The notes beneath the pieces are model-generated. The model was given only the letters and a program-made list of their open reading frames with translations. It ran no database searches and had not been told where the DNA came from. Positions 1 to 64,000 of a DNA stretch of 64,000 nucleotides are shown here, piece by piece. The DNA comes from a virus. Each line of letters opens with the position of its first letter. The stretch's first letter is position 1. The stretch lies in the IMG/VR virus record IMGVR_UViG_3300037851_000831, positions 1-64,000 of that record; one strand, given 5' to 3'. Both the position numbers and the translations under genes were made by a program.

Positions 1-2
1 AC

Positions 3-302
3 TACACCATCAGCGGATACTGTCAGCGCCATATGATTGTTATGAACGCCTCGGCTTTAGTCGTAAGCAACAACATCACCGTCACGGTATCTGGAACTCC
101 AAATATTCTGTATGACACCGTATATGCTCAAGACATGTCATTGATCATGGTCGGTCCTGTCACATTCGCCGGAACGGGAATTACAACTGCTAGAAGATAC
201 TACGCAGACAGATTGAGCAGCATTGATGGGTATGGCAAAGGCATCAACTTCATTCCCGGAGGAGCAGCGGGCGCAACCACCAATGGTGGCATCTACGCGT
301 AA
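3..302 (+). CDS. C-terminal part of tail fibre-like protein (5' truncated by window)
   Basis: Open frame from window edge; beta-rich G/T/S composition ending GATTNGGIYA; upstream of tail sheath. Confidence 0.5.
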   Translation, partial: YTISGYCQRHMIVMNASALVVSNNITVTVSGTPNILYDTVYAQDMSLIMVGPVTFAGTGITTARRYYADRLSSIDGYGKGINFIPGGAAGATTNGGIYA

Positions 303-362
303 TATAATAATCGTTCTCCGTATATATGGCGATAGTTATTGTCTTAACCCAAAATCAAAGTT

Positions 363-665
363 ATGAGCGATCCGATCAAATTCACACAGGAAGAAATGGA
401 TGAAGTGTTCTCCCTCCAGCAAGATTACAACACCACGTTGCTGAATCTCGGAGGTATGGAACTTGAAAGAATGAACCTTGCCGCTCGGCTAAAGGAACTC
501 GACGAAGCCAAAGATAAACTCGTCAGTGAACGTTTTGCCGCCCTAAATGCCCGCGAGAAAGAACTCCTCGGGAAGATCACGGAAAAGTACGGCGAAGGCT
601 CCCTTTCTCTAAGAGACGGCACATTTACACCTTCTTCTAAGACAAGCAATATAGAACTAAAATAA
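363..665 (+). CDS. Coiled-coil hypothetical protein
   Basis: 100 aa ORF, heptad-like E/K/L pattern, C-terminal KYGEGSLSLRDGTF. Confidence 0.7.
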   Translation: MSDPIKFTQEEMDEVFSLQQDYNTTLLNLGGMELERMNLAARLKELDEAKDKLVSERFAALNAREKELLGKITEKYGEGSLSLRDGTFTPSSKTSNIELK

Positions 666-786
666 CACCCTAGAGTGGTGATGAGGTAAGTGGAAAAAAA
701 TGTGGGTTTAGAAAAAACCCAAAATATTTATACTTACCGTTCAACACGTTTACACAACAACCTAACAAGGAAACAAGGACAAGACC

Positions 787-3756
787 ATGGCAATTCAAGA
801 AGGTGGAAGATTTACCCCAAACGACAGAATCGTGAGCCCCGGAGTATTCTCCCGTGAACTCGACCAATCGTTTTTGGCACAGGGAGTACAGGACATCGGA
901 GGCGCAGTAGTTGCACCTTTCCCAAGAGGTCCCGGCTTCTCTCCAACAATCATCAGATCGCAAGCCGATCTCGAAGCAATCTTTGGTACTCCCGATGGTG
1001 TTCTTTACGGTCCTTACACCGCACAGCAATATCTTCAAGAGCAAGGTGCAGTAACTATCGTTCGTGTTGGTGGTTTGGGTGGATACACTCAGAACAACCC
1101 ACTCGCGATTAAGGCAGTTCCGGGTCAATACCTCCGCTTCCAAGAAAGCAGTTCCTTCACAGGAACACTCTTGGGCGCAACGGTAACGAACACTGGTCCT
1201 GGTACGTTCAATCTTGTTGGTTCCCTCGTCGCAACATTCGGCGCAGGCATCTACTCCGGTTCTACGGTTGTTGTTGGATTGGTTTCCGGTTCAATCGATG
1301 CAGGCGACATTTCGGGTTCATTCCCAAATCAGTCGTTCACCAGCGGTTCGTTTGTTCTCACCGTTTCTGATGCACAGGTTGGTCACACAGGAGTTTTGAC
1401 GGTATCCGCATCGCTCGATATCGTTCAGGTAAATCCTTGCACAACCTCCTACAACGTTGCCGGTCTAATGACTGGTAGTTACGGCGCTTTCGATCTATCC
1501 TCGTGGGTAGCCGCAAGCGTTCCTGTTCTCATCGATTGCAATACAATCGTCACAGGTTCATCTGGAAGAAATGTAACAACCCTCGCCGTTCTCGCAAATA
1601 CCGCATACGACACAGGTCAGACCCTCGCAGGATTCTCTGGCTCCGTATTGGTAAGCAGTTCGCTCGGTCTATCACCTGACTTCAGCCTCGTTCTCTCCTC
1701 CAGCGTTGGTGGCGGATACGGTATCTACGGATTCTCCCTTGACTCGGCAAGCCCACGCTACATCACACGCGTATTCGGCACCGATCCAAAGGCAGGATTC
1801 ATCCCTGTAGCAACCGGTCAGAAGATCGACGTTGCATACCTCTATCGCATCTTCAACAATGCTATCGACACGGTAGTTCCTGAAATGCTCGCAAGCGGTT
1901 CTTGGAGAATCGAAGTTGCTCCATACAACGATGCAACAATCCTCACAGACGGTGTAACACCTGATGTTGGAAACTCGTTGTTCGACTTGCGTCAGGCTGA
2001 AACACCTTGGGTCAACTCTCAAGTGATGGCATCTTGGACCGGCAGTTACGGTCCGGGCGTCAACCGCTTCAACTTGTTCAAGGTTCACACCATGGCAGAC
2101 GGCACCGACACAAACACACGCTACAAGATCGAAATCTCGAACGTGAAGTCGCCGGGCACCGTGCCGGGAACACCATACGGAACATTCACATTGGCAGTTC
2201 GTGACTATAACGACTCCGATAAGAAGCCTTCGTTCCTCGAAATCTATAACAACCTCAACCTCGACCCAAACAGCGCCGACTTCATCGCACGCCGTATCGG
2301 TGATCGTTACAACTTCATCAACTACAATGGAAAGATTCTTGAATTCGGTGATTACGAAAACAAGAGCCGCTTCATCCGTATTGAGATGGCAACGAATCCA
2401 TGGCCAACCGAGGCAATTCCTTACGGATTTGACGCATATGCTGCTCCTGTCGGTGGAGAACTATCAAGCCTAGCAACGCTTCCAAAGATGACGTTCACTT
2501 CGGCTTCGATCTACTCCCTCGCTCCGGGTAAGTATGCTTCCGGTATCGTCTTCCAGCCTGCTCCTGCCGGTTCCGATGACGAACTTGAAAGCCTCTATCC
2601 AAATGGAACACAGGTTGGTTCAGAACGCGACAATAAGCAATACTTCGCCCCTGTTCCAGTAGGTGCAGATAAGGGTGCAAATTGCCCATTCGACCTTGAA
2701 GAAGTTTGCGGTATTCCTCCGATCTACATCGCAAATTCCGAAATCACAAACACGAAGATGCGTAAGTTCGTATTCGGCTTCCAAGCCGGATTCGACGGTC
2801 AGTCGCCTTCGGTTCCTGTTCTCGTTGGCAACGATATCATCACAACCAACCAGCAGGGATTGAACTGCGCAACGAATACATCGACCGGTTCCTACGCTTA
2901 TAAGCAGGCTATCACCGCTTTGAGCAACGCCGATGAATTCGATATCAACCTGATTGTTGTTCCGGGCATCAACTACCAGTACAACCCATACGTTTCTACG
3001 CTCTGCGTTGAAATGTGCGAAACTCGTGGTGATTGCTTCTACATCATGGATATTGCTCCAAACCAGTTGGCAGGTGCAAGTTCACTCGACAACGTAGTAT
3101 CCCTCGCTTCGGAATTCGACACGAACTACGCAGCAACATACTATCCTTGGGTCAAGATTCGCGACACGAACACGAACAGAATTATCCCTGTTCCGCCTTC
3201 AGTTGTTCTCCCAGCAGTTTACGCTGCTTCAGACCGTGTTGCCGCCGAATGGTTCGCACCAGCAGGTTTGAATCGTGGTGGAATCCCAACAGCCGTTCAG
3301 GTTGTTGACCGTCTCACACACGCAGAACGTGACCAACTCTACGAAGGTCGTGTCAACCCAATCGCCGCATTCCCCGGATCGGGAGTCAGCGTTTGGGGTC
3401 AGAAGACCCTTCAGGTCAAGCCATCGGCTCTCGACCGTATCAATGTTCGCCGTCTCTTGATCGCTCTCAAGAAGTTCATCGCTGGTTCTTCCCGCTACTT
3501 GATCTTCGAACAGAACGTTTCTTCAACGCGCAACCGCTTCCTCAACATCGTCAATCCATATCTCGAAAGCGTTCAACAGCGTTCGGGTCTCTACGCCTTC
3601 CGTGTAGTGATGGATGAAACGAACAACACGCCTGATGTTGTAGACAGAAACATCCTCTATGGTCAAATCTATCTACAGCCTGCCAAGACCGCTGAATTCA
3701 TCATTCTTGATTTCAACGTAATGCCAACAGGCGCATCGTTCGGAAACGAAGGTTAA
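787..3756 (+). CDS. Contractile tail sheath protein
   Basis: N-terminal SPGVFSRELD; C-terminal YYPW, WFAPAGLNRG, WGQKTLQ, DRINVRRL and AEFIILDF sheath motifs. Confidence 0.97.
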   Translation: MAIQEGGRFTPNDRIVSPGVFSRELDQSFLAQGVQDIGGAVVAPFPRGPGFSPTIIRSQADLEAIFGTPDGVLYGPYTAQQYLQEQGAVTIVRVGGLGGYTQNNPLAIKAVPGQYLRFQESSSFTGTLLGATVTNTGPGTFNLVGSLVATFGAGIYSGSTVVVGLVSGSIDAGDISGSFPNQSFTSGSFVLTVSDAQVGHTGVLTVSASLDIVQVNPCTTSYNVAGLMTGSYGAFDLSSWVAASVPVLIDCNTIVTGSSGRNVTTLAVLANTAYDTGQTLAGFSGSVLVSSSLGLSPDFSLVLSSSVGGGYGIYGFSLDSASPRYITRVFGTDPKAGFIPVATGQKIDVAYLYRIFNNAIDTVVPEMLASGSWRIEVAPYNDATILTDGVTPDVGNSLFDLRQAETPWVNSQVMASWTGSYGPGVNRFNLFKVHTMADGTDTNTRYKIEISNVKSPGTVPGTPYGTFTLAVRDYNDSDKKPSFLEIYNNLNLDPNSADFIARRIGDRYNFINYNGKILEFGDYENKSRFIRIEMATNPWPTEAIPYGFDAYAAPVGGELSSLATLPKMTFTSASIYSLAPGKYASGIVFQPAPAGSDDELESLYPNGTQVGSERDNKQYFAPVPVGADKGANCPFDLEEVCGIPPIYIANSEITNTKMRKFVFGFQAGFDGQSPSVPVLVGNDIITTNQQGLNCATNTSTGSYAYKQAITALSNADEFDINLIVVPGINYQYNPYVSTLCVEMCETRGDCFYIMDIAPNQLAGASSLDNVVSLASEFDTNYAATYYPWVKIRDTNTNRIIPVPPSVVLPAVYAASDRVAAEWFAPAGLNRGGIPTAVQVVDRLTHAERDQLYEGRVNPIAAFPGSGVSVWGQKTLQVKPSALDRINVRRLLIALKKFIAGSSRYLIFEQNVSSTRNRFLNIVNPYLESVQQRSGLYAFRVVMDETNNTPDVVDRNILYGQIYLQPAKTAEFIILDFNVMPTGASFGNEG

Positions 3757-3775
3757 TTCCGTCAACCCCTAACAA

Positions 3776-3808
3776 AAAAGACCCACCGCGAAAACCGGTG
3801 GGTCTTTT
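3776..3808 (+). terminator. Intrinsic terminator (possibly bidirectional)
   Basis: AAAAGACCCACCG/CGGTGGGTCTTTT inverted repeat just after sheath stop. Confidence 0.85.
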
Positions 3809-3833
3809 CATGTACGTGTGATATTTATCTCTA

Positions 3834-4274
3834 ATGCAGCCATTCACTCATCTTCTTCAGACACATGGAGTGTTGAAAAACTTCAACATCGTTCATAAGT
3901 TGTTGCCATCTGAATTGAAAAAACTGCGAGACGAGGTTCGACAAAAGTCGAAGAATAAAAAGGAATACGAAGCCAATATGGTAAAACATATGAAGGCTCT
4001 CGGCGTCGAAAAGATGCGCTTGTCGAAACTGCCCGGAATCATGGTAAACGGAAAGCCACTACCCGAAGAATCCGACGTTGAAGATCGCCTCGACCGACAG
4101 AAACTTCTCGTTGAATTTGCAAAGATACTCTCCAAGCAAATCAAAATAAATGACTTTTCCCAACAGGAACAGGGATTCCTCGTAGTAAGCCTGTCGAAGA
4201 TTTTAGGTCTTCGTCTGTCGGATTTCAGAGAATGGCAAGACGATAATATCGAAAAGCCGGGTCTCGAAGATTAA
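3834..4274 (+). CDS. Hypothetical protein
   Basis: 146 aa ORF 5 nt after ATATTTAT. Confidence 0.7.
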   Translation: MQPFTHLLQTHGVLKNFNIVHKLLPSELKKLRDEVRQKSKNKKEYEANMVKHMKALGVEKMRLSKLPGIMVNGKPLPEESDVEDRLDRQKLLVEFAKILSKQIKINDFSQQEQGFLVVSLSKILGLRLSDFREWQDDNIEKPGLED

Positions 4275-4612
4275 CGCAACTTGACTTTTTTTGACTTGAT
4301 CTGCCCCTGCCACTTGTCAAGTTGACCGTTCATAATCTCATTGATCTGTTTGTCGGCGGTCTTCGTGGCGACCAAAATATCCATCGCCATGATCAAACAA
4401 TCGACGGCTTCAAGGCGAAGGTGATTCAATACCTGCTTCTCCGTCTTTCCTTTTCTTCCTTTGTATCCGCTGTACTTCAGAATTTCAGCGGCGCATTCAC
4501 CAGCCTCTTCGCACAACTTCAATCCTCTTGGAATGAGCGGGCGACGATCCTTGGAACTGATATCAACCAGTTTCTTCGGAAGGGTGAATTTGGCGCTATC
4601 TACTTTTTTCAT
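4271..4612 (-). CDS. MazG-like NTP pyrophosphohydrolase
   Basis: KLCEEAGECAAE...LEAVD acidic helical motif. Confidence 0.8.
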   Translation of the reverse strand: MKKVDSAKFTLPKKLVDISSKDRRPLIPRGLKLCEEAGECAAEILKYSGYKGRKGKTEKQVLNHLRLEAVDCLIMAMDILVATKTADKQINEIMNGQLDKWQGQIKSKKVKLR

Positions 4613-4740
4613 GTTTGATGTTATGAAATCGCGACATCATGTCGTGATTTGTGTCGCGATTACCGCCAAAATGGCGAGATATATGGCGGGATTCAATTCT
4701 TTATCTCGGTGTGAGTGTTGAGCCGAACGCGAAATAAAGA

Positions 4741-5457
4741 TTAAGCATCCTGCCCACGGATGATCCTCTCGCGCAGTTCAGGATTCTCACGTGCCCACGT
4801 ATCGTATTCCGTGCGACATGCGAGGAAATCGCCACCGTGAACAATGTATGGGAGATTTGTTTTAAGTTGGAAGGCTGGAGTGTTGTTCATATAATAACTC
4901 CGAGCGGTCTCAGAATACATTCCATCCGAAAGCATGATCGCCAGCCATTCCTTCTGTGTGACGGCGATTCCACGAGACTGAAGCATGAACAAGGCACGTT
5001 CCGGAACGTGCATGAACTGAATGTCGGGGTTGTGTTTGAACATTTCCGCACGCTTCTTTTGATGCCATTCGGAATCTTGGTCGATATAATAAGGACCAGT
5101 GTCGTCGCCAATCTTTCCAAGATCATGGTGAAGGGCAGCGAAATCGCGCTCTTCATCGGTGAAATCGACGGTACCGCCCATCATTTCCCAAAGCATTTGG
5201 TAAGCCTGTGCTCCCTTGACAACTCCGAGAACGTGCTGGATGTATCCGCCAACGTTTGCGCGATGATAGTTCAACTTCTGCGATGCAGGAGCAAGAGCCA
5301 TCTTCGTGGCAATCTCTTCCTCGTCATAGAATGCGAGAAGTTTTTCCCTGCGCTCGCCAGTGAATGCCGACTTAATGAAGTCGATGAACACGGAGTAATT
5401 GTGTTGCAGTTCCTTTTCATCCAACTGATTGCCTGTCTTGATGTTGAAGTTATACAT
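4741..5457 (-). CDS. HD-domain phosphohydrolase
   Basis: YH..GGYIQH, ALHHDLGKIG, H..D motifs. Confidence 0.88.
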   Translation of the reverse strand: MYNFNIKTGNQLDEKELQHNYSVFIDFIKSAFTGERREKLLAFYDEEEIATKMALAPASQKLNYHRANVGGYIQHVLGVVKGAQAYQMLWEMMGGTVDFTDEERDFAALHHDLGKIGDDTGPYYIDQDSEWHQKKRAEMFKHNPDIQFMHVPERALFMLQSRGIAVTQKEWLAIMLSDGMYSETARSYYMNNTPAFQLKTNLPYIVHGGDFLACRTEYDTWARENPELRERIIRGQDA

Positions 5458-5462
5458 AGAAA

Positions 5463-5882
5463 TTAGTGCACGGTGGCTTTGAAGTGAAATGTGTGCGTAT
5501 CCGCATCCGTATGAATTTGAATGGAGTTGTAGAGATTCATTTTCTCTTCGGGAAGGGCTTGACGCTTCACCTGAGCACGAATGAAGTCGAGAAGTTGATC
5601 TTCCAAATGCCCCCGAACGCCCTTTAGCAATTGCTGTGAAAATATCTCCTCCTCCGTCTCCATCAGGTGCTTAACTGTGAGACGTTCCATAAGAGACACG
5701 CGACTGATCTTTTCCATTCGAGGGCTCTTGAAATAAAGATCGTAGTTATCGTCGCGATGATGATCTTCCCAATGCTCGCCTTGAAATTCCCAACCCTGAT
5801 TCTGAAGTTCGCAAATAGCCGTTCTGACCTCATCCGTTGGGAGTTTGGAAAGAATCTGGTCGAGGCTCATGTTGTAATTCAT
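5463..5882 (-). CDS. Hypothetical protein
   Basis: 139 aa ORF; TTGACA promoter 34 nt upstream of ATG. Confidence 0.7.
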   Translation of the reverse strand: MNYNMSLDQILSKLPTDEVRTAICELQNQGWEFQGEHWEDHHRDDNYDLYFKSPRMEKISRVSLMERLTVKHLMETEEEIFSQQLLKGVRGHLEDQLLDFIRAQVKRQALPEEKMNLYNSIQIHTDADTHTFHFKATVH

Positions 5883-5932
5883 GAGCCAACGCTACACCCT
5901 TGTTAGGTTATGTCAACCTATAAAAAGTGAGG

Positions 5933-8038
5933 TTATGGGTGGCTGCTAAAATCAACGTTGAAACTTGCTGGAACAACGACCGCGTCCTGACCCTCAAGAC
6001 CAATAACCGTTGACGGTGATGAGTATATGCTTCCGACCGTTACCCAATACTCCGGTACCCACTGAGCGAATGTGTAATACTGCTCATAACCGGGCGAAAC
6101 CGACATTGTGATAGAATTGGTGGAGCGAAGTGGAAGGGCGGCACCGTTGGAAGAACTTCCGTTGATGTACGGTAATCCCGGTCCGTTTAGTGGGTGGATT
6201 ACTAATGGTACCGTTCCGGTATTGGTATAACCTCCAAGCGGAGCGGAGCCGGAATCATATCCAGAAAAAATGATTTCACCAACGGTGTAGCCAAGGTTTC
6301 CTCTTTCAAAGAAACCTTGGAGTGATGGATTATCAACCTTGTAATTTGACTTCTGCGATCCAGTTGTGCCAACGGGAACGGAATCCAAGAATCCTGTGTG
6401 GCTCTTGAATGAATCAACATATCCACCAGCAGTGAAGTTGTGCATCGCCATTTGCTTTGCGATACCGAAGTTGTGATTTTCAGAAATAAGCCAAGCATTC
6501 TGATGTGTGCCTGCCGAACCATATTCAACGCAAGACTTGAACGCTGCCCGTGATAGTCTTCCTGTACCAGATTGCTTGAAAACGTCAACTCTCGCGGCAT
6601 CCCAATGTGGCTCATATCCCATAGACAAACTCATAGAGTAAGAGCCGGTGACACCCGCAGTGTACAACGAGAAATACGGGTTTGGAATGATTACGTCTTG
6701 CGATACGACGCCCGCTGGGATGATTGACGATGTGGTTCCGTAATTCGAGACGAATGATGCTGTAATCGGAGCGGAGAATGGTGCATTCGATGTGTTCGAT
6801 ACTCGGAATCGCATAGAAAAGGCACCATCACAATCTGATGCCAACCCTCGAACCGAGTAAATCTGTCTATTGTGATTGGTTGATGGAAAACTTGACTTTG
6901 CCGCATTCGTACCGGCAACCCAGCCAACCGTGTAGAACGCTGCGTTGGTCGAATCTCCCAAAAATTCCAATGACCCGGAAACCGAACCGGATGGAACCGG
7001 GTTGGAGCCGGTCGAAACCGAACTGGTATCACATGATAGTATTCCAGTAAGATTAATCGGCGAGGTTTCGTAATAGTTTGCATCGAGAAGATAAACCGAC
7101 GACGTTGGAGTATTGTTGAAAAACTGAGCGATTGGCGCGTTTCTCGTCATTACTCTTCCATATGAATTTCTGTCTGCAACAACTCCATCCAGCAACAATA
7201 CCTGATCACTGGTGAATGACGAAGAGAGAGATGCCGTTCCATAACTGAGATTTGCAACTCGGATGTATGCCAATTCTCCAAACGATCCCGTAAGTTGAAG
7301 TGTGATCGGAAACTCCGGAAGAGCCTTGCAACGCACCGAGCAATTTCCAACCGAACCTGCATATGTCAATTCAGGAATCAATGAAATTGAGACTCTCAAT
7401 TGTTGACGAAGAAAACTACTTGCGGTGCATTCTTGACCGGTTGAGAATACAATAGTTCTGGCAGCATAGCCATCAAGACCGAGCCAGTTAAATTCCCAAG
7501 GAACGGTTTGCCCAATCGACTCGGTGGTTATGGAAATTGCACTTCCGGATATAGACGATGTAAAGAAAAATGATCCTGAGATATCGTATGGATCGAGTGG
7601 ATTTGTGTTAAGACTTGCTGTCAAACTATCAAGTGTAGGAGGATTCGACCCCGATGGAATGAACCAAACCTTTACCTTGACCGACAGTTGAGCATCATCC
7701 GATGTGTAGAATCCGGGCTGTAAAACTCCATCGTTTGCAGAATCCATCAAGCCTTGAACAGTGTAGCCATCGATTGTGAGAAGTGGCGTTGGTGTATTCT
7801 TCTTCTGGAAACGCTCACGCAGGTCGGTCACAGCATTCGATGATGCGTAGAATGACTGATAATAGGTCTTGTCTGCAATTCTGTCGGATTCGGACGTAGA
7901 TTCCTTGTACTTTCGAGATAGGTCACTCCCGGTTCCAGCCACGTTAAATGACTTAAATCCGGTTACGGGTCCGAAGTTTGATGAACTTGGCTCGAATACA
8001 TCATCCAGCGCAGTATTTCCAAATACATAGTCAGCCAT
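5933..8038 (-). CDS. Putative virion/tail-associated protein (Ser/Gly-rich)
   Basis: 701 aa, beta-rich; shares NCSVRCK..PITL..TGSF block with 9921-12230. Confidence 0.65.
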   Translation of the reverse strand: MADYVFGNTALDDVFEPSSSNFGPVTGFKSFNVAGTGSDLSRKYKESTSESDRIADKTYYQSFYASSNAVTDLRERFQKKNTPTPLLTIDGYTVQGLMDSANDGVLQPGFYTSDDAQLSVKVKVWFIPSGSNPPTLDSLTASLNTNPLDPYDISGSFFFTSSISGSAISITTESIGQTVPWEFNWLGLDGYAARTIVFSTGQECTASSFLRQQLRVSISLIPELTYAGSVGNCSVRCKALPEFPITLQLTGSFGELAYIRVANLSYGTASLSSSFTSDQVLLLDGVVADRNSYGRVMTRNAPIAQFFNNTPTSSVYLLDANYYETSPINLTGILSCDTSSVSTGSNPVPSGSVSGSLEFLGDSTNAAFYTVGWVAGTNAAKSSFPSTNHNRQIYSVRGLASDCDGAFSMRFRVSNTSNAPFSAPITASFVSNYGTTSSIIPAGVVSQDVIIPNPYFSLYTAGVTGSYSMSLSMGYEPHWDAARVDVFKQSGTGRLSRAAFKSCVEYGSAGTHQNAWLISENHNFGIAKQMAMHNFTAGGYVDSFKSHTGFLDSVPVGTTGSQKSNYKVDNPSLQGFFERGNLGYTVGEIIFSGYDSGSAPLGGYTNTGTVPLVIHPLNGPGLPYINGSSSNGAALPLRSTNSITMSVSPGYEQYYTFAQWVPEYWVTVGSIYSSPSTVIGLEGQDAVVVPASFNVDFSSHP

Positions 8039-8042
8039 GATA

Positions 8043-9887
8043 TTAGTCGGTTATGTAACCCTCAATTGTGACTCTGATCACATCTGTTGGATTTCCATTC
8101 GTTCTTGATAGGTATAGTGTGCGAACGTATTGGTTGCTTGGAGTACCCGCAACTACAACCAAATAAGAAACTCCGTATAGAACCGGCGTACCACCCATTC
8201 TATCATTCGGCGTTCCATTGGAAGTTCCAATCGAAATTGTCGGGCCGGGAAGTCCGATTGAACCACCCATCGCGTTAATTGTAAAACTATTGATGACGAA
8301 ATTGACGGGAAGAACGTTTTCTCCATTTACCGGGTCGATGCCAAGATACTCGTCGCCTCCAACCGATCTGAACGATAGGTTAAACCTCTGCATTGGGCGG
8401 ATGTTAGTAGCGCCCGAAGAATTTTGTGTAAGGTGTGATCTGCTTGGCGATACATCCTTCCACTGTGATGGGGATGGTTGAACGGAATCCGGCTCAAGTG
8501 CGAAGTTGCATCCAACCTGTTGGAGCGTACCTCCATCAAACACAGTGGCACCCACATCCTTCGTTACCAACCATTCAAACCCGACCGCATTCAAGAATGG
8601 GGCATTTGTGGTGGAATACCAAGTATTGAGCCCGCCACCGGGAGTTACTACACGGTAGCGTCTTCCGGGAATCAAAGCACCCGAAGTGATAATTGCTCTG
8701 CTGCCCCACTTATCAACTTGATCCAATCCAGAAATGTATTGCTCGTTGATTTCTCCAGACGCAAGTGCTCGGTTGTAGAGATACACGGCATATGTCGAGA
8801 ATGGATTGATCTGAGAAGTGAGACCGATATTTGAATTTCGATTGAGGTAGAAGTATGAGTTTCTTAGGTCATAGTTCGCCCAAGTGAATGTTGGGCTTCC
8901 GAACGACGTTTCTACAACCGAAAGTTCCTGTGCACCATTAATGAACACTTTTGGCGTTGCACTTCCGCTTTCTCTGACCAACGTCACATTGGTCATACTT
9001 CCACCGAAGCGATCAATGAAGTTTGGAACTGCTACTTCACGGAATGCACCACCCGTCTCTCTGATTCGAAATGCGAGAGCCGTTGACGAACTGATGTGTG
9101 CGAACAATCCCTTGTTTGTGTTTGCAAGAGTTGTGGATGTTGCTTCCACCAAAGAAAGTAGCGTGTGGCTTCCAGACTCCGGATATGCAGGCGGTTTGAT
9201 TACAAACGAGAGTGAGAATGACGAACCACTGATTGCTTGGTTGTCTGATAGAGGGGCGACCGAACCGGATAGAGCAATTGAACCTGTTCCACGACTCAAA
9301 TCCAATCCGTTGTTGTAACGGAGTGGGCTTGAGAACTGACCTGTGAATGCCTTAACCTCATCGGCTTGAAGACCGCGCTGGTTGAAGAACCAACCGCTTT
9401 GTGCATCTCTTCCGATGAATACTGGCTTTGAGACGTATGTCGGATTTGCGAGAACGGGGTCAACGCTTGATAGACTTCCGGATTCTCCTAGATAGAATAC
9501 CGTGCCATCCGATACGAGATTTGTTCCGAAGTTCACGAATCCCGCTGTAACGACTCGATATGTTGTTCCACTGACCGATTCGATTACTCCGACCACATTT
9601 GCAAAACTGCTTGACGCAGCACTTGCGGTAACAAACAAACCACCAGAACGACGAACAAGCGCACCTACGAATAGTGCCGGTGAAACCTGAACGAACGTTT
9701 CGGATATGCTCTTGAAACTGCTGGATGCGATTCCCGACACGTAATTGGCAAGTTCGCCAAGTTCCATCTTCTTGGTCTCACCAGTCGGGCTGGCAGGAGA
9801 ACTTACATCCACCATCGGAATCAAGTCGGTTGGTGCAGCCTCAGCAGCGGTAAGAGGGTTCAGTTGTGTGATTGTCTCGTTTGCCAT
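8043..9887 (-). CDS. Putative tail fibre/virion protein with LamG-like domain
   Basis: N-terminal ITQL...DLIPMVD..TKK fibre motif; KVFING and YLYNRAL LamG-type motifs. Confidence 0.7.
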   Translation of the reverse strand: MANETITQLNPLTAAEAAPTDLIPMVDVSSPASPTGETKKMELGELANYVSGIASSSFKSISETFVQVSPALFVGALVRRSGGLFVTASAASSSFANVVGVIESVSGTTYRVVTAGFVNFGTNLVSDGTVFYLGESGSLSSVDPVLANPTYVSKPVFIGRDAQSGWFFNQRGLQADEVKAFTGQFSSPLRYNNGLDLSRGTGSIALSGSVAPLSDNQAISGSSFSLSFVIKPPAYPESGSHTLLSLVEATSTTLANTNKGLFAHISSSTALAFRIRETGGAFREVAVPNFIDRFGGSMTNVTLVRESGSATPKVFINGAQELSVVETSFGSPTFTWANYDLRNSYFYLNRNSNIGLTSQINPFSTYAVYLYNRALASGEINEQYISGLDQVDKWGSRAIITSGALIPGRRYRVVTPGGGLNTWYSTTNAPFLNAVGFEWLVTKDVGATVFDGGTLQQVGCNFALEPDSVQPSPSQWKDVSPSRSHLTQNSSGATNIRPMQRFNLSFRSVGGDEYLGIDPVNGENVLPVNFVINSFTINAMGGSIGLPGPTISIGTSNGTPNDRMGGTPVLYGVSYLVVVAGTPSNQYVRTLYLSRTNGNPTDVIRVTIEGYITD

Positions 9888-9920
9888 AATCTATAAATAT
9901 GCTCGGTTTAGAAAAAAAGG

Positions 9921-12230
9921 TTAGTCACAGGTAGTTAGACCTGAGAATGGTGAACCAAATGGTGTCGTTTGAACCTGAATTACTCCGATGATGTTGGAAC
10001 CGCTGTTAAAATAACCAGCAAACTCGACCGACTGACCACTAATGTTCGAATCGTATTGATTCGAAATCGATGAGGAATTCAATCGGAAATCATAAATCGA
10101 ACTCGTCGTTCTGATACCATTTGTAATGTCATCAAACGTGGCGATAACAGGTGTGTTGAAGAACGAACCAGTCGGAGTTAGAGTGATCGGATGGGAAGAA
10201 TCGACCTTGCATCGAACTGAGCAATTTGAGAATTCTCCGGTTGAAATTCCAACGGTCTCAACCAAAATAGACACCGTGTCTCTGTCGCCATAGGAATTTC
10301 CGATGGAAGTGAGGTAGGTGTACACCGCATCATCCAATCCAGAAACCGTATGAGAATAAGTGGATGCCGGACCAGTCATGGAATCCATGTAGAACACGCC
10401 GTTTCTATACAGCGAGCCGGTGAACGACGACCATGAACCCGGAGTTGTCTTGGTCGTTGTGAATTTCAGAGTTCGATTTGAACCATTTCCAAGAACAAAT
10501 CCGACGATCAACTTGTCATTACCCGTGTTTTCAGAAACTCCCGTTGCACCGAATGAGTTGAACACAAATTCTGTGAATGGTGTTGTCAGAGACACACCGG
10601 CTTCGTCGGATACATATCCTTCCATAGAAACTTGAAGGCTGCTCGAAAGACCCGGAGCGGTCAAATAGACTCGCTTTTGTGGAAGGAGATATCCTGCCAT
10701 AGCAATCGTTGTGATCGAACCTGATTGAAGGTTGATTGGTGCCAAGCGGCTACTGTCGTTTGGAGCGGAACCTAGGGATGCCGTGATATTCTGACTGGAG
10801 AGGAATCGATATGACGTAATGATTGCGCCGTCAGGAAGAATGTCGCGGGGAATTCCCTTCTCACCAAAATATCCGGAAGCGGTCAATGAATAATCTAGTA
10901 CGAAATCGGTGATCGGTCTCAATGTTGCAGAACCAGTCTCGGGTCTTACCAAGTGTGTTCTGTATGGAGAAACGTCTCTCCATTGAGACACGCCCGGTTG
11001 AACGCTCTCTGGCTCAAGGGCGAATACAGAACCCGTCGCTGTCGTCGAGCCCCATTTATCATCCCCATCGATTCCATACAAATGATTGCTGCGAACCTCG
11101 GTTGCGGAGAGAACCTTATTGTATAGGTAAAAGCAATAAACAGAGAAGCCAGACAGTTCTGCGGCGATATCCGTGTTTCTATTTACTGAGAAATACGTGT
11201 TGTTCACATAACTCGTCGCCCAAGAATCGGGAAATCCGAATGAAACTTCCTCAGTCGAAACCAACTCACCGTTGATGAAAATTCTTCCCGTATCGGAAGC
11301 GGAATTTCTGACAAACGCAATTGAAACAATTGAGTTTCCGTATGCCGCGAGAACTTCCTTGTACACCACCGAGCGGATTCCCGTACCAGAATTAATCTTG
11401 AATGCGAGGTCGGCACCTGACGGTGTTGGATTCAACGTAACAATGAACCCATCTGAAATTGATGCTGGTGTTTCTTTGTTTGGTCCCAGAGCAAATAGAA
11501 CTTGATCGGCATAGCGTGGAGCAAATTCAATTGGCGGAAGTTTTGCAACGAAGAACACACTGAAGTCATCCGTTCCGATCAACTGGCTTGGTACCATTTC
11601 GGAGTAGCATGATACGCTGTGTGTTGGGTACAACTCCAAACCATTTGTGTATCTCAGAGGTGCATCCGACAAACTCAAGACCTTGAAGAATGTTGTTGGA
11701 GACAAACTTCTCTGGTTTATGACAAAGACGGATGACGCCGTTCTTCCGATTGCTACGGGCTTTGATTGTTGACCGGTATTCTCGGTTGCAGGATCGATGG
11801 TGGTGAGTTGCCCGGAACCACTCAAGAAATACAACTGACCGGGAATAATTGAGGAAACACCGTCAAGTGTCGCGTTTCCACCGATCGCATACAGAAAATT
11901 GTCTGCGGATGGTACCGAATAGACGATGCCTACTCCTTCTGCCAAAGTGAAATCGTCGGGGGATGCAAGAACGAATTGACCGCCTTCATGGCGAATCACA
12001 TCCCCAACCGAAAAACCGTGCCCAACTTGAGTTACAGAATCGCCCAATCCAGAAACCGATCCTGATACAAGACCGGTGATGAAAGACGATAGTTCGTCTG
12101 ACTCCATCCACTTGATTTCATTGTATGGTGAAGATGGGGTACCGCCCACCTTCACGACAGGGAATAAATCGTTGGAGGCTAGTTCACTAGCGTAGGAACT
12201 GCTGAGTGCTGAGGTCTTTCTGCCGGGCAT
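9921..12230 (-). CDS. Putative tail fibre/virion protein with LamG-like domain, paralog of 8043-9887
   Basis: QVGHGFSVGDVI, RIFING, YLYNKVLS; shared FALEPxSVQP...WxDVSP block. Confidence 0.7.
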   Translation of the reverse strand: MPGRKTSALSSSYASELASNDLFPVVKVGGTPSSPYNEIKWMESDELSSFITGLVSGSVSGLGDSVTQVGHGFSVGDVIRHEGGQFVLASPDDFTLAEGVGIVYSVPSADNFLYAIGGNATLDGVSSIIPGQLYFLSGSGQLTTIDPATENTGQQSKPVAIGRTASSVFVINQRSLSPTTFFKVLSLSDAPLRYTNGLELYPTHSVSCYSEMVPSQLIGTDDFSVFFVAKLPPIEFAPRYADQVLFALGPNKETPASISDGFIVTLNPTPSGADLAFKINSGTGIRSVVYKEVLAAYGNSIVSIAFVRNSASDTGRIFINGELVSTEEVSFGFPDSWATSYVNNTYFSVNRNTDIAAELSGFSVYCFYLYNKVLSATEVRSNHLYGIDGDDKWGSTTATGSVFALEPESVQPGVSQWRDVSPYRTHLVRPETGSATLRPITDFVLDYSLTASGYFGEKGIPRDILPDGAIITSYRFLSSQNITASLGSAPNDSSRLAPINLQSGSITTIAMAGYLLPQKRVYLTAPGLSSSLQVSMEGYVSDEAGVSLTTPFTEFVFNSFGATGVSENTGNDKLIVGFVLGNGSNRTLKFTTTKTTPGSWSSFTGSLYRNGVFYMDSMTGPASTYSHTVSGLDDAVYTYLTSIGNSYGDRDTVSILVETVGISTGEFSNCSVRCKVDSSHPITLTPTGSFFNTPVIATFDDITNGIRTTSSIYDFRLNSSSISNQYDSNISGQSVEFAGYFNSGSNIIGVIQVQTTPFGSPFSGLTTCD

Positions 12231-12280
12231 ATTTATAATGGTGTAGGTCTACCACTATAAATATGCCCGGATGGAACATT

Positions 12281-13063
12281 TCAGTGAGATTTGTCTGGTG
12301 TCATTTTCTTTATCTTCTCGAAAATGTACTTCACCAGAGCACTTCTTACAATGTCATCCTCCGTGAACTCGAAGGTATAGATTCCATTGGCACGGCTTTC
12401 GTCATCATTGAAGTGGTCGAAGATTTTCTTAAAACCACTCTTTGAGTTGATATCGCTCTGGTAAGGGTCACCGGTCATGAATAACTTACTGAACTTACCG
12501 ACACGGGTCATCAGGGTGACGATTTCCTTGTGAGTCATGTTCTGAGCCTCGTCAGCGATGATGCACTTTACGTCCCAATTCAAGCCTCGAAGGAATCCGA
12601 CAGGAAGACCCTGAACTCTTTGGTCTGCCTGAAGCATTTTGATTTCCTGTGGAGGAAGCATTTCCATCATCTTCTGAACTAAAGGTTCGAGATATGGTGC
12701 CATCTTGTCAGCACTTTCACCGGGCAGGAATCCAAGTTTCGAATCGGAGGATTCGACCGCCGAACGAACGTAGATGATTTCGTCAAAACGCTTGTCGGAG
12801 AGAAGTGATAGTGCAACGTAAACCGCTAGATAGGTCTTGGCGGTACCGGCAGGACCACTCACAAGCATGAGTTTGGTGTCTTTCTGAAATGCTAAATCAA
12901 TGAATTTCTTTTGCTTCTCTGTGAAATCGTCTCTCTGAACAATTGAAAGTGGAAACTTGAGTTTTTCTCGCTGGAATACTTGTGGGCTTCGGTCTTTTTT
13001 CTCCTGTGTTGGATTGTGGTTTTTTTCTGACGGGTGCGGCTCACGTTTGTTTTTTCTACTCAT
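12281..13063 (-). CDS. phoH: PhoH-like ATPase
   Basis: GPAGTAKT Walker A, LGFLPG, LRG, DEAQN, TGDPYQSD, DIVRS. Confidence 0.95.
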   Translation of the reverse strand: MSRKNKREPHPSEKNHNPTQEKKDRSPQVFQREKLKFPLSIVQRDDFTEKQKKFIDLAFQKDTKLMLVSGPAGTAKTYLAVYVALSLLSDKRFDEIIYVRSAVESSDSKLGFLPGESADKMAPYLEPLVQKMMEMLPPQEIKMLQADQRVQGLPVGFLRGLNWDVKCIIADEAQNMTHKEIVTLMTRVGKFSKLFMTGDPYQSDINSKSGFKKIFDHFNDDESRANGIYTFEFTEDDIVRSALVKYIFEKIKKMTPDKSH

Positions 13064-13066
13064 TGG

Positions 13067-13399
13067 TTATATGTAGTTAGTTTTCACTTTTTCTGTGTTG
13101 AGTTTGATGAGCCGAATCAGCTCTTTTGGCTTAACACACTTCTCGTATTCCTCGGTACCGATATAGTATTCCAAGAAAAATTGTAGATTGCTCAGATACT
13201 CCGACTGATGCAAGATGACCACGTATTGTGATTCATCGAAATTGAATAATTCAATCGTCTCGTGCTTGTCACGCACGGCTTTCTCGATTTCGCCAATGAT
13301 GTATTGGCGCATCTCCTCTTTGTTCATCTGGATATGCTTATCCAACTCGTCGAACTTGCAAGGGAGTGTTGTTTTCTTCTTTTTTGGCTTGGCCATCAT
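13067..13399 (-). CDS. Hypothetical protein (UVR-like EEYEKC motif)
   Basis: 110 aa ORF, EYYIGTEEYEKC. Confidence 0.65.
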   Translation of the reverse strand: MMAKPKKKKTTLPCKFDELDKHIQMNKEEMRQYIIGEIEKAVRDKHETIELFNFDESQYVVILHQSEYLSNLQFFLEYYIGTEEYEKCVKPKELIRLIKLNTEKVKTNYI

Positions 13400-13803
13400 T
13401 AGTAGGATTTGGTGCTGTCTATTTGGTGAAGGAGTTTTCCGAATAGGGAGACGAATCGCTCGTCGCTATAAAGTTTGTCTTCACCCATTGCATCAAGAAT
13501 AATGTGTACCAACTCATGGTAAAATGTTTCGACTTGATCATCTTTCGTAATCTCAAAGGTGTCAAGGGTTTTCGGAACTCGCTTGTGCAGTTTTCTCAAT
13601 CTCTTCTTGATCGCCTTAATGTTGTCGGCATTTACCTTGATGACTTTTGGAATCTGAACCCGGATTCGTTTTAGATTTGGATCAGCATCTCCATAAATCT
13701 CCTCAACCTCCATGATATTGGGTTCTTCAGAGACAGTGTACTCCTGCCCCATCAGAGTGAATTTCTTGGGAAGTATCCGATTTCCTTTTGGTCCCTTTGT
13801 CAT
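13399..13803 (-). CDS. Putative HExxH zinc metallopeptidase
   Basis: TFYHELVHIIL followed by downstream E (DERFV). Confidence 0.75.
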   Translation of the reverse strand: MTKGPKGNRILPKKFTLMGQEYTVSEEPNIMEVEEIYGDADPNLKRIRVQIPKVIKVNADNIKAIKKRLRKLHKRVPKTLDTFEITKDDQVETFYHELVHIILDAMGEDKLYSDERFVSLFGKLLHQIDSTKSY

Positions 13804-13863
13804 CGAAGATAAATAACGAGTGATTAGTGTTGCTAGTCTTTATTTATACATGTGAGCAAAGAA

Positions 13864-14154
13864 ATGCCATCAATATATACCCGAGGCAAAAATCTTGCCA
13901 AAAGCGTCAGTGATTGGGTCATTGACGGCGCGTGCACCGTAAGTAAGAAAACGTATCAGCACCGTATCACGATCTGTCAGGGTCACCCCGACAAATACAA
14001 TAAGGTAATGGCATGTCCGGAATGGCAACCAGAAGCATATTTTGGGTTCGGTGGTTGTAGAAAGTGCGGATGCACAAAAGCCAAGCACAAAATGTGCACC
14101 AGTTCGTGCCCACTCAATCCACCGAAATGGGGCGCGGTGCCCCACGGTCATTAA
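13864..14154 (+). CDS. Small Cys-rich, probably Zn-binding protein (DUF6171-like)
   Basis: R..IC...CP...CRKCGC...K.....CP..KW pattern. Confidence 0.65.
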   Translation: MPSIYTRGKNLAKSVSDWVIDGACTVSKKTYQHRITICQGHPDKYNKVMACPEWQPEAYFGFGGCRKCGCTKAKHKMCTSSCPLNPPKWGAVPHGH

Positions 14155-14804
14155 ATACCTCTCGGCGTGGATTTCGTGGTCACGATCCATTTCGTTCCAC
14201 GAGAAATGAAAGGTGTGTGCTGCTCGGAAGAAAATGCACCAACTGTCTTCTTGACTTCTGGATCAGTCGGGTCCCAGTTGTTTCCGATCATGATGCCGCC
14301 GTTCTTAACGTTCGGCCAGAAACGTGTCATCTTCTCATGCATTTCGTGTAGGTCATAGAATTGATTGATGATGACCATATCGAACATGACACCTTCAAGA
14401 TACTTCGCTGCCTCACGCTCCGTGATGCAAAGTGGTGCTACCCAATTCTGATAGTTCTTGAAATACATGTTGGCGATGAATTGCTCATATAGAAGCGGGC
14501 GACCATTCTTCATCGGCATCAATTTACTATCGTGCATCTCAGCCGTTCCGAGCCAAGTATCCAAAGGAAAGAATTTGCTTGGCGAGTTTGCCGAACGAGC
14601 ATTGAGAATCAAGGTATCCAACGCTTCTCCGCTATCAATTCCACCAACAACAAGAACGTGTGCAGGCTTCAACACCGAAAAGATATGACGGTAGGTTGGC
14701 TCTGCTTCCGGGGTAGGCTTCAATGTGAATCTGAAGTTTCGTTGATTGAATCCCTCGGAAACCAAATCCAAGCGGTGAGAGGTAAAAAGTTGCTCAGTAT
14801 CCAT
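14151..14804 (-). CDS. Class I SAM methyltransferase-like protein (Methyltransf_24-like, degenerate)
   Basis: DTWLG, LYEQF, FDMVII, VKNGGIMIG; start placed after ATATTTAT. Confidence 0.7.
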   Translation of the reverse strand: MDTEQLFTSHRLDLVSEGFNQRNFRFTLKPTPEAEPTYRHIFSVLKPAHVLVVGGIDSGEALDTLILNARSANSPSKFFPLDTWLGTAEMHDSKLMPMKNGRPLLYEQFIANMYFKNYQNWVAPLCITEREAAKYLEGVMFDMVIINQFYDLHEMHEKMTRFWPNVKNGGIMIGNNWDPTDPEVKKTVGAFSSEQHTPFISRGTKWIVTTKSTPRGI

Positions 14805-14867
14805 GCCTATAAATATGAAAGACGGCACCTTTCGATGCCGTCTTTCTCTAAAAGAATGTTCCGTGTA

Positions 14868-15173
14868 TTAGGCGGAAACTTCCGACTCTGCCTTCTTGCG
14901 CTTCTTCTTGGTGTTGGCTTTCACCTTCACCTTGACCTCCTTGACGGCGGCGACCTCTTCCCTGACGGTCTCTGCCTTCAATGACTTGAGCACCACGTTA
15001 GCGGTGCGCTTCCATGCCCGTCGTGTCTTGGGAGACACGAACACAAATGACTCGCCTTCCTTGAGGAGAGCCATGACTTCATCCGCCGTTTCAGCGGACT
15101 TGATGCGTTCCCGAAGCCCCGTTGCAGGAGCGGCTTCGACAACCTTACTGGATGTTTCAACAGCCTTTTTCAT
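14868..15173 (-). CDS. Basic hypothetical protein
   Basis: 101 aa K/A/V-rich ORF followed by hairpin 14817-14846. Confidence 0.7.
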   Translation of the reverse strand: MKKAVETSSKVVEAAPATGLRERIKSAETADEVMALLKEGESFVFVSPKTRRAWKRTANVVLKSLKAETVREEVAAVKEVKVKVKANTKKKRKKAESEVSA

Positions 15174-15179
15174 ATGTTG

Positions 15180-15548
15180 TTATTGGTTTGGTGTCCACGC
15201 TCTGATTTTGATCAGATCGGTGGAGCGGGTTTCATACTTCTGGAATCCATTGTTGGTCCAGACTCGAATGGTTGCCCATTCACGATTTTTCGATAGATAC
15301 AGCACATAACATTCATGCCGAGTGTCATCGCCTTTCAGAACGACGATATCACCGACAGAAATATCATTGTTGACGACCACGATGTAATCGTCACGTTCGA
15401 TGCGCTTACCTGCCATGTATGTGAACTCATGAACAATCAAATTTCCGAAGATATAGATTGCAGCCATGAGACCGAGAGCAATCATCACCCTCAGAGGAGT
15501 GAAGTGCCTAGTGAACTTTCGATTTGGTCTTGGGATTGAATCTTTCAT
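15180..15548 (-). CDS. Hypothetical membrane protein
   Basis: One TM segment; start overlaps upstream stop. Confidence 0.6.
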   Translation of the reverse strand: MKDSIPRPNRKFTRHFTPLRVMIALGLMAAIYIFGNLIVHEFTYMAGKRIERDDYIVVVNNDISVGDIVVLKGDDTRHECYVLYLSKNREWATIRVWTNNGFQKYETRSTDLIKIRAWTPNQ

Positions 15549-15748
15549 ATGAGATAATGCCCAATGAGAATTCCACCACCCACGAGAGAACCGACGAGAA
15601 GAAGAATGCGTGCCCACTTCCAGAATCGACTCGGCTTTTTGCCAATCAATTCACTACCATCAACGGCAAACATGTAGAAGAGGATGAACAATGTTGCAAA
15701 CCATGCCGCAGTACTGCTTCTCTTTTTATCTTCGTCAAGCGGCATCAT
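15545..15748 (-). CDS. Small two-TM membrane protein
   Basis: Two hydrophobic segments. Confidence 0.55.
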   Translation of the reverse strand: MMPLDEDKKRSSTAAWFATLFILFYMFAVDGSELIGKKPSRFWKWARILLLVGSLVGGGILIGHYLI

Positions 15749-15752
15749 GGCG

Positions 15753-16061
15753 TCAGTTCTTGTTTTCCGGCTTGCGCTTCTTGCGCTCCGGGCGGATCGC
15801 GCTACCATTGGAGCGGATCGGATAAATGTTGACCTTCGTTCCATCCGGCCAACGCTTGACGATTCCTCGCCAGAAGTTCAACTCGCGAAGAGCATACTCG
15901 TCATTCGCGGAAGGATAGACGGCATCCGAAACACGGAAGCGATCACGAAACACGGAATACAGCGGTTGCTGCTTCTCCTCAGTTGGTGTGGAGTCGGCCT
16001 GAATCATCTCAGGTACGACAGGTTCAGCGGCATCGACAACAGTCTTGATGGTTTTGCCCAT
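15753..16061 (-). CDS. Hypothetical protein
   Basis: 102 aa ORF downstream of TTGACT promoter at ~16170. Confidence 0.65.
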   Translation of the reverse strand: MGKTIKTVVDAAEPVVPEMIQADSTPTEEKQQPLYSVFRDRFRVSDAVYPSANDEYALRELNFWRGIVKRWPDGTKVNIYPIRSNGSAIRPERKKRKPENKN

Positions 16062-16361
16062 AACAGTTTCTCTACAGATAGATTTCCAGCCGTGACCGAG
16101 AGTCGTTCTCTGCCTTTCTTCGGTGGATTTCTATCGTCATCAATGAGTTTGTTTCGGCGGTTTAGAAAGTCAAGCACTTTTGATTATTTTACACAAAATC
16201 AATCCTACTTATAAAAACGTGAACTACCGAATTCAAGAGCGACAACAACACTTCTTGCTTCATCTACGATGCTTGATAAAAAAGGTGTGCTCTCATCGGC
16301 ACACCTTTTCTAGTAAGTGGTTCCATGTATGTGGAATGTTCCGCTGCCTCAAGATCAAGTT

Positions 16362-16988
16362 TTAGTCAATCTCTCGCGGCTCAAACCAACCGTCGCCATT
16401 ATCGGGTTCCCACGGTGCCTTCTGATATGTGCGTTCCTTGCGAACCTCAAACGCCATGATGATCGTTTGCACTGCAAATTCCATACGCTCAAAGAAAGCA
16501 TGATCCTTCAAGTCGGAAGGAAGCAATTGAATCTCGTCAGACACACGGTCGAAACGACCAACGCGAAACCAACTATGAATGTTCTTTACTCGGTCGAACA
16601 CATTAACGTTGTCAATGCACGTTCCGGTTAGGTCGATCTTGGCGATTGCCTCAGCCTGAACTTCCTTCGACGGGTAAAGCGAATTGAGATAATCCGTCGC
16701 CATCTTCTGATAGTTCTTGTCGGTGAATTGCGCCTCGCTGAAACTTGTGGAGAGTTTGTGAACCTCCTCAATCGGAAGAATGCCAAACAGATTGGCTTCC
16801 TTCTTATCCTTCAGATACTCGATAAGAGGCTTGAACTTGGATGGCTGATTTGGCGGGGTGACCTTGTTCGTTGGGTTCAACGTTATGCCATCCTTACCGC
16901 ACGTAGCGTTAAGAAGGCTTCCCGGCTCCGTGTGGGCGGCATTGAGAATATCCAACATCATCTTTTTCTTCAGTTCTTCGGGTGTCAT
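16362..16988 (-). CDS. Hypothetical protein, paralogous to C-terminus of 16992-18008
   Basis: IHSWFRVGRFDR vs IKGWFMLGRFDK. Confidence 0.75.
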   Translation of the reverse strand: MTPEELKKKMMLDILNAAHTEPGSLLNATCGKDGITLNPTNKVTPPNQPSKFKPLIEYLKDKKEANLFGILPIEEVHKLSTSFSEAQFTDKNYQKMATDYLNSLYPSKEVQAEAIAKIDLTGTCIDNVNVFDRVKNIHSWFRVGRFDRVSDEIQLLPSDLKDHAFFERMEFAVQTIIMAFEVRKERTYQKAPWEPDNGDGWFEPREID

Positions 16989-16991
16989 AAC

Positions 16992-18008
16992 TTATTCCTC
17001 TCTCCATCCCATCAAATCGTCGATGGCATATGGAATCTTGGCTCCGGTATCACGCTTACGACGGCGGAAGTACATATCCACCATCGACAGGGCGTATGAG
17101 AATCGAACAAAGAAAATGTGTTTGAGGGTGTTCGGGTGAAGTTTCTTTATCTGCTCTGCGCACTTGTCGAAACGACCAAGCATGAACCAACCCTTGATTT
17201 CAAGCAAGCGCCAGTTCGTTTGAATTCCATCCGGGCAGAACTTCGGGCAATCCATGGAGGCTGCTTCCTTGATGGCGGCATTCCTATCGTTGTGGAAACC
17301 GTCCAGAAATTTTTTCGCCTTCGCGGTGTAATCCGTGTCGGTAAACGTTTCCTTGACAAAAGCCTTCTGCCATTCAATGATCTTGGTGAGCATCGTAGGC
17401 TGCGCCTTCGCCAATGTTTCAACCTCGGAACGATCTGCGTATATATCCGAGAAGAAACTCGGTCCATCCTCGGTACCGGCATCGTAAACCGTATCGACGA
17501 TTTTATAAGTCATCTGCTCGATTTCCTTCTCGGTCGGTGAAGGCGTCGCGGGTTCAACCGAAACAGAAGGAATATCAACAATTGATCCAGAAGCATCAAG
17601 CACCTTACCACCCTTCGCCAAAGTTGCATTCATATCCTTCACCAACTTATCACACTCAACGGCGACATGCTTGGAAAGGTTCTCCCATTCCTTTAATTCA
17701 GCCTTCAGAAATTCAGACACGGGCATATCGGCGGAATATCCATGATCCACAAGAAACTTTTGAAATGTCGGGGAATTTGGATTGGAGCCAGAAACAGGCA
17801 ATTCAACCTTCTCAACGATCTTTTCTCCATCAGCGTTGCCGGGCAATTGGTGTGCACCGAAGAATCCTCCACTTCCGGTGGAGAACATTCCTTCATGATC
17901 TTCAAGATTTCCCATAATTGCACGCAACCTTTCTATAACTCGGCGAAAGAACTCCCACAAGCCCCACCATCGTCGATAGGTCGTGTCGGGTATTCTTGCC
18001 ATAGCCAT
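16992..18008 (-). CDS. Hypothetical protein
   Basis: 338 aa ORF; ATATTTAT overlaps ATG. Confidence 0.75.
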   Translation of the reverse strand: MAMARIPDTTYRRWWGLWEFFRRVIERLRAIMGNLEDHEGMFSTGSGGFFGAHQLPGNADGEKIVEKVELPVSGSNPNSPTFQKFLVDHGYSADMPVSEFLKAELKEWENLSKHVAVECDKLVKDMNATLAKGGKVLDASGSIVDIPSVSVEPATPSPTEKEIEQMTYKIVDTVYDAGTEDGPSFFSDIYADRSEVETLAKAQPTMLTKIIEWQKAFVKETFTDTDYTAKAKKFLDGFHNDRNAAIKEAASMDCPKFCPDGIQTNWRLLEIKGWFMLGRFDKCAEQIKKLHPNTLKHIFFVRFSYALSMVDMYFRRRKRDTGAKIPYAIDDLMGWREE

Positions 18009-18589
18009 AAATATGGGAATGATTTATCATCGCATCATTACAATAAGTAAACCACCCCACATGTCAATAGGAAAAATACCCTATGCGTAAAATAACCCCA
18101 TAGACCCTTCATCAATTCATCAATAGCCAGAGACCACACATCACACACAAACGATAATACGAAATTGATTTGCTTGCCCGGAGCGCATATGCCAGCCGTT
18201 CGGAATAGCACACATAGCCGATAATCCGTGAATATCACACATACCCGATAAAGAAAGTGATATCACTTATTATAGCCAAAATCCCCAAAGAAAAAATTCT
18301 CCAAATTTCCGACCCCACCCCACCCTCTCTAAAGAGCAAAAAGGTATGGAGGGAAAATCCCCAAAGAAAAAGTAGCCAAAATTCCGTACCCGGGGTGTGG
18401 CAGACGAAGAGGCAAAAAGGTATGCCGGGAAAAAGATTGAAGAGCGAAGTAAAATAATACCCTTCGAGGAGACCTTCGAAGGAGAAAAGACGGAAAACCT
18501 TCGGAGGAAGGCTATTCTGCCCTTCTTTTGCGGAAAACCTTCAGAGGTAAATTCTCCAGAGAAAAAATTGCCGTGTGTGTCAAATGTAC

Positions 18590-18742
18590 TACATCCCCTA
18601 TGGGGGAGGGGGTACCCCCCTACCCAGAACCACCTACCCCCCCTAGGTGGGTACCCCACCCGGGTACCCCCCACCTACCCCCTAGGTACCCCTACCTAGG
18701 TACCCCCACCCCACCTACCTCTTAGGTCAACCTACCTACCCC
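18590..18742. repeat. Low-complexity C-rich tract with clustered GGTACC/CCTAGG palindromes
   Basis: Repeated CCTACC/CCCACC units and several GGTACC and CCTAGG sites in non-coding DNA. Confidence 0.85.
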
Positions 18743-18847
18743 TTGTAAAAGATATGTAAATCGTTAGGTGTAAAAGAAATGTAAATCTTTTGGGAGGTAT
18801 CTCCACGCTATATCAACATTGATATAGCGGATGTATCAATCGCTATA

Positions 18848-19075
18848 CTACTTCGCCTCGTCGAGCATTCGCTTGACTTCGATGGCAGCGTCACGCCATC
18901 CGGCAGGGCTGAAGAATCCCGCTGCCCCACCAAGTTCCTCCTTGACTTCCTCCACGGTGAGCGACGCCACGTGCGACACGTAGTTGTCAATAGCCGTGAG
19001 GAGCACAGCCTTCACCATGATGTGTTCCATCTCGGCGAGTTGCTTGAGTACCGGTTTCTTTGATTTCTTTGCCAT
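18848..19075 (-). CDS. Hypothetical protein
   Basis: ATG 35 nt after TTGACT. Confidence 0.7.
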   Translation of the reverse strand: MAKKSKKPVLKQLAEMEHIMVKAVLLTAIDNYVSHVASLTVEEVKEELGGAAGFFSPAGWRDAAIEVKRMLDEAK

Positions 19076-19106
19076 GTGAAGGATTAGATCAGGAATTAAA
19101 GAAAAG

Positions 19107-19355
19107 TCAAGCGCCCACGAGATATTTTTCCGCCTCACGATGAACAATTGAGAGGAGGATTTCCGATTGGTACCGGTCGAGTTCCGTTCCCTTCATGTAA
19201 ATGAAAGCAAGATTGATTGCTTTCAATCCGCCCTCGATCTGTGCGGGAGTGGGATTCTTTTTGATCGTGGCGATGAATTCCGCCGCCAACTGCTTGAATC
19301 CCCGCCAATCGTGTGTGAACGCTTCTTCCACGAGAAAGGTTTGTTCGGCTGTCAT
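19107..19355 (-). CDS. Hypothetical protein
   Basis: Promoter-linked ATG; stop overlaps next -35. Confidence 0.7.
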   Translation of the reverse strand: MTAEQTFLVEEAFTHDWRGFKQLAAEFIATIKKNPTPAQIEGGLKAINLAFIYMKGTELDRYQSEILLSIVHREAEKYLVGA

Positions 19356-19411
19356 GGGGAGAATCTTGACGGATTTTCTTTAAGTTGTCAAGTCTTGCAG
19401 CAAAGATTTTT

Positions 19412-19774
19412 TTAGATCATTCCCAGCACGAGCAACCATGAAGGAGAGCCATCATCACCGTGACCATCCGGCTCACAACGCTTGCCCGTGACCGACTTGG
19501 CAACGCCATCGAACGACCAACGCTCAAGAGTATTCACGGAAGGTGTCTTGAAGAAAACACTGAACTTGCGGGTCTTGACCACGATGTTCTTATCAGCGAT
19601 CACACCGGGCGAGAGTTCCGTTCCCTCTGCGATGGTGACTTCGATGGCATCAACGGGCACGGTTGGCGTGCTCGCGGGATAGAGTTTGATGAAGGAAGCC
19701 TTAGCCTTGACGCCAGCGGAGATAACCTGCTGCGTATCCTTGATCGTGATGTTACGGCGGAATGTGACGTTCAT
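19412..19774 (-). CDS. Hypothetical phage protein (CEPDG...SWL)
   Basis: Promoter-linked ATG. Confidence 0.75.
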   Translation of the reverse strand: MNVTFRRNITIKDTQQVISAGVKAKASFIKLYPASTPTVPVDAIEVTIAEGTELSPGVIADKNIVVKTRKFSVFFKTPSVNTLERWSFDGVAKSVTGKRCEPDGHGDDGSPSWLLVLGMI

Positions 19775-19808
19775 GTTGCCGCCTATTAGATCAGGATTCT
19801 AAAAAAAG

Positions 19809-20135
19809 TCAAGCGATTCGCTCGATTTTTTTCAAACTTCCCAACTCCAACACGCGAAGGTCACCGATCAACTCTGACCAACAACTCGTCTCAACCACGC
19901 GCTCGTCGCCGAGAGTGGTTGTCAAGAGAAACTTCATCGGCTTGTTGTCAAAGGAAGTGCAAACGATTTCAATGCCGCCTTTGTGCGTGAATCGTGGAGG
20001 ATACTCGTTGACAAGTTCCACGCTTCCCCAGCAACCGAAATCAGTGTTCCACTCGTTGTCTCTCGCCACTTCGTATAGTTTGCCTTCGATGCGAACTATC
20101 CAGCCTTTCTTCAAGGCGATGCCGATGTTTTTCAC
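19809..20135 (-). CDS. Hypothetical protein
   Basis: GTG overlapping upstream stop; stop overlaps next -35. Confidence 0.65.
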   Translation of the reverse strand: MKNIGIALKKGWIVRIEGKLYEVARDNEWNTDFGCWGSVELVNEYPPRFTHKGGIEIVCTSFDNKPMKFLLTTTLGDERVVETSCWSELIGDLRVLELGSLKKIERIA

Positions 20136-20500
20136 AGGATTTTAATTACGTCGGGGTCTACCGGAAGTTGCTTCTTGGCGAAGACGTAGCCATCATCCGT
20201 GCGCGTGCCAAGCGAGCCGTTCGAATACTTGATCAGGTGAGGATATGCACGAGTGCAACCATCCTTGTTCGGCCCAACGTACTCAGCAACTTCACCATTG
20301 CGAAGGAGGAGTTTCTGCCCCGGCTTGCAAGTGGTCATATCAACCACATGCTCGTCGAACGTGAGTTCGTCGCGAAGTTCTTCCTCTCGCTTCAGTTGAA
20401 ACGTGCCACCATGACGGTACCACACATCGTTGCTGTTCTCGGTTGCCGGGCTGGTATCAAGTTCCCATCCCGCTGCGGCTGCTGCGCGTTCGAAGTTCAT
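20132..20500 (-). CDS. Hypothetical protein
   Basis: Promoter-linked ATG. Confidence 0.75.
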   Translation of the reverse strand: MNFERAAAAAGWELDTSPATENSNDVWYRHGGTFQLKREEELRDELTFDEHVVDMTTCKPGQKLLLRNGEVAEYVGPNKDGCTRAYPHLIKYSNGSLGTRTDDGYVFAKKQLPVDPDVIKIL

Positions 20501-20551
20501 GGCGTGAAGTAGATCAGGATTTTTTTATTTGTCAAGCCTCTCGGCTCTGAA

Positions 20552-20782
20552 TTATTCCATGATCCGCCGAGTGATTTCCGACTTGACGGTGTAGATGCGC
20601 ACCTTGACGCTGATGAAGCGATTTTTCAAATCACGCTTGACTTGGCGTGCTTCCTCACGGGTCACGACGTTGGCTTTGGCGAGATACCAAGTCTCGTTGG
20701 TAGGCACACGGTACCAAACCTCATACTCTAAGTTGGAGCGTACTTGAGTGATACCGGGCTCGGGCGGTTGATTGAAGTTCAT
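20552..20782 (-). CDS. Hypothetical protein
   Basis: Promoter-linked ATG. Confidence 0.7.
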   Translation of the reverse strand: MNFNQPPEPGITQVRSNLEYEVWYRVPTNETWYLAKANVVTREEARQVKRDLKNRFISVKVRIYTVKSEITRRIME

Positions 20783-20813
20783 GGCGTGAAGTAGATCAGG
20801 ATTTATAGAAAAG

Positions 20814-20948
20814 TCAAGCCTTGGAGAAAAAAATCGCAGCGATAAATGTGATCACCATCGCCCCCAAGATGCAGACAGTGAAGATTGCCGCACGACGAAA
20901 TGTCGCCTCATCTCGCTTATCCTGCTCAAGTGAAGGAAACCGACTCAT
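20814..20948 (-). CDS. Small membrane protein
   Basis: 44 aa, one TM, ends KA* within next -35. Confidence 0.55.
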   Translation of the reverse strand: MSRFPSLEQDKRDEATFRRAAIFTVCILGAMVITFIAAIFFSKA

Positions 20949-20950
20949 GT

Positions 20951-21157
20951 TCAGTAGTTCTGGTTGAGGAGATAAAAGATGACCCACATCAACGCGGCCC
21001 ACCGAAAGGTGAAGCGAGCATTGACATTGTAAGCCAACTTCATCGCCCGACGATTTGCCGCGATGATCGTCAGTGCCATCCCGACGAACGCATTTGCTGT
21101 CAGATAAAGAGCACCGGCAAGGGCGAGCACTCGAAAGGCAAGAAGCGTGTAGTTCAT
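20951..21157 (-). CDS. Small membrane protein
   Basis: Promoter-linked ATG; hydrophobic. Confidence 0.6.
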   Translation of the reverse strand: MNYTLLAFRVLALAGALYLTANAFVGMALTIIAANRRAMKLAYNVNARFTFRWAALMWVIFYLLNQNY

Positions 21158-21188
21158 GGCGCAGAGTAGATCAGGAATTAAAGAAAAG

Positions 21189-21680
21189 TCAAGCCCATCC
21201 CTGCAATTCGAGATTTTTCTTTCGCTCTTCCATCCGCGCAGCAACGCGCTTTCCCACATCGGTACGATGCTTGTTGTAGCGGCGTTTGATCCACTGATAA
21301 GCCTTTGACTTCGACGCAATCTGTTCGAGGAGTTCGACGAAGTTGTAGCCGTAGCGGGCGATGGCTTGTTCTTCTTTGAACAAGGATTTAATCATTGCCA
21401 CCACCGCAGACTTGTTCAAGTCGCGAGCACATGCAGCGGCAGACTTGGCAATCGGCTCACGAGAGTCGGAGGAGTAGGAAACCTTCATCGGTCCATTCTC
21501 CGAACGACCGAGTTCGAAGGAATAGATATCGTAGCGACCGGGCACGGCGTACCGATAAACGTAGATGCGAAAATCCTTCTCGTCGCGAATGAGCACGATG
21601 GAGAGATACTCATTGCGCTCGCTGCCTGCCAGCACGCGGATGTTATCGCTCATTCGAGAGAATGGATCGGTATGATGCAT
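21189..21680 (-). CDS. Hypothetical protein
   Basis: Promoter-linked ATG. Confidence 0.7.
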   Translation of the reverse strand: MHHTDPFSRMSDNIRVLAGSERNEYLSIVLIRDEKDFRIYVYRYAVPGRYDIYSFELGRSENGPMKVSYSSDSREPIAKSAAACARDLNKSAVVAMIKSLFKEEQAIARYGYNFVELLEQIASKSKAYQWIKRRYNKHRTDVGKRVAARMEERKKNLELQGWA

Positions 21681-21718
21681 AGCAGGAGTCAATCAGGGTT
21701 TCTTTAACTTGTCAAGCC

Positions 21719-21961
21719 TTAGTTCTGCACGACAACCTCTTCGGTCACGCGCACAACCCGATGCTTCTTCTTCGGCTCACGGGAACAAACTTCCTTGAAG
21801 CCTTCCAGAGCCATGTGCGTTGTCATGAACGTGACGTAAGAAATATCCGACCAGATATCCCGACCGTTCTTTGGCTTGGATACCTTGGCGGTCTGCACTT
21901 GATAGAAAATCACGTGCTTATCACACGCCGTCAGTTTTGCCAGAGGGTTTCTGTTGCTCAT
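21719..21961 (-). CDS. Hypothetical protein
   Basis: ATGA overlap with upstream ORF. Confidence 0.65.
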   Translation of the reverse strand: MSNRNPLAKLTACDKHVIFYQVQTAKVSKPKNGRDIWSDISYVTFMTTHMALEGFKEVCSREPKKKHRVVRVTEEVVVQN

Positions 21962-22440
21962 ATCTCGTAATTTAACTGAGGGTTGATGATCGGGCGGTCT
22001 TGCTTTTCTGTGTTCTGTATTGCCTCAAGAACATACTCGTAGGCGGCAGCGGCAGTCTCACAATCAAAGTTGTGGTCGCGGATCGCCTGCATCTTCTCAT
22101 GCGATTCTTCAGGCGTGCAAAAGGATAAATCCAGCGGATGAGGATAAGGTTTCTTCTGCTCCCGGCGAAGGTTTGCTTGCTTCTGCAACCAGTTCTTGAG
22201 TTGATTCCACCGCTTCTCGGAATGGGCAAGTTGGTCTTCGAGAGGAATCTCTTGAATCTTGCTCAACCGTTCGGCACGCTGCTTTCGGATTTCGTCGAGA
22301 GCATTGATGCCAGAGACGGCGTAACCCCTCATACTCACCGGAGCGTTCGGATCGGATATTACCAGATGCGAACGCTCATTGAGGAAGTACGAAGCGGCTA
22401 TCGCTTCAAGATAGTCGCGATATGAAGAAGGCTTGAGCAT
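21958..22440 (-). CDS. Hypothetical protein
   Basis: TAATG overlap with upstream ORF. Confidence 0.7.
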   Translation of the reverse strand: MLKPSSYRDYLEAIAASYFLNERSHLVISDPNAPVSMRGYAVSGINALDEIRKQRAERLSKIQEIPLEDQLAHSEKRWNQLKNWLQKQANLRREQKKPYPHPLDLSFCTPEESHEKMQAIRDHNFDCETAAAAYEYVLEAIQNTEKQDRPIINPQLNYEI

Positions 22441-22763
22441 TAGTCAAGCACGCTGGAGTAGGTCGCAGCGTCGAGGTTGAGCACCGCCATGCGCACGCGG
22501 TCGAAGAGACCGATGGAAACCTTCTTGCCGTTGAACGCCATGGAGCCATCGGCGCGGAGTTCATAAGCACGATAGGCATACTGTACGAAGACCACCAGCG
22601 CAGCGATCACAGGATGAACCGTGCGAGTGGCACCCGACAGAGGATTGCAAACCTCGATGCGGTCGATCACCAACTCGTAGTCATTCTCCAACTTGGCGAG
22701 AAGGTTGAGTTGCGCCTTGGTGAGTTTCTTGCCATTGACTTCGGTGTAAGAGGTAAGGTTCAT
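22440..22763 (-). CDS. Hypothetical protein
   Basis: Promoter-linked ATG. Confidence 0.75.
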   Translation of the reverse strand: MNLTSYTEVNGKKLTKAQLNLLAKLENDYELVIDRIEVCNPLSGATRTVHPVIAALVVFVQYAYRAYELRADGSMAFNGKKVSIGLFDRVRMAVLNLDAATYSSVLD

Positions 22764-22808
22764 GCAAGAAATAATGACAGGTTTCTAAAAAAAGTCAATA
22801 CCCTACGA

Positions 22809-23135
22809 TCACTTTTTTGGAAATTGTTTGAGTAACTCCTTCACCCCGCGCAACTCGGCTTCGGCGTTGTACTTCAGCACGTGAAGGTGCCTCTCGTAAT
22901 CGTCATACTGATAGCCGGTACGCTCAACGTCGCAAATGTTTGGATGGATGTTTCGCACGAGTTTGCGCGTCACCATCCACCCCCAAACGTGCTTGGTGTA
23001 TTCCGCCCAACGTTCAACCTTTGCCGCGACGAGCAGTTCACTCCACGACAGCGGGCGGTCTTCCCGCTGAAAAGTGGACATTATCCGCTTCTCAATCGCT
23101 TTCGCGAGTTTGGTGTGTACGCTTACGAGTGCCAT
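22809..23135 (-). CDS. Hypothetical protein
   Basis: ATG 2 nt after upstream stop. Confidence 0.65.
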   Translation of the reverse strand: MALVSVHTKLAKAIEKRIMSTFQREDRPLSWSELLVAAKVERWAEYTKHVWGWMVTRKLVRNIHPNICDVERTGYQYDDYERHLHVLKYNAEAELRGVKELLKQFPKK

Positions 23136-23137
23136 GG

Positions 23138-23392
23138 TTAAACGTTGTAAACCTTCAACTGCTTCTTCCAAAGCAAATCGTCGAGGTCGCCCTTGGTGAA
23201 ACTCTCATCAGGGCTGCGATGATCCGGCTTGACGAGCGCCTTCACATCCGCCCAGCCTCCACTCGGAGTACGCTGCGCGACGGTCACCTCGTAGAGCCCA
23301 CCGAACTGCTCATCTTCATCCCATACCTTCAGGAGAGTTCCCTCGGTGATTAGGAAGCCCGGTTCGAGATAGAAATGTTTAGTCTCATCCAT
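23138..23392 (-). CDS. Hypothetical protein
   Basis: Promoter-linked ATG. Confidence 0.7.
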   Translation of the reverse strand: MDETKHFYLEPGFLITEGTLLKVWDEDEQFGGLYEVTVAQRTPSGGWADVKALVKPDHRSPDESFTKGDLDDLLWKKQLKVYNV

Positions 23393-23442
23393 GTGGAACA
23401 GCCTGACAGGATTGTTTTATCCTGTCAAGCCTCCGAAGCAAA

Positions 23443-23736
23443 TCAGTTGTAAAAAATGATGTAGTTGCTCGTCACGATCCGCTTGCCGGTCTTGCGGTCG
23501 GTGAAGGAAACACCGGAGTTGTAGTAAACGATGTTGCCTTCATCCACCTCGTAGATGATGCACTCGGGCGTGGCAGTAGAGCCGTGCGAATGGTACGCGT
23601 GCATCACGTGGATGGTGACGTATGGAGGCTTGGAAGACACCTGTTCAACCGAGGTTTTGATCTGCGGACCACAAGCGGCGAGCAAGAGCACGCCGAGAGA
23701 CAGGAACACGAACTTGACGAAGGATAGAACGTTCAT
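23443..23736 (-). CDS. Putative lipoprotein
   Basis: Signal peptide with LAAC lipobox. Confidence 0.7.
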   Translation of the reverse strand: MNVLSFVKFVFLSLGVLLLAACGPQIKTSVEQVSSKPPYVTIHVMHAYHSHGSTATPECIIYEVDEGNIVYYNSGVSFTDRKTGKRIVTSNYIIFYN

Positions 23737-23740
23737 GGAA

Positions 23741-24094
23741 TTAGAAATGGCAGAGGAGAAGGTCAGCCTGCTTGAACAACTGTGCCTTCACGCGATTGCT
23801 GAAGGTGTACTTTGCCGCCTGCTGGAGACCGCCGAAGCCGTAGGAACCGGAGACGGCGACCACGATAAACTCTGGCTCTTCATCCACCGGGCGAGTCAGG
23901 CGAAGGGCGAGTTCAGCCTTGTAGGTCATGCAGGAACCGCGCATGGTGTAAGTCGCAGAGCCGAAGTAGCAGTAATCGCCGGGGCGAAACTTGCTGGCAC
24001 TCGCACAGCACGAGAAGCGAGATTTCGGATGATTCAAAACCCGCTTGGCGAGTTCGTTGCTCACGGTCATGCGTTCCGGTGTAATCGTTGTCAT
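23741..24094 (-). CDS. Hypothetical protein
   Basis: Promoter-linked ATG. Confidence 0.7.
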   Translation of the reverse strand: MTTITPERMTVSNELAKRVLNHPKSRFSCCASASKFRPGDYCYFGSATYTMRGSCMTYKAELALRLTRPVDEEPEFIVVAVSGSYGFGGLQQAAKYTFSNRVKAQLFKQADLLLCHF

Positions 24095-24145
24095 GATGTG
24101 CGAAGGTTGACGGATTTTCTTTAAGTTGTCAAGCCCTTGGAGAAA

Positions 24146-24388
24146 TTAATCTCCAGATTCTTCGAGAGCGGCGATGTATTCCCGTTCGGTCGCATGACGC
24201 ACGAAGCGAACATTCGACGCGTCAACCCAAGCGAAGTACTGAGTGGCGAACGACCATCCACCGTTCCATTCAGCCTTGACGATGACGAGCGGCTTGCGCT
24301 TCTCCGTGAAGGGTCCCACCCAAAGGCGCTTTCCTTCGGTGGTGAGTTCAACTACGTCGCCGGGGCGAGGAATGCGTTTACCAGCCAT
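24146..24388 (-). CDS. Hypothetical protein
   Basis: 80 aa, SH3-like PGDVV start. Confidence 0.65.
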   Translation of the reverse strand: MAGKRIPRPGDVVELTTEGKRLWVGPFTEKRKPLVIVKAEWNGGWSFATQYFAWVDASNVRFVRHATEREYIAALEESGD

Positions 24389-24740
24389 TGTGGGAAGCCC
24401 CCGGTTTCATCGCGGCATCGATGCCGTCGCGAACGCCCTTGTCATACTGCGCACGCACCACATCCACGGGGATGAGTTTGACCGTGCTGCGGGCACGCTT
24501 GAGAGCGCGAAGGCGCTTGTTGAGTTCCTTACCCTCCTTCGTACCACGCTCGGCATTCGCCTGCATGTGAGTGTTGGTAATGGCGAGGTCGAACATGTCG
24601 AGAAGAAGTTTCTCGGCATTGCCGTCAAAGCGAACGAAGATCGAAGCGTATTGGTCGGTTTGCATGGAAATGGAGCCGCGTTGTACCTCCCGTTTGAGGA
24701 TTAGGTCGGGGTCTTCACGGCTTCGCGTATCACCCGACAA
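24378..24740 (-). CDS. Hypothetical protein
   Basis: TTG at promoter-linked position. Confidence 0.6.
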   Translation of the reverse strand: MSGDTRSREDPDLILKREVQRGSISMQTDQYASIFVRFDGNAEKLLLDMFDLAITNTHMQANAERGTKEGKELNKRLRALKRARSTVKLIPVDVVRAQYDKGVRDGIDAAMKPGASHNGW

Positions 24741-24772
24741 CGAGATGGATTAGAACAGGTTTCTAAAAAAAG

Positions 24773-25318
24773 TCAAGCCTTGGCGAAGAAAATCTTCACG
24801 TTATTCTGCCGATCCTTCGGGTTGACCCACATGTTCTTTTCCCGATAAAACCACCAGCAGTCCTGACCCATGAGGGTATCGTAAACCCCGTTGCAATGCG
24901 TGTAGATTCCCCAATCGTAGGCAGCGCAGCGGAACGGGGAGTTGAGGTTGTAGGCACTGGCAGCGAAAGCCCGCGACTCTTCATCGGTGTTCACAATCGG
25001 CACCGGATGGTTGGCGAGGAACACGCTCGGGGGATTGCCTCCCATGTTGTATCCAAGGCGCTCCAGCACGTAGGAGGAAAGAATGCCCTTGAGGGTTTCC
25101 CGACCGAGGTAGCGATAGGAAGCCTCAACCCGCTTATCCATATCGGTCTCGTTCGCCACATCATCCGCCGTCGCACTATTGAGACGGATCGCATTGATGA
25201 GCAATGCTGCGTGCGGTTCGGAAAGCACCGACAACATTTCACGACGCTCCAAAAGAAGCGGCATGATGAAGAGGTCAACGATGCACTCGTACTCGGCGGG
25301 AATGGTCCAACGTTTCAT
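24773..25318 (-). CDS. Hypothetical protein
   Basis: Promoter-linked ATG; ends KA* in next -35. Confidence 0.75.
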   Translation of the reverse strand: MKRWTIPAEYECIVDLFIMPLLLERREMLSVLSEPHAALLINAIRLNSATADDVANETDMDKRVEASYRYLGRETLKGILSSYVLERLGYNMGGNPPSVFLANHPVPIVNTDEESRAFAASAYNLNSPFRCAAYDWGIYTHCNGVYDTLMGQDCWWFYREKNMWVNPKDRQNNVKIFFAKA

Positions 25319-25350
25319 GGATAGAAGGTTGACGGATTTCTTTTAACTTG

Positions 25351-25521
25351 TCAAGCCTTCTTCGGCTCGTATTTGGATTTTACGACCAAGCGTTCGACCG
25401 GAAGGCAATACCCGTCGCTGGTCGCCTCGGCTTTGGCGTGCTTCCACGCCTCGTCGTGATTGTCGTATGCCGTGAGGCTGTTCATCCCCACAACCCAAAT
25501 TTCTTTGATTGGTTCACTCAT
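25351..25521 (-). CDS. Small hypothetical protein (56 aa, not in ORF track)
   Basis: MSEPIKEIWVVG...YEPKKA*; stop in next -35. Confidence 0.6.
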   Translation of the reverse strand: MSEPIKEIWVVGMNSLTAYDNHDEAWKHAKAEATSDGYCLPVERLVVKSKYEPKKA

Positions 25522-25524
25522 GTT

Positions 25525-25860
25525 TTAACCCTCCATGTCTGCGCGGATTTCCGCTTCGATTTCCTGACCCTGTTCACGTTCCCAAGCCTCGGAACCGTAG
25601 ACCGGGCTGAGAGCCACCCAATCAGCGTCGAGTTTGACATTGATACCCTGCGCGACGAGGCGGTTGAGATGATCCTTGACCCGAACGATGCCCGACAAAT
25701 CCGTGGTGAAGCAGTCGCCAAGCCACTGGCTACCATCCTTCGCCATGGCGCGCAGGAAATAAACCTCACGCTCGATGCGACCATCCGGATTGCGCATATC
25801 AGCGATTTCCGGATTGAAGCCAACGGTCTCGATGTCAGCGAAGATGTCGAAGGTGATCAT
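25525..25860 (-). CDS. Hypothetical protein
   Basis: Promoter-linked ATG; PVYGSEAW motif. Confidence 0.7.
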   Translation of the reverse strand: MITFDIFADIETVGFNPEIADMRNPDGRIEREVYFLRAMAKDGSQWLGDCFTTDLSGIVRVKDHLNRLVAQGINVKLDADWVALSPVYGSEAWEREQGQEIEAEIRADMEG

Positions 25861-25923
25861 GCCCCCGACAATACCGAATTGTTTTAGAAAGTCAAGCCCT
25901 AGACTCAACTTTCTTCAACTTTT

Positions 25924-26409
25924 CTACCAATCGTGCACCACGGCATACCCACGGAACGAACCAGTGTTTCCGGGGTGGCAATCGGCGAGTTCACTGGCAA
26001 AGCGACATGCTTCAAGCAAATCACACGTGGCTTCACGCACGGAAAGGGAAACGTCAATGAGCGGCTGGATGTAGATCGCACCGTATGAGTGTGGAAGTTC
26101 GACAAACTCAGTCGGGCACGCGCAGGGCGGTACTCCCTCTTCACCATCGCATACATACGGGCACTTGACCACGATGGATTCATCCTTGCTCTTGTAAGCA
26201 AAACCGCTGCAACCGGTATGCTTGAACCGCTTCAACTTCCACTTGCGCAACACCTTGCGGATGGCGAAGTGCCAGTTGTATTTGTCAACATCCTGCCCCG
26301 ATTCCAGACAACTCTTGAAACACTCGGATATCTCCGCTGCGACCGCCTGCAACTTCTTGCGGATTGACTTCGGGCACTTCGGATGCTCGGCAATCTTGAA
26401 CTTCTTCAT
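25924..26409 (-). CDS. Minimal protein-kinase-like fold protein
   Basis: GCSGFAY, VVK, DCHPGN, VVHDW; paralog of 60069-60491. Confidence 0.6.
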   Translation of the reverse strand: MKKFKIAEHPKCPKSIRKKLQAVAAEISECFKSCLESGQDVDKYNWHFAIRKVLRKWKLKRFKHTGCSGFAYKSKDESIVVKCPYVCDGEEGVPPCACPTEFVELPHSYGAIYIQPLIDVSLSVREATCDLLEACRFASELADCHPGNTGSFRGYAVVHDW

Positions 26410-26415
26410 GGGAGT

Positions 26416-26673
26416 TTACTCCATTCCGGCAGCGGCTTCCGCCATCTTGACGAGTTCATCCTGCGGCAGCGTGCGGGTCGTCGAGGTCCACGCATTGATG
26501 TGCTTCGTGGTCGTGTTGCTGAACTTCTCAGCGGTCTTGTAAACACCGGGCTTGTGATTGCCCCACGAAAGATTGATCACCACCGCGACCGGCGTCTTGT
26601 AGGAGAAGAGAACGGAGTTGCCGTTCGTGAAGTTAACCTCGTTGCAATTCGGGCTGATGTTCTTGAGTTGCAT
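26416..26673 (-). CDS. Hypothetical phage protein (SYxTPVA...SxTTxKH family)
   Basis: Promoter-linked; paralog of 58526-58822. Confidence 0.75.
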   Translation of the reverse strand: MQLKNISPNCNEVNFTNGNSVLFSYKTPVAVVINLSWGNHKPGVYKTAEKFSNTTTKHINAWTSTTRTLPQDELVKMAEAAAGME

Positions 26674-26710
26674 GGAAGGGATTAGAACAGGATTTTTTTA
26701 TTTGTCAAGC

Positions 26711-27028
26711 CTACCACGAAACATAAAGCAAAAAAGAATCGCCTTCGATTTCGTTGCGCGTGAAGAAATCCTCCATCATCTGATTGAGACTGTCAACCTG
26801 CTCCTTGGTCTTGATGGCGTGATTCTCCCCGAGGTAATACGCATCGTTGTCGTCGGGATAGCAGTTTCCCTCATCGTCAACACAGATTTGATGAAGCCGA
26901 TGAACTTCGAGATGGCACCCGTTGCCGGTGATATCGTTGCAGCGGATTTCCTGATACTCACGGATGAATCGATCATCCTCGCGAGACAGACCGCTTGCAC
27001 AGGAATCAATGACGACTTTTCTTTTCAT
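26711..27028 (-). CDS. Hypothetical protein
   Basis: ATGA overlap. Confidence 0.7.
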   Translation of the reverse strand: MKRKVVIDSCASGLSREDDRFIREYQEIRCNDITGNGCHLEVHRLHQICVDDEGNCYPDDNDAYYLGENHAIKTKEQVDSLNQMMEDFFTRNEIEGDSFLLYVSW

Positions 27029-27366
27029 TTTTTGACGTTCCAGCGAATGAGAGCAACTTCATACATTCCACCGCCATCGTGTGAGGCTTCGACCAAGTAA
27101 TCCGATGGAAGTGCTTCTTTGAGGAGTTTGTAAAAGGCATCCTTGTTGCGAAGGTCGCCGTAGTTGGGATTGTCGAATCCGAAGACCGAGTGGCTCGTGA
27201 ACTGATACGGATCGGCGAGGAGTTTCTCGATGTGCGCCGCAAAGGCATTAAGCACTCGTGCAACTTCCTTGCGCACAACGTCGAGACTCTTCGACTTCGC
27301 ATCTTTGATCTTGACGCGAAGATCGGCGGCAGTGGGAAGAACGGGCATGACCATTGGCGTTTCCAT
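27025..27366 (-). CDS. Hypothetical protein
   Basis: Promoter-linked ATG. Confidence 0.7.
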   Translation of the reverse strand: METPMVMPVLPTAADLRVKIKDAKSKSLDVVRKEVARVLNAFAAHIEKLLADPYQFTSHSVFGFDNPNYGDLRNKDAFYKLLKEALPSDYLVEASHDGGGMYEVALIRWNVKK

Positions 27367-27418
27367 GGAGAAGAGGTTGACGGATTTCTTTTAACTTGTC
27401 AATACCGGATTGAAAGAA

Positions 27419-28129
27419 TTATGCAGAAAGATTGCGCTCCCACGTGTCAGAGATTTCGCCGTCAACATGGCATTTGAACGACTGATGTGCAATCTTGTTG
27501 ATCACCCGGTCGTAACGCTTGATCGTGGCACCGTTGTAGATTTGCCCGAGGATTTCGTTGAAGAGCACCACCCACTCACACGGAAGGGCGTCAAGATAAC
27601 CGCCTGAGAGTTGATGATCGGTCGCCCACTGGTTGCACGGGGAGAGAGTCGAGAATTTGATATGCCCAACCCCGCGATGCTTTTCGATGAAGGCATCCAG
27701 TTTCTCCTTTGTTTCAAGTTGGCGCGTATGAATCAGCGTATGGAGCGTCAGGTCTGAATTAAAATTCGCCTGAAGGGGAAGACTCGGCTGATGATAAAAA
27801 GAAATGTTGAAGCAATCCACGATGCCATCCAGAGCCTTCACAACGTCAGGCATCGTGTAGTTCGTGGTCATGATGACCCGGAAGCCATACGACTTGACCA
27901 ACTGTGCAATCTCCACCACATTCGGATGAAGGGTCGGCTCGCCACCGATCAACAGCACATCCTTGATGCCGTGCTTCACTCCATGCTCACACGCCGCGAT
28001 GACATGTTCGCGGGAGATATATTCCAACCTCCCGCGATATCTGTCGATGCAAAAAGGGCACTTCTTATTGCACTCATGAGTCAAGACGAGACTCATGTAA
28101 TCCGCCGTCGTCTGTTTGATGTCGAACAT
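27419..28129 (-). CDS. Radical SAM protein
   Basis: CNKKCPFC (CxxxCxxC), GGEPTLHP, TTN. Confidence 0.92.
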   Translation of the reverse strand: MFDIKQTTADYMSLVLTHECNKKCPFCIDRYRGRLEYISREHVIAACEHGVKHGIKDVLLIGGEPTLHPNVVEIAQLVKSYGFRVIMTTNYTMPDVVKALDGIVDCFNISFYHQPSLPLQANFNSDLTLHTLIHTRQLETKEKLDAFIEKHRGVGHIKFSTLSPCNQWATDHQLSGGYLDALPCEWVVLFNEILGQIYNGATIKRYDRVINKIAHQSFKCHVDGEISDTWERNLSA

Positions 28130-28153
28130 GCCGCAGACGTTGACGGATTTCTT

Positions 28154-28627
28154 TTAACTTGTCAAGCCCGTGGTGTCGATTTCCAGCGTGGAAAAACCTT
28201 CCGGTGTGGAACCGCCCCGAAGCACCCCGAGGATTTTCTTCGCCTCGCCGGTATAGGTGGAACCAACAGCCGTCACGGTACCAACCCAGCGATCACCCTG
28301 CCGCCTACGGCGACGGCTGTCTCCAGTCGGAAGGAGAACGGAATCACCCACACGAACGTCGGCACCCTCGGCGTCATACGTCCACGTGTGGTTTACCACG
28401 ATGAGGTTGCGCTTCGGCTGAGACTCTTCATGGAGCACGATCAGGGCATCCTCGATCTTCGCAAGGATTTCCATATCCTCACGGATGGAGGTACCGGCGG
28501 CGAGGGCAACCCGAGCACCCGCCATGCTGACAGGGCGAACGTTGCCTTCAAACTGGTCGAGACGGATCAGCACGCGATTGCGAAGCGTGGTGAGTTGCGA
28601 AGCAAGAGATACAAGCGATGTGTTCAT
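28154..28627 (-). CDS. Hypothetical protein
   Basis: MNTSLVSL start downstream of tRNA-like element. Confidence 0.65.
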   Translation of the reverse strand: MNTSLVSLASQLTTLRNRVLIRLDQFEGNVRPVSMAGARVALAAGTSIREDMEILAKIEDALIVLHEESQPKRNLIVVNHTWTYDAEGADVRVGDSVLLPTGDSRRRRRQGDRWVGTVTAVGSTYTGEAKKILGVLRGGSTPEGFSTLEIDTTGLTS

Positions 28628-28648
28628 ATGTGGTTTGTTTTGAAATGT

Positions 28649-28714
28649 GTCGCCCCACAGGAATCGAACCTGCCTTCGGTGGATATCCCCCAAGTCCCCA
28701 GAATCAGAGGCGAC
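28649..28714 (-). ncRNA. 66 nt tRNA-like element (acceptor stem + canonical T arm, no D stem)
   Basis: GTCGCCTC/GGGGCGAC closing stem; GCAGG-TTCGATT-CCTGT T arm; just downstream of promoter at 28761. Confidence 0.55.
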
Positions 28715-28760
28715 GGGTTTCTCATGAGAGACTACAGATTGACGGGTTTCTTTAAGGCTG

Positions 28761-29159
28761 TCAAGCCTTCTGCGCAACTTTCTTCATCGCCTCTTCGATG
28801 TGAACGGAATGGAAGAGTGCGATATCCTGTGCGGATAGGTTGACCGTGGCACCCGGAGCGTACTTGACGAGCCTCTGGAGTTTCCGAAGATTCTCTTCAT
28901 CACTGGCGAATTCCGAAACACCATCCGCCCAAAAGTCACCCTTCCAAATCTGCTCGGCTTCCTCCCGAGTGGTATTCCGAGGACTGAAGAAAAACCACTT
29001 GGAGCGAACGATCTGCATCTCCCGCTGAATGTATTCCTCTTTCTTCTTGGCGCGGTACCGTTCGATCCACGCGAGTTCGAGCCTGCACGCTTCAAGGATG
29101 ACAGCGACGCTGTAGGCAGTGGTCGAGGTTGCGGTCGAGTTTACGTACGTGTTTAGCAT
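28761..29159 (-). CDS. Hypothetical protein
   Basis: Promoter-linked ATG; ends KA*. Confidence 0.7.
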   Translation of the reverse strand: MLNTYVNSTATSTTAYSVAVILEACRLELAWIERYRAKKKEEYIQREMQIVRSKWFFFSPRNTTREEAEQIWKGDFWADGVSEFASDEENLRKLQRLVKYAPGATVNLSAQDIALFHSVHIEEAMKKVAQKA

Positions 29160-29190
29160 GGTGAGGATGTTGAAGGATTATTTCAATAAG

Positions 29191-29391
29191 TCAAGCCTTG
29201 GCATCAAGATTTCTGCCGATTTGTTTTGCCTCGATCAGTTGGAATGCTTCCGGGTTCTCCGTCTCAACGTTGGCAACGGCTTGCACGGCAGACGGCGCAA
29301 TGGTCGTCTCCACCTTCACCCCCGATGGGAGAGCCAATCTTTGTGGCACCTCCCACCGGGAACCGTTGACATATGAAACCTCGTAGTTCAT
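29191..29391 (-). CDS. Hypothetical protein
   Basis: Promoter-linked ATG; ends KA*. Confidence 0.65.
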   Translation of the reverse strand: MNYEVSYVNGSRWEVPQRLALPSGVKVETTIAPSAVQAVANVETENPEAFQLIEAKQIGRNLDAKA

Positions 29392-29438
29392 GAGAATAAT
29401 CTTGACAACTCTATGAAGATTGTCAATAGTAATAGGTT

Positions 29439-30020
29439 GTGAAAGTTGGAATATACGGATTTAGAAATAAAGAAAAACCAGAGAAGTGGTATGTTGGTCA
29501 GAGTGTCAACATAGAGAACCGATGGAATGAGTATCGGCTACTTCGTTGTAAAAGTCAACCCAAGTGGTATAACGCTTTGGTAAAGCATGGATACGAAGGA
29601 TTTGATGCGTTCATCCTTGAGGAATGTGAAGCGGAACGTTTATCGGAGCGTGAAGAGTTTTGGGTCAAGGAAAAGAACAGCGTTGAGAACGGATATAACT
29701 GCAAATCGGGCGGATACAAAGGAGGAAAGCATTCGGAAGAAACAAAGCAGAAGTTGAGATTGGCAAAGTTGGGAAAGCCCAATAGCCCCGAGTCAAATGC
29801 CAAGCGCCGTCTCTATCACGCTTCACCAGAAACAAAGGCTAAAATCAGTGCTTCGTTGATTGGAAATCAGTATCATGCTGGTGTGGCACATACCGAAGAA
29901 ACCAAATCAAAAATATCCGCTTGGGGAAAGAACCGCTGCAAATCGCCCGAACATAGGGCGAAAATTGCAGCGGCACATCTTAAACGCAACCGGGAGCGAA
30001 GAGAAAAGCAACTTCTCTAA
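29439..30020 (+). mobile_element. Free-standing GIY-YIG homing endonuclease with NUMOD3-type repeats
   Basis: GIY...YVGQS, R, E, GYN; HSEETK/HTEETK repeats; AT-richer and opposite strand to neighbours. Confidence 0.92.
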
Positions 30021-30031
30021 GTCGTTGATTT

Positions 30032-30445
30032 TCACATACTCCAATACGTCTCGCTTGTTGGATCGCATGACAGAGGAGTACCCAGCGGCACCTTGATCTT
30101 GCCAGCGCCCGGATTGCCCGGCATCGTGCCTTCCGTGCAGGGGATGCCTTCGTCGTTGAGCACGAGACCGAACTTCGCGCCGAAGCGAGCCATGACGAGA
30201 GCGTTAACTGCCTTTGAGTGATGCGACAATCCCTGATCCTTGGCGGTCTTGGCGACGGCAGTCGAGACCGTGCCATAAACCTCTTCAGCAGTGGCGACGA
30301 TATCAGAGGTCAAGATCGCCTCAACCTCCCAGCGGTTGAAACCCATGTTGACGAGTTCACGAACCACACGCTTCCAGTCGTTAAACATGGTCGCGGCAGG
30401 GAGGTTGGAGAGTTCCTTGGCAAGACGAACGGCTTCAGAGTTCAT
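30032..30445 (-). CDS. Hypothetical protein (CDPTSETYWSM C-terminus)
   Basis: Promoter-linked ATG. Confidence 0.7.
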   Translation of the reverse strand: MNSEAVRLAKELSNLPAATMFNDWKRVVRELVNMGFNRWEVEAILTSDIVATAEEVYGTVSTAVAKTAKDQGLSHHSKAVNALVMARFGAKFGLVLNDEGIPCTEGTMPGNPGAGKIKVPLGTPLSCDPTSETYWSM

Positions 30446-30510
30446 GACGGAGACAATGACACCTTTTTGGAAAAAGTCAATAGCCTGACAAAAGATTTCC
30501 GAAGATTTTT

Positions 30511-30801
30511 TTAGGATGCAGGAACCTTTGCCTTCTTCCACTTGACCGAAGTCGTGGTGGTACGAACGTAAAACTCCGTTGTGAGTTTCTCCCTCGGAAC
30601 GGCATCCTCGTAAGGGAACTTCCCCCAAATGAAATCTTGCGCGTGAAGGTCGTAATAACCCGAGGTAGATACCTTCTGCTCAAGCACTTCGCCCGGCTTG
30701 AAGTTGCGCAGATGCCCGGCGATGTTGCACGTGTGCTTCTTGGCAACGACCAGCACGCTCACGTAATGGGTCTTCGTTTCTTTGGTGTTTTCAACTTTCA
30801 T
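30511..30801 (-). CDS. Hypothetical protein
   Basis: ATGA overlap. Confidence 0.65.
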   Translation of the reverse strand: MKVENTKETKTHYVSVLVVAKKHTCNIAGHLRNFKPGEVLEQKVSTSGYYDLHAQDFIWGKFPYEDAVPREKLTTEFYVRTTTTSVKWKKAKVPAS

Positions 30802-31010
30802 CGTTTTCCGAGGTCGAGGTAGCCATTGCACACATCAATATCGTCGGTGTACGGCTTCTCAGTGGTTGGGAGTTCAAGGTTGCGAAAAGTGGTCCACGTG
30901 TTCCAGTTGGCGCTTTTCTCCTCCATTACCCGAACGACGAGTTCGTCCGGGAGCGTGGCGAGATATTCGCGGAATTGTTTTACCGTGACGGCTGGAGGGT
31001 TATCCTTCAT
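30798..31010 (-). CDS. Hypothetical protein
   Basis: TVKQFREYLATLPD motif. Confidence 0.65.
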   Translation of the reverse strand: MKDNPPAVTVKQFREYLATLPDELVVRVMEEKSANWNTWTTFRNLELPTTEKPYTDDIDVCNGYLDLGKR

Positions 31011-31344
31011 TTTGCATTCTCTCAATCATGTGCGCACGACGCGATTCGAGTGTCCATTCCACCGAGGCAAGTTCGCGCTGGTGCGCACGGTAGGCGAGTT
31101 GATCCTTCACCGCATCCCTGCCCACGGCGACCATGTGTGCGAACAGATCGCTCGTGGAGGAAAACTTGTTGCCCTTGCCATCCTTGGAGTTCGCAAGGGT
31201 GAACCCACCCCAATTCAGGAGGGAACCTTCGGTGTCGAAGGCGATCATCCCATAGGTCGCAAACTCCTTGCAGTAGTAGATCGAGAGAGCAACCGTCTCG
31301 TCGAGCACGAACGCTGAGTGAACGAAGGTGTTGGTGAAGTTCAT
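31000..31344 (-). CDS. Hypothetical protein
   Basis: Promoter-linked ATG. Confidence 0.7.
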   Translation of the reverse strand: MNFTNTFVHSAFVLDETVALSIYYCKEFATYGMIAFDTEGSLLNWGGFTLANSKDGKGNKFSSTSDLFAHMVAVGRDAVKDQLAYRAHQRELASVEWTLESRRAHMIERMQNEG

Positions 31345-31402
31345 GCCACCACCATACCACTTTCTTTTAATTTGTCAAGCCCTTGGGCGAAGAAAGTTGA
31401 AA

Positions 31403-31765
31403 TTACTTCTGCCCGTGAAGTCGCTCCAACTCGCGCACGGCAAGGTCTCGGAGTTCGTCAACCTGCTTCTTACGCTTCGCTTCCTGACGATTGCGATACC
31501 AGCGAAGAATCGGGTTGCCCTTCTTGTCTCTGGATACCCGTTTGCCAGTCACGAGACCGAGAAGGAACGCCGCGAGTACCATCGAACCCCACAGGATGCC
31601 GATGACGAGAAATACCGCCATGACAAAGGCAGGAAGCACCCACAGAGGAGCGAGTACCCACCACCAACTCCAGTCGATGAAATGGGTCAACTTGAGACCG
31701 ATGAAGAGAATTGCAAGGAGACCGAAGAATCCGATCCCACCGCCAGACGAGGATGATTTTGACAT
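31403..31765 (-). CDS. Phage membrane protein (GLKL..IDWSWWWVLAPLW family)
   Basis: Conserved TM motif. Confidence 0.8.
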   Translation of the reverse strand: MSKSSSSGGGIGFFGLLAILFIGLKLTHFIDWSWWWVLAPLWVLPAFVMAVFLVIGILWGSMVLAAFLLGLVTGKRVSRDKKGNPILRWYRNRQEAKRKKQVDELRDLAVRELERLHGQK

Positions 31766-31795
31766 GGTTGTATGTTGACTGTTGTTGAAAGAATG

Positions 31796-32125
31796 TCAAG
31801 CCGCTTCCACAAGCGCCTTGAGTTTCTCCGTGTCGGAAAAGGCAATAACCTGCCGGGCATACTTGGGCATCTTCTTCATAACGTGCACCATCTGCTTGTC
31901 GGAGAGTTTGCCACGGGAGATGTACTGCTTGGCAAGAGAGGTGAGGAAGTGCCCATCGGTGCCAGTGAAACCGATGCCGTTGTCGTCGGTGGTGGCTTCC
32001 ATCGACTGCTCGGAGGAGGTCTGATTCTCCTTGAAGATACGAACGAGAGCCTTCAGCGCCCACGCCTCGTTGGTGGCGAGTTGCTGACGAACGAAAGCGA
32101 GCGTGTTCTTCTTGGTCGTTTTCAT
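31796..32125 (-). CDS. Hypothetical phage protein (QT..EQ...NGIGF..D..LSDKQ)
   Basis: Promoter-linked ATG. Confidence 0.75.
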   Translation of the reverse strand: MKTTKKNTLAFVRQQLATNEAWALKALVRIFKENQTSSEQSMEATTDDNGIGFTGTDGHFLTSLAKQYISRGKLSDKQMVHVMKKMPKYARQVIAFSDTEKLKALVEAA

Positions 32126-32171
32126 GCGACCACTATGGAGAGTTCTTAAAAGAAAGTCAAGCCCCCGAACG

Positions 32172-32201
32172 AAAAAAAGGGCGGAATTTTTCATTCCGCC
32201 C
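32172..32201 (-). terminator. Intrinsic terminator closing the radical SAM + peptide operon
   Basis: GGGCGGAAT/ATTCCGCCC stem with U-run on minus strand. Confidence 0.8.
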
Positions 32202-32223
32202 CTCGAAGGAAATATCGTCTTCC

Positions 32224-32358
32224 TTAGACGGTCTCGGCACCACCAAGGATGGCAAGTTGCCCACAGGCGGCACCGGCTTCAACCTCGGCTTTGGTAGCCA
32301 CGGCGATGGCGAAATCGTATCCAGCGGATTCGAGTTGGTTCTTGATGTCTTCGTTCAT
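32224..32358 (-). CDS. 44 aa peptide equivalent to the RlmN/Cfr C-terminal methyl-carrier segment (not in ORF track)
   Basis: MNEDIKNQLESAGYDFAIAVATKAEVEAGAACGQLAILGGAETV; AACGQL motif; starts 22 nt after radical SAM stop, in a different frame. Confidence 0.85.
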   Translation of the reverse strand: MNEDIKNQLESAGYDFAIAVATKAEVEAGAACGQLAILGGAETV

Positions 32359-32380
32359 AATGTGTCTTTCGTTGTTTTTC

Positions 32381-33166
32381 TCAGACGAGATTGATTGCCT
32401 GAATCACACCCTTACCAAGAGCGTTCTTGTCGGAAACGTCGTTGGGGTTGATGGGACTCAACTTGATGAAGAACTTGGCAGGGTCGAAGTTTTCCCGAAG
32501 TTTCTCGATGTTGAAATCCTTCGGATCGACGAGGGTAAGGTTGACGGTCGTCTTGAGATTGCTCTCCGTGCGAATCTGACCGAGTTCGGGAATGGTGATC
32601 TTCCGATTGTAAGGGATGAGCCAGTTCCGATGAGACTCGTCAAGCGAGTGCAGCGACACCTGAAGGGTAACGTTCCCCTTGACGAAGGAGTAATCGGCAT
32701 CCTGAATTCCGATGGTCGAAATGTAGTGATGCGTGTTCGGGTAGATTTCGTCAATCATCTTGATCGCCTTCTTGACGTTCTCGATGTTGAGGAAAGGCTC
32801 GCCCATGCGGGTGTAGTTGATCTTGAATTCCTTCGACTTGCGAGGATCGAAGCCCGGATTCTTGGCAACCACGAACATCACTTGCGCGACGATTTCCTCA
32901 GCGGTCATGTTTCTCCACTTGCGGAGTTTCGCCGTCGCACAGAACTTGCAGCGCACGGGGCACCCACTCATGACCGACACACCGACCATCCAACGCTCGT
33001 TGCGGTCGCCGAGTTCGTAGGAGTCGAGGCAGTTCTGCTTGCGACCAATGGCATCCTTCGTGTAGAAGGGAAGGAACGTGTCGGTCGTCTCGATGGGATA
33101 GCCGTCTTCGGTGTGGAGAAGATAGACACTCCCGTTGGCGAACGTCTTGTGAAGTTTCTCAATCAT
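32381..33166 (-). CDS. RlmN/Cfr-like radical SAM enzyme lacking the C-terminal segment
   Basis: IET, SGCPVRCKFCAT, MGEP, ISTIG, VSLH, KLSPINP; ends before AACGQL. Confidence 0.9.
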   Translation of the reverse strand: MIEKLHKTFANGSVYLLHTEDGYPIETTDTFLPFYTKDAIGRKQNCLDSYELGDRNERWMVGVSVMSGCPVRCKFCATAKLRKWRNMTAEEIVAQVMFVVAKNPGFDPRKSKEFKINYTRMGEPFLNIENVKKAIKMIDEIYPNTHHYISTIGIQDADYSFVKGNVTLQVSLHSLDESHRNWLIPYNRKITIPELGQIRTESNLKTTVNLTLVDPKDFNIEKLRENFDPAKFFIKLSPINPNDVSDKNALGKGVIQAINLV

Positions 33167-33223
33167 GGGATGGATTGAATCAGGAAATTAAAAGAAAGTC
33201 AAGCCTTTCCGATGACTTTTTTC

Positions 33224-33529
33224 TTAATAGTGCTGCCCACGATAGACGAACACCCACGCACCGTCGATTTCCTCCAACCCGAAGGCAGCGGTTTTATTGC
33301 CTCCCTCAAGGTCGAGAATCAATCCGACTTCATACATCAGTTCGGTCGGAGAGTGATAACCGGGTTGCATCTCGAACCGCAATTGCGATTCGCGAAGGTC
33401 GCTCGGCTCGTATTCCTTCTTTCCTCGAAGGGTGTAGAAGACCTTCGCGAGATACGTCGGCGTACCGGCGTACTCGCTCTTCGAAATCGGGTCGGTGTAG
33501 AGGATGACTTTCTTGACTGTTTTGTTCAT
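33224..33529 (-). CDS. Hypothetical protein
   Basis: ATGA overlap. Confidence 0.65.
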   Translation of the reverse strand: MNKTVKKVILYTDPISKSEYAGTPTYLAKVFYTLRGKKEYEPSDLRESQLRFEMQPGYHSPTELMYEVGLILDLEGGNKTAAFGLEEIDGAWVFVYRGQHY

Positions 33530-33645
33530 CGCTTTTTAGTTTGTCTGCGTTTCCTGTAGAGAGCCTTCTTGAATACCTTTTCCCATCGGATGAGAAACGC
33601 ATCAGTCATCCAGATGGAGTTCTGAGTTGGTCCTTTAGTTTTCAT
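33526..33645 (-). CDS. Small basic hypothetical protein (39 aa)
   Basis: ATGA overlaps at both ends. Confidence 0.5.
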   Translation of the reverse strand: MKTKGPTQNSIWMTDAFLIRWEKVFKKALYRKRRQTKKR

Positions 33646-33854
33646 CGTGACTCCCATGGCGCGTCTCGGAAATCTCCTGACGGGCGCGGTGTTCTTGGTC
33701 CTGGATTGTCGATTGTGGCGAGAGAAACCTCGTTGGCAAACTCTCTCAACTTCCGCGCATCATCAGCGAAGGGGCGACTCTCACCCATCGGACCGTTGTC
33801 GATGGAGAAGTTCTCCAAACGCTGCGCGAGTTGAAAGAGGTAGAGAATATTCAT
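33642..33854 (-). CDS. Hypothetical protein
   Basis: Abuts upstream stop. Confidence 0.6.
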   Translation of the reverse strand: MNILYLFQLAQRLENFSIDNGPMGESRPFADDARKLREFANEVSLATIDNPGPRTPRPSGDFRDAPWESR

Positions 33855-34100
33855 TTACCAACTGATTGTGGTCCAACTCTTACCCTCACGCTGGTCGGAT
33901 TCGCACTTGACGGTGTAGCCAAGGTCGCGAAGAACCTGAATGAGTTTCGGATTGTCTCCGAGGTACTCGATGTTTATGGCGTAGTTTCCTGCGGTGATCG
34001 CCTGCTTGATCTTGACTTCAATGCGCTTGAGAACGCCATGAATCGTCAGACGCTCATTCTCGGAAGACTGTTTGCGTGCCTCTTCTGCTTTGATCATCAT
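33855..34100 (-). CDS. Hypothetical protein
   Basis: Promoter-linked ATG. Confidence 0.7.
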   Translation of the reverse strand: MMIKAEEARKQSSENERLTIHGVLKRIEVKIKQAITAGNYAINIEYLGDNPKLIQVLRDLGYTVKCESDQREGKSWTTISW

Positions 34101-34144
34101 GGCGAGAATTAGATCAGGAGTTAGAAAAAAGTCAAGCCCTTGTT

Positions 34145-34426
34145 TTAGATACTCTCGGCGTTTGCCTTGAACATCACAGCGGAACGACCACGGCGCGACT
34201 TGTTCTTTCCACGGCTGGTGCCATCCTTGATGAGTAGACCCTGCTTGATCGCACGCTGCACGCGCATGTAGATCGTGATATACTCGATGCCACGATTCTT
34301 CTGCTGAATCTGCTTGAAGGAGAAACGCTTCTCCAGCGACGGCACCTTGATCGGCGTGTTGCGAACCAGACGTGCCTTGGCGACGACCGGTGTTTCAGTG
34401 ATGACGGGAGCGGTTGCGGTATCCAT
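34145..34426 (-). CDS. Small basic winged-helix-like DNA-binding protein
   Basis: FSFKQI..NRGIEYITIYMRVQ; paralog of 54900-55160. Confidence 0.6.
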   Translation of the reverse strand: MDTATAPVITETPVVAKARLVRNTPIKVPSLEKRFSFKQIQQKNRGIEYITIYMRVQRAIKQGLLIKDGTSRGKNKSRRGRSAVMFKANAESI

Positions 34427-34431
34427 GAGGA

Positions 34432-34635
34432 TTATTTTGATTTGAGTGTGATCTTGAACCAAGGAGTGAGAGTGACGGGCCATGCCAACGTTAGAGCGAC
34501 GGCGACGACGGTAACGATGAATACTGCGAGGAACGGCCAGATGAGGAACACGATGGGGCGAGCCCAAAGGGGAATCGCCACCTTGCTTTCGGGGCGGCGA
34601 ATCTTGAGATGTTCGAGGCGGGTCTTTTCTTTCAT
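34432..34635 (-). CDS. Small membrane protein
   Basis: Hydrophobic segment. Confidence 0.6.
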   Translation of the reverse strand: MKEKTRLEHLKIRRPESKVAIPLWARPIVFLIWPFLAVFIVTVVAVALTLAWPVTLTPWFKITLKSK

Positions 34636-35048
34636 GGGAATAGTTTCTTGATGATTCGGCGGATGAAACTCGGCTCTTCGAGTTCTTCTTGTATCTGCAC
34701 TTCGGCGGAAGGAAAGTGGTAGACGGGAGAAACGTTCTCTGCCGCAGTGTTTTCGGGAAGGTGGAACAGACTCGCGACACGATATACTACACCATCCTGC
34801 TCATAGTGGAACCGCAGGGTGATCATATCGTTGGCGGCGAGTTCCCCGAGAATGATGGCAAGACTGCACTTCGCCTCATTATCCTCAACACGCAGCATTT
34901 TTGCAAGCGTGTCGAATGAATATTCGGCGGGATTCAGAAGAGACTCGTCGAAGATGAGTTTGATGCGGTCAACCATCCACGCGTCTTTCGAGTGGCGCAC
35001 GGATATGCCTGCAAACAGCAAATCCTTAATCTTGAGAAGTTTGTTCAC
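34632..35048 (-). CDS. Hypothetical protein
   Basis: GTGA overlap start (uncertain). Confidence 0.6.
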   Translation of the reverse strand: MNKLLKIKDLLFAGISVRHSKDAWMVDRIKLIFDESLLNPAEYSFDTLAKMLRVEDNEAKCSLAIILGELAANDMITLRFHYEQDGVVYRVASLFHLPENTAAENVSPVYHFPSAEVQIQEELEEPSFIRRIIKKLFP

Positions 35049-35386
35049 TGAAAGCGAGGATTGTGTGAACCGAGCGCGAAGTTCGTGATCGCCCAGCGCC
35101 CGAGCGTATCGCACGCTTCGAGGTAGGCACCCCAATTTTCGATAGCAGCCTTCGCCTCGTGAAGACCCATGCGGGTCGCCGTGCGAAGAGCCTTGATGGC
35201 ACCGATCTTGTTGTGCCCGTTGAGGTTGCCCTCGATTTCGGCGATGCGACTCGAATAGGTCGTGCGAAACTGCTTGGTGAGGTCGCTCTCGGAGAGGATT
35301 TTCACATCCACATCCACACCCATGCGTTCGCGCATGGCATCCTGAATCATCTTCGTGGCTTCCGCCATGGTGAGAGTCATAATCAT
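35045..35386 (-). CDS. Ribosomal protein bL12 C-terminal-domain-like protein
   Basis: KIGAIKALRTATRMGLHEAKAAIE resembles the L7/L12 KI.VIK.VR..TGLGLKEAK motif. Confidence 0.75.
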   Translation of the reverse strand: MIMTLTMAEATKMIQDAMRERMGVDVDVKILSESDLTKQFRTTYSSRIAEIEGNLNGHNKIGAIKALRTATRMGLHEAKAAIENWGAYLEACDTLGRWAITNFALGSHNPRFQ

Positions 35387-35440
35387 GTGTATGAGTAGAT
35401 CAGGTTTCTAAAAGAAGTCAAGCCTTTCAGACGAATTTCT

Positions 35441-35902
35441 TCAAGAAAGTTTGTAGAGGGTCGGCTTCTTGCCCTTACCCGAGGTCTCGGCAACGCCACA
35501 CGCCACACAGTTCGCCTCGACCCACTTCAGAGCGTAGGGATAGGGAACGTTGGAATGTTCAGCAACCTCCCGAGCGGTGAACTTCTCCTTGGCTGGCGCA
35601 GAGATGGGCTTGGAAGAGAGGGAGCCACGCTTGGCACGAACCTTCACCTCCACAATCGGATTGGCTGTATTGCCTCCGGATGGCGCGGCAACAGCCTTCC
35701 ACGGCTTCGCCGGGGATGCTCCAGAAACCACGTAGGAAGGTCCGAGCGGAGTTCCATCCGCAAACGTTCCCACGATGGTCACGCCGCAGTCAGAAACGTG
35801 CACGACCTTGGCGTAGGAGATGGCACCAACGCCCTTGAACACAACCTCGGAACCCTCCGGAAAGGTATTCAGCGGGCGAACCTCTTCAATGGTCTTAATC
35901 AT
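35441..35902 (-). CDS. Hypothetical protein with C-terminal winged-helix-like segment
   Basis: FTAREVAE...GKGKKPTLY. Confidence 0.65.
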   Translation of the reverse strand: MIKTIEEVRPLNTFPEGSEVVFKGVGAISYAKVVHVSDCGVTIVGTFADGTPLGPSYVVSGASPAKPWKAVAAPSGGNTANPIVEVKVRAKRGSLSSKPISAPAKEKFTAREVAEHSNVPYPYALKWVEANCVACGVAETSGKGKKPTLYKLS

Positions 35903-35934
35903 GGGAATGAGTATGGAGAGTTCTTTTAAGAAAG

Positions 35935-36306
35935 TCAAGCCTTCTGCATCAACTTTCTGACATTATTCAGGCGATTGTTGAGAGCGTTGATGTACAAGGC
36001 GAAATACTTGTTGAGGAACGCATCGTCAACCTTTCCCAAATGAGCCGCGTCAAGTTGAACCCATGTGCGGTCGTCAAACGTATCTTCAATCGCATCGACC
36101 AGAACAAGATCGTTGACGCGGGTATGGAGGCGCGGAGAAAAATCCTTGACGGCAACATCGAGGTGTCGCCCGGTACGACTATCCCGGAAACGCTTGTCGG
36201 CGCACCGCACGCGACCGAAAGTGTCGTAGAGTTTCACGAAGACGATTTCGCCTTCAGAGAATTCCTCACCCGTAGGCTGCGGCGGAATCTTTTTGGTCTT
36301 TGCCAT
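35935..36306 (-). CDS. Hypothetical protein
   Basis: Ends KA* in next -35. Confidence 0.7.
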   Translation of the reverse strand: MAKTKKIPPQPTGEEFSEGEIVFVKLYDTFGRVRCADKRFRDSRTGRHLDVAVKDFSPRLHTRVNDLVLVDAIEDTFDDRTWVQLDAAHLGKVDDAFLNKYFALYINALNNRLNNVRKLMQKA

Positions 36307-36314
36307 GGTGGTAT

Positions 36315-36707
36315 TTACGGCTTCTTAACCTCTTCAACCTTCGTGATGTAGGGGTAGTACTGAATGAACCACCAGACGGTCTTCTCACCCTCGACCGTAA
36401 GGTTGTAGGTCTTGCCAACCTCCATGACTCCGTAAATCTCATCAGCATTCCAGATGCCGAGAAGAAAGCCGTTGTCAACCTCGTAGGTGCCCTTGTCGGT
36501 CGTCACCATGTAGGAAGACGAGTTCTTACCAGCATCAACGTGCTTGGTAATGACCGTGGCTTCCTTCACAGAAGCCTCGGGACCGAATCCACCCGCCCGA
36601 TTGCACGCACGCAATCCGAACGCGAAGAAGAGAATGACGAAGAGAACAAAGAGCCCACCAAGGATGGAAGCCCAACTATCATCAGAACGAGAGCGGTAGT
36701 ATGACAT
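36315..36707 (-). CDS. Membrane-anchored OB-fold-like protein
   Basis: TM helix, then YMV.TDKGTYE...GKTY...YPYI. Confidence 0.7.
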   Translation of the reverse strand: MSYYRSRSDDSWASILGGLFVLFVILFFAFGLRACNRAGGFGPEASVKEATVITKHVDAGKNSSSYMVTTDKGTYEVDNGFLLGIWNADEIYGVMEVGKTYNLTVEGEKTVWWFIQYYPYITKVEEVKKP

Positions 36708-36747
36708 AGTGATATGAGTTAAACAGGTTTCTAAAAGAAGTCAAGCC

Positions 36748-37044
36748 TTAGTCGATCTTTTCTTTGTAGATTTCGACATCCACACCGTTGAACTTCGAGA
36801 GTTCCATGATGCGGTTATACATGCGAACCCGAGCGGGACCGGTGGAAACCATCTTGATAACCTTCTCCAGCACGACGTTGACGGGGAAGAAGTAAACCTC
36901 CTGCTCAACCTCGTAGGGCGTGAAAACTTCCCACAGGGCATTACCACCGCCCCCGGAGTCGATGAGGTTGCCGAGTTCGTTGAAACGGATGCAGACGTAG
37001 CGCACGACAGCCGGGCGCGTCTTGGATTTGAATAGTGTGAACAT
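36748..37044 (-). CDS. Hypothetical protein
   Basis: 98 aa ORF. Confidence 0.6.
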   Translation of the reverse strand: MFTLFKSKTRPAVVRYVCIRFNELGNLIDSGGGGNALWEVFTPYEVEQEVYFFPVNVVLEKVIKMVSTGPARVRMYNRIMELSKFNGVDVEIYKEKID

Positions 37045-37095
37045 ATGAAAAGGTGCAGAGCACCGGGGATTGGAGCCCCCGGTGCCCCACGGTTG

Positions 37096-37305
37096 TCAGT
37101 CGATGATTTCGATCCGACCGTGAACTTCGTTGAAGTCGCCGTCGAGCACAACTTCGATTCCGAGTGCGGGGCTACCCTGACCTTCGCCCTCGACCCAAGT
37201 GGCACCGCCATCGGTGGAATACTCAATGGAATACGAGTTCCACTGACCAGCCTTCAGCGTTTCCCACTTCTGAACGTTGCGAACAAGAATGGTGTTGTTT
37301 GACAT
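37096..37305 (-). CDS. Hypothetical protein
   Basis: Promoter-linked ATG; followed by hairpin 37060-37086. Confidence 0.65.
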   Translation of the reverse strand: MSNNTILVRNVQKWETLKAGQWNSYSIEYSTDGGATWVEGEGQGSPALGIEVVLDGDFNEVHGRIEIID

Positions 37306-37336
37306 GCCGATCACTATACCAGCATTTTTTTATTTG

Positions 37337-37639
37337 TCAATGGGTCGAGGCTTTTTTCTTCGACTTTTTTTCGAGCATCCTAACCTGATGGTAGTAGCCA
37401 CTTACCCAACGTTGCCACTCCGTCTTGTCAAACTCTTCGTTCAACTTGGCAAGTTCGATTCTCTCTTCCTCGGTAAGAGGTCGGGCGATGCAAGCAATTT
37501 GCGCACGACGAGCGCAAACCTCTTGAGGAAACACGTAAGGGCATTCATCCCGCGTGTTGGATGAAAAGCCCTCACGGTAGACAGGATCGAGCATATCCCG
37601 CATGTGGAGTTCCTGCTCAACCTGTTCGAGCGATTTCAT
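37337..37639 (-). CDS. Hypothetical protein
   Basis: TAATG overlap; CPY...W..GY. Confidence 0.65.
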   Translation of the reverse strand: MKSLEQVEQELHMRDMLDPVYREGFSSNTRDECPYVFPQEVCARRAQIACIARPLTEEERIELAKLNEEFDKTEWQRWVSGYYHQVRMLEKKSKKKASTH

Positions 37640-38049
37640 TACTCTTCCTCCGGAAACGCGTCGGCTTGGTCTTCCTTCTTACCGTAGGCGGGAGGCTCGG
37701 GATTGAAAATTTCCTTACCACCATCGGAGGAAAGTTCCGTAGACGGAAGGATATCCCGCACAGCCTTGTAGATGGCAACCACAACGGAGTCGTAAGGCTT
37801 GCGAGCGGTCTTGCAAAACTCAAACTCCATCTCGTCACGGTCAACGCAGCAGGTTTCGTATGAGTCGTCACCAACGCCGTTGAACATGATGCGGGAAGCG
37901 CCAAACATGGGTTTGGAACCCTCATCACCACAACCATTGCCGAGCGGCACGGGAGAGTTCTTGAAAATCTCGCGAGCCTTGGCTCTGAACTGCTTCCACT
38001 CAGCATCGGTGAAAGCAGGCTTGTTCTTCATGTAATGCGTGTATCCCAT
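37639..38049 (-). CDS. Conserved phage protein (MGYTHY...FCKTARKPYD)
   Basis: Promoter-linked ATG. Confidence 0.8.
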   Translation of the reverse strand: MGYTHYMKNKPAFTDAEWKQFRAKAREIFKNSPVPLGNGCGDEGSKPMFGASRIMFNGVGDDSYETCCVDRDEMEFEFCKTARKPYDSVVVAIYKAVRDILPSTELSSDGGKEIFNPEPPAYGKKEDQADAFPEEE

Positions 38050-38080
38050 GGAAGGAATGCTGACAGGTTTTTTTAGAAAG

Positions 38081-38443
38081 TCAAGCCTTACGCGCAGATT
38101 GTTTCACTTTTTCGAGGTCGGCTTTGATGCGCTTCAACTCATCAACGTTGATGTCAATGATTTGAGCCATCATAGGGTCGAGACGCTCCCTGAGTGCAAG
38201 TTTGCCACGGATGGTGTTGTCGAGGTTGGCAATCACATCGTCAACGGTCCACTTGGGAATATCCGCGACCGGTCGAACGTTAGAGGCAACGATGAGACCA
38301 CGCGCCAAGTCGGAAGGGCTGAGTTTCGCCTTGACCGCCTTGATCGCATACTCCACGCTCGAAGCACGCACGGTGTATTCCGTCACTTGATCGGCACACG
38401 GACCAGTCTCGACGGGCACGACATACTCTTGAATTCTCTTCAT
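38081..38443 (-). CDS. Hypothetical protein
   Basis: Promoter-linked; ends KA*. Confidence 0.7.
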   Translation of the reverse strand: MKRIQEYVVPVETGPCADQVTEYTVRASSVEYAIKAVKAKLSPSDLARGLIVASNVRPVADIPKWTVDDVIANLDNTIRGKLALRERLDPMMAQIIDINVDELKRIKADLEKVKQSARKA

Positions 38444-38483
38444 GACGAAACGTTGACGGATTTCTTTTAACTTGTCAAGCCTC

Positions 38484-38777
38484 TCAGTGGATTTTTCTTA
38501 GAAGGTCGAGACCCCGGTCAATCTCTGCACGCTGCTTCTCCAGTTCCTTGATCTTTCGATCCACCCAGCGAATTTCAAATTCCGCAATGGAGTAAACGTA
38601 CTTGAGAGGCAAGCCATCAGACAACCATATGCCGCCGATCTGCTGATCGCCGTTAAGATCGAAAAAACCGGTAAACTGAAACGCTTCCCAAATGATGCGT
38701 TTCGCATTTATGTATCGGCGACCCATGTAGTACTCGCCGATACGCAGTGTGTCGCGGTCTATTTCTTTGAAGGTCAT
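38484..38777 (-). CDS. Hypothetical protein
   Basis: ATGA overlap. Confidence 0.65.
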   Translation of the reverse strand: MTFKEIDRDTLRIGEYYMGRRYINAKRIIWEAFQFTGFFDLNGDQQIGGIWLSDGLPLKYVYSIAEFEIRWVDRKIKELEKQRAEIDRGLDLLRKIH

Positions 38778-39877
38778 TTTAGAATCTGGAAGACGAGTTT
38801 CTTGGTGTCATCCTCCGCGAGCGGCTTGCCGTCGAGAAGTTTGAACGCCATGCCCGAGCGGTTGGTGTTGCCCCACGCCTGAATGATCGCCAACGCCGCA
38901 TCCTTGCGCGGCTTGCCCTTCAACGGCTCCACGAAGGAACGCATTGACGAAAGAATCTTCTCAACCTCCTTGATGGAGTCGCAAATCTTGGAGATATGCG
39001 GAACCGCCATCGTCGCAATCTCGAAGTCGAAGGTATCCGTCAGGAAGTTGAAGAAATCCATGTACGAGAGGTAGCCACCCCGCTGCTTTGACTCACCGAG
39101 GTAAACGTCAAGAACTTTCTCGAACGAAGAAATCTCCGACTTCGCACGGTGGAGATAAAGATACTCCGCGCCCTTCACCTTGCGAACGTGCTGGTCGTGG
39201 TCGAAATAAACGCACAGACCCTCCTTACCCGCGAACGCCTCAACCGACGCCTTCATCTCTTCGATGGAGTTGTAGTTATAACGCTGCGGGCGACGGAGAC
39301 CAAACTCCGCTGCAATCTTGTCGAGTTCACGCTGCGACGTATAAGAATAGTCGTCGTGGTTGATGATGTTCGTGAGAACGATATCAACATCCGGACCGTA
39401 GTCGATAACGATACGGTTGGTCGGAGACAACCACTCGAAGACGAGCGTCGCCTTGCCCGCAAAACGCTGCTGGAGACGAAAGAGTGCGTACGAATACTTC
39501 TTCTCGATCAGGTCAATCTCCTGACCGTTCGCCTGCTCACGCGCATTGGTCGTGCCACGGGTACGCCAAATCCAAAAATCCAAGAGCCACGACAAAAGAA
39601 GGGTTGAACCGTCGAGTTTCTCCATCAGAGAAGAACCGTTCAGGTTGGTCGGGATCGGATCAATGTCAGGCTGCTCTTCCCAATTGAAGAACTTCTTGTA
39701 GGAAAGGGAAACCGGCTCACCATCCTTCGTCCAGACGGATGAGCGGAAGATCAGGTTGTGCTTGTTCCACTTCGCGCCGATGTGGATCGGCTGAACCAAA
39801 TAGCACTCAACACCCGCAATCGTATGCGGATGAATCATAAATGACTCACGGTCAATCGTGTCGAGGTTGATTTTCAT
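38774..39877 (-). CDS. RNA ligase, T4 Rnl1-like
   Basis: KFFN, EKLDGS (motif I), FEW, NRIV, EGLCV, KVK. Confidence 0.9.
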   Translation of the reverse strand: MKINLDTIDRESFMIHPHTIAGVECYLVQPIHIGAKWNKHNLIFRSSVWTKDGEPVSLSYKKFFNWEEQPDIDPIPTNLNGSSLMEKLDGSTLLLSWLLDFWIWRTRGTTNAREQANGQEIDLIEKKYSYALFRLQQRFAGKATLVFEWLSPTNRIVIDYGPDVDIVLTNIINHDDYSYTSQRELDKIAAEFGLRRPQRYNYNSIEEMKASVEAFAGKEGLCVYFDHDQHVRKVKGAEYLYLHRAKSEISSFEKVLDVYLGESKQRGGYLSYMDFFNFLTDTFDFEIATMAVPHISKICDSIKEVEKILSSMRSFVEPLKGKPRKDAALAIIQAWGNTNRSGMAFKLLDGKPLAEDDTKKLVFQILK

Positions 39878-39916
39878 GTGGAAGGAGTGTGGGGATTTTT
39901 TTGAACTTGTCAAGCC

Positions 39917-40204
39917 CTACACATCATAAACATCAACTTCGCGATGTTCGATGTGGAGTTCCATCAGACAGCCGTAGGTCTTGTCACGGGTGCCAGCGAG
40001 TTCGAGTCGCTTGGCGATTTCCTGCGAAGCCTTCTCGGGCGTCAGTTCGTAGTAGTAGCAACCCTGTGTCAGACTGCCCCGACCATGAAGGAAGCACTTA
40101 CCGTCAGCCCGAACTTCAATCGTTCCGATGGAGTGGAAGTAGCGATATCCACCCTCGAAGTATTCACCGCCGAGACCCACGAAGAGCGACTTCATCTTTT
40201 TCAT
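39917..40204 (-). CDS. Hypothetical protein
   Basis: Promoter-linked ATG. Confidence 0.65.
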   Translation of the reverse strand: MKKMKSLFVGLGGEYFEGGYRYFHSIGTIEVRADGKCFLHGRGSLTQGCYYYELTPEKASQEIAKRLELAGTRDKTYGCLMELHIEHREVDVYDV

Positions 40205-40261
40205 GGCGCAGAGTATGGCACCATAATAAAAGAAGTCAAGCCTTCCCGTGTAAAAAATCTG

Positions 40262-40501
40262 TCAATTCGTCTTCTTGATTACCGATTCCGGAAGCGTCAA
40301 GAAAGTAGCCTTCCATGGCGTACCGTCGGGAGTGGTGTGCATCCGATAACAGGTCTCGCCCGGCTTCATCTTGCCCCAAGCAAGGCGCACGTTCTTCGGC
40401 GTGAAGTCGATGATCTACCCCAGCACGAGATTGCGATAACCCGGTTCCTCGAAAGCAACCGTGTCGCCGATGTTCAGGTCTTGACCGAAGAAATCTTTCA
40501 T
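40262..40501 (-). pseudogene. 80-codon ORF interrupted by an in-frame TAG at codon 29
   Basis: MKDFFGQDLNIGDTVAF...LVLG*IIDFTPKNVRL...; TAG at 40415-40417. Confidence 0.65.
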
Positions 40502-40510
40502 ATCATCCTT

Positions 40511-40756
40511 TCAAAAGCCGGGTTTCAAAAGCCTTGCGATGGCTTTCGCGTCGTCGGGATGGGATTTCAGGTTGAGGCTCACACTCTCGCCCCATACATT
40601 TACATCCCAATCACATTTCTCCTCGTTCCAAGAAAAGGCGCAGAACCCCGCTGACGTTGGCTCACCGCGATACTTCAATCGTACATCGGAGTGCTGGGCG
40701 TAATCGCCCACAAGCACGGGTTGATTGACATCGAATATGACGTACTTGATTTTCAT
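40511..40756 (-). CDS. Hypothetical protein (SAGF...GESVSL)
   Basis: ATGA overlap. Confidence 0.7.
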   Translation of the reverse strand: MKIKYVIFDVNQPVLVGDYAQHSDVRLKYRGEPTSAGFCAFSWNEEKCDWDVNVWGESVSLNLKSHPDDAKAIARLLKPGF

Positions 40757-40998
40757 ACGCGAATTATAGTTCCGTCAAGGGAAACGTCAGTTCCCCACTT
40801 TTCTTTTGCGAACTTGATGGAGTCGAGGATTGCTTCCTCCTGCGTGTCTCCACAACCACGGGCACCGATGGTACCTTGCCACTGAACCGAAGCCGTCCAG
40901 CCCCTTTTACTTAACGTCAGGGTTAGACGCTTGAACGGGCAAGGGTTGTGGCGATGCGCAATTGTGCGCTCAACCATTTCTGGAGTCATGCCTTTCAT
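40753..40998 (-). CDS. Hypothetical protein
   Basis: ATGA overlap; GDTQEEA (HicB-like motif). Confidence 0.6.
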   Translation of the reverse strand: MKGMTPEMVERTIAHRHNPCPFKRLTLTLSKRGWTASVQWQGTIGARGCGDTQEEAILDSIKFAKEKWGTDVSLDGTIIRV

Positions 40999-41378
40999 GC
41001 GACCATGCGACAGCGATTAACGTGCTGCCAAACCCGGTCAATGGTGTCGTAAACATCACCCGTGCGATTCCACGTCGGAATGAGATACACGTCAAAACTC
41101 GTCGCGAACATCAGCGGAGCATTGCGGCGAAGGTAATCCCGATGATACGTGCCGGGCAAGCCATTCCAATCCCGGTACGGATAAATCTCTCCCTTGGGAT
41201 TCATACGCACCTTGCCGAGAAGGGCTTGACGATCAGCGAGGCGACCCTTGAGAACCGCACGGAACCCGGTGCCACGAACGGCGCGGCGGATGATCGGGAT
41301 CATATCCCGGTCGGTCGGGTTGTTCTCCAGCGTGCAAAGATAACGATCGGAGGTGTGGGTGTCGAGATTGCGTTGCAT
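40995..41378 (-). CDS. Hypothetical protein
   Basis: Promoter-linked ATG. Confidence 0.7.
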   Translation of the reverse strand: MQRNLDTHTSDRYLCTLENNPTDRDMIPIIRRAVRGTGFRAVLKGRLADRQALLGKVRMNPKGEIYPYRDWNGLPGTYHRDYLRRNAPLMFATSFDVYLIPTWNRTGDVYDTIDRVWQHVNRCRMVA

Positions 41379-41409
41379 GACGACGATTAGATCAGGATTC
41401 TAAAAAAAG

Positions 41410-41748
41410 TCAAGATGCGTCAACCGATTTTGTTGCGAGAGTTCCAACTTTCTTTCCATCGGAGAGGAACACGTAATGGTCGTTGTGGAGTTCAACCGTC
41501 CAATTCTTTTTCCACGACGCTGCTTCTCCTAGTTGCTTCTCATGTGGAACCGCACCCGGATCAACGGCTGGCGGGCGACCGCGACGCTTTGCGGCGACCA
41601 TCGTCGGCGCATGGGCATCGCGCACGATGGAAGAAGCCTTGGCGATCTGCGCGTCAGGATCAAGTTCCTTTGGCTTGTTCTTCGAGCCCGGAGGGCGACC
41701 CTTCCGCTTGGGCTTTACTTCCTCTTCAAGTAGTTCATCAAGTTGCAC
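41410..41748 (-). CDS. AT-hook-like DNA-binding protein (start uncertain)
   Basis: KRKGRPPGSKNK and KRRGRPP motifs. Confidence 0.6.
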   Translation of the reverse strand: MQLDELLEEEVKPKRKGRPPGSKNKPKELDPDAQIAKASSIVRDAHAPTMVAAKRRGRPPAVDPGAVPHEKQLGEAASWKKNWTVELHNDHYVFLSDGKKVGTLATKSVDAS

Positions 41749-42139
41749 GGCGCAACGCTGCCTTTCTACGGTCAAGGTCTGCCTGCTGTTGGCGGATGTG
41801 CTCTTCTTCCCAACGAAGGCGACGCTCTTTGATTGCGAGTTCTTTCTTCGCCTTGTTCTCGCGAGCCTTCTGGAGAACCGTAGCAGTGTCGCATGACTTG
41901 CCCGCACTCACGAACTTGTGAATCTCCACCTTGTCTTTGATGGCTTCGGGGATGTGTGCAAGACCAGCCTTCGCCTGCCCCTCGGTGTAATAAATCTTCT
42001 TCGGCGGTCTCCAGCCGTAGAGACCACTGCCACCGCTGCCGTAGTTCTTCCAGTAGCGGGAGAAACTGTCGGGCGTCAGAACGAACCCGTCGAGCATAAG
42101 CACGAAGAGTTCTTTTGTTTCAATGGGTTTGCGAGCCAT
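41738..42139 (-). CDS. Hypothetical protein
   Basis: 133 aa ORF. Confidence 0.7.
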   Translation of the reverse strand: MARKPIETKELFVLMLDGFVLTPDSFSRYWKNYGSGGSGLYGWRPPKKIYYTEGQAKAGLAHIPEAIKDKVEIHKFVSAGKSCDTATVLQKARENKAKKELAIKERRLRWEEEHIRQQQADLDRRKAALRRAT

Positions 42140-42142
42140 AAA

Positions 42143-42520
42143 TCACTCGTCTCCTTGGTCGGCACGAGACATGCGCTCGTACATCTGCTCCATGGAACGG
42201 AGGTGCTGCGCCTGTTCGGCAGCGGCTTCGTCGGGCGTCTGGAGAAGGTCGGCAACGTCTCGAAGCGGCTCGGGCATGAGGCTGACTTCCTGACCATCAG
42301 CCGAGACGATAGCGCCTTGGTTGTTCAGGTCTTCCCACATTTCGACGATGCCATCCGTTCCCATGTTTTCGAGGAGGTTGAGGTAATCGTCAGCGAAGGA
42401 ATCCGCCTCAACCTCCTCATCGGTGAACCCGAAGTTCGTGCGGGCAACAACCTTCTGCTCGTGGAGCGGGAGAGCGTAAAGACGTTCGATGACTTGCGTG
42501 CGAACTTCTGTGATGTGCAT
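42143..42520 (-). CDS. Acidic hypothetical protein
   Basis: Promoter-linked ATG. Confidence 0.7.
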   Translation of the reverse strand: MHITEVRTQVIERLYALPLHEQKVVARTNFGFTDEEVEADSFADDYLNLLENMGTDGIVEMWEDLNNQGAIVSADGQEVSLMPEPLRDVADLLQTPDEAAAEQAQHLRSMEQMYERMSRADQGDE

Positions 42521-42543
42521 GGAAGAAGGTTGACAGGTTTCTT

Positions 42544-42816
42544 TTAGTTTGTCAAGGCTTCGCCGAAAACTTTTCTCAAAAGAGAGCGGCATCCATCCGC
42601 CGACCACTGCTTGCATCGGTGGCTATTGTAGTACGACCACACGAAAGCCTTGCGCTGACCATCGGTGAATCCCCAACTATAAGCGACCTTATCAGGGTCA
42701 TCCATCTTGGTCACGTTGGCGGGAAACCCGATGGCTTCCTCAACCTGCTTGGCTGTGAGACCGGTCAAACTGGATGTACGAGACCGACCAACTTCGGCGA
42801 CGGGTGTGAGTTTCAT
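42544..42816 (-). CDS. Hypothetical protein
   Basis: Promoter-linked ATG. Confidence 0.7.
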   Translation of the reverse strand: MKLTPVAEVGRSRTSSLTGLTAKQVEEAIGFPANVTKMDDPDKVAYSWGFTDGQRKAFVWSYYNSHRCKQWSADGCRSLLRKVFGEALTN

Positions 42817-42859
42817 GGTTCCAACGCTACAGAGTTTTTTTAGTTTGTCAAGCCCTTGA

Positions 42860-43225
42860 TCAAAAATACCAGCGACGATGATTGCGGGCAGCGTAGTGAT
42901 AACCCAGCGTGAACATCCGCCAGAAATTCGTATCCTGTTCCGTGAGAGGGTTCTCAAACCGAATGGCAAGCACCCAATGCTCCCTCTTTACAATCTTCGG
43001 AGGGCGACCAAACCAGCGAGCAACCTTTTCCTCACGGGGTTGATTGACGATGTAAAACCCTGCGGGCTTCTGCACACCCTTGAGGAATGCAAAGTTTTCG
43101 CTCTCCTCGAAGAAGGCAATCATATCCCGAAGGAGTTCCTTCTGTTCTGCCGCCGTCTCCTTACGGGGAGAACAGGTCAGGTTCGAGAAGATTACGTGGT
43201 CCTGGTCAATGGTAATTGTTTCCAT
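42860..43225 (-). CDS. Hypothetical protein
   Basis: ATG 5 nt after upstream stop. Confidence 0.65.
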   Translation of the reverse strand: METITIDQDHVIFSNLTCSPRKETAAEQKELLRDMIAFFEESENFAFLKGVQKPAGFYIVNQPREEKVARWFGRPPKIVKREHWVLAIRFENPLTEQDTNFWRMFTLGYHYAARNHRRWYF

Positions 43226-43230
43226 AAAGT

Positions 43231-43590
43231 TTACCAACCCCAGCGGTCGGTGGGAGCCGTGTAGCCGAGTTTCTCCAATTCGGCGCAGATCATGTTGTAG
43301 CACATCTTCTTCGCCATCATGTAATCGTAATCCCTCTCACCGGGGCGGAAGTTGTTCCACTGGTTGTTGGGCTTGTTCTTCATGATCGCCACGGCGAGGG
43401 CATGACCGCCTGCGTACTCATCCTGAAACCCATAGAGGTTGTAGTGGGCGATGAACCCGGAAGACAGATACAGGAAGTTGTAAGCCTGCTTGGTGAGGAA
43501 TGTCGTGTCAGCATTCTTGACGCATTTGACCACGTTCGACGTGATCATCTTCATCTGGCGAAGGGTGAGCGGGACGAGCGGCTTGTTCAT
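43231..43590 (-). CDS. Hypothetical phage protein (GFIAHYNLYGF)
   Basis: Promoter-linked ATG. Confidence 0.75.
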   Translation of the reverse strand: MNKPLVPLTLRQMKMITSNVVKCVKNADTTFLTKQAYNFLYLSSGFIAHYNLYGFQDEYAGGHALAVAIMKNKPNNQWNNFRPGERDYDYMMAKKMCYNMICAELEKLGYTAPTDRWGW

Positions 43591-43645
43591 GTGAAGAATA
43601 TTGGCAGGCTTGAGCGGTTTTGTCAAGCCTGCCGGGCGATTTATT

Positions 43646-44299
43646 TTACTTGCGGGCGAATTCCTGAATGACCGAGATGAGTTTCTTCGCGAGTTCCGGC
43701 TTGAGGCTCTTCAAGTCGAGGTCAACCGAATCGCTGCCGTTGATGCGGGCGTCGCCGTAGCCGATGCGACCGAAGTCACCCTGCCCGTTGAAAACGTTGA
43801 TAACCGCCTTGAGTTCACCCGGCCGGATTTCGACCGTGCGCACATCGACCATCGACGCGAGTTCACGGATCAGAGAATTCTTGCCATCGTTGTACTTGAC
43901 ATACTCGGCAACCTTTTCGTTGGCAAGAATTTCAATGCGATCCGCATCCGGGATCAAGCGACGCTGAATGTCGGTCGCGATCTTCTCCGGAGCCTTATCC
44001 ATCGCCACCGTGATGGAGGGCGAAGCGATCTTGTCGTGGTTGCCGTCGTAGAGTTCCACCCAAGAGCCGTCAGCGTGGCGCGGGCGAACGTGGGAGATGA
44101 CGATACGACCACGGGCGTCGTAGGGGTTGATCGAGAGGGCGAGGCGCAGCCCGGTGTGCGTGTGCTTGACGATGAAGTGCGAGCGTACGTAGGTCGCATA
44201 GCGGTCTTCCTTGCGAATGGTGTCGGCTTCCACCACCCAAGCGGTGTTTCCGGCGAAGATCGAGTTGACGAGAGCCGTATTCGATTCGGTCGTGTTCAT
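43646..44299 (-). CDS. Hypothetical protein
   Basis: Promoter-linked ATG. Confidence 0.75.
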   Translation of the reverse strand: MNTTESNTALVNSIFAGNTAWVVEADTIRKEDRYATYVRSHFIVKHTHTGLRLALSINPYDARGRIVISHVRPRHADGSWVELYDGNHDKIASPSITVAMDKAPEKIATDIQRRLIPDADRIEILANEKVAEYVKYNDGKNSLIRELASMVDVRTVEIRPGELKAVINVFNGQGDFGRIGYGDARINGSDSVDLDLKSLKPELAKKLISVIQEFARK

Positions 44300-44343
44300 A
44301 GAAGGAACAATGACAGGTTTCTAAAAAAAGTCAATAGCCCAAC

Positions 44344-44790
44344 TCAATTTTCTTTGTAAAACTTGTGCGAACCGATGGTGATGGTAAGGGTCATTCCCTT
44401 TGTCCAGAAAGGATTAATTCGGTTCTCATGGTAATGTGTCGCCCCATCGGTAATATCTTGAAGATTTGAAGCGCAAGCCTGTTCTACGAGCCTTTGAGCG
44501 GCTTCCCAAGTCGCATGTTTGGATGCGGCGCGCACAAGAGACGCTTCACTGCGATTGTTCTTACAGGAGAACTGCTTCGGCTTGCGGATGACCTTGAGGT
44601 AAGCCGCTTCAGATGAAGCACTTGCACGGTTCTGAATCACGTTCATAACCGCGTGCAAACCCTGTTCACCGTCAACGTCTGCCTCCATAACCAACACGGC
44701 AGCAATGACTTGCTTCCCCCACGAGGGGGCGGCATGAGCCACCACCGGGATCAGAAGAAAGCAAACAATGGCGAGAAGACGCTTGAACAT
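44344..44790 (-). CDS. SleB-like cell wall hydrolase (Hydrolase_2)
   Basis: Signal peptide, EA..G...V..VI.NR, QFSC, TDGATHYH, IGSHKFY. Confidence 0.9.
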   Translation of the reverse strand: MFKRLLAIVCFLLIPVVAHAAPSWGKQVIAAVLVMEADVDGEQGLHAVMNVIQNRASASSEAAYLKVIRKPKQFSCKNNRSEASLVRAASKHATWEAAQRLVEQACASNLQDITDGATHYHENRINPFWTKGMTLTITIGSHKFYKEN

Positions 44791-44850
44791 AATCCCGCCA
44801 ATGTTAGCGAATTTTTTATGCCTGTCAAGCCTTTTGGGGCGTTTTCCCTA

Positions 44851-45072
44851 TTACCGACCGAGCCGTGCGTTGGCGATCCAAGCGTTCTCCACCTCGTCAA
44901 CGGTGACCGTGAAACCCGCTTCCTTCTCAAGATCGCGCCATTCCTTCATGATTCGGTTATAACGAACCTTGGCTTCGGCTTGTGTGCACTCGCCGTCGCA
45001 ATACAGATTCTCAGGAGAGAGGCGACCGGCGAGGCTGAGGAACTTCTTGAAGAGCGGATGTGATGCGTTCAT
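44851..45072 (-). CDS. Hypothetical protein (LSPENLYCDGE)
   Basis: Promoter-linked ATG. Confidence 0.75.
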   Translation of the reverse strand: MNASHPLFKKFLSLAGRLSPENLYCDGECTQAEAKVRYNRIMKEWRDLEKEAGFTVTVDEVENAWIANARLGR

Positions 45073-45132
45073 GTGTGGGAGGTTGACGGTTTTCTTTTAA
45101 TTTGTCAAGCCTCCTACGAAGATTTTTTTGAA

Positions 45133-45450
45133 TTAGTGAGTGTGGGAGCAATCTTTCTCTCGACCATCCCACGGGAAGGCACCGGAGTAGGAGGTGAGGG
45201 AAATGTAGGCACCACGCATCTTGCGACGCATGACCTTGCCGGTCGTGATGACCGGGAGGGTCGGATACTTGGAGCCGTGCATGATGCCCGTGCTCTTCTC
45301 GGGAGCGACGATTTCCTGCACCCAAGCCCACATCCCCTGAACTTTGGTGACGATGTAGAAATCGATGTTCGTCTGGTCGTAACCCCACGAAGAGTAGAGG
45401 ATCAGACCAGGTACCAGAGTCGTAGCGTTTCCGTCAATGATGTGCTTCAT
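45133..45450 (-). CDS. Conserved phage protein (SWGYDQTNIDFY)
   Basis: Promoter-linked ATG. Confidence 0.75.
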   Translation of the reverse strand: MKHIIDGNATTLVPGLILYSSWGYDQTNIDFYIVTKVQGMWAWVQEIVAPEKSTGIMHGSKYPTLPVITTGKVMRRKMRGAYISLTSYSGAFPWDGREKDCSHTH

Positions 45451-45495
45451 GTGATGGATTAGAACAGGATTCTAAAAAAAGTCAAGAGCACCGGC

Positions 45496-45948
45496 TCACT
45501 TTTTCGAAAATTCTTTTAGAACGACTTCCGGCTCTGTGAACGTGTGGAACCGGGCATCTCCCATGTATTGACAGATTTCGTAGATTTCGCGGAGCACTTC
45601 GAGGCACTCGTCGGAAACCTTTGGTTGCCAGCCCCATCCACCGAAGTAGTCGAAAATGTTCCTGATGTTGTCGAGCGGGTACACGTCGTCGAAGTCGTCA
45701 GACTCGGGATCGGGATTGATGTAGCGGATGTAAATTGGATCATCCTCCCCAACCGTCAACCGGTCGCCCACGGTCCACGTGCTGCCATTGCACGACACAA
45801 CCCCATTGAACTCAGGAAGTTCCTTGTTGACCTTCGCAATCAACGTGCGGAGGTATGCCTCGAAGACTTGGGTCTGCTCTGCGCACAGGGCTTCGACCTT
45901 CTTCTCGTGGTCTTCCTTCATTCGCTCGAACTTGGATTTCTTCGCCAT
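45496..45948 (-). CDS. Hypothetical protein
   Basis: 150 aa ORF. Confidence 0.7.
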   Translation of the reverse strand: MAKKSKFERMKEDHEKKVEALCAEQTQVFEAYLRTLIAKVNKELPEFNGVVSCNGSTWTVGDRLTVGEDDPIYIRYINPDPESDDFDDVYPLDNIRNIFDYFGGWGWQPKVSDECLEVLREIYEICQYMGDARFHTFTEPEVVLKEFSKK

Positions 45949-45950
45949 GG

Positions 45951-46136
45951 TTAGTTCCTCGCGGGTGAGCCACCCATCTGCTCCATCTGCGCTTTGTTGT
46001 GAATGGAACGGAAGAGGTTGATATCCTCCTGCTTGCCGCCGTATTTGACAGCGGCTTCAAGAGCCCCTTCCACGATATCCTGCAATGCCTGAAACTCCTT
46101 GGGAGTCAGGTTGAGGGTAAGGATTGGTGTGTGCAT
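45951..46136 (-). CDS. Hypothetical protein
   Basis: ATG 5 nt after upstream stop. Confidence 0.6.
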   Translation of the reverse strand: MHTPILTLNLTPKEFQALQDIVEGALEAAVKYGGKQEDINLFRSIHNKAQMEQMGGSPARN

Positions 46137-46141
46137 GGAAA

Positions 46142-46294
46142 TTAATCCTCGAAGCGGTTGCCCCACTTGCTCTTGCGGCTGTAGGAACCGGTACCCCGCG
46201 ACTGCTTCTCGACGCGTGTGCCGAGATTGATGCCCTTGCCCACCGGGGAGCGGTAGAACTTGCGGGAGGAGTTGCTTGCTTGCTTCGTTTTCAT
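46142..46294 (-). CDS. ArfA-like ribosome rescue factor (50 aa, not in ORF track)
   Basis: MKTKQASNSSRKFYRSPVGKGINLGTRVEKQSRGTGSYSRKSKWGNRFED vs E. coli ArfA [21 protein letters not shown]; own promoter at 46325. Confidence 0.7.
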   Translation of the reverse strand: MKTKQASNSSRKFYRSPVGKGINLGTRVEKQSRGTGSYSRKSKWGNRFED

Positions 46295-46312
46295 GCGCAT
46301 AACTATGGGGAA

Positions 46313-46792
46313 TTATTTTAGAAAGTCAAGACCCCACGACGAAATATTTCGCCGATGAGCCCTTCTCTCGTAGCGCCAAAGTTGCGTAAGTAGTTCTTTG
46401 AAAGCAACTCGGCGTCTTCCAATGTCGCACCAAGTTTGGCAGAAATATTCTACCTTTCTCGGAAGGATATCGCCCCAAGGATGCTTGTCGAGAGCACGTT
46501 CCACCGCCACCCCATCAAGGTGTTCAGAGTCGTAAACTCTTCCCCTGTAAGAGATAAAGGCGTGGTCGAGTTTCTCATCGCTGTCGTCGTGCAGGGTGGT
46601 GCCTGTCGTCGAGGCATAAGCAAGGAACGCCCAAATAAAACAATATCCTGAATTGATATCCTCTTGATCTACAGCGAATTGTTCCGTCATCCAATCGGTG
46701 ATTATCTCAAAGCGACTTGACACCGGCTCATCTTCCGATAAGTCGATGCCAAGTTCTTCAAACACCCACGGCCAACGGATGGCGACGCCCAT
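46313..46792 (-). CDS. Hypothetical protein (INSGYC...HAF...YDSE, papain-like triad candidate)
   Basis: C/H/D spacing. Confidence 0.6.
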   Translation of the reverse strand: MGVAIRWPWVFEELGIDLSEDEPVSSRFEIITDWMTEQFAVDQEDINSGYCFIWAFLAYASTTGTTLHDDSDEKLDHAFISYRGRVYDSEHLDGVAVERALDKHPWGDILPRKVEYFCQTWCDIGRRRVAFKELLTQLWRYERRAHRRNISSWGLDFLK

Positions 46793-46822
46793 GATTGTAA
46801 AAGTCGTAAAGGATGTAAATTT

Positions 46823-47122
46823 TTACACTTTTTCGACGAGCGACAACGGGCAGCGGAGCGACTTGTAAAAGCGCCCCATCGGCTTGTCGAGGCTCACCGT
46901 GACCTTGGTGCGGAGTACTCCGTCAACAGTCGCCTCCACCCCGGCGAGATACTTCGGACTGATGCTGCCGACGAAGCGAACTCGGTCGCCTCGGGAGAGA
47001 AGGGCGGCAGCGGTGATACTCTTCACCTGACGCCGACCACGGAGAGCGTTCTCGATCAGAGCAACGTCAGCATCACTGATGACACCCCTGACGATTTCCT
47101 CACAAAGTTTCTGCATATTCAT
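46823..47122 (-). CDS. Hypothetical SH3-like protein
   Basis: Promoter-linked ATG. Confidence 0.7.
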   Translation of the reverse strand: MNMQKLCEEIVRGVISDADVALIENALRGRRQVKSITAAALLSRGDRVRFVGSISPKYLAGVEATVDGVLRTKVTVSLDKPMGRFYKSLRCPLSLVEKV

Positions 47123-47214
47123 TGTGCCGACCATGATGACGGGTTTCTAAGAAAAGTCAAGCCACCGACCCTCTTTTCCGAAAAGTCGGTAAAAAAAGTC
47201 GGTGGCAAAACAGG

Positions 47215-48291
47215 TTAGAACGACAACTCGTTCTTGAAGAACCAAGTGCGAGCGATATTTGAGATTTCGCCCTTGACCTTGGAGAACTCGATACCGGAGG
47301 CAGCAGCGGTGTCTGATTCCTCCTTCTCAACGTCACCCACGATCCACTTGATGAACTCACCGAGGGAACGCTTGTCGGTTGGGAGACCGCGCTGGCGAAG
47401 GATATCGATACCCTGACGGCAACGATTCTCAGTCACCACATTGGCGGCGAACTCCTTCATCGAAGCGACCTTCTCCACATCAACGGCGGCGAGAGTCTTG
47501 ACCTTCGAAGCAGAGTGCTTCTCACCCTTGACCTTGAAGCGGAACTTCGGGTCTTCCCAACCGGGAGTGATGCAGCGCCAGACGATGCCTTCACCGACAC
47601 CGGAGACGCCGAACGACCAAGCGACCGGGCAAAGTTCCTCAACCTTGATAGTCAGGTCGGAGAGTTGATTCTGCGACTTCTGTGGAAACTCGAAGTCGAT
47701 ATCAATCTCAGCGGTAGCGAAATCATAAATGTTGAAAATACCCGACGACTTGTTGTGGATACGCTTGACGACTTCCTTTGACTGCCACACGCCGTCAATA
47801 CGAATGTCGAAGATGACAAACATCTTGGGAAGTTCAGCAATGGCGACACCCTTCTGAATGTTGCCACCACACCACTCACCGTAGATGATGGTCTCGACAC
47901 CCTGCGGCATCTTGGGCGAGCCATCCGACCACTGCGAGTCGAAGAGAGGCTCCCAAATTTCACGACGACCGGCGTTGATCAGGTCAAGTTCGGGATTGCT
48001 CATGAAGCGAACAAAACCGGCATTGTCGTTGAGAATGTCAATGATCTTCTCGCGAGACTGAAACCAATGACCACTCTGACCATCGCCGTTGATGGAGTAA
48101 TCGCGAAGGAGACCGATGGCGGCGTTGGTGCCGTGGAGTTTCACGGTGCCTTCGAACTTCAGAGTCGGAAGGGGATTGGTGTTGTAGATCGGCTCGTCGT
48201 TTGCATCGCGCCCGGCGTAGCGAGCGGTGGAAGTGACGTGATGAACAGCATTGCGGAACTGCTCAATCGAAGGATAGGATACGTGTTTCAT
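47215..48291 (-). CDS. RNA ligase, Rnl2-like
   Basis: VKLHGTN, QSR, YGEWCG, GEGIVW, FKVKGEKH. Confidence 0.9.
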   Translation of the reverse strand: MKHVSYPSIEQFRNAVHHVTSTARYAGRDANDEPIYNTNPLPTLKFEGTVKLHGTNAAIGLLRDYSINGDGQSGHWFQSREKIIDILNDNAGFVRFMSNPELDLINAGRREIWEPLFDSQWSDGSPKMPQGVETIIYGEWCGGNIQKGVAIAELPKMFVIFDIRIDGVWQSKEVVKRIHNKSSGIFNIYDFATAEIDIDFEFPQKSQNQLSDLTIKVEELCPVAWSFGVSGVGEGIVWRCITPGWEDPKFRFKVKGEKHSASKVKTLAAVDVEKVASMKEFAANVVTENRCRQGIDILRQRGLPTDKRSLGEFIKWIVGDVEKEESDTAAASGIEFSKVKGEISNIARTWFFKNELSF

Positions 48292-48538
48292 GTTGGTGCT
48301 TTTTTATAGGTTTCCCGGATATTTGTCAAGCCCCGGGACGCAGATTTTCGGCTCCGGATGCGAACCCGGAGCCGAAGCACCACCTCGTTTTTCTTAACAG
48401 GAACGAAGAAACCTGTGGGGAGACCGGCAGTGATCCCTCCCCGCCATCTGATTTTAGGTTTCAGCAAACCGGGACGTTCTAGTTCGGGAGAACAGGAACA
48501 TTACCTCCACCATCTCCTGTGTAAACAGGAGCGGCGAA

Positions 48539-48612
48539 TGGAGCGGGATGGGAGGATTGAACTCCCCTCTCGAACTTGGAAGGCTCGGGCACAGCCACTA
48601 TACCAATCCCGC
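48539..48612 (-). tRNA. tRNA-Gly(TCC)
   Basis: GCGGGAT acceptor, CGAGC-CTTCCAA-GTTCG anticodon arm, TTCAATC T loop, encoded CCA. Confidence 0.9.
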
Positions 48613-48629
48613 ACATACTCTAACAAAGG

Positions 48630-48700
48630 GTGCGGGAGTGAGAGTTGAACTCACAACAGCGTGGCTTATGAGACCCGCCGGGTTACCGAACCATCCCGCA
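48630..48700 (-). tRNA. tRNA with CAT anticodon (Met or Ile2), atypical D arm
   Basis: TGCGGGA/TCCCGCA acceptor, CTCATAA loop, GTGAG-TTCAACT-CTCAC T arm. Confidence 0.75.
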
Positions 48701-48709
48701 TAAGGAAAG

Positions 48710-48933
48710 ATTGTTTGGGACTTTTACCCCTCGTTGACGAACCCCCGTCGTGCTCAAATGCACTTCGAAGGGACGAGTTTGGCGCTCCCGTCAAGGAGAA
48801 CCCCTAGCCCAATCCCAACTGCGGTTTATCATTCACTATCGGGCATAGCCGCCCGACCGGATTACCGACCGGTTCTTCCTCCTTCAACGGAGGCGTGATA
48901 TTTGTCAGGAAAGGGAATTGATGTAAAGAACAG
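48710..48933 (-). ncRNA. Structured RNA between promoter/boxA and tRNAs
   Basis: Promoter at 48962, boxA-like CTGTTCTTTACA, at least 6 hairpins, no ORF. Confidence 0.55.
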
Positions 48934-48989
48934 AGATAACTATGAGCATCCAGCGACAAAAGTCAAGCCTTCAGTTCATTTTTATTTCG

Positions 48990-49805
48990 GAAAGAAGAAG
49001 AGGGGGAGTCGTTCCTCGCCTTGCGGCGACGCCAACACCCAACAGCGGGAGCCGTCCGGAAAGGAACCTTGCTGTTGTTCCGGAGGACTCCTCCCCCTCG
49101 ATTACAATAAACAAAGGGTGCCGAGGGCGGGTCGTTAACCCACTATAAAGGATTCAGGCTTCAATTCCCTCCTCCCTCTTGTTTCCCCTCAGCCATCATT
49201 GAAGTTTTACCGGCTGAGGGAGGCGTCGTTGCGCACTCTCCACGGCATGATGATTCAACTTACTACCCAACGCCCTACCCGGTGGCGAGATTCGCGTTTA
49301 GCACCCCCATATTTATTATACAGGCAGTACCCGCCAGCGATTTCCCTCGGCGGTTTCATTCATTATTTTAGTCATGCCACTTAGACATTTAATTGTTCGG
49401 TGTTTGGTTGCGAACCAGAGGAATTCGGTCTTTTACCCTCGATACGTCGATCTTGGCGAGCCCCGTGACGCTTTCCCGGAGAAACATTCCCGAGTCGGCG
49501 CTTCGACTATGCCGGAACTGTGAATCCTCTAAAGGCCCGTCGGTTCGGGATTTCCACCCAAAGCGGTGTGGGGGATGCTCCCACTCTTCACATTTTCCAG
49601 CCACATCCCGTTACCTCCCACTATAGCCTTCTTTCAGGCTGTCACACGTCCTACCATGTTGCAGGCAAGGCGTTGAGTAGTAAGTTGAATCTGTAAAGAA
49701 CGAAAATTGCTGCTGGATTTCCGGAACGATCCGAAGACCGTGAGGACCAGCCGTCCCTCGTGTTCGTGGGTCTTAGCCACTACTTGCCGGGTGTTCCTAA
49801 GAACA
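48990..49805 (-). ncRNA. Large structured non-coding RNA locus (~800 nt)
   Basis: Promoter at 49836, boxA-like 49691-49702, ~30 bp terminal helix 49662-49691/49252-49281 with only G-U deviations, no credible ORF. Confidence 0.75.
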
Positions 49806-49835
49806 TTGATGACTATGACACGTTTTCTGATTTTG

Positions 49836-50711
49836 TCAAGCCTTCACCAAAAGATTTCTCGGAAAAAGTGCAGCCTTCCGATTCTCGATGTAGGCATCCA
49901 GCGACATGCTGAAGGCAAAGAAATCCTGATGGAGATACGCCTGCCGCGTCACGATATCGTGGCCGTGGTTGAAGATCATTTCCTTCTGCACGAGAAACGA
50001 AATCGCGTCTCCGGTGATGGCCCCTGCCCGACCGAACGGGTTAGCCCAAAACCAAAGATACTCGAACCGAGCGAGCATTTCAATCCGTCGCTCAAGATCG
50101 ATGCTCTCATCGCGAGCCTGCCCGAAGTAGTATTCGCACATGTGCACCATCGAAGGAACATCGCCGTCGTGAACGTGAACGATCAGGAACAGGTCGGGAT
50201 TGTGAATTGGGCGAATGACCAAGCACTGCTCATTCAGCGACGGGCACACCATCATGCGCCACACGCGGCACGTGTGCATTCCCGTGAAGGTAGGAAGGTC
50301 GGGAACCAGCGGAGCATCGACGGTGCCGAAGTGATAACTGTGCACCTCAGCCTTGAACTGACCGAACTCCGATGACAGGTCGAGGCACTTCCAAAGTTCT
50401 CCAGAGCGAGGATGCTTGCGGATTCCCCAACTGTAAGAAAGTGAGCGGCTCGTTCCCTCGAAGCGACGCTTCCAGTAAAGCACACCATCCTGCACCATCT
50501 GCTTGGCGAAGAACGTGTTATACTTGTGCGCGAGCGAATAGCGCAACGAGAAGATATCCGTCGCGAGTGTCTTAACCGTTAATTGTGAGCCCTTTGCGAC
50601 AGGATACGTGCAAAGTTCGTTATTTTTAACGAATGCAGTAAACGTCTCAAAGTATTCTCTACCAAGAGGATCGTAAGGATACTCGCAAAGAGCGGCTGGT
50701 GTGAAAGTCAT
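49836..50711 (-). CDS. Putative Fido-fold protein, AvrB-like
   Basis: YLWFWANPFGRAGAITGD and QDFFAFSMSLDAY; lacks canonical HPFxxGNGR. Confidence 0.55.
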   Translation of the reverse strand: MTFTPAALCEYPYDPLGREYFETFTAFVKNNELCTYPVAKGSQLTVKTLATDIFSLRYSLAHKYNTFFAKQMVQDGVLYWKRRFEGTSRSLSYSWGIRKHPRSGELWKCLDLSSEFGQFKAEVHSYHFGTVDAPLVPDLPTFTGMHTCRVWRMMVCPSLNEQCLVIRPIHNPDLFLIVHVHDGDVPSMVHMCEYYFGQARDESIDLERRIEMLARFEYLWFWANPFGRAGAITGDAISFLVQKEMIFNHGHDIVTRQAYLHQDFFAFSMSLDAYIENRKAALFPRNLLVKA

Positions 50712-50718
50712 GGTGAAA

Positions 50719-51018
50719 TTAGAGAAGTTCTTTGATGCTGGCAGGAATGCCGTATTTGGCGATAAAGGGAGCGGTGATGATGAACTCGTCGGAGGTCATC
50801 GGATCATAGATGCTGGAGTCATTCTCGGCATCCCGATAATACAGGGGGCGGGGTGCCTTCGACATGTCGAGCGTGAATTTACCATCGTCGTAAATCCATA
50901 TCGTGATGAACTCCTGCACGATATACGTCAGCGAGAGTTTTCCCGCAGCCGTAATCTCGGCTTCGATGTTCTTCATGCTCTCATCGAAGTCGTCTTCGTT
51001 CGAGTCGTGCTTGTTCAT
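50719..51018 (-). CDS. Acidic hypothetical protein
   Basis: Promoter-linked ATG. Confidence 0.65.
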   Translation of the reverse strand: MNKHDSNEDDFDESMKNIEAEITAAGKLSLTYIVQEFITIWIYDDGKFTLDMSKAPRPLYYRDAENDSSIYDPMTSDEFIITAPFIAKYGIPASIKELL

Positions 51019-51109
51019 GGAAGACACTCTACCACGATTTCAAAAAAAGTCAAGGGGTTGGGCGAAGATTTTTCATCACCCAACCCCTAAAAGTGCCACT
51101 ACGGATGTA

Positions 51110-51652
51110 TCAGGCAAACATCAACAGCCACGTAACGCCAGACATCACGAGGAAGGCGAAGCCGTAGAGAATGAGATACTCCGACTGCTCGGAGGTCGTC
51201 TCATATTCCCTCGAAACCACGGTCTTTCCATCGGCTGCAAAATTCTCCCGGCGAAGGCGCTTGAAGTTGATCGCATTGCGCCAAAGGGTAACGGCGAAGA
51301 GAGGAACCCACACAATCGCCAGCCCAACACCAAGGATGACGCGAATGAGGTCTTTTCCAATCACCTTGTAGCCGATGATTGCCATCGTGAACATACCAAC
51401 CTTCGTGTCAGCGATGGAGTCGGCGTGCTTCTCGACAGCGGTCAGCGCAGCATCAGCAGCCTTACCGAACTCTTCACCCATACCGACCCACTTGCCGTAG
51501 GTCTCGATCTTGGCTTGAGTACGTTTGGCTTCCAACTCCAAACGCTGCTCCTGTGTGAGCATGTTCTCCGGAATCGTGACCGTTTGGGTCTGCTGGGCGA
51601 ATGCCGAGACCGCGAGGATCAGGGCGAGGAACAACGATGTGATGTATTTCAT
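51110..51652 (-). CDS. Membrane protein with signal peptide
   Basis: Signal peptide plus 3 TM segments. Confidence 0.8.
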   Translation of the reverse strand: MKYITSLFLALILAVSAFAQQTQTVTIPENMLTQEQRLELEAKRTQAKIETYGKWVGMGEEFGKAADAALTAVEKHADSIADTKVGMFTMAIIGYKVIGKDLIRVILGVGLAIVWVPLFAVTLWRNAINFKRLRRENFAADGKTVVSREYETTSEQSEYLILYGFAFLVMSGVTWLLMFA

Positions 51653-51659
51653 AGGATTG

Positions 51660-51926
51660 TTAGCGAGGAGGTTTGGGGTTGGCTGGAAGGTATGTCTGCC
51701 CCGGAAGTGCTTCGTGGATAATTACCGGTTTCCTGTTGGTATGGTGCTTGTTCCACAGGGTCATAATAAAGGCACGCGCCTCTTCCAACTTCAGATACTT
51801 TCGGTCGGAAAAACCCTTACCTACGTTGTACCACATTCCAAAAACCCTGTGTTCGGGGTAGAACCAACCATCAAACTCACGGACACGATGGCGTTCAAAG
51901 AATTTCTGTTTTGGTGTGAGAGGCAT
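51660..51926 (-). CDS. Hypothetical protein, tandem paralog of 51928-52209
   Basis: RHRVRE..G.FYP...LEEAR. Confidence 0.65.
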   Translation of the reverse strand: MPLTPKQKFFERHRVREFDGWFYPEHRVFGMWYNVGKGFSDRKYLKLEEARAFIMTLWNKHHTNRKPVIIHEALPGQTYLPANPKPPR

Positions 51927-51927
51927 C

Positions 51928-52209
51928 TTATTTGGTATTTGAAGGTGGAAGTAAAAGTTTTCCGCTTGGAAACACTTCGTAAATGTGAACCTTTTCCGAA
52001 ATGGCTTCCGATTCTTCCAATCGGTATTTCGCGATGAGGTACTCCCGAGCCCCTTCGAGGGAGAGATAGAATATCACTTCGCGATGATCGAGAAGGTATA
52101 TCCAGAACAACCCGAGAATTTTCTTCTGCGGGTAATACTTGCCCTTCTCGCAGCGAATGCGGTGCCGACGATTGAACTGCTCCTGAAATGTGAGTTTACT
52201 TCTGCTCAT
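51928..52209 (-). CDS. Hypothetical protein
   Basis: RHRIR..KG.YYP...LEGAR. Confidence 0.65.
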   Translation of the reverse strand: MSRSKLTFQEQFNRRHRIRCEKGKYYPQKKILGLFWIYLLDHREVIFYLSLEGAREYLIAKYRLEESEAISEKVHIYEVFPSGKLLLPPSNTK

Positions 52210-52366
52210 TGCGTGGGTCTTTCCCGGTGTGGAAACCGGTCTCATCCTCGTAGCCTTCCGGCGTGTTGTTCTTCCACCACGACTTGACGGAGGGCCAAAC
52301 CGCCCACACCGACGAGAGGAAAATGAAGGCGATGATGAGATAGAGAGGTGCGTTGGAACTGTTCAT
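52196..52366 (-). CDS. Small membrane protein (GYEDETGFH)
   Basis: Promoter-linked ATG. Confidence 0.6.
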   Translation of the reverse strand: MNSSNAPLYLIIAFIFLSSVWAVWPSVKSWWKNNTPEGYEDETGFHTGKDPRNEQK

Positions 52367-52404
52367 GAAACCGAGTAGATCAGGTTTTGAAGAAAAGTCA
52401 AGCC

Positions 52405-53097
52405 TCACCACACATTTTTATAGCGTTCCTTCAGGATGTGAAGAATGACGCACGACACCTGCCAAGAGATATGCCGCTGAGTGATCAGGATGTTCTCAAG
52501 GTGATTCGTATCCAACTGGATGAGCGGTTTGTCAACCCGAGGCTGGTCGCCGTTCGGACCGAAGGTGCCCCACTTGGTTGTCATGGCAAGAGCACCAAGA
52601 TCATCCTCCGACAGCGACGCACGGAACGATTGGATGTTCTTTGCCAACTTGTCGAGACCGGTTGTGTCAACCTCCTGCTTGGGCAAATTAATCACCGGCT
52701 TGCTTGTGGCATGAGGAACCGGCGAACGATAGACGGGCTTGCCGTCTTCGATTTTTTCAATCTCCAGACGAACAGCACTCATCTTGACGATAACGGGTCC
52801 ATCGATCTTTGCCTTCTCAAACTGCACGGAACCGAACTTGTTGATGTTGTAGTTCCAGTCGTTGTGAAGGTCGTGCTGGCTCACCCGGTCGGGTAGACTG
52901 AACTCCACATACTCGAAGTCAACGCCCTTGCGCGCATCCGATGGAAAGCCAGCCTTCAGATAGTCGAAGCCGCCGTCGATGTAGTATTGCTGCGTTCGGT
53001 CATAATGGAAATCATGACGGTCGCGAGAATAAATCAATTCTCCCGTGGAGTAGACAAGAAGACCGAAGTGACGGAGACGGTTAATCGACATAGACAT
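52405..53097 (-). CDS. Conserved phage hypothetical protein (SRDRHDF..IDGG..Y; WGTFG)
   Basis: Long ORF in operon. Confidence 0.75.
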   Translation of the reverse strand: MSMSINRLRHFGLLVYSTGELIYSRDRHDFHYDRTQQYYIDGGFDYLKAGFPSDARKGVDFEYVEFSLPDRVSQHDLHNDWNYNINKFGSVQFEKAKIDGPVIVKMSAVRLEIEKIEDGKPVYRSPVPHATSKPVINLPKQEVDTTGLDKLAKNIQSFRASLSEDDLGALAMTTKWGTFGPNGDQPRVDKPLIQLDTNHLENILITQRHISWQVSCVILHILKERYKNVW

Positions 53098-53350
53098 GTA
53101 CCTCACGTTGATGTTCACTCAAGGCAATCACTCGCCCGCCAAAATTGTTGGGACCACCATCACACCAGTTGACTAAGGTCTGCTCGCCCGGCCATTCCGT
53201 TCCCGGCACGAGTCGCGTCACAAGATACTTGTGCGTCGCGCCGCGATTGGAGGTCATGTCTTTACGGAAAGACTTAGACACTTCTGGATTGTAGTCGCCG
53301 AGCATTTTAGCAACCGGTGAAAAGAGAGAGGCACTCGCACTCTTTGCCAT
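53081..53350 (-). CDS. Hypothetical protein
   Basis: ORF in operon. Confidence 0.6.
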   Translation of the reverse strand: MAKSASASLFSPVAKMLGDYNPEVSKSFRKDMTSNRGATHKYLVTRLVPGTEWPGEQTLVNWCDGGPNNFGGRVIALSEHQREVHVYVD

Positions 53351-53591
53351 GGATGGAGATATGTTTACGAAGATCAGTGAGGAGATCATCTTTGGTGTAT
53401 TTCATACTGCGACAGAGGTCAACGAGAGATTCACCCTGAGGTCCGGGGAATCCCATAACGAAATCGCCGTCGTCGGTTTGCTCGCCGTTCTCGACAGCGG
53501 TGCCGATGTCAGCAAGAGTCAGAGCACCATCCTCCATAGAGAAGGCGAGTGCGACATAAAGGAAGGGAGTCTTCTTGAGTTTCTTTGCCAT
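53307..53591 (-). CDS. Hypothetical protein
   Basis: ORF in operon. Confidence 0.6.
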   Translation of the reverse strand: MAKKLKKTPFLYVALAFSMEDGALTLADIGTAVENGEQTDDGDFVMGFPGPQGESLVDLCRSMKYTKDDLLTDLRKHISIHGKECECLSLFTGC

Positions 53592-53596
53592 GATGA

Positions 53597-53818
53597 TTAC
53601 TTGAGGTGAGTGCAAACGGTCTGCACGATCCAGATGATGCCGGTGATGCCTGCGCCGAGCCCCATGAGCCACGCGAACACACCACCGAACAGATGACCCA
53701 TGAAGAATCCTTCAATGGAATTGGATCGACCGGTCGCTCCTCGTGCGAAGTTGATGATTACGAAAACCACACCCACAACGAATAGGGCGAGGAAGATGAA
53801 GAATAGCGTTGGAATCAT
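53597..53818 (-). CDS. Small two-TM membrane protein
   Basis: Promoter-linked ATG. Confidence 0.7.
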   Translation of the reverse strand: MIPTLFFIFLALFVVGVVFVIINFARGATGRSNSIEGFFMGHLFGGVFAWLMGLGAGITGIIWIVQTVCTHLK

Positions 53819-53908
53819 GCCGCGAACAATACCAGACGTTTTGAATTTGTCAAGCCCCGGAAGTAAAAAAGGGCACCGATTTCTCGATGCCCTTGAGGGT
53901 CAATCAGA

Positions 53909-54775
53909 TTAACGCCTGAAGCCGTTGTTATAGTTTCCCCGTGCCTTGCCGTTCAATTCCAGCGAATGACCATAACCATTGCCATTCCCGGTGCAAGTAT
54001 GATGCGCTGGACCCTTTCCCTTGTTATGACGTTCACAACCACAGGAAGTCGAAGGTGACGAAACAACCACGACAGGTTCAGACGCAACGACCACAGGTTC
54101 AACCACGGCAGGTTCAACCACTGGATTCACAACCACCGGAACAATCTGTGAAACAATCACATCATCGATTGTGGAGTTGACATTTCCAACGTAGCGAGAC
54201 TCACGAGAATAGAAGGCGACACGACCGTTGCTGGTAAGAGATACCGAGTCGTAGGAATATGCGAGACCGGGAATCTCCACACCATCCTTGAACACACTCA
54301 CCACGCCATTCTGATCGACGATATCGAAATCCATCCACGTATCAAGAGGAATCGGAAGGAAAACCTGCGTGTAGGTCGTACCTCCGGAACGGCAGACGAC
54401 GAGTGATTGAGACTCGTTGTAGATACCGAGCACAAGACCATCGGGGCAATGACCGCTATCACCTGTGGTTAGACCGCTCGTCTTCCACACGAGGTTGGCA
54501 GAGTTCCCACCACCGGTCAACTTGACACGGAACGAAATCTCAAGGTTGCCGTCGAACTGACCGACCGTAGTGATATGACCGCGATTGTACGATACGCCCG
54601 TCTCCGCAACCTGACTCACCGCCGAGTCAGCGTAAGGGAGATTGGCATTCCAGAGAGCACCCAGCGTCGGGGTGGAGAAGTCGTCAGCCATCAGAACAAC
54701 CTTTTGGGTCGTCTGAGCGAACAGACTGTTGATGGAGATGAGAAGGAGAACGAGCAGATAGTGAATGCTTTTCAT
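53909..54775 (-). CDS. Secreted beta-sandwich (ConA/LamG-like) protein with V/P-rich linker
   Basis: Signal peptide, DDFS...IDDV, VVEP repeats; flanked by near-identical terminator hairpins at ~53865 and ~54851. Confidence 0.7.
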   Translation of the reverse strand: MKSIHYLLVLLLISINSLFAQTTQKVVLMADDFSTPTLGALWNANLPYADSAVSQVAETGVSYNRGHITTVGQFDGNLEISFRVKLTGGGNSANLVWKTSGLTTGDSGHCPDGLVLGIYNESQSLVVCRSGGTTYTQVFLPIPLDTWMDFDIVDQNGVVSVFKDGVEIPGLAYSYDSVSLTSNGRVAFYSRESRYVGNVNSTIDDVIVSQIVPVVVNPVVEPAVVEPVVVASEPVVVVSSPSTSCGCERHNKGKGPAHHTCTGNGNGYGHSLELNGKARGNYNNGFRR

Positions 54776-54899
54776 GACACCATGATACCATTCACAAACA
54801 AAAATACAATAGGGTTGATTCCTTATAAAAAGGCAACACGTGCAAAAACAAAAAGGGCACCGATTTCTCGATGCCCTTGGTTGGGAGTAGGATTGGCGA

Positions 54900-55160
54900 T
54901 TACAGCGCGGCGACCTTCGCACCCTCGACGCGAGCGAACTGCTTCGCACTCGCGCCCCGGCGCTTCTTGATGCGACCACGGGTCTCACCGACCACCTGAA
55001 GACCGCCCGCCGCGATGAGTTTCTGCACCCGAACGTAGAGGGTGATGTACTTCACACCGCGATTCGCGGCACCGATCTGCTTCATGGTGAAAGCCGAGCG
55101 CGTGGGGAGCGTGAGCGGCTTACCGTATTCGAGGCGGGACTGACTGTTCGTGTTTGACAT
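54900..55160 (-). CDS. Small basic winged-helix-like DNA-binding protein
   Basis: FTMKQI..NRGVKYITLYVRVQ. Confidence 0.6.
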   Translation of the reverse strand: MSNTNSQSRLEYGKPLTLPTRSAFTMKQIGAANRGVKYITLYVRVQKLIAAGGLQVVGETRGRIKKRRGASAKQFARVEGAKVAAL

Positions 55161-55234
55161 ATAGTGTTTGTTTGAGTTGGTTATCAACCTTTGATGTGAT
55201 TCACTATACATCCTTTCTGAAAAAAGTCAAGGGG

Positions 55235-56245
55235 TCAACCGAAGAATTCTGAAAGTTTTTCTTCCTTTTTCTCTAAATGCTTCGCGATGAGTTCTTTCAA
55301 AAGGGCACGCGCAGCAGTCTCATCCTGCGTCAGATAGTTTCGCAGGGCATCACAATGCTCCTTGTCAGCCAGCGTATCCGAGATTCTCCTCTTGGAGATA
55401 TCAACATACTCCTGCTCAATCTCCGTGCCAATGTAATGACGACCAAATACTTTGGCAACGATAGCGGTTGTTCCACTACCCATGAAAGGATCAAGAACGA
55501 TACCACCCGGAGGGCAGCAAGCCGTAACCGGCGTAATGACCAACTCTTCAGGGAACACGGCGAAGTGACCGTAGCCACGAAGAGACTTGGTGGGAATATC
55601 CCACACCGTTCGCATTGGTGTGGTGGGAAGGTATCCTTCCTCCACAACCTTCTTGCGGAGACGTTCGTAGGTCTTGTCTTGGTTCTCACTGGAAATGGAG
55701 TAGCCTGACTTGTTTCCAATGTTCGTGACATCCTTCCGCTTCTCCATATTGTTCTTGCTGAAGATGCGACGGAGGGAGGATTCCTTCTGAATCGTGCGGG
55801 GTTGCTCAAACCAATACTTCTCGTTCTTCGTAAAGAAAAAGAACTTCTCGTGAGAGACGTTGAAGCGATCCTTCGCAGATGACGGCTGGGGATTGACCTT
55901 GCTCCAGATGACTTCATTGCGGAGCAGCCAGCCCGCACCAGTCATAGCAATCTCAAACCGGCTGGGTACCTGTAGAAGAGACTTGCCACTGTGGGTGTCT
56001 CCAATGTTGACCCAGCAACTTCCGCCCGGCTTCAGGGCACGTTTGATTTCGTCGAAGATGGCGACGAGGTTCTTGATGTAATCCTCAACCGACTTCTCCG
56101 TGCCGATCTGGTTCTCAACGTAGCCGTAGTCGCGCAGATTGTAATAGGGCGGCGACGTAACGCACATGTCGATAGACTCGTCAGGGAATTGACGAATCGT
56201 GTCGAGGTTGTTTCCGACGTAGGTGTGGTCTAACTGAAGTTCCAT
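55235..56245 (-). CDS. DNA amino-methyltransferase, beta class (likely N4-cytosine)
   Basis: TSPPY before DPFMGSGTT; HFAVFP. Confidence 0.95.
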   Translation of the reverse strand: MELQLDHTYVGNNLDTIRQFPDESIDMCVTSPPYYNLRDYGYVENQIGTEKSVEDYIKNLVAIFDEIKRALKPGGSCWVNIGDTHSGKSLLQVPSRFEIAMTGAGWLLRNEVIWSKVNPQPSSAKDRFNVSHEKFFFFTKNEKYWFEQPRTIQKESSLRRIFSKNNMEKRKDVTNIGNKSGYSISSENQDKTYERLRKKVVEEGYLPTTPMRTVWDIPTKSLRGYGHFAVFPEELVITPVTACCPPGGIVLDPFMGSGTTAIVAKVFGRHYIGTEIEQEYVDISKRRISDTLADKEHCDALRNYLTQDETAARALLKELIAKHLEKKEEKLSEFFG

Positions 56246-56248
56246 AGT

Positions 56249-56992
56249 TTACAAAAAGTTTGCGTTCTTCTCCAGTGACCGGGCGCGGATGCGCTCGATG
56301 TGCTGGTCAAGTGTGGGATAATTCAACACATTTCCGGAAACATCAAGATGAAAAAATTCATGTGGGAACAAATCGTCAAACGACGGGCGAAATAAAGAAA
56401 TGTCGCATGTCATGATGAAGTCGCGGAGGGAACCCATCTTTCGGTTGTAAGACCCACGCGCAAACCCTCTCGGTCGTGCACGCTTCGTGTTCGGGTAAAC
56501 ACTGAAGGTTTCGTTATGCACGCTTCCGTTGAGAATCAACTTCATGTCGTAGAGTTCCTTGACGCGGCTTGTGGGGATGCCGTACACAAGCGGAAGAGTT
56601 GCAGCCTTCGACGCCATCCACGGAAGGAAGTTCACGACCACGAACGCGTCATTGCCCGCGAGTTTGGTGAGGAGGTTCGCTTCGGAGAAGGGGCGATTCT
56701 TTCCAATGTCGGTGGAGGGACCGAAGAAGAGATTGTCAACGATGTTTCGCACCTCACACTTCTTAAAGGGGGAGTTAGTGCAGCCCTCGATATCGAACAC
56801 TTCCTGTGAGTCATTCGTCTTGCCACCGAGTTTGCGTGCGACCCAAATCTCAGCATCCTTCGACCAGTTCGCGGCATTGAAGTTCGCTTGGAACATGGAA
56901 ACGTCTCCATTGTAGTTTTCGTCAACGAACAGGCGAAGCCAACTGCCGGGGGTCAATCTGAACAGGTCGAATGTGAGTGGAGTCATAGTCAT
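56249..56992 (-). CDS. Putative restriction-endonuclease-like protein
   Basis: AE..V...FDI...CEVR (PD-(D/E)xK-like); directly upstream of the MTase. Confidence 0.45.
   Translation of the reverse strand: MTMTPLTFDLFRLTPGSWLRLFVDENYNGDVSMFQANFNAANWSKDAEIWVARKLGGKTNDSQEVFDIEGCTNSPFKKCEVRNIVDNLFFGPSTDIGKNRPFSEANLLTKLAGNDAFVVVNFLPWMASKAATLPLVYGIPTSRVKELYDMKLILNGSVHNETFSVYPNTKRARPRGFARGSYNRKMGSLRDFIMTCDISLFRPSFDDLFPHEFFHLDVSGNVLNYPTLDQHIERIRARSLEKNANFL

Positions 56993-64000: not shown

What the first reader, a model, noticed from the sequence alone, without database searches (positions are those of the whole stretch)
32172..33205. Split RlmN/Cfr-like enzyme with a free methyl-carrier peptide and no resolving cysteine: a possible peptide-to-RNA crosslinking system
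Seen: a self-contained unit of promoter (33199), 261 aa radical SAM ORF, a 44 aa ORF missing from the ORF track, and a terminator. The large ORF has RlmN landmarks (IET, CxxxCxxC, MGEP, SLH, KLSPINP) but stops before the C-terminal segment. That segment is supplied by the small ORF (…EAGAACGQL), which has its own ATG 22 nt downstream in another frame. Where E. coli RlmN reads TLCVSSQVGC (Cys118), this protein reads MVGVSVMSGC, so the Cys is Gly. Established: in RlmN/Cfr the AACGQL cysteine (C355) is SAM-methylated and forms a methylene crosslink to the target adenosine. C118 resolves this crosslink, and C118 mutants stay covalently bound to RNA. Inference: a separate carrier peptide plus no resolving Cys would let the enzyme turn over while leaving the 44-mer attached to an RNA, a nucleotide or another substrate. 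Simpler alternatives are a two-chain methyltransferase, or a RiPP-like precursor/modifier pair.
Basis: partly seen in the sequence, partly recalled or inferred. Interest (0 to 1): 0.92.

Follow-up and report, generated by a model that had tools for sequence, protein, structure and literature searches.

The report
Two-piece phage RlmN-like radical SAM enzyme
This freshwater phage makes a relative of the RNA-methylating enzyme RlmN as two proteins, a 261-residue body lacking one catalytic cysteine and a 44-residue acidic peptide carrying the other; many unrelated phages keep this layout, I found no paper on it, and its target is unknown.

Summary
Window 32381-33166(-) encodes a 261-aa RlmN/Cfr-like radical SAM core with Gly at the C118 position. 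Window 32224-32358(-) encodes a 44-aa peptide that matches RlmN's last strand plus its Cys355 loop (GAACGQL). A repeated promoter motif and a terminator frame the pair.

The split is real and old:
- It recurs in about 200 phage or phage-like loci, including cultured crAss-like, FelixO1-like, Vibrio and Moorella phages.
- The spacers fall in all three frame offsets, and the peptide gene lies downstream, upstream or 1.2 kb away.
- The peptide is under strong purifying selection.
- A complex model docks it where RlmN's own C-terminus sits (0.82 vs best control 0.01).

The crosslinking reading is only partly supported. The peptide module also occurs naturally fused to the core (either end), to a second radical SAM enzyme and to a small methyltransferase, and once as a selected tandem pair. 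That fits a reusable cysteine arm better than a consumed tag. The HhH2 RNA-binding domain is absent. In relatives, though not in this window, the cassette sits in NAD+ salvage operons, which points to a nucleotide rather than rRNA.

The target and the release step remain unknown. This scan has found the same system before on other DNA.

The parts
33174..33203 (-). Promoter-like element: cTTGACT, a 17-nt spacer, then TTCAAT. The ATG follows 7 nt after the -10-like box, so the transcript is probably leaderless.
   Evidence: The motif occurs 20 times in the window against 0.76 expected. In 15 of the 20 copies an ATG lies 5-7 nt after the -10-like box. This is a consensus match only and has not been shown to function.
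32381..33166 (-). The 261-aa RlmN/Cfr-like radical SAM core. It has the three-strand beta extension and the partial TIM barrel with C69/C73/C76. It lacks the HhH2 N-terminal domain, and Gly62 sits at the C118 position.
   Evidence: Family and sequence hits. The AF2 model has pLDDT 93. The best Foldseek matches are RlmN 6fz6/4pl1/3rfa/5hr6 and Cfr 9p0p.
32359..32380 (-). The 22-nt spacer between the enzyme's stop and the peptide's ATG. It shifts the frame and has no clear Shine-Dalgarno sequence.
   Evidence: In homologues the spacer is 9-37 nt, in all three frame offsets.
32224..32358 (-). The 44-aa acidic peptide (net charge about -5). It is made of a helix end, a beta7-like strand (YDFAIAV) and a Cys loop (GAAC32GQL), and is homologous to RlmN's C-terminal strand and mCys355 loop.
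   Evidence: Alignment A1 has G29-L35 invariant. The 32-codon core has pN 0.13 against pS 0.80. The complex model scores 0.82 against a best control of 0.01, with strand 14-17 paired to enzyme 232-237.
32166..32204 (-). Intrinsic-terminator-like hairpin (12 bp, 6 of them G-C) followed by a T-run. It closes the two-gene unit.
32146..32161 (-). Second exact copy of the promoter motif. It starts the next gene (a 132-aa ORF, phrog_21015) and marks the downstream edge of the cassette.

Best explanation
This is a self-contained phage cassette for a two-piece, class A (RlmN/Cfr-type) radical SAM enzyme.

Shown or modelled:
- The 261-aa core keeps the cluster site, the SAM site and the beta extension.
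- It has lost the HhH2 RNA-binding domain and the C118 base.
- The 44-aa acidic peptide is RlmN's beta7 strand plus its Cys loop, made as a separate protein.
- In the model the peptide docks by strand addition next to enzyme strand 232-237, and the peptide as a whole (residues 11-38) touches the cluster and SAM motifs of the enzyme (residues 75-78 and 119-121).

Inferred chemistry, by analogy with RlmN:
- Cys32 is S-methylated by one SAM.
- A 5'-deoxyadenosyl radical from a second SAM turns the methyl group into a thiomethylene radical.
- That radical adds to an sp2 carbon of the substrate.

Inferred from comparative genomics:
- The peptide behaves as an exchangeable, reusable cysteine arm, like a carrier, rather than as a fixed subunit or a consumed tag.
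- Where a second small radical SAM enzyme and a class I methyltransferase are present, they share this arm.
- The most likely substrate class is a free adenine or pyridine nucleotide, perhaps NAD-related, rather than rRNA or tRNA.

How the methylene adduct is released without C118 is unknown.
For: Fold and family:
- RlmN/Cfr are the best hits by sequence and by structure.
- A docked complex is supported: 0.82 against a best control of 0.01. That mark was reached by 58 of 80 solved complexes and 2 of 110 mismatched pairs. The runs agree in at least 92% of contacts, and the partner pLDDT is at least 68. This pass may simply reflect likeness to single-chain RlmN.

The two-gene design is real:
- 79 of 80 viral loci and 44 of 54 genome-collection loci have the separate peptide ORF.
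- Spacers are 9-37 nt in all frame offsets. The peptide lies upstream in L100, L164 and L192, or 1.2-1.3 kb downstream.
- pN is 0.13 against pS 0.80.
- One homologue carries an intein inside the cluster motif.

Carrier-like behaviour:
- The module is naturally fused to the C-terminus of a class I methyltransferase (many clusters), to the C-terminus of a second radical SAM enzyme (P0284, P0291, P0312), and to either end of the RlmN-like core (P0358, P0124, P0146).
- Vibrio phage D479 has two tandem modules that differ by 15 synonymous and 2 nonsynonymous codons.
- The peptide is acidic (pI about 4.3) and the enzyme is basic (median pI 8.3).

Not RNA:
- Only model positions 102-244 of TIGR00048 match, and the fold has no helical N-domain. 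In Cfr and RlmN that domain binds the RNA (bioRxiv 10.64898/2026.02.27.707579).

Nucleotide link:
- NadV and/or NatV lie within 4 kb in 7 of 46 enzyme clusters at 80% identity. These include L002, the closest viral relative at 74% identity, where the four genes abut or overlap as one operon, and L094, where the whole module sits between NatV and NadV.
- By comparison, about 1.1% of phage genomes carry NARP2 (bioRxiv 10.1101/2024.02.11.579819).
- More distant RlmN-like proteins that lack the N-domain are fused to MutT-like Nudix, dGTPase and isochorismatase-type hydrolases.
Against: - No biochemical data exist, and the substrate is not identified.
- This window's 96.8-kb record is about 47% complete and has no NadV, no NatV and no homologue of the accessory radical SAM/methyltransferase pair. 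The NAD link therefore rests on relatives only and could reflect co-location among early auxiliary genes.
- Fusions of the module to the core are rare (three clusters found). Some of the 'fusions' in metagenome gene calls may be read-through artefacts.
- The large modelled interface (peptide residues 11-38) fits a stable subunit as well as an exchangeable carrier.
Confidence: 0.5

Rival explanations
1. Consumed tag. With no resolving base, the thiomethylene adduct is never broken, so the end product is the 44-mer joined by a methylene bridge to an adenine or similar ring in RNA, DNA or a nucleotide. The core turns over by binding a fresh peptide.
For: Gly is at the C118 position in 120 of 120 close homologues. 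15 of 120 enzymes have no cysteine beyond the cluster ligands, and 86% of peptide modules have no cysteine after the motif Cys. C118 and C105 variants of RlmN and Cfr stay crosslinked to RNA (PMC9692996; bioRxiv 10.64898/2026.02.27.707579). A separately translated peptide, and two selected tandem modules in Vibrio phage D479, would suit stoichiometric use.
Against: Natural fusions of the module to the core itself and to two other enzymes would make those enzymes single-use. 22 representative clusters keep a fused Cys loop without C118, so another way of release probably exists in this superfamily. The RNA-binding domain is absent and the peptide is acidic.
Confidence: 0.22
2. Ordinary two-chain RNA methyltransferase. 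The pair makes m2A or m8A in host or phage rRNA or tRNA as RlmN and Cfr do, with some other group acting as the base.
For: The closest family and fold are RlmN/Cfr. The phage also carries two RNA ligases and a tRNA gene, so RNA repair matters to it.
Against: There is no HhH2 domain, and the score is 86 bits against the family cut-off of 290. The C118 feature is not met. No tRNA or rRNA genes are linked to the cassette across lineages, whereas NAD salvage and nucleotide genes are.
Confidence: 0.13
3. RiPP-like pair. The peptide is itself the final product, modified at Cys32 by the core and, where present, by the second radical SAM enzyme and the methyltransferase, and then acts on its own.
For: It is a small peptide gene next to one to three modifying enzymes. 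There are two tandem modules in one phage and peptide-enzyme fusions as in some RiPP systems.
Against: The whole peptide is conserved, not just a leader, and it is homologous to the enzyme family's own C-terminus. No RRE or SPASM domain was found. No protease or exporter recurs nearby. The model buries most of the peptide in the enzyme.
Confidence: 0.08
4. Broken gene or assembly artefact.
For: None beyond the split itself.
Against: The same split occurs in about 200 loci from many studies and in cultured phages, under purifying selection.
Confidence: 0.01

Closest known systems
RlmN (23S rRNA A2503 / tRNA A37 C2-methyl synthase; TIGR00048; PDB 3RF9/3RFA, 4PL1, 5HR6/5HR7, 6FZ6)
   Same: Radical SAM barrel with CxxxCxxC, the GEP and SLH motifs, and the three-strand beta extension. 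The beta7 strand and the AACGQL methyl-carrier cysteine loop are present, here on the peptide. RlmN is the best hit by both sequence and structure.
   Different: The protein is split into two genes. There is no HhH2 RNA-binding domain. Gly replaces C118. A roughly 25-residue insert (TDTFLPFYTKDA...) touches the peptide in the model. The Cys segment is acidic rather than basic. The score is far below the family cut-off. The system is phage-borne.
Cfr (23S rRNA A2503 C8-methyltransferase; PDB 9P0P)
   Same: The same class A mechanism and fold.
   Different: The same differences as for RlmN. Nothing here suggests a role in antibiotic resistance.
Small acidic carrier proteins (ACP; LysW amino-group carrier), as an analogy from general knowledge and not by homology
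   Same: A small acidic polypeptide that presents one reactive group to several enzymes. It is found free, fused to different partner enzymes, and in tandem copies.
   Different: There is no sequence or fold relation. Here the arm is a piece of the enzyme's own fold and docks by strand addition, and covalent loading has not been shown.
Phage NARP2 NAD+ reconstitution operon (Nampt/NadV plus NMNAT-Nudix/NatV; bioRxiv 10.1101/2024.02.11.579819)
   Same: In several lineages the cassette lies inside or next to this operon.
   Different: Neither the NARP2 preprint nor the NARP3 paper mentions a radical SAM enzyme. This window's record has no NARP2 genes.

Membership tests
RlmN/Cfr class A radical SAM methyl synthases | CxxxCxxC cluster motif and SAM-binding motifs in a partial TIM barrel | tested here: met
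   C69/C73/C76, MGEP and SLH are present. Pfam Radical_SAM hit at E 4.6e-9. AF2 model pLDDT 93, with RlmN and Cfr as top Foldseek hits.
RlmN/Cfr class A radical SAM methyl synthases | Methyl-carrier cysteine (C355/C338) on a C-terminal loop of the same chain | tested here: not met
   The loop (GAACGQL) is present, but on a separate 44-aa gene product. The model docks it at the equivalent place.
RlmN/Cfr class A radical SAM methyl synthases | Second cysteine (C118/C105) that starts release of the crosslink | tested here: not met
   Gly62 aligns with residue 118. Gly is found in 120 of 120 close homologues, and no other cysteine is conserved.
RlmN/Cfr class A radical SAM methyl synthases | N-terminal HhH2 RNA-binding domain | tested here: not met
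   The TIGR00048 match covers model positions 102-244 only. The model begins directly with the beta extension.
RlmN/Cfr class A radical SAM methyl synthases | Score above the curated family cut-off | tested here: not met
   86.1 bits against 290 for TIGR00048, and 51.6 against 530 for CfrAB.
RlmN/Cfr class A radical SAM methyl synthases | Forms m2A or m8A in rRNA or tRNA | not testable with these tools
   This needs an enzyme assay or RNA mass spectrometry.
RiPP precursor plus radical SAM maturase | Peptide-recognition (RRE) or SPASM/twitch domain in the enzyme | tested here: not met
   Only Radical_SAM and a sub-threshold Fer4_12 hit in Pfam. The peptide-maturase models score far below their cut-offs.
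RiPP precursor plus radical SAM maturase | Conserved leader with a more variable core | tested here: not met
   The most invariant part is the Cys loop G29-L35, and the whole peptide is constrained.
Carrier-type shared arm (functional analogy) | The same small module is found free, fused to different pathway enzymes, and in tandem copies | tested here: met
Carrier-type shared arm (functional analogy) | Covalent loading and transfer between enzymes | not testable with these tools
   This needs mass spectrometry of the peptide.
NARP2-linked accessory module | Adjacent to NadV or NatV | tested here: not met
   Absent from this window and its 96.8-kb record. Present in relatives: 7 of 46 clusters at 80% identity.

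The most novel reading that the evidence does not exclude
The pair is an enzyme system that joins a gene-encoded peptide to an adenine or pyridine ring through a one-carbon (methylene) bridge. The result would be a peptide-nucleotide or peptide-nucleic-acid conjugate as a deliberate product, for example to capture or disable a host nucleotide during infection. This would be a kind of bioconjugation not known in nature.
Probability: 0.2. Interest if true: 0.95.

Novelty: new variant of a known kind. Interest (0 to 1): 0.8.

Why it matters
RlmN and Cfr are the only characterised class A radical SAM methylases, and their mechanism is defined by two cysteines on one chain. This is a widespread natural family (more than 2000 proteins at E <= 1e-5) that puts one cysteine on a detachable peptide and has dropped the other. 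One of two things must follow. Either there is a second, unknown way to release the methylene adduct, or the adduct itself is the product. Both would extend radical SAM chemistry, and the system could become a tool for site-specific tagging.

The recurrent placement inside phage NAD+ salvage operons also suggests an undescribed step in the contest between phages and NAD-depleting bacterial defences. Cultured phages carry the system (Kehishuvirus 'tikkala', Pectobacterium Arno18, Yersinia P778, Vibrio D479, Moorella MTATph1), so it can be tested directly.

Tried and rejected
Contexts came from the search for related loci and annotated phage records instead.
- blastn of the locus against cultured phage records found nothing. 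tblastn did find matches.
- A viral-contig scan with the single protein P0150 found no relative. The alignment A3 did.
- Programmed frameshift or read-through: rejected, because spacer lengths, frame offsets and gene order vary among homologues.
- A second peptide cysteine as the resolving residue: rejected as a general feature, being present in only 21 of 146 modules. Window Cys46 lies in a segment that touches the peptide in the model, but that position is Cys in only 12 of 119 homologues.
- Orthology between the window's second radical SAM gene (27419-28129) and the accessory radical SAM of other loci: not established. There is only generic motif similarity, and it does not join that cluster.
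- No NAPRTase, Band_7 or NatV homologue was found in the window's own record.
- No RNA holder was listed for the stretch, so expression could not be examined.
- Net charge of the equivalent segment in fused relatives overlaps that of the free peptides, so charge alone does not discriminate.
- Literature searches found no description of a split or phage RlmN-like system.
- A residue-level search for a replacement base was not possible, because model coordinates are not exposed.

Full report
**What is there.**
- On the minus strand, a 261-aa ORF (32381-33166) is followed after 22 nt, in another frame, by a 44-aa ORF with its own ATG (32224-32358).
- The unit is framed by a promoter-like element (cTTGACT, 17 nt, TTCAAT) at 33174-33203 and a 12-bp hairpin plus T-run at 32204-32176.
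- The motif CTTGACTTTCTTTTAA occurs 20 times in the window against 0.76 expected by chance. A second exact copy at 32146-32161 starts the next gene.
- The record is a 96.8-kb IMG/VR virus contig, about 47% complete. It was probably assembled from a freshwater sample.
- It encodes a tail sheath, PhoH, two RNA ligases and a tRNA-Gly, so it is a large myovirus.

**Identity of the two products.**
- The large ORF matches Pfam Radical_SAM. Its best NCBIfam hit is RlmN (TIGR00048, E 2e-24, 86 bits against a cut-off of 290), but only over model positions 102-244 of 355.
- Against solved structures the best sequence hits are RlmN 6fz6, 4pl1, 5hr6 and 3rf9, then Cfr 9p0p. The alignment to the E. coli C118A variant places Gly62 on residue 118.
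- An AlphaFold2 model (pLDDT 93) starts with three beta strands and runs straight into the barrel. Its best Foldseek matches are RlmN and Cfr.
- The helical HhH2 domain is absent. In Cfr and RlmN that domain holds the RNA (bioRxiv 10.64898/2026.02.27.707579).
- From my knowledge of the E. coli RlmN sequence, the peptide corresponds to RlmN's last helix end, strand beta7 and the loop with the methyl-carrier cysteine (AACGQL).

**The split is real and old.**
- The protein search found 2045 relatives at E <= 1e-5. All 120 best end at the same ...NL[VI] tail, at about 261 aa. The six longer ones I read (277-328 aa) differ only by N-terminal extensions.
- In 79 of 80 viral-contig loci a separate peptide ORF with its own ATG and GAACGQL is present. 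Spacers are 9-37 nt in all three frame offsets, or about 1.2-1.3 kb where other genes intervene.
- The arrangement holds in cultured phages of unrelated groups:
  - the crAss-like Kehishuvirus 'tikkala';
  - FelixO1-like Pectobacterium Arno18 and Yersinia P778;
  - Moorella MTATph1;
  - Vibrio D479.
- It also holds in 44 of 54 loci from the genome collection. Most of these are metagenome bins and a few are isolates such as Segatella copri and Bacteroides congonensis.
- The peptide gene lies upstream of the enzyme in L100, L164 and L192.
- Among 44 distinct DNA versions of the 32-codon core, the median pN is 0.13 against a pS of 0.80.
- One homologue carries a LAGLIDADG intein inside the cluster motif.
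- Assembly error, recent decay and frameshifting are therefore excluded.

**The missing cysteine.**
- Gly occupies the C118 position in 120 of 120 close homologues and in every genome-collection locus where the enzyme ORF was called.
- 15 of 120 enzymes contain only the three cluster cysteines.
- 125 of 146 distinct peptide modules have no cysteine after the motif Cys.
- In RlmN and Cfr, C118 or C105 removes the ring proton and so triggers release of the protein-RNA crosslink. Variants at that position stay crosslinked (PMC9692996). This family therefore cannot use the textbook release step.

**Does the peptide bind?**
- A complex model of core, peptide, cluster and SAM scored 0.82 against a best control of 0.01.
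- That mark was reached by 58 of 80 solved complexes and 2 of 110 mismatched pairs.
- The runs agree in at least 92% of contacts, and the partner pLDDT is at least 68.
- Peptide strand 14-17 pairs with enzyme strand 232-237. The peptide as a whole also touches enzyme residues 75-78 and 119-121 (the cluster and SAM motifs), the beta extension, the family-specific insert 39-47 and the conserved C-terminal tail.
- This pass may come from likeness to single-chain RlmN. It shows that the two pieces can rebuild the RlmN architecture, not that they bind.

**New comparative evidence on how the peptide is used.**
- A profile search for longer proteins holding the module found it fused to several partners:
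  - the C-terminus of a small class I methyltransferase, in many clusters such as P0281 and P0324;
  - the C-terminus of a second radical SAM enzyme (P0284, P0291, P0312);
  - the C-terminus of the RlmN-like core itself (P0358, still with Gly);
  - the N-terminus of the core (P0124), and in P0146 to core plus a second radical SAM domain in one 695-aa chain.
- Vibrio phage D479 has two tandem modules in one ORF. They differ at 20 of 96 nt, with 15 synonymous and 2 nonsynonymous codon changes, so both copies are kept by selection.
- The peptide is acidic (pI about 4.3) and the enzyme is mildly basic (median pI 8.3).
- A module that is found free, tethered to three different enzymes and duplicated in tandem looks like a shared, reusable arm. 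It does not look like a fixed subunit or a throw-away tag.

**Partners and context.**
- Across about 210 loci, clustered by enzyme identity, only a few neighbour families recur in separate lineages:
  - a small MoaA/viperin-like radical SAM enzyme and a 148-aa class I methyltransferase (12 and 9 of 46 clusters at 80% identity), often placed between enzyme and peptide;
  - the NAD+ salvage genes NadV (Nampt) and NatV (NMNAT-Nudix) (7 of 46 clusters).
- In L002, the closest viral-contig relative (74% identity), NatV, NadV, enzyme and peptide abut or overlap as one operon, with a PARP-like gene further downstream.
- In L094 the whole four-gene module sits between NatV and NadV.
- About 1.1% of phage genomes carry this NARP2 pathway (bioRxiv 10.1101/2024.02.11.579819).
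- More distant RlmN-like proteins without the N-domain are fused to MutT-like Nudix, dGTPase and isochorismatase-type hydrolases.
- These links point to a free nucleotide as substrate.
- The window itself has none of these partners. Only the enzyme, the peptide and a GIY-YIG endonuclease-like ORF are shared with L002. Here the cassette stands alone among small early-type genes of unknown function.

- The anatomy it described is correct, and its proposed test (co-occurrence of the split, the ATG and the Gly) comes out positive.
- Three results weaken the inference that the split exists so the enzyme can turn over while the peptide stays attached to RNA:
  - the single-chain and enzyme-tethered forms;
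  - the 22 representative clusters that keep a fused Cys loop with a non-Cys, non-Gly residue at the C118 position;
  - the loss of the RNA-binding domain.
- A stable peptide-substrate adduct remains possible, at about one chance in five, and would be the most novel outcome.

**Novelty.**
- I found no paper on a split or phage-borne RlmN-like system.
- Earlier notes of this scan describe the same design in other genomes. I re-tested their main points here.
- On my own evidence this is a new variant of the RlmN/Cfr kind, with an unknown target and an unknown release step.

Noticed in passing
window, 20 sites, e.g. 19096-19111(-), 34121-34136(-), 41399-41414(-), 57840-57855(+): The repeated promoter-like element cTTGACT-N17-cTAaTc is followed by an ATG 5-7 nt after the -10-like box in 15 of 20 copies. 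Many early genes of this phage, including the enzyme gene, therefore look leaderless.
   Followed up: partly
window 27419-28129(-): A second small radical SAM gene (236 aa, CNKKCPFC), with only generic MoaA/NrdG/viperin-like hits. Orthology to the accessory radical SAM that accompanies the cassette in other phages is not shown.
   Followed up: partly
window 29439-30020(+): A free-standing GIY-YIG 'group I intron endonuclease' ORF on the opposite strand, among minus-strand early genes (TIGR01453, E 8e-26). A related gene heads the L002 operon.
   Followed up: no
window 38774-39913(-), 47215-48291(-), 48539-48612(-): Two RNA ligase genes (phrog_562, gp63/Rnl-like; phrog_548, RNA ligase) and a tRNA-Gly(TCC). 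Together they suggest a tRNA-repair capacity.
   Followed up: no
L087 5782-6063 (Vibrio phage D479, OZ195776.1): The peptide ORF holds two tandem Cys-loop modules, 81% identical in DNA and almost identical in protein (15 synonymous against 2 nonsynonymous codon changes).
   Followed up: yes
P0122 (601 aa, metagenome protein): A close homologue of the enzyme carries a LAGLIDADG intein inserted in the CxxxCxxC cluster motif.
   Followed up: no
L002 4856-6241: A phage-encoded PARP-like protein (WGR + PARP_reg + PARP catalytic domain) lies downstream of the NatV-NadV-enzyme-peptide operon.
   Followed up: no
L082 2440-3657 (Kehishuvirus 'tikkala'); P0350: An SPFH/band-7 gene lies two genes upstream of the enzyme in the crAss-like phage. 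One metagenome protein joins a Band_7 domain to a partial peptide module. Two distant phage hits are annotated 'prohibitin family protein'.
   Followed up: no
P0176, P0186, P0200, P0203 and similar (about 270 aa): Another RlmN-like clade has Gly at the C118 position. It keeps the helix-strand C-terminus but has no Cys loop in the chain. Whether a separate Cys peptide exists for it was not examined.
   Followed up: no

What the first reader, a model, noticed from the sequence alone, without database searches (positions are those of the whole stretch)
49252..49702. rRNA-operon-like ncRNA: boxA followed by a ~30 bp stem enclosing a ~380 nt structured RNA
Seen on the minus strand: a boxA-like CGTTCTTTACA is followed directly by GATTCAACTTACTACTCAACGCCTTGCCTG (49691-49662), which pairs with CGGGTAGGGCGTTGGGTAGTAAGTTGAATC (49281-49252). 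Every deviation from Watson-Crick pairing is a G-U pair on this strand, which points to an RNA helix rather than a DNA repeat. Internal helices exist (AGCATCCCC/GGGGGTGCT; AGCC..GGCT). A GGGTGGAAATCCCGAACC segment is loosely reminiscent of group II intron domain I. Established: boxA plus a long RNase III stem is how rRNAs are framed, and large phage ncRNAs such as GOLLD and ROOL occur beside tRNA genes. Inference: an abundant processed RNA of a class I cannot assign. The adjacent Rnl2-like ligase could act on it, for example to circularise it.
Basis: partly seen in the sequence, partly recalled or inferred. Interest (0 to 1): 0.85.

Follow-up and report, generated by a model that had tools for sequence, protein, structure and literature searches.

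The report
Orphan stalk-clamped phage noncoding RNA
A gene-free stretch of an uncultured T4-like phage is laid out like a small ribosomal-RNA operon (promoter, boxA word, 30-bp end-to-end stem) around a 380-base RNA of no known family; the feature is real and probably made as RNA, but its job is unknown and no distant relatives were found to prove its fold.

Summary
On the minus strand, GTTCTTTACA (49701-49692) directly precedes a 30-bp helix (49691-49662 with 49281-49252). It has 26 Watson-Crick pairs and 4 G-U pairs, all G-U only on that strand, and it encloses 380 ORF-free bases.

The unit has its own promoter (49839-49812) and a terminator-like end near 48990. Only the phage's four ORF-less units carry GTTCTT(T) after this promoter type.

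No Rfam family matches. GOLLD, ROOL, group I and II introns, RNase P and manA are excluded as members.

The only relatives are partial, near-identical contigs from sequencing runs. They show frame-breaking indels, U-G to C-G changes, one C-G to U-A double change and a hairpin lengthened by self-complementary insertions. A root metatranscriptome covers the unit at depth 30-47 and none of the flanking genes.

Caveats: the 380-nt interior alone folds no better than shuffles (z -0.83). No distant homologue was found, so the fold is unproven. The RNA ligase is not linked to the element.

Two metatranscriptome contigs join the stalk's inner 5' arm to downstream sequence. This could mean tandem or reshuffled cassettes, or circular RNA; it is unresolved.

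Unchecked notes of this scan describe similar boxA-plus-stalk RNAs in other phages.

Verdict: a real, orphan, rRNA-style phage ncRNA. Interest is moderate.

The parts
49812..49839 (-). Promoter-like site P1: TTGACA, 16 nt, CATAGT with a TG extension. GTTCTTAGGA follows 7 nt after the -10 hexamer.
   Evidence: The composite pattern TTGACW-N15-17-CATAGT-N5-9-GTTCTT occurs twice in the window and in none of 100 shuffles.
49703..49805 (-). Roughly 100-nt leader with local hairpins. It differs in the X4 relative.
   Evidence: Fold. In one search, X4 homology begins at 49706 and 60 unlike letters lie beyond it.
49692..49702 (-). boxA-like word C-GTTCTTTACA, directly abutting the stalk.
   Evidence: An exact second copy lies at 48931-48922 after P2. 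It matches 9 of 10 bases of the functional Legionella boxA GTTCTTTAAAA (PMC7862264).
49662..49691 (-). 5' arm of the 30-bp stalk.
49282..49661 (-). 380-nt core with several hairpins. Best supported are the domain 49601-49511 and the hairpins 49353-49331 and 49333-49301.
   Evidence: Folds; variant analysis. No Rfam hit. No ORF with a homologue.
49252..49281 (-). 3' arm of the stalk.
   Evidence: The X2 DNA contig 49017-49251 stops exactly at its outer edge.
48989..49251 (-). 3' domain B of the same unit. It is structured (z -2.5) and ends in the helix 49099-49085/49010-49000 followed by a U-rich run (48999-48989), which looks like a terminator.
   Evidence: It is 100% identical in the X2 and X5 contigs. 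Terminator function is inferred.
48922..48966 (-). Context: the next unit's promoter P2 (TTGACT, 16 nt, CATAGT) with an exact GTTCTTTACA. It heads the tRNA-like, tRNA-Gly and wcaG-like unit.
47215..48291 (-). Context only: Rnl2-type RNA ligase with its own promoter near 48330. It is not shown to act on the RNA.
   Evidence: PF09414, E 2.7e-10. phrog_548 over its full length, E 4e-58. Relatives lack the element.

Best explanation
This is a stand-alone non-coding RNA gene of an uncultured T4-like phage, expressed in the way bacteria express ribosomal RNA.

Proposed mechanism:
- A host-type promoter (P1) starts a transcript of about 815 nt.
- The boxA-type word GTTCTTTACA, placed directly before the stalk, would load the host Nus factors. 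That would let the untranslated transcript escape Rho and fold with its ends held together.
- The 5' and 3' flanks of the 380-nt core pair into a 30-bp double-stranded stalk. The stalk is the expected substrate of host RNase III, which would release a stable core RNA of about 410 nt capped by the inner half of the stalk.

What is shown and what is inferred:
- Shown: the layout, the strand-specific helix, the absence of coding signal, and the RNA's presence in an RNA library.
- Inferred from the rrn paradigm: Nus loading and RNase III cutting.
- Unknown: what the mature RNA does. My low-confidence guess is a stable scaffold or decoy for a host RNA-binding or translation factor. The guess rests only on its company: tRNAs, a wcaG-like RNA and two RNA ligases.

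The unit from boxA to the 3' arm (49706-49252) behaves as a discrete module in relatives.
For: Layout and helix:
- Promoter, boxA word, stalk and terminator-like end all lie on the minus strand.
- All 4 non-Watson-Crick pairs are G-U on that strand; duplex energy is -50.9 against -36.3 kcal/mol.

The boxA-type word:
- 14 promoter-type matches occur in the 97 kb. Only the 4 without an ORF carry GTTCTT(T) within 21 nt after the -10. None of the 10 others has it downstream, and 6 of those go straight into an ATG.
- A near-identical word is a working boxA in Legionella (PMC7862264).

No coding signal:
- The ORFs have no Pfam hit and no homologue among 5.8 billion proteins.
- Relatives carry a 2-nt deletion and 2-, 6- and 2-nt insertions.

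Structure-compatible variation:
- In the two-sequence consensus folds, five paired positions differ on one side only and all stay paired: four U-G or G-U to C-G or G-C in X5 and one G-C to G-U in X4.
- X4 has one C-G to U-A double change (49565/49538).
- X4 has a double change (49586 and 49525) that adds a pair to a helix.
- In X5 a hairpin's tip is replaced by a longer self-complementary one (-25.2 against -11.9 kcal/mol; 1 of 500 shuffled tips is as stable).

RNA evidence:
- Root metatranscriptome contigs cover 49117-49428 and 49648-49678 at depth 30-47. Nothing covers the ligase or the upstream gene within the 3.6 kb laid.

Module edges:
- X4 homology starts 5 nt before boxA.
- The X2 contig ends at the stalk's outer base.
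Against: - The interior alone is not more stable than shuffled sequence (z -0.83).
- No homologue beyond about 90% identity was found in IMG/VR, JGI metagenome contigs, GTDB genomes, GenBank phages or 42 phage records (38 picked by tail-sheath similarity). Covariation therefore rests on two partial variants, and the consensus fold was chosen using those same variants.
- Contigs cannot show RNA ends, strand or level, and DNA can be present in an RNA library.
- No RNase III gene is in the record, so host supply is assumed.
- BoxA function is judged by resemblance only, and the host is unknown.
- The back-joined contigs are not predicted by this simple model.
Confidence: 0.55

Rival explanations
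1. Cassette or tandem-array reading (an extension of the best explanation). The boxA-stalk-core-stalk unit is a swappable RNA cassette. In relatives the same inner stalk is preceded by other modules or by another copy, so the transcript carries several stalk-clamped RNAs in a row, each excised like 16S and 23S rRNA.
For: - Two X5 contigs converge on the same 30-mer of the 5' arm. One comes from domain B (125 nt, 100% identical). The other comes from the 3' end of a core copy through 72 unaligned letters.
- The break points 49265 and 49678 are base-paired partners.
- X4 and X2 give sharp module edges at 49706 and 49252 (all).
- Unchecked notes of this scan describe 'same stalk, different insert' in other phages.
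Against: - Only k-mer contigs from one RNA library support it, and the 72 letters and the continuation could not be read.
- No second copy exists in this phage's 97 kb.
- No other record with this stalk was found.
Confidence: 0.3
2. Circular or permuted RNA. After cutting, a phage RNA ligase (Rnl1- or Rnl2-type) joins a downstream 3' end (49117, or the end of a 72-nt piece) to the 5' end created inside the stalk (49676-49678). The result would be an RNA circle of about 500-560 nt.
For: - 'Goes back' joints appear in metatranscriptome contigs at depth 31-47.
- The phage has two RNA ligases.
- The joint lies near the middle of the stalk, where RNase III would be expected to cut (inference).
Against: - The same joints arise from tandem DNA copies.
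- By eye I found no complementary splint that would hold 49117 next to 49676.
- The junction base is C, so it is not a group I intron circle.
- The expected identical core contig is missing from the run.
- The ligase is not syntenic with the element in relatives.
Confidence: 0.08
3. The stalk is a regulatory RNase III site in a long leader, and the interior has no function of its own. It would tune the stability or read-through of the transcript towards the tRNA unit.
For: - The interior is not thermodynamically special.
- The unit sits directly upstream of the tRNA unit.
- RNase III sites in phage early transcripts are classical (T7, lambda; own knowledge).
Against: - A terminator-like end and a second full promoter (P2) separate it from the tRNAs.
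- Relatives vary in hairpin tips in structure-preserving ways, while 120-nt and 50-nt blocks stay identical.
Confidence: 0.15
4. A DNA-level element: a MITE-like transposon, an invertible switch or a replication-origin structure bounded by 30-bp inverted repeats.
For: - The inverted repeat is perfect in length, and relatives show sharp edges at it.
- The interior has A+T-rich patches.
Against: - All four mismatches are transitions that give G-U on the transcribed strand. My estimate is roughly 1-2% by chance.
- There is no second copy anywhere and no target duplication.
- The record holds no resolvase, integrase or reverse transcriptase.
- No strand-change joints were seen.
- GC skew shows no turn here.
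Confidence: 0.08
5. A diverged member of a catalogued RNA class that the models miss, such as a group I or II intron, RNase P, GOLLD or ROOL, or manA.
Against: - No such hit even at E<=10 with lax filters on 836 and 2001 bases.
- There are no flanking exons, no intron-encoded protein and no reverse transcriptase.
Confidence: 0.03

Closest known systems
Pre-rRNA leader-trailer processing stalk with boxA (bacterial rrn operons; Nus-factor antitermination complex; RNase III)
   Same: - A strong promoter and an untranslated transcript.
- A boxA-type word just 5' of a long helix formed by sequences flanking the mature RNA.
- The helix is long enough (30 bp) for RNase III.
   Different: - The enclosed RNA is 380 nt, unrelated to rRNA and phage-encoded.
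- Neither Nus binding nor cleavage has been tested.
- The host and its own boxA are unknown.
GOLLD (RF02032) and ROOL (RF03087), large ornate RNAs of phages and prophages
   Same: - Large ORF-free RNA genes in phage DNA beside tRNA genes.
- Function unknown.
   Different: - No covariance-model match.
- It is smaller.
- The interior is not demonstrably ornate (z -0.83).
- No family of homologues is known.
Stable RNAs of the T4 tRNA region (species 1 and 2, rnaC/rnaD; own knowledge)
   Same: A T4-like phage makes non-tRNA stable RNAs of unknown function, co-located with tRNA genes and cut out of longer precursors by host nucleases.
   Different: - Those RNAs are about 120-140 nt and lie inside the tRNA precursor.
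- Here there is a separate promoter-to-terminator unit, a 30-bp stalk and a boxA word.
- No sequence relation was tested, because no reference sequence was at hand.
boxA-led CRISPR arrays (Legionella str. Lens, PMC7862264; Salmonella, own knowledge)
   Same: A boxA word (GTTCTTTAAAA in Legionella) placed ahead of a long untranslated RNA keeps transcription going.
   Different: Those arrays are host-encoded and repeat-spacer in structure. Here the RNA is a single structured one in a phage.

Membership tests
rRNA-operon-type boxA / Nus antitermination leader | A boxA word close to the bacterial consensus, downstream of a promoter in an untranslated unit | tested here: met
   GTTCTTTACA lies at 49701-49692 and at 48931-48922. 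GTTCTT(T) follows all 4 ORF-less promoters and none of the 10 others. It matches 9 of 10 bases of the functional Legionella boxA.
rRNA-operon-type boxA / Nus antitermination leader | NusB/NusE binding and Rho-resistant transcription | not testable with these tools
   This needs EMSA or in vivo read-through assays, and the host is unknown.
RNase III leader-trailer processing stalk | At least about 20 bp of uninterrupted dsRNA formed by the 5' and 3' flanks of the mature RNA | tested here: met
   30 consecutive pairs, -50.9 kcal/mol, present in both the MFE and centroid folds.
RNase III leader-trailer processing stalk | Staggered cleavage leaving 2-nt 3' overhangs | not testable with these tools
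   Only contigs were available, and they cannot show RNA ends.
RNase III leader-trailer processing stalk | Pairing kept in relatives through compensatory change | tested here: inconclusive
   The X4 5' arm is identical. X5 keeps the inner 17 bp, and its homology breaks at paired positions 49265 and 49678, but the replacing letters could not be read.
GOLLD / ROOL / OLE / HEARO / raiA (Rfam large RNAs) | A match to the family covariance model | tested here: not met
   No hit at the gathering score or at E<=10.
Group II intron | A domain V/VI or D1-D4 model match, a GUGYG 5' end, and an intron-encoded reverse transcriptase | tested here: not met
   No Rfam hit. No RVT_1 in the record. GUGUG occurs inside the core, not at a boundary.
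Group I intron | A core model match, and an interrupted host gene with exons | tested here: not met
   No Rfam hit. The element lies between a promoter and a terminator-like end with no ORF or tRNA exons. The back-joint base is C, not G.
MITE / TIR transposon | Terminal inverted repeats together with target-site duplication and multiple copies | tested here: not met
   Inverted repeats are present. The flanks (TTTACA on one side, ATCATG on the other) are not duplicated. There is no other copy in the genome or the collections.
Invertible DNA switch | A site-specific recombinase, and both orientations present in reads | tested here: not met
   No Resolvase or Phage_integrase in the 97 kb. No strand-change joints in four runs, contigs only. 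The record is about 47% complete.
Ligase-made circular RNA | A back-splice-type junction present in RNA and absent from DNA of the same sample | tested here: inconclusive
   Back joints were seen in one RNA library's contigs.
Y RNA / Ro (Rsr) system | A terminal stem, a TROVE-domain partner and a Y RNA model match | tested here: not met
   A terminal stem is present. There is no TROVE gene in the record and no Rfam Y RNA or YrlA hit.
manA / wcaG cyanophage RNA motifs | A covariance-model match within the element | tested here: not met
   None within 48980-49815. A separate wcaG-like match (38.2 bits, gathering score 42) lies 800 nt downstream at 48369-48473.

The most novel reading that the evidence does not exclude
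The boxA-stalk-core unit is a mobile RNA cassette that relatives carry in tandem or in other orders. The back-joined metatranscriptome contigs would be true RNA circles or permuted RNAs, made when RNase III opens the stalk and one of the phage's two RNA ligases reseals the ends. That would give T4-type Rnl enzymes a natural substrate.
Probability: 0.08. Interest if true: 0.85.

Novelty: new variant of a known kind. Interest (0 to 1): 0.5.

Why it matters
If confirmed, this shows a lytic phage borrowing the full rRNA production line (promoter, boxA/Nus, RNase III stalk) to make a large stable RNA of its own. It would add to the few large phage RNAs with no known role.

The clean module edges and the odd back-joined RNA contigs hint at exchangeable RNA cassettes, or even circular RNA, next to RNA-repair enzymes whose natural substrates are still unknown.

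As it stands it is a single orphan locus. Its value is as one more instance of a recurring phage layout that this scan has flagged elsewhere in unchecked notes, and as a cloneable test case for boxA and RNase III dependence.

Tried and rejected
Searches for relatives by synteny:
- Relatives of the ligase (L004-L006) are densely coding upstream and have no element.
- The upstream 291-aa protein has no IMG/VR relative.
- Its metagenome relatives L010-L016 (30-35% identity) are high-GC bacterial contigs with no element.

Exact-pattern scans from five parts of the unit:
- Scans of viral contigs, metagenome contigs and genome contigs gave nothing or chance hits.
- The 17-mer GGTGGAAATCCCGAACC hit three IMG/VR contigs, within chance expectation. 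L008 and L009 share 20 nt in an ORF-poor stretch but show no further similarity, no Rfam hit and no R1 hit.
- The 20-mer hit in a Silicimonas MAG lies in a coding region.

Whole-record searches:
- blastn of 38 related phage records chosen by tail sheath found only E>0.04 scraps.
- A 91-nt covariance model of the core found nothing in 42 records.
- GenBank phages matched only the tRNA-Gly.

Other checks:
- The scan's own index has no look-alike in other genomes.
- The small word shares of runs X2-X5 are not used as evidence of habitat.
- Stretches without contig cover (for example 49429-49647 in X5) are not read as absence.
- The helix AGCAUCCCC/GGGGGUGCU was rejected in favour of two local hairpins.
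- No phage RNase III, reverse transcriptase, TROVE protein, resolvase or integrase is in the 97 kb held. The record is only about 47% complete.

Full report
**What the window is.** The window is the first 64 kb of a 96.8-kb IMG/VR virus record estimated to be 47% complete. It encodes a 989-aa tail sheath. The nearest cultured relative is Microcystis phage Mel-JY01 at 47% identity, and hundreds of uncultured contigs match at 45-64%. It also carries PhoH, a DNA methylase and two RNA ligases: Rnl1/gp63-type at 38774-39913 and Rnl2-type at 47215-48291. It is therefore a large T4-like myovirus of an unknown host.

**The observation.** On the minus strand, CGTTCTTTACA (49702-49692) is followed directly by a 30-nt arm (49691-49662). 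That arm pairs without interruption with 49281-49252.
- There are 26 Watson-Crick and 4 G-U pairs, at stalk positions 16, 24, 26 and 29.
- On the plus strand the four become A-C mismatches. Duplex energy is -50.9 against -36.3 kcal/mol.
- All four deviations are transitions that fall as G-U on the one strand that also carries the promoter. I estimate this has about a 1-2% chance for a decaying DNA repeat (my estimate, not a tool result).
- The arms' 15-mer occurs nowhere else in the window, and none of 100 shuffles gave two hits.
- This is the only long-range inverted repeat of at least 85% complementarity in 64 kb and in the remaining 33 kb.

**The transcription unit**.
- P1 is TTGACA, 16 nt, CATAGT at 49839-49812.
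- A leader of about 100 nt follows, then the boxA-type word, the stalk and core, and a 260-nt structured 3' domain (z -2.5).
- The 3' domain ends in a long helix plus a U-rich run near 48990.
- A second promoter of the same type (48966-48939) follows, with an exact GTTCTTTACA at its start site. It heads a tRNA-like RNA, tRNA-Gly and a wcaG-like RNA.
- A third promoter near 48330 serves the ligase.
- Across the whole record this promoter type occurs 14 times. The four copies not followed by an ORF (two here, two at 59098 and 59481) carry GTTCTT(T) 6-21 nt after the -10 hexamer.
- None of the other ten has it downstream, and six of those run straight into an ATG.
- A nearly identical word, GTTCTTTAAAA, is a working boxA ahead of a Legionella CRISPR array (PMC7862264).
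- The boxA reading is thus supported by resemblance and by its exclusive association with untranslated units. It is not supported by any binding test.

**Not a known RNA, and not coding.**
- Rfam 15 gives nothing on the element at gathering scores, or at E<=10 with lax filters on 2001 and 836 bases.
- This excludes membership of GOLLD, ROOL, OLE, HEARO, RNase P, tmRNA, group I and II introns, Y RNA and manA.
- The record has no reverse transcriptase, TROVE protein, RNase III, resolvase or integrase.
- The short ORFs across the element have no Pfam hit and no homologue among 5.8 billion proteins.
- Relatives carry indels of 2, 2, 6 and 2 nt inside those ORFs.

**How structured is the core?**
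- The whole element folds with z -3.9, the plus strand with z -2.0, and the whole unit with z -4.9.
- The 380-nt interior alone gives z -0.83. Thermodynamics supports the stalk, not an 'ornate' core.
- The only comparative data are two partial variants rebuilt from the differences listed.
- The viral-metagenome contig X4 (49475-49706) is identical over 49587-49706 and 49475-49524. It packs 10 substitutions and a 2-nt deletion into 49525-49586.
- Among the X4 changes are a C-G to U-A double change (49565/49538), one G-C to G-U change in the consensus fold, and a pair of changes (49586, 49525) that lengthens a helix by one pair.
- The metatranscriptome variant X5 (49265-49428) has four one-sided changes that turn U-G or G-U pairs into C-G or G-C.
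- In X5 the apical part of hairpin 49333-49301 is replaced by a longer, self-complementary sequence: -25.2 against -11.9 kcal/mol, with only 1 of 500 shuffles of the new tip as stable.
- This is the pattern expected of an RNA with variable hairpin tips. It is weak evidence: there are only two variants, and the consensus fold was chosen using them.

**Expression.** In the 3.6 kb laid, the root metatranscriptome X5 has contigs only on 49117-49428 and 49648-49678, at depth 30-47. It has none on the ligase or the upstream gene. This fits an abundant RNA. However, contigs give no ends, strand or level, and DNA can be present in such libraries.

**The unexplained joints.**
- Both X5 contigs end in the same 30-mer of the 5' arm (49677-49648, one mismatch).
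- One contig arrives from domain B (49241-49117, 100% identical). The other arrives from the 3' half of a core copy, through the inner 17 nt of the 3' arm and 72 unaligned letters.
- The break points 49265 and 49678 are partners in the stalk.
- In that sample the inner stalk is therefore kept, but what lies outside it differs.
- Tandem or reshuffled copies at the DNA level explain this. It would resemble the 'same stalk, swapped insert' cassettes described in unchecked notes of this scan for other phages.
- A circular or permuted RNA explains it equally on paper.
- I found no splint complementarity for a 49117|49676 ligation, and the junction base is C.
- Two sharp edges add to the picture of a discrete boxA-stalk-core-stalk module: X4 homology starts 5 nt before boxA (49706), and a wetland DNA contig ends at 49251.
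- The caps on read laying and the look-up of sequencing runs, and the closure of the look-up of encoding contigs, prevented a decision.

**Relatives.** None beyond about 90% identity were found.
- Exact patterns from five parts of the unit found nothing real in IMG/VR, JGI metagenome contigs or GTDB genomes.
- blastn against GenBank phages hit only the tRNA.
- blastn of 38 related phage records, and a covariance model run over those plus four more, were empty.
- Neighbours of the ligase and of the 291-aa upstream protein in other contigs lack the element.
- The ligase is therefore not linked to the RNA.

**Verdict.** The feature is real and is best read as an rRNA-style, boxA-led, stalk-clamped phage non-coding RNA gene of no known family.
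The group II hint is wrong. The ligase idea is unsupported but not excluded.
- Nus loading and RNase III excision are inferred from the rrn paradigm. The RNA's function is unknown.
- The scan has noted similar layouts on other phage DNA in unchecked notes. This instance is an orphan with moderate interest.

Noticed in passing
window 48630-48701 (-): A tRNA-like RNA with a good acceptor stem and T arm and a CUCAUAA anticodon loop (CAU), but an odd D arm. ARAGORN does not call it, and Rfam gives only 19 bits to tRNA-Sec.
   Followed up: partly
window 48369-48473 (-): A wcaG RNA-like match (38.2 bits, gathering score 42, E 4.5e-5) just upstream of the ligase promoter. A near-identical soil DNA contig (run X3) lacks 54 nt inside it (48417-48470).
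   Followed up: partly
window 46329, 40239, 37340, 35938, 32160 (-); genome 81758 (+): The phage promoter type TTGACT-N17-CATAGT/CATACT is followed by an ATG only 6-7 nt after the -10 hexamer. At least six protein genes therefore look leaderless.
   Followed up: partly
window 49836-50711 (-): A 291-aa protein with no Pfam or PHROG hit has an invariant NPFGRAGAITGD block in its four homologues. Its 30-35% relatives sit in high-GC bacterial metagenome contigs, not in phages.
   Followed up: partly
window 59098-60019 (+): Two more ORF-less units have the same promoter type and GTTCTTTTCA or GTTCTTTGATCA words. Together with the two units here, these are the only four such units in the 97-kb record.
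   Followed up: partly
L009:5365-7400 and L008 (IMG/VR, about 40-kb near-complete phages): An ORF-poor stretch of more than 2 kb holds tRNA-like pieces that neither ARAGORN nor Rfam calls. It shares the 20-mer GGGTGGAAATCCCGAACCG with the core, which I judged to be chance.
   Followed up: partly
window 12209-12284: A 34-nt near-palindrome (79% complementary, 8-nt spacer) lies at the junction of two large minus-strand genes.
   Followed up: no
window 48990-49251 (-): The 3' domain of the same unit is 100% identical in contigs from a wetland DNA run and a root RNA run, while the core beside it varies by about 10%. The conservation is mosaic.
   Followed up: partly
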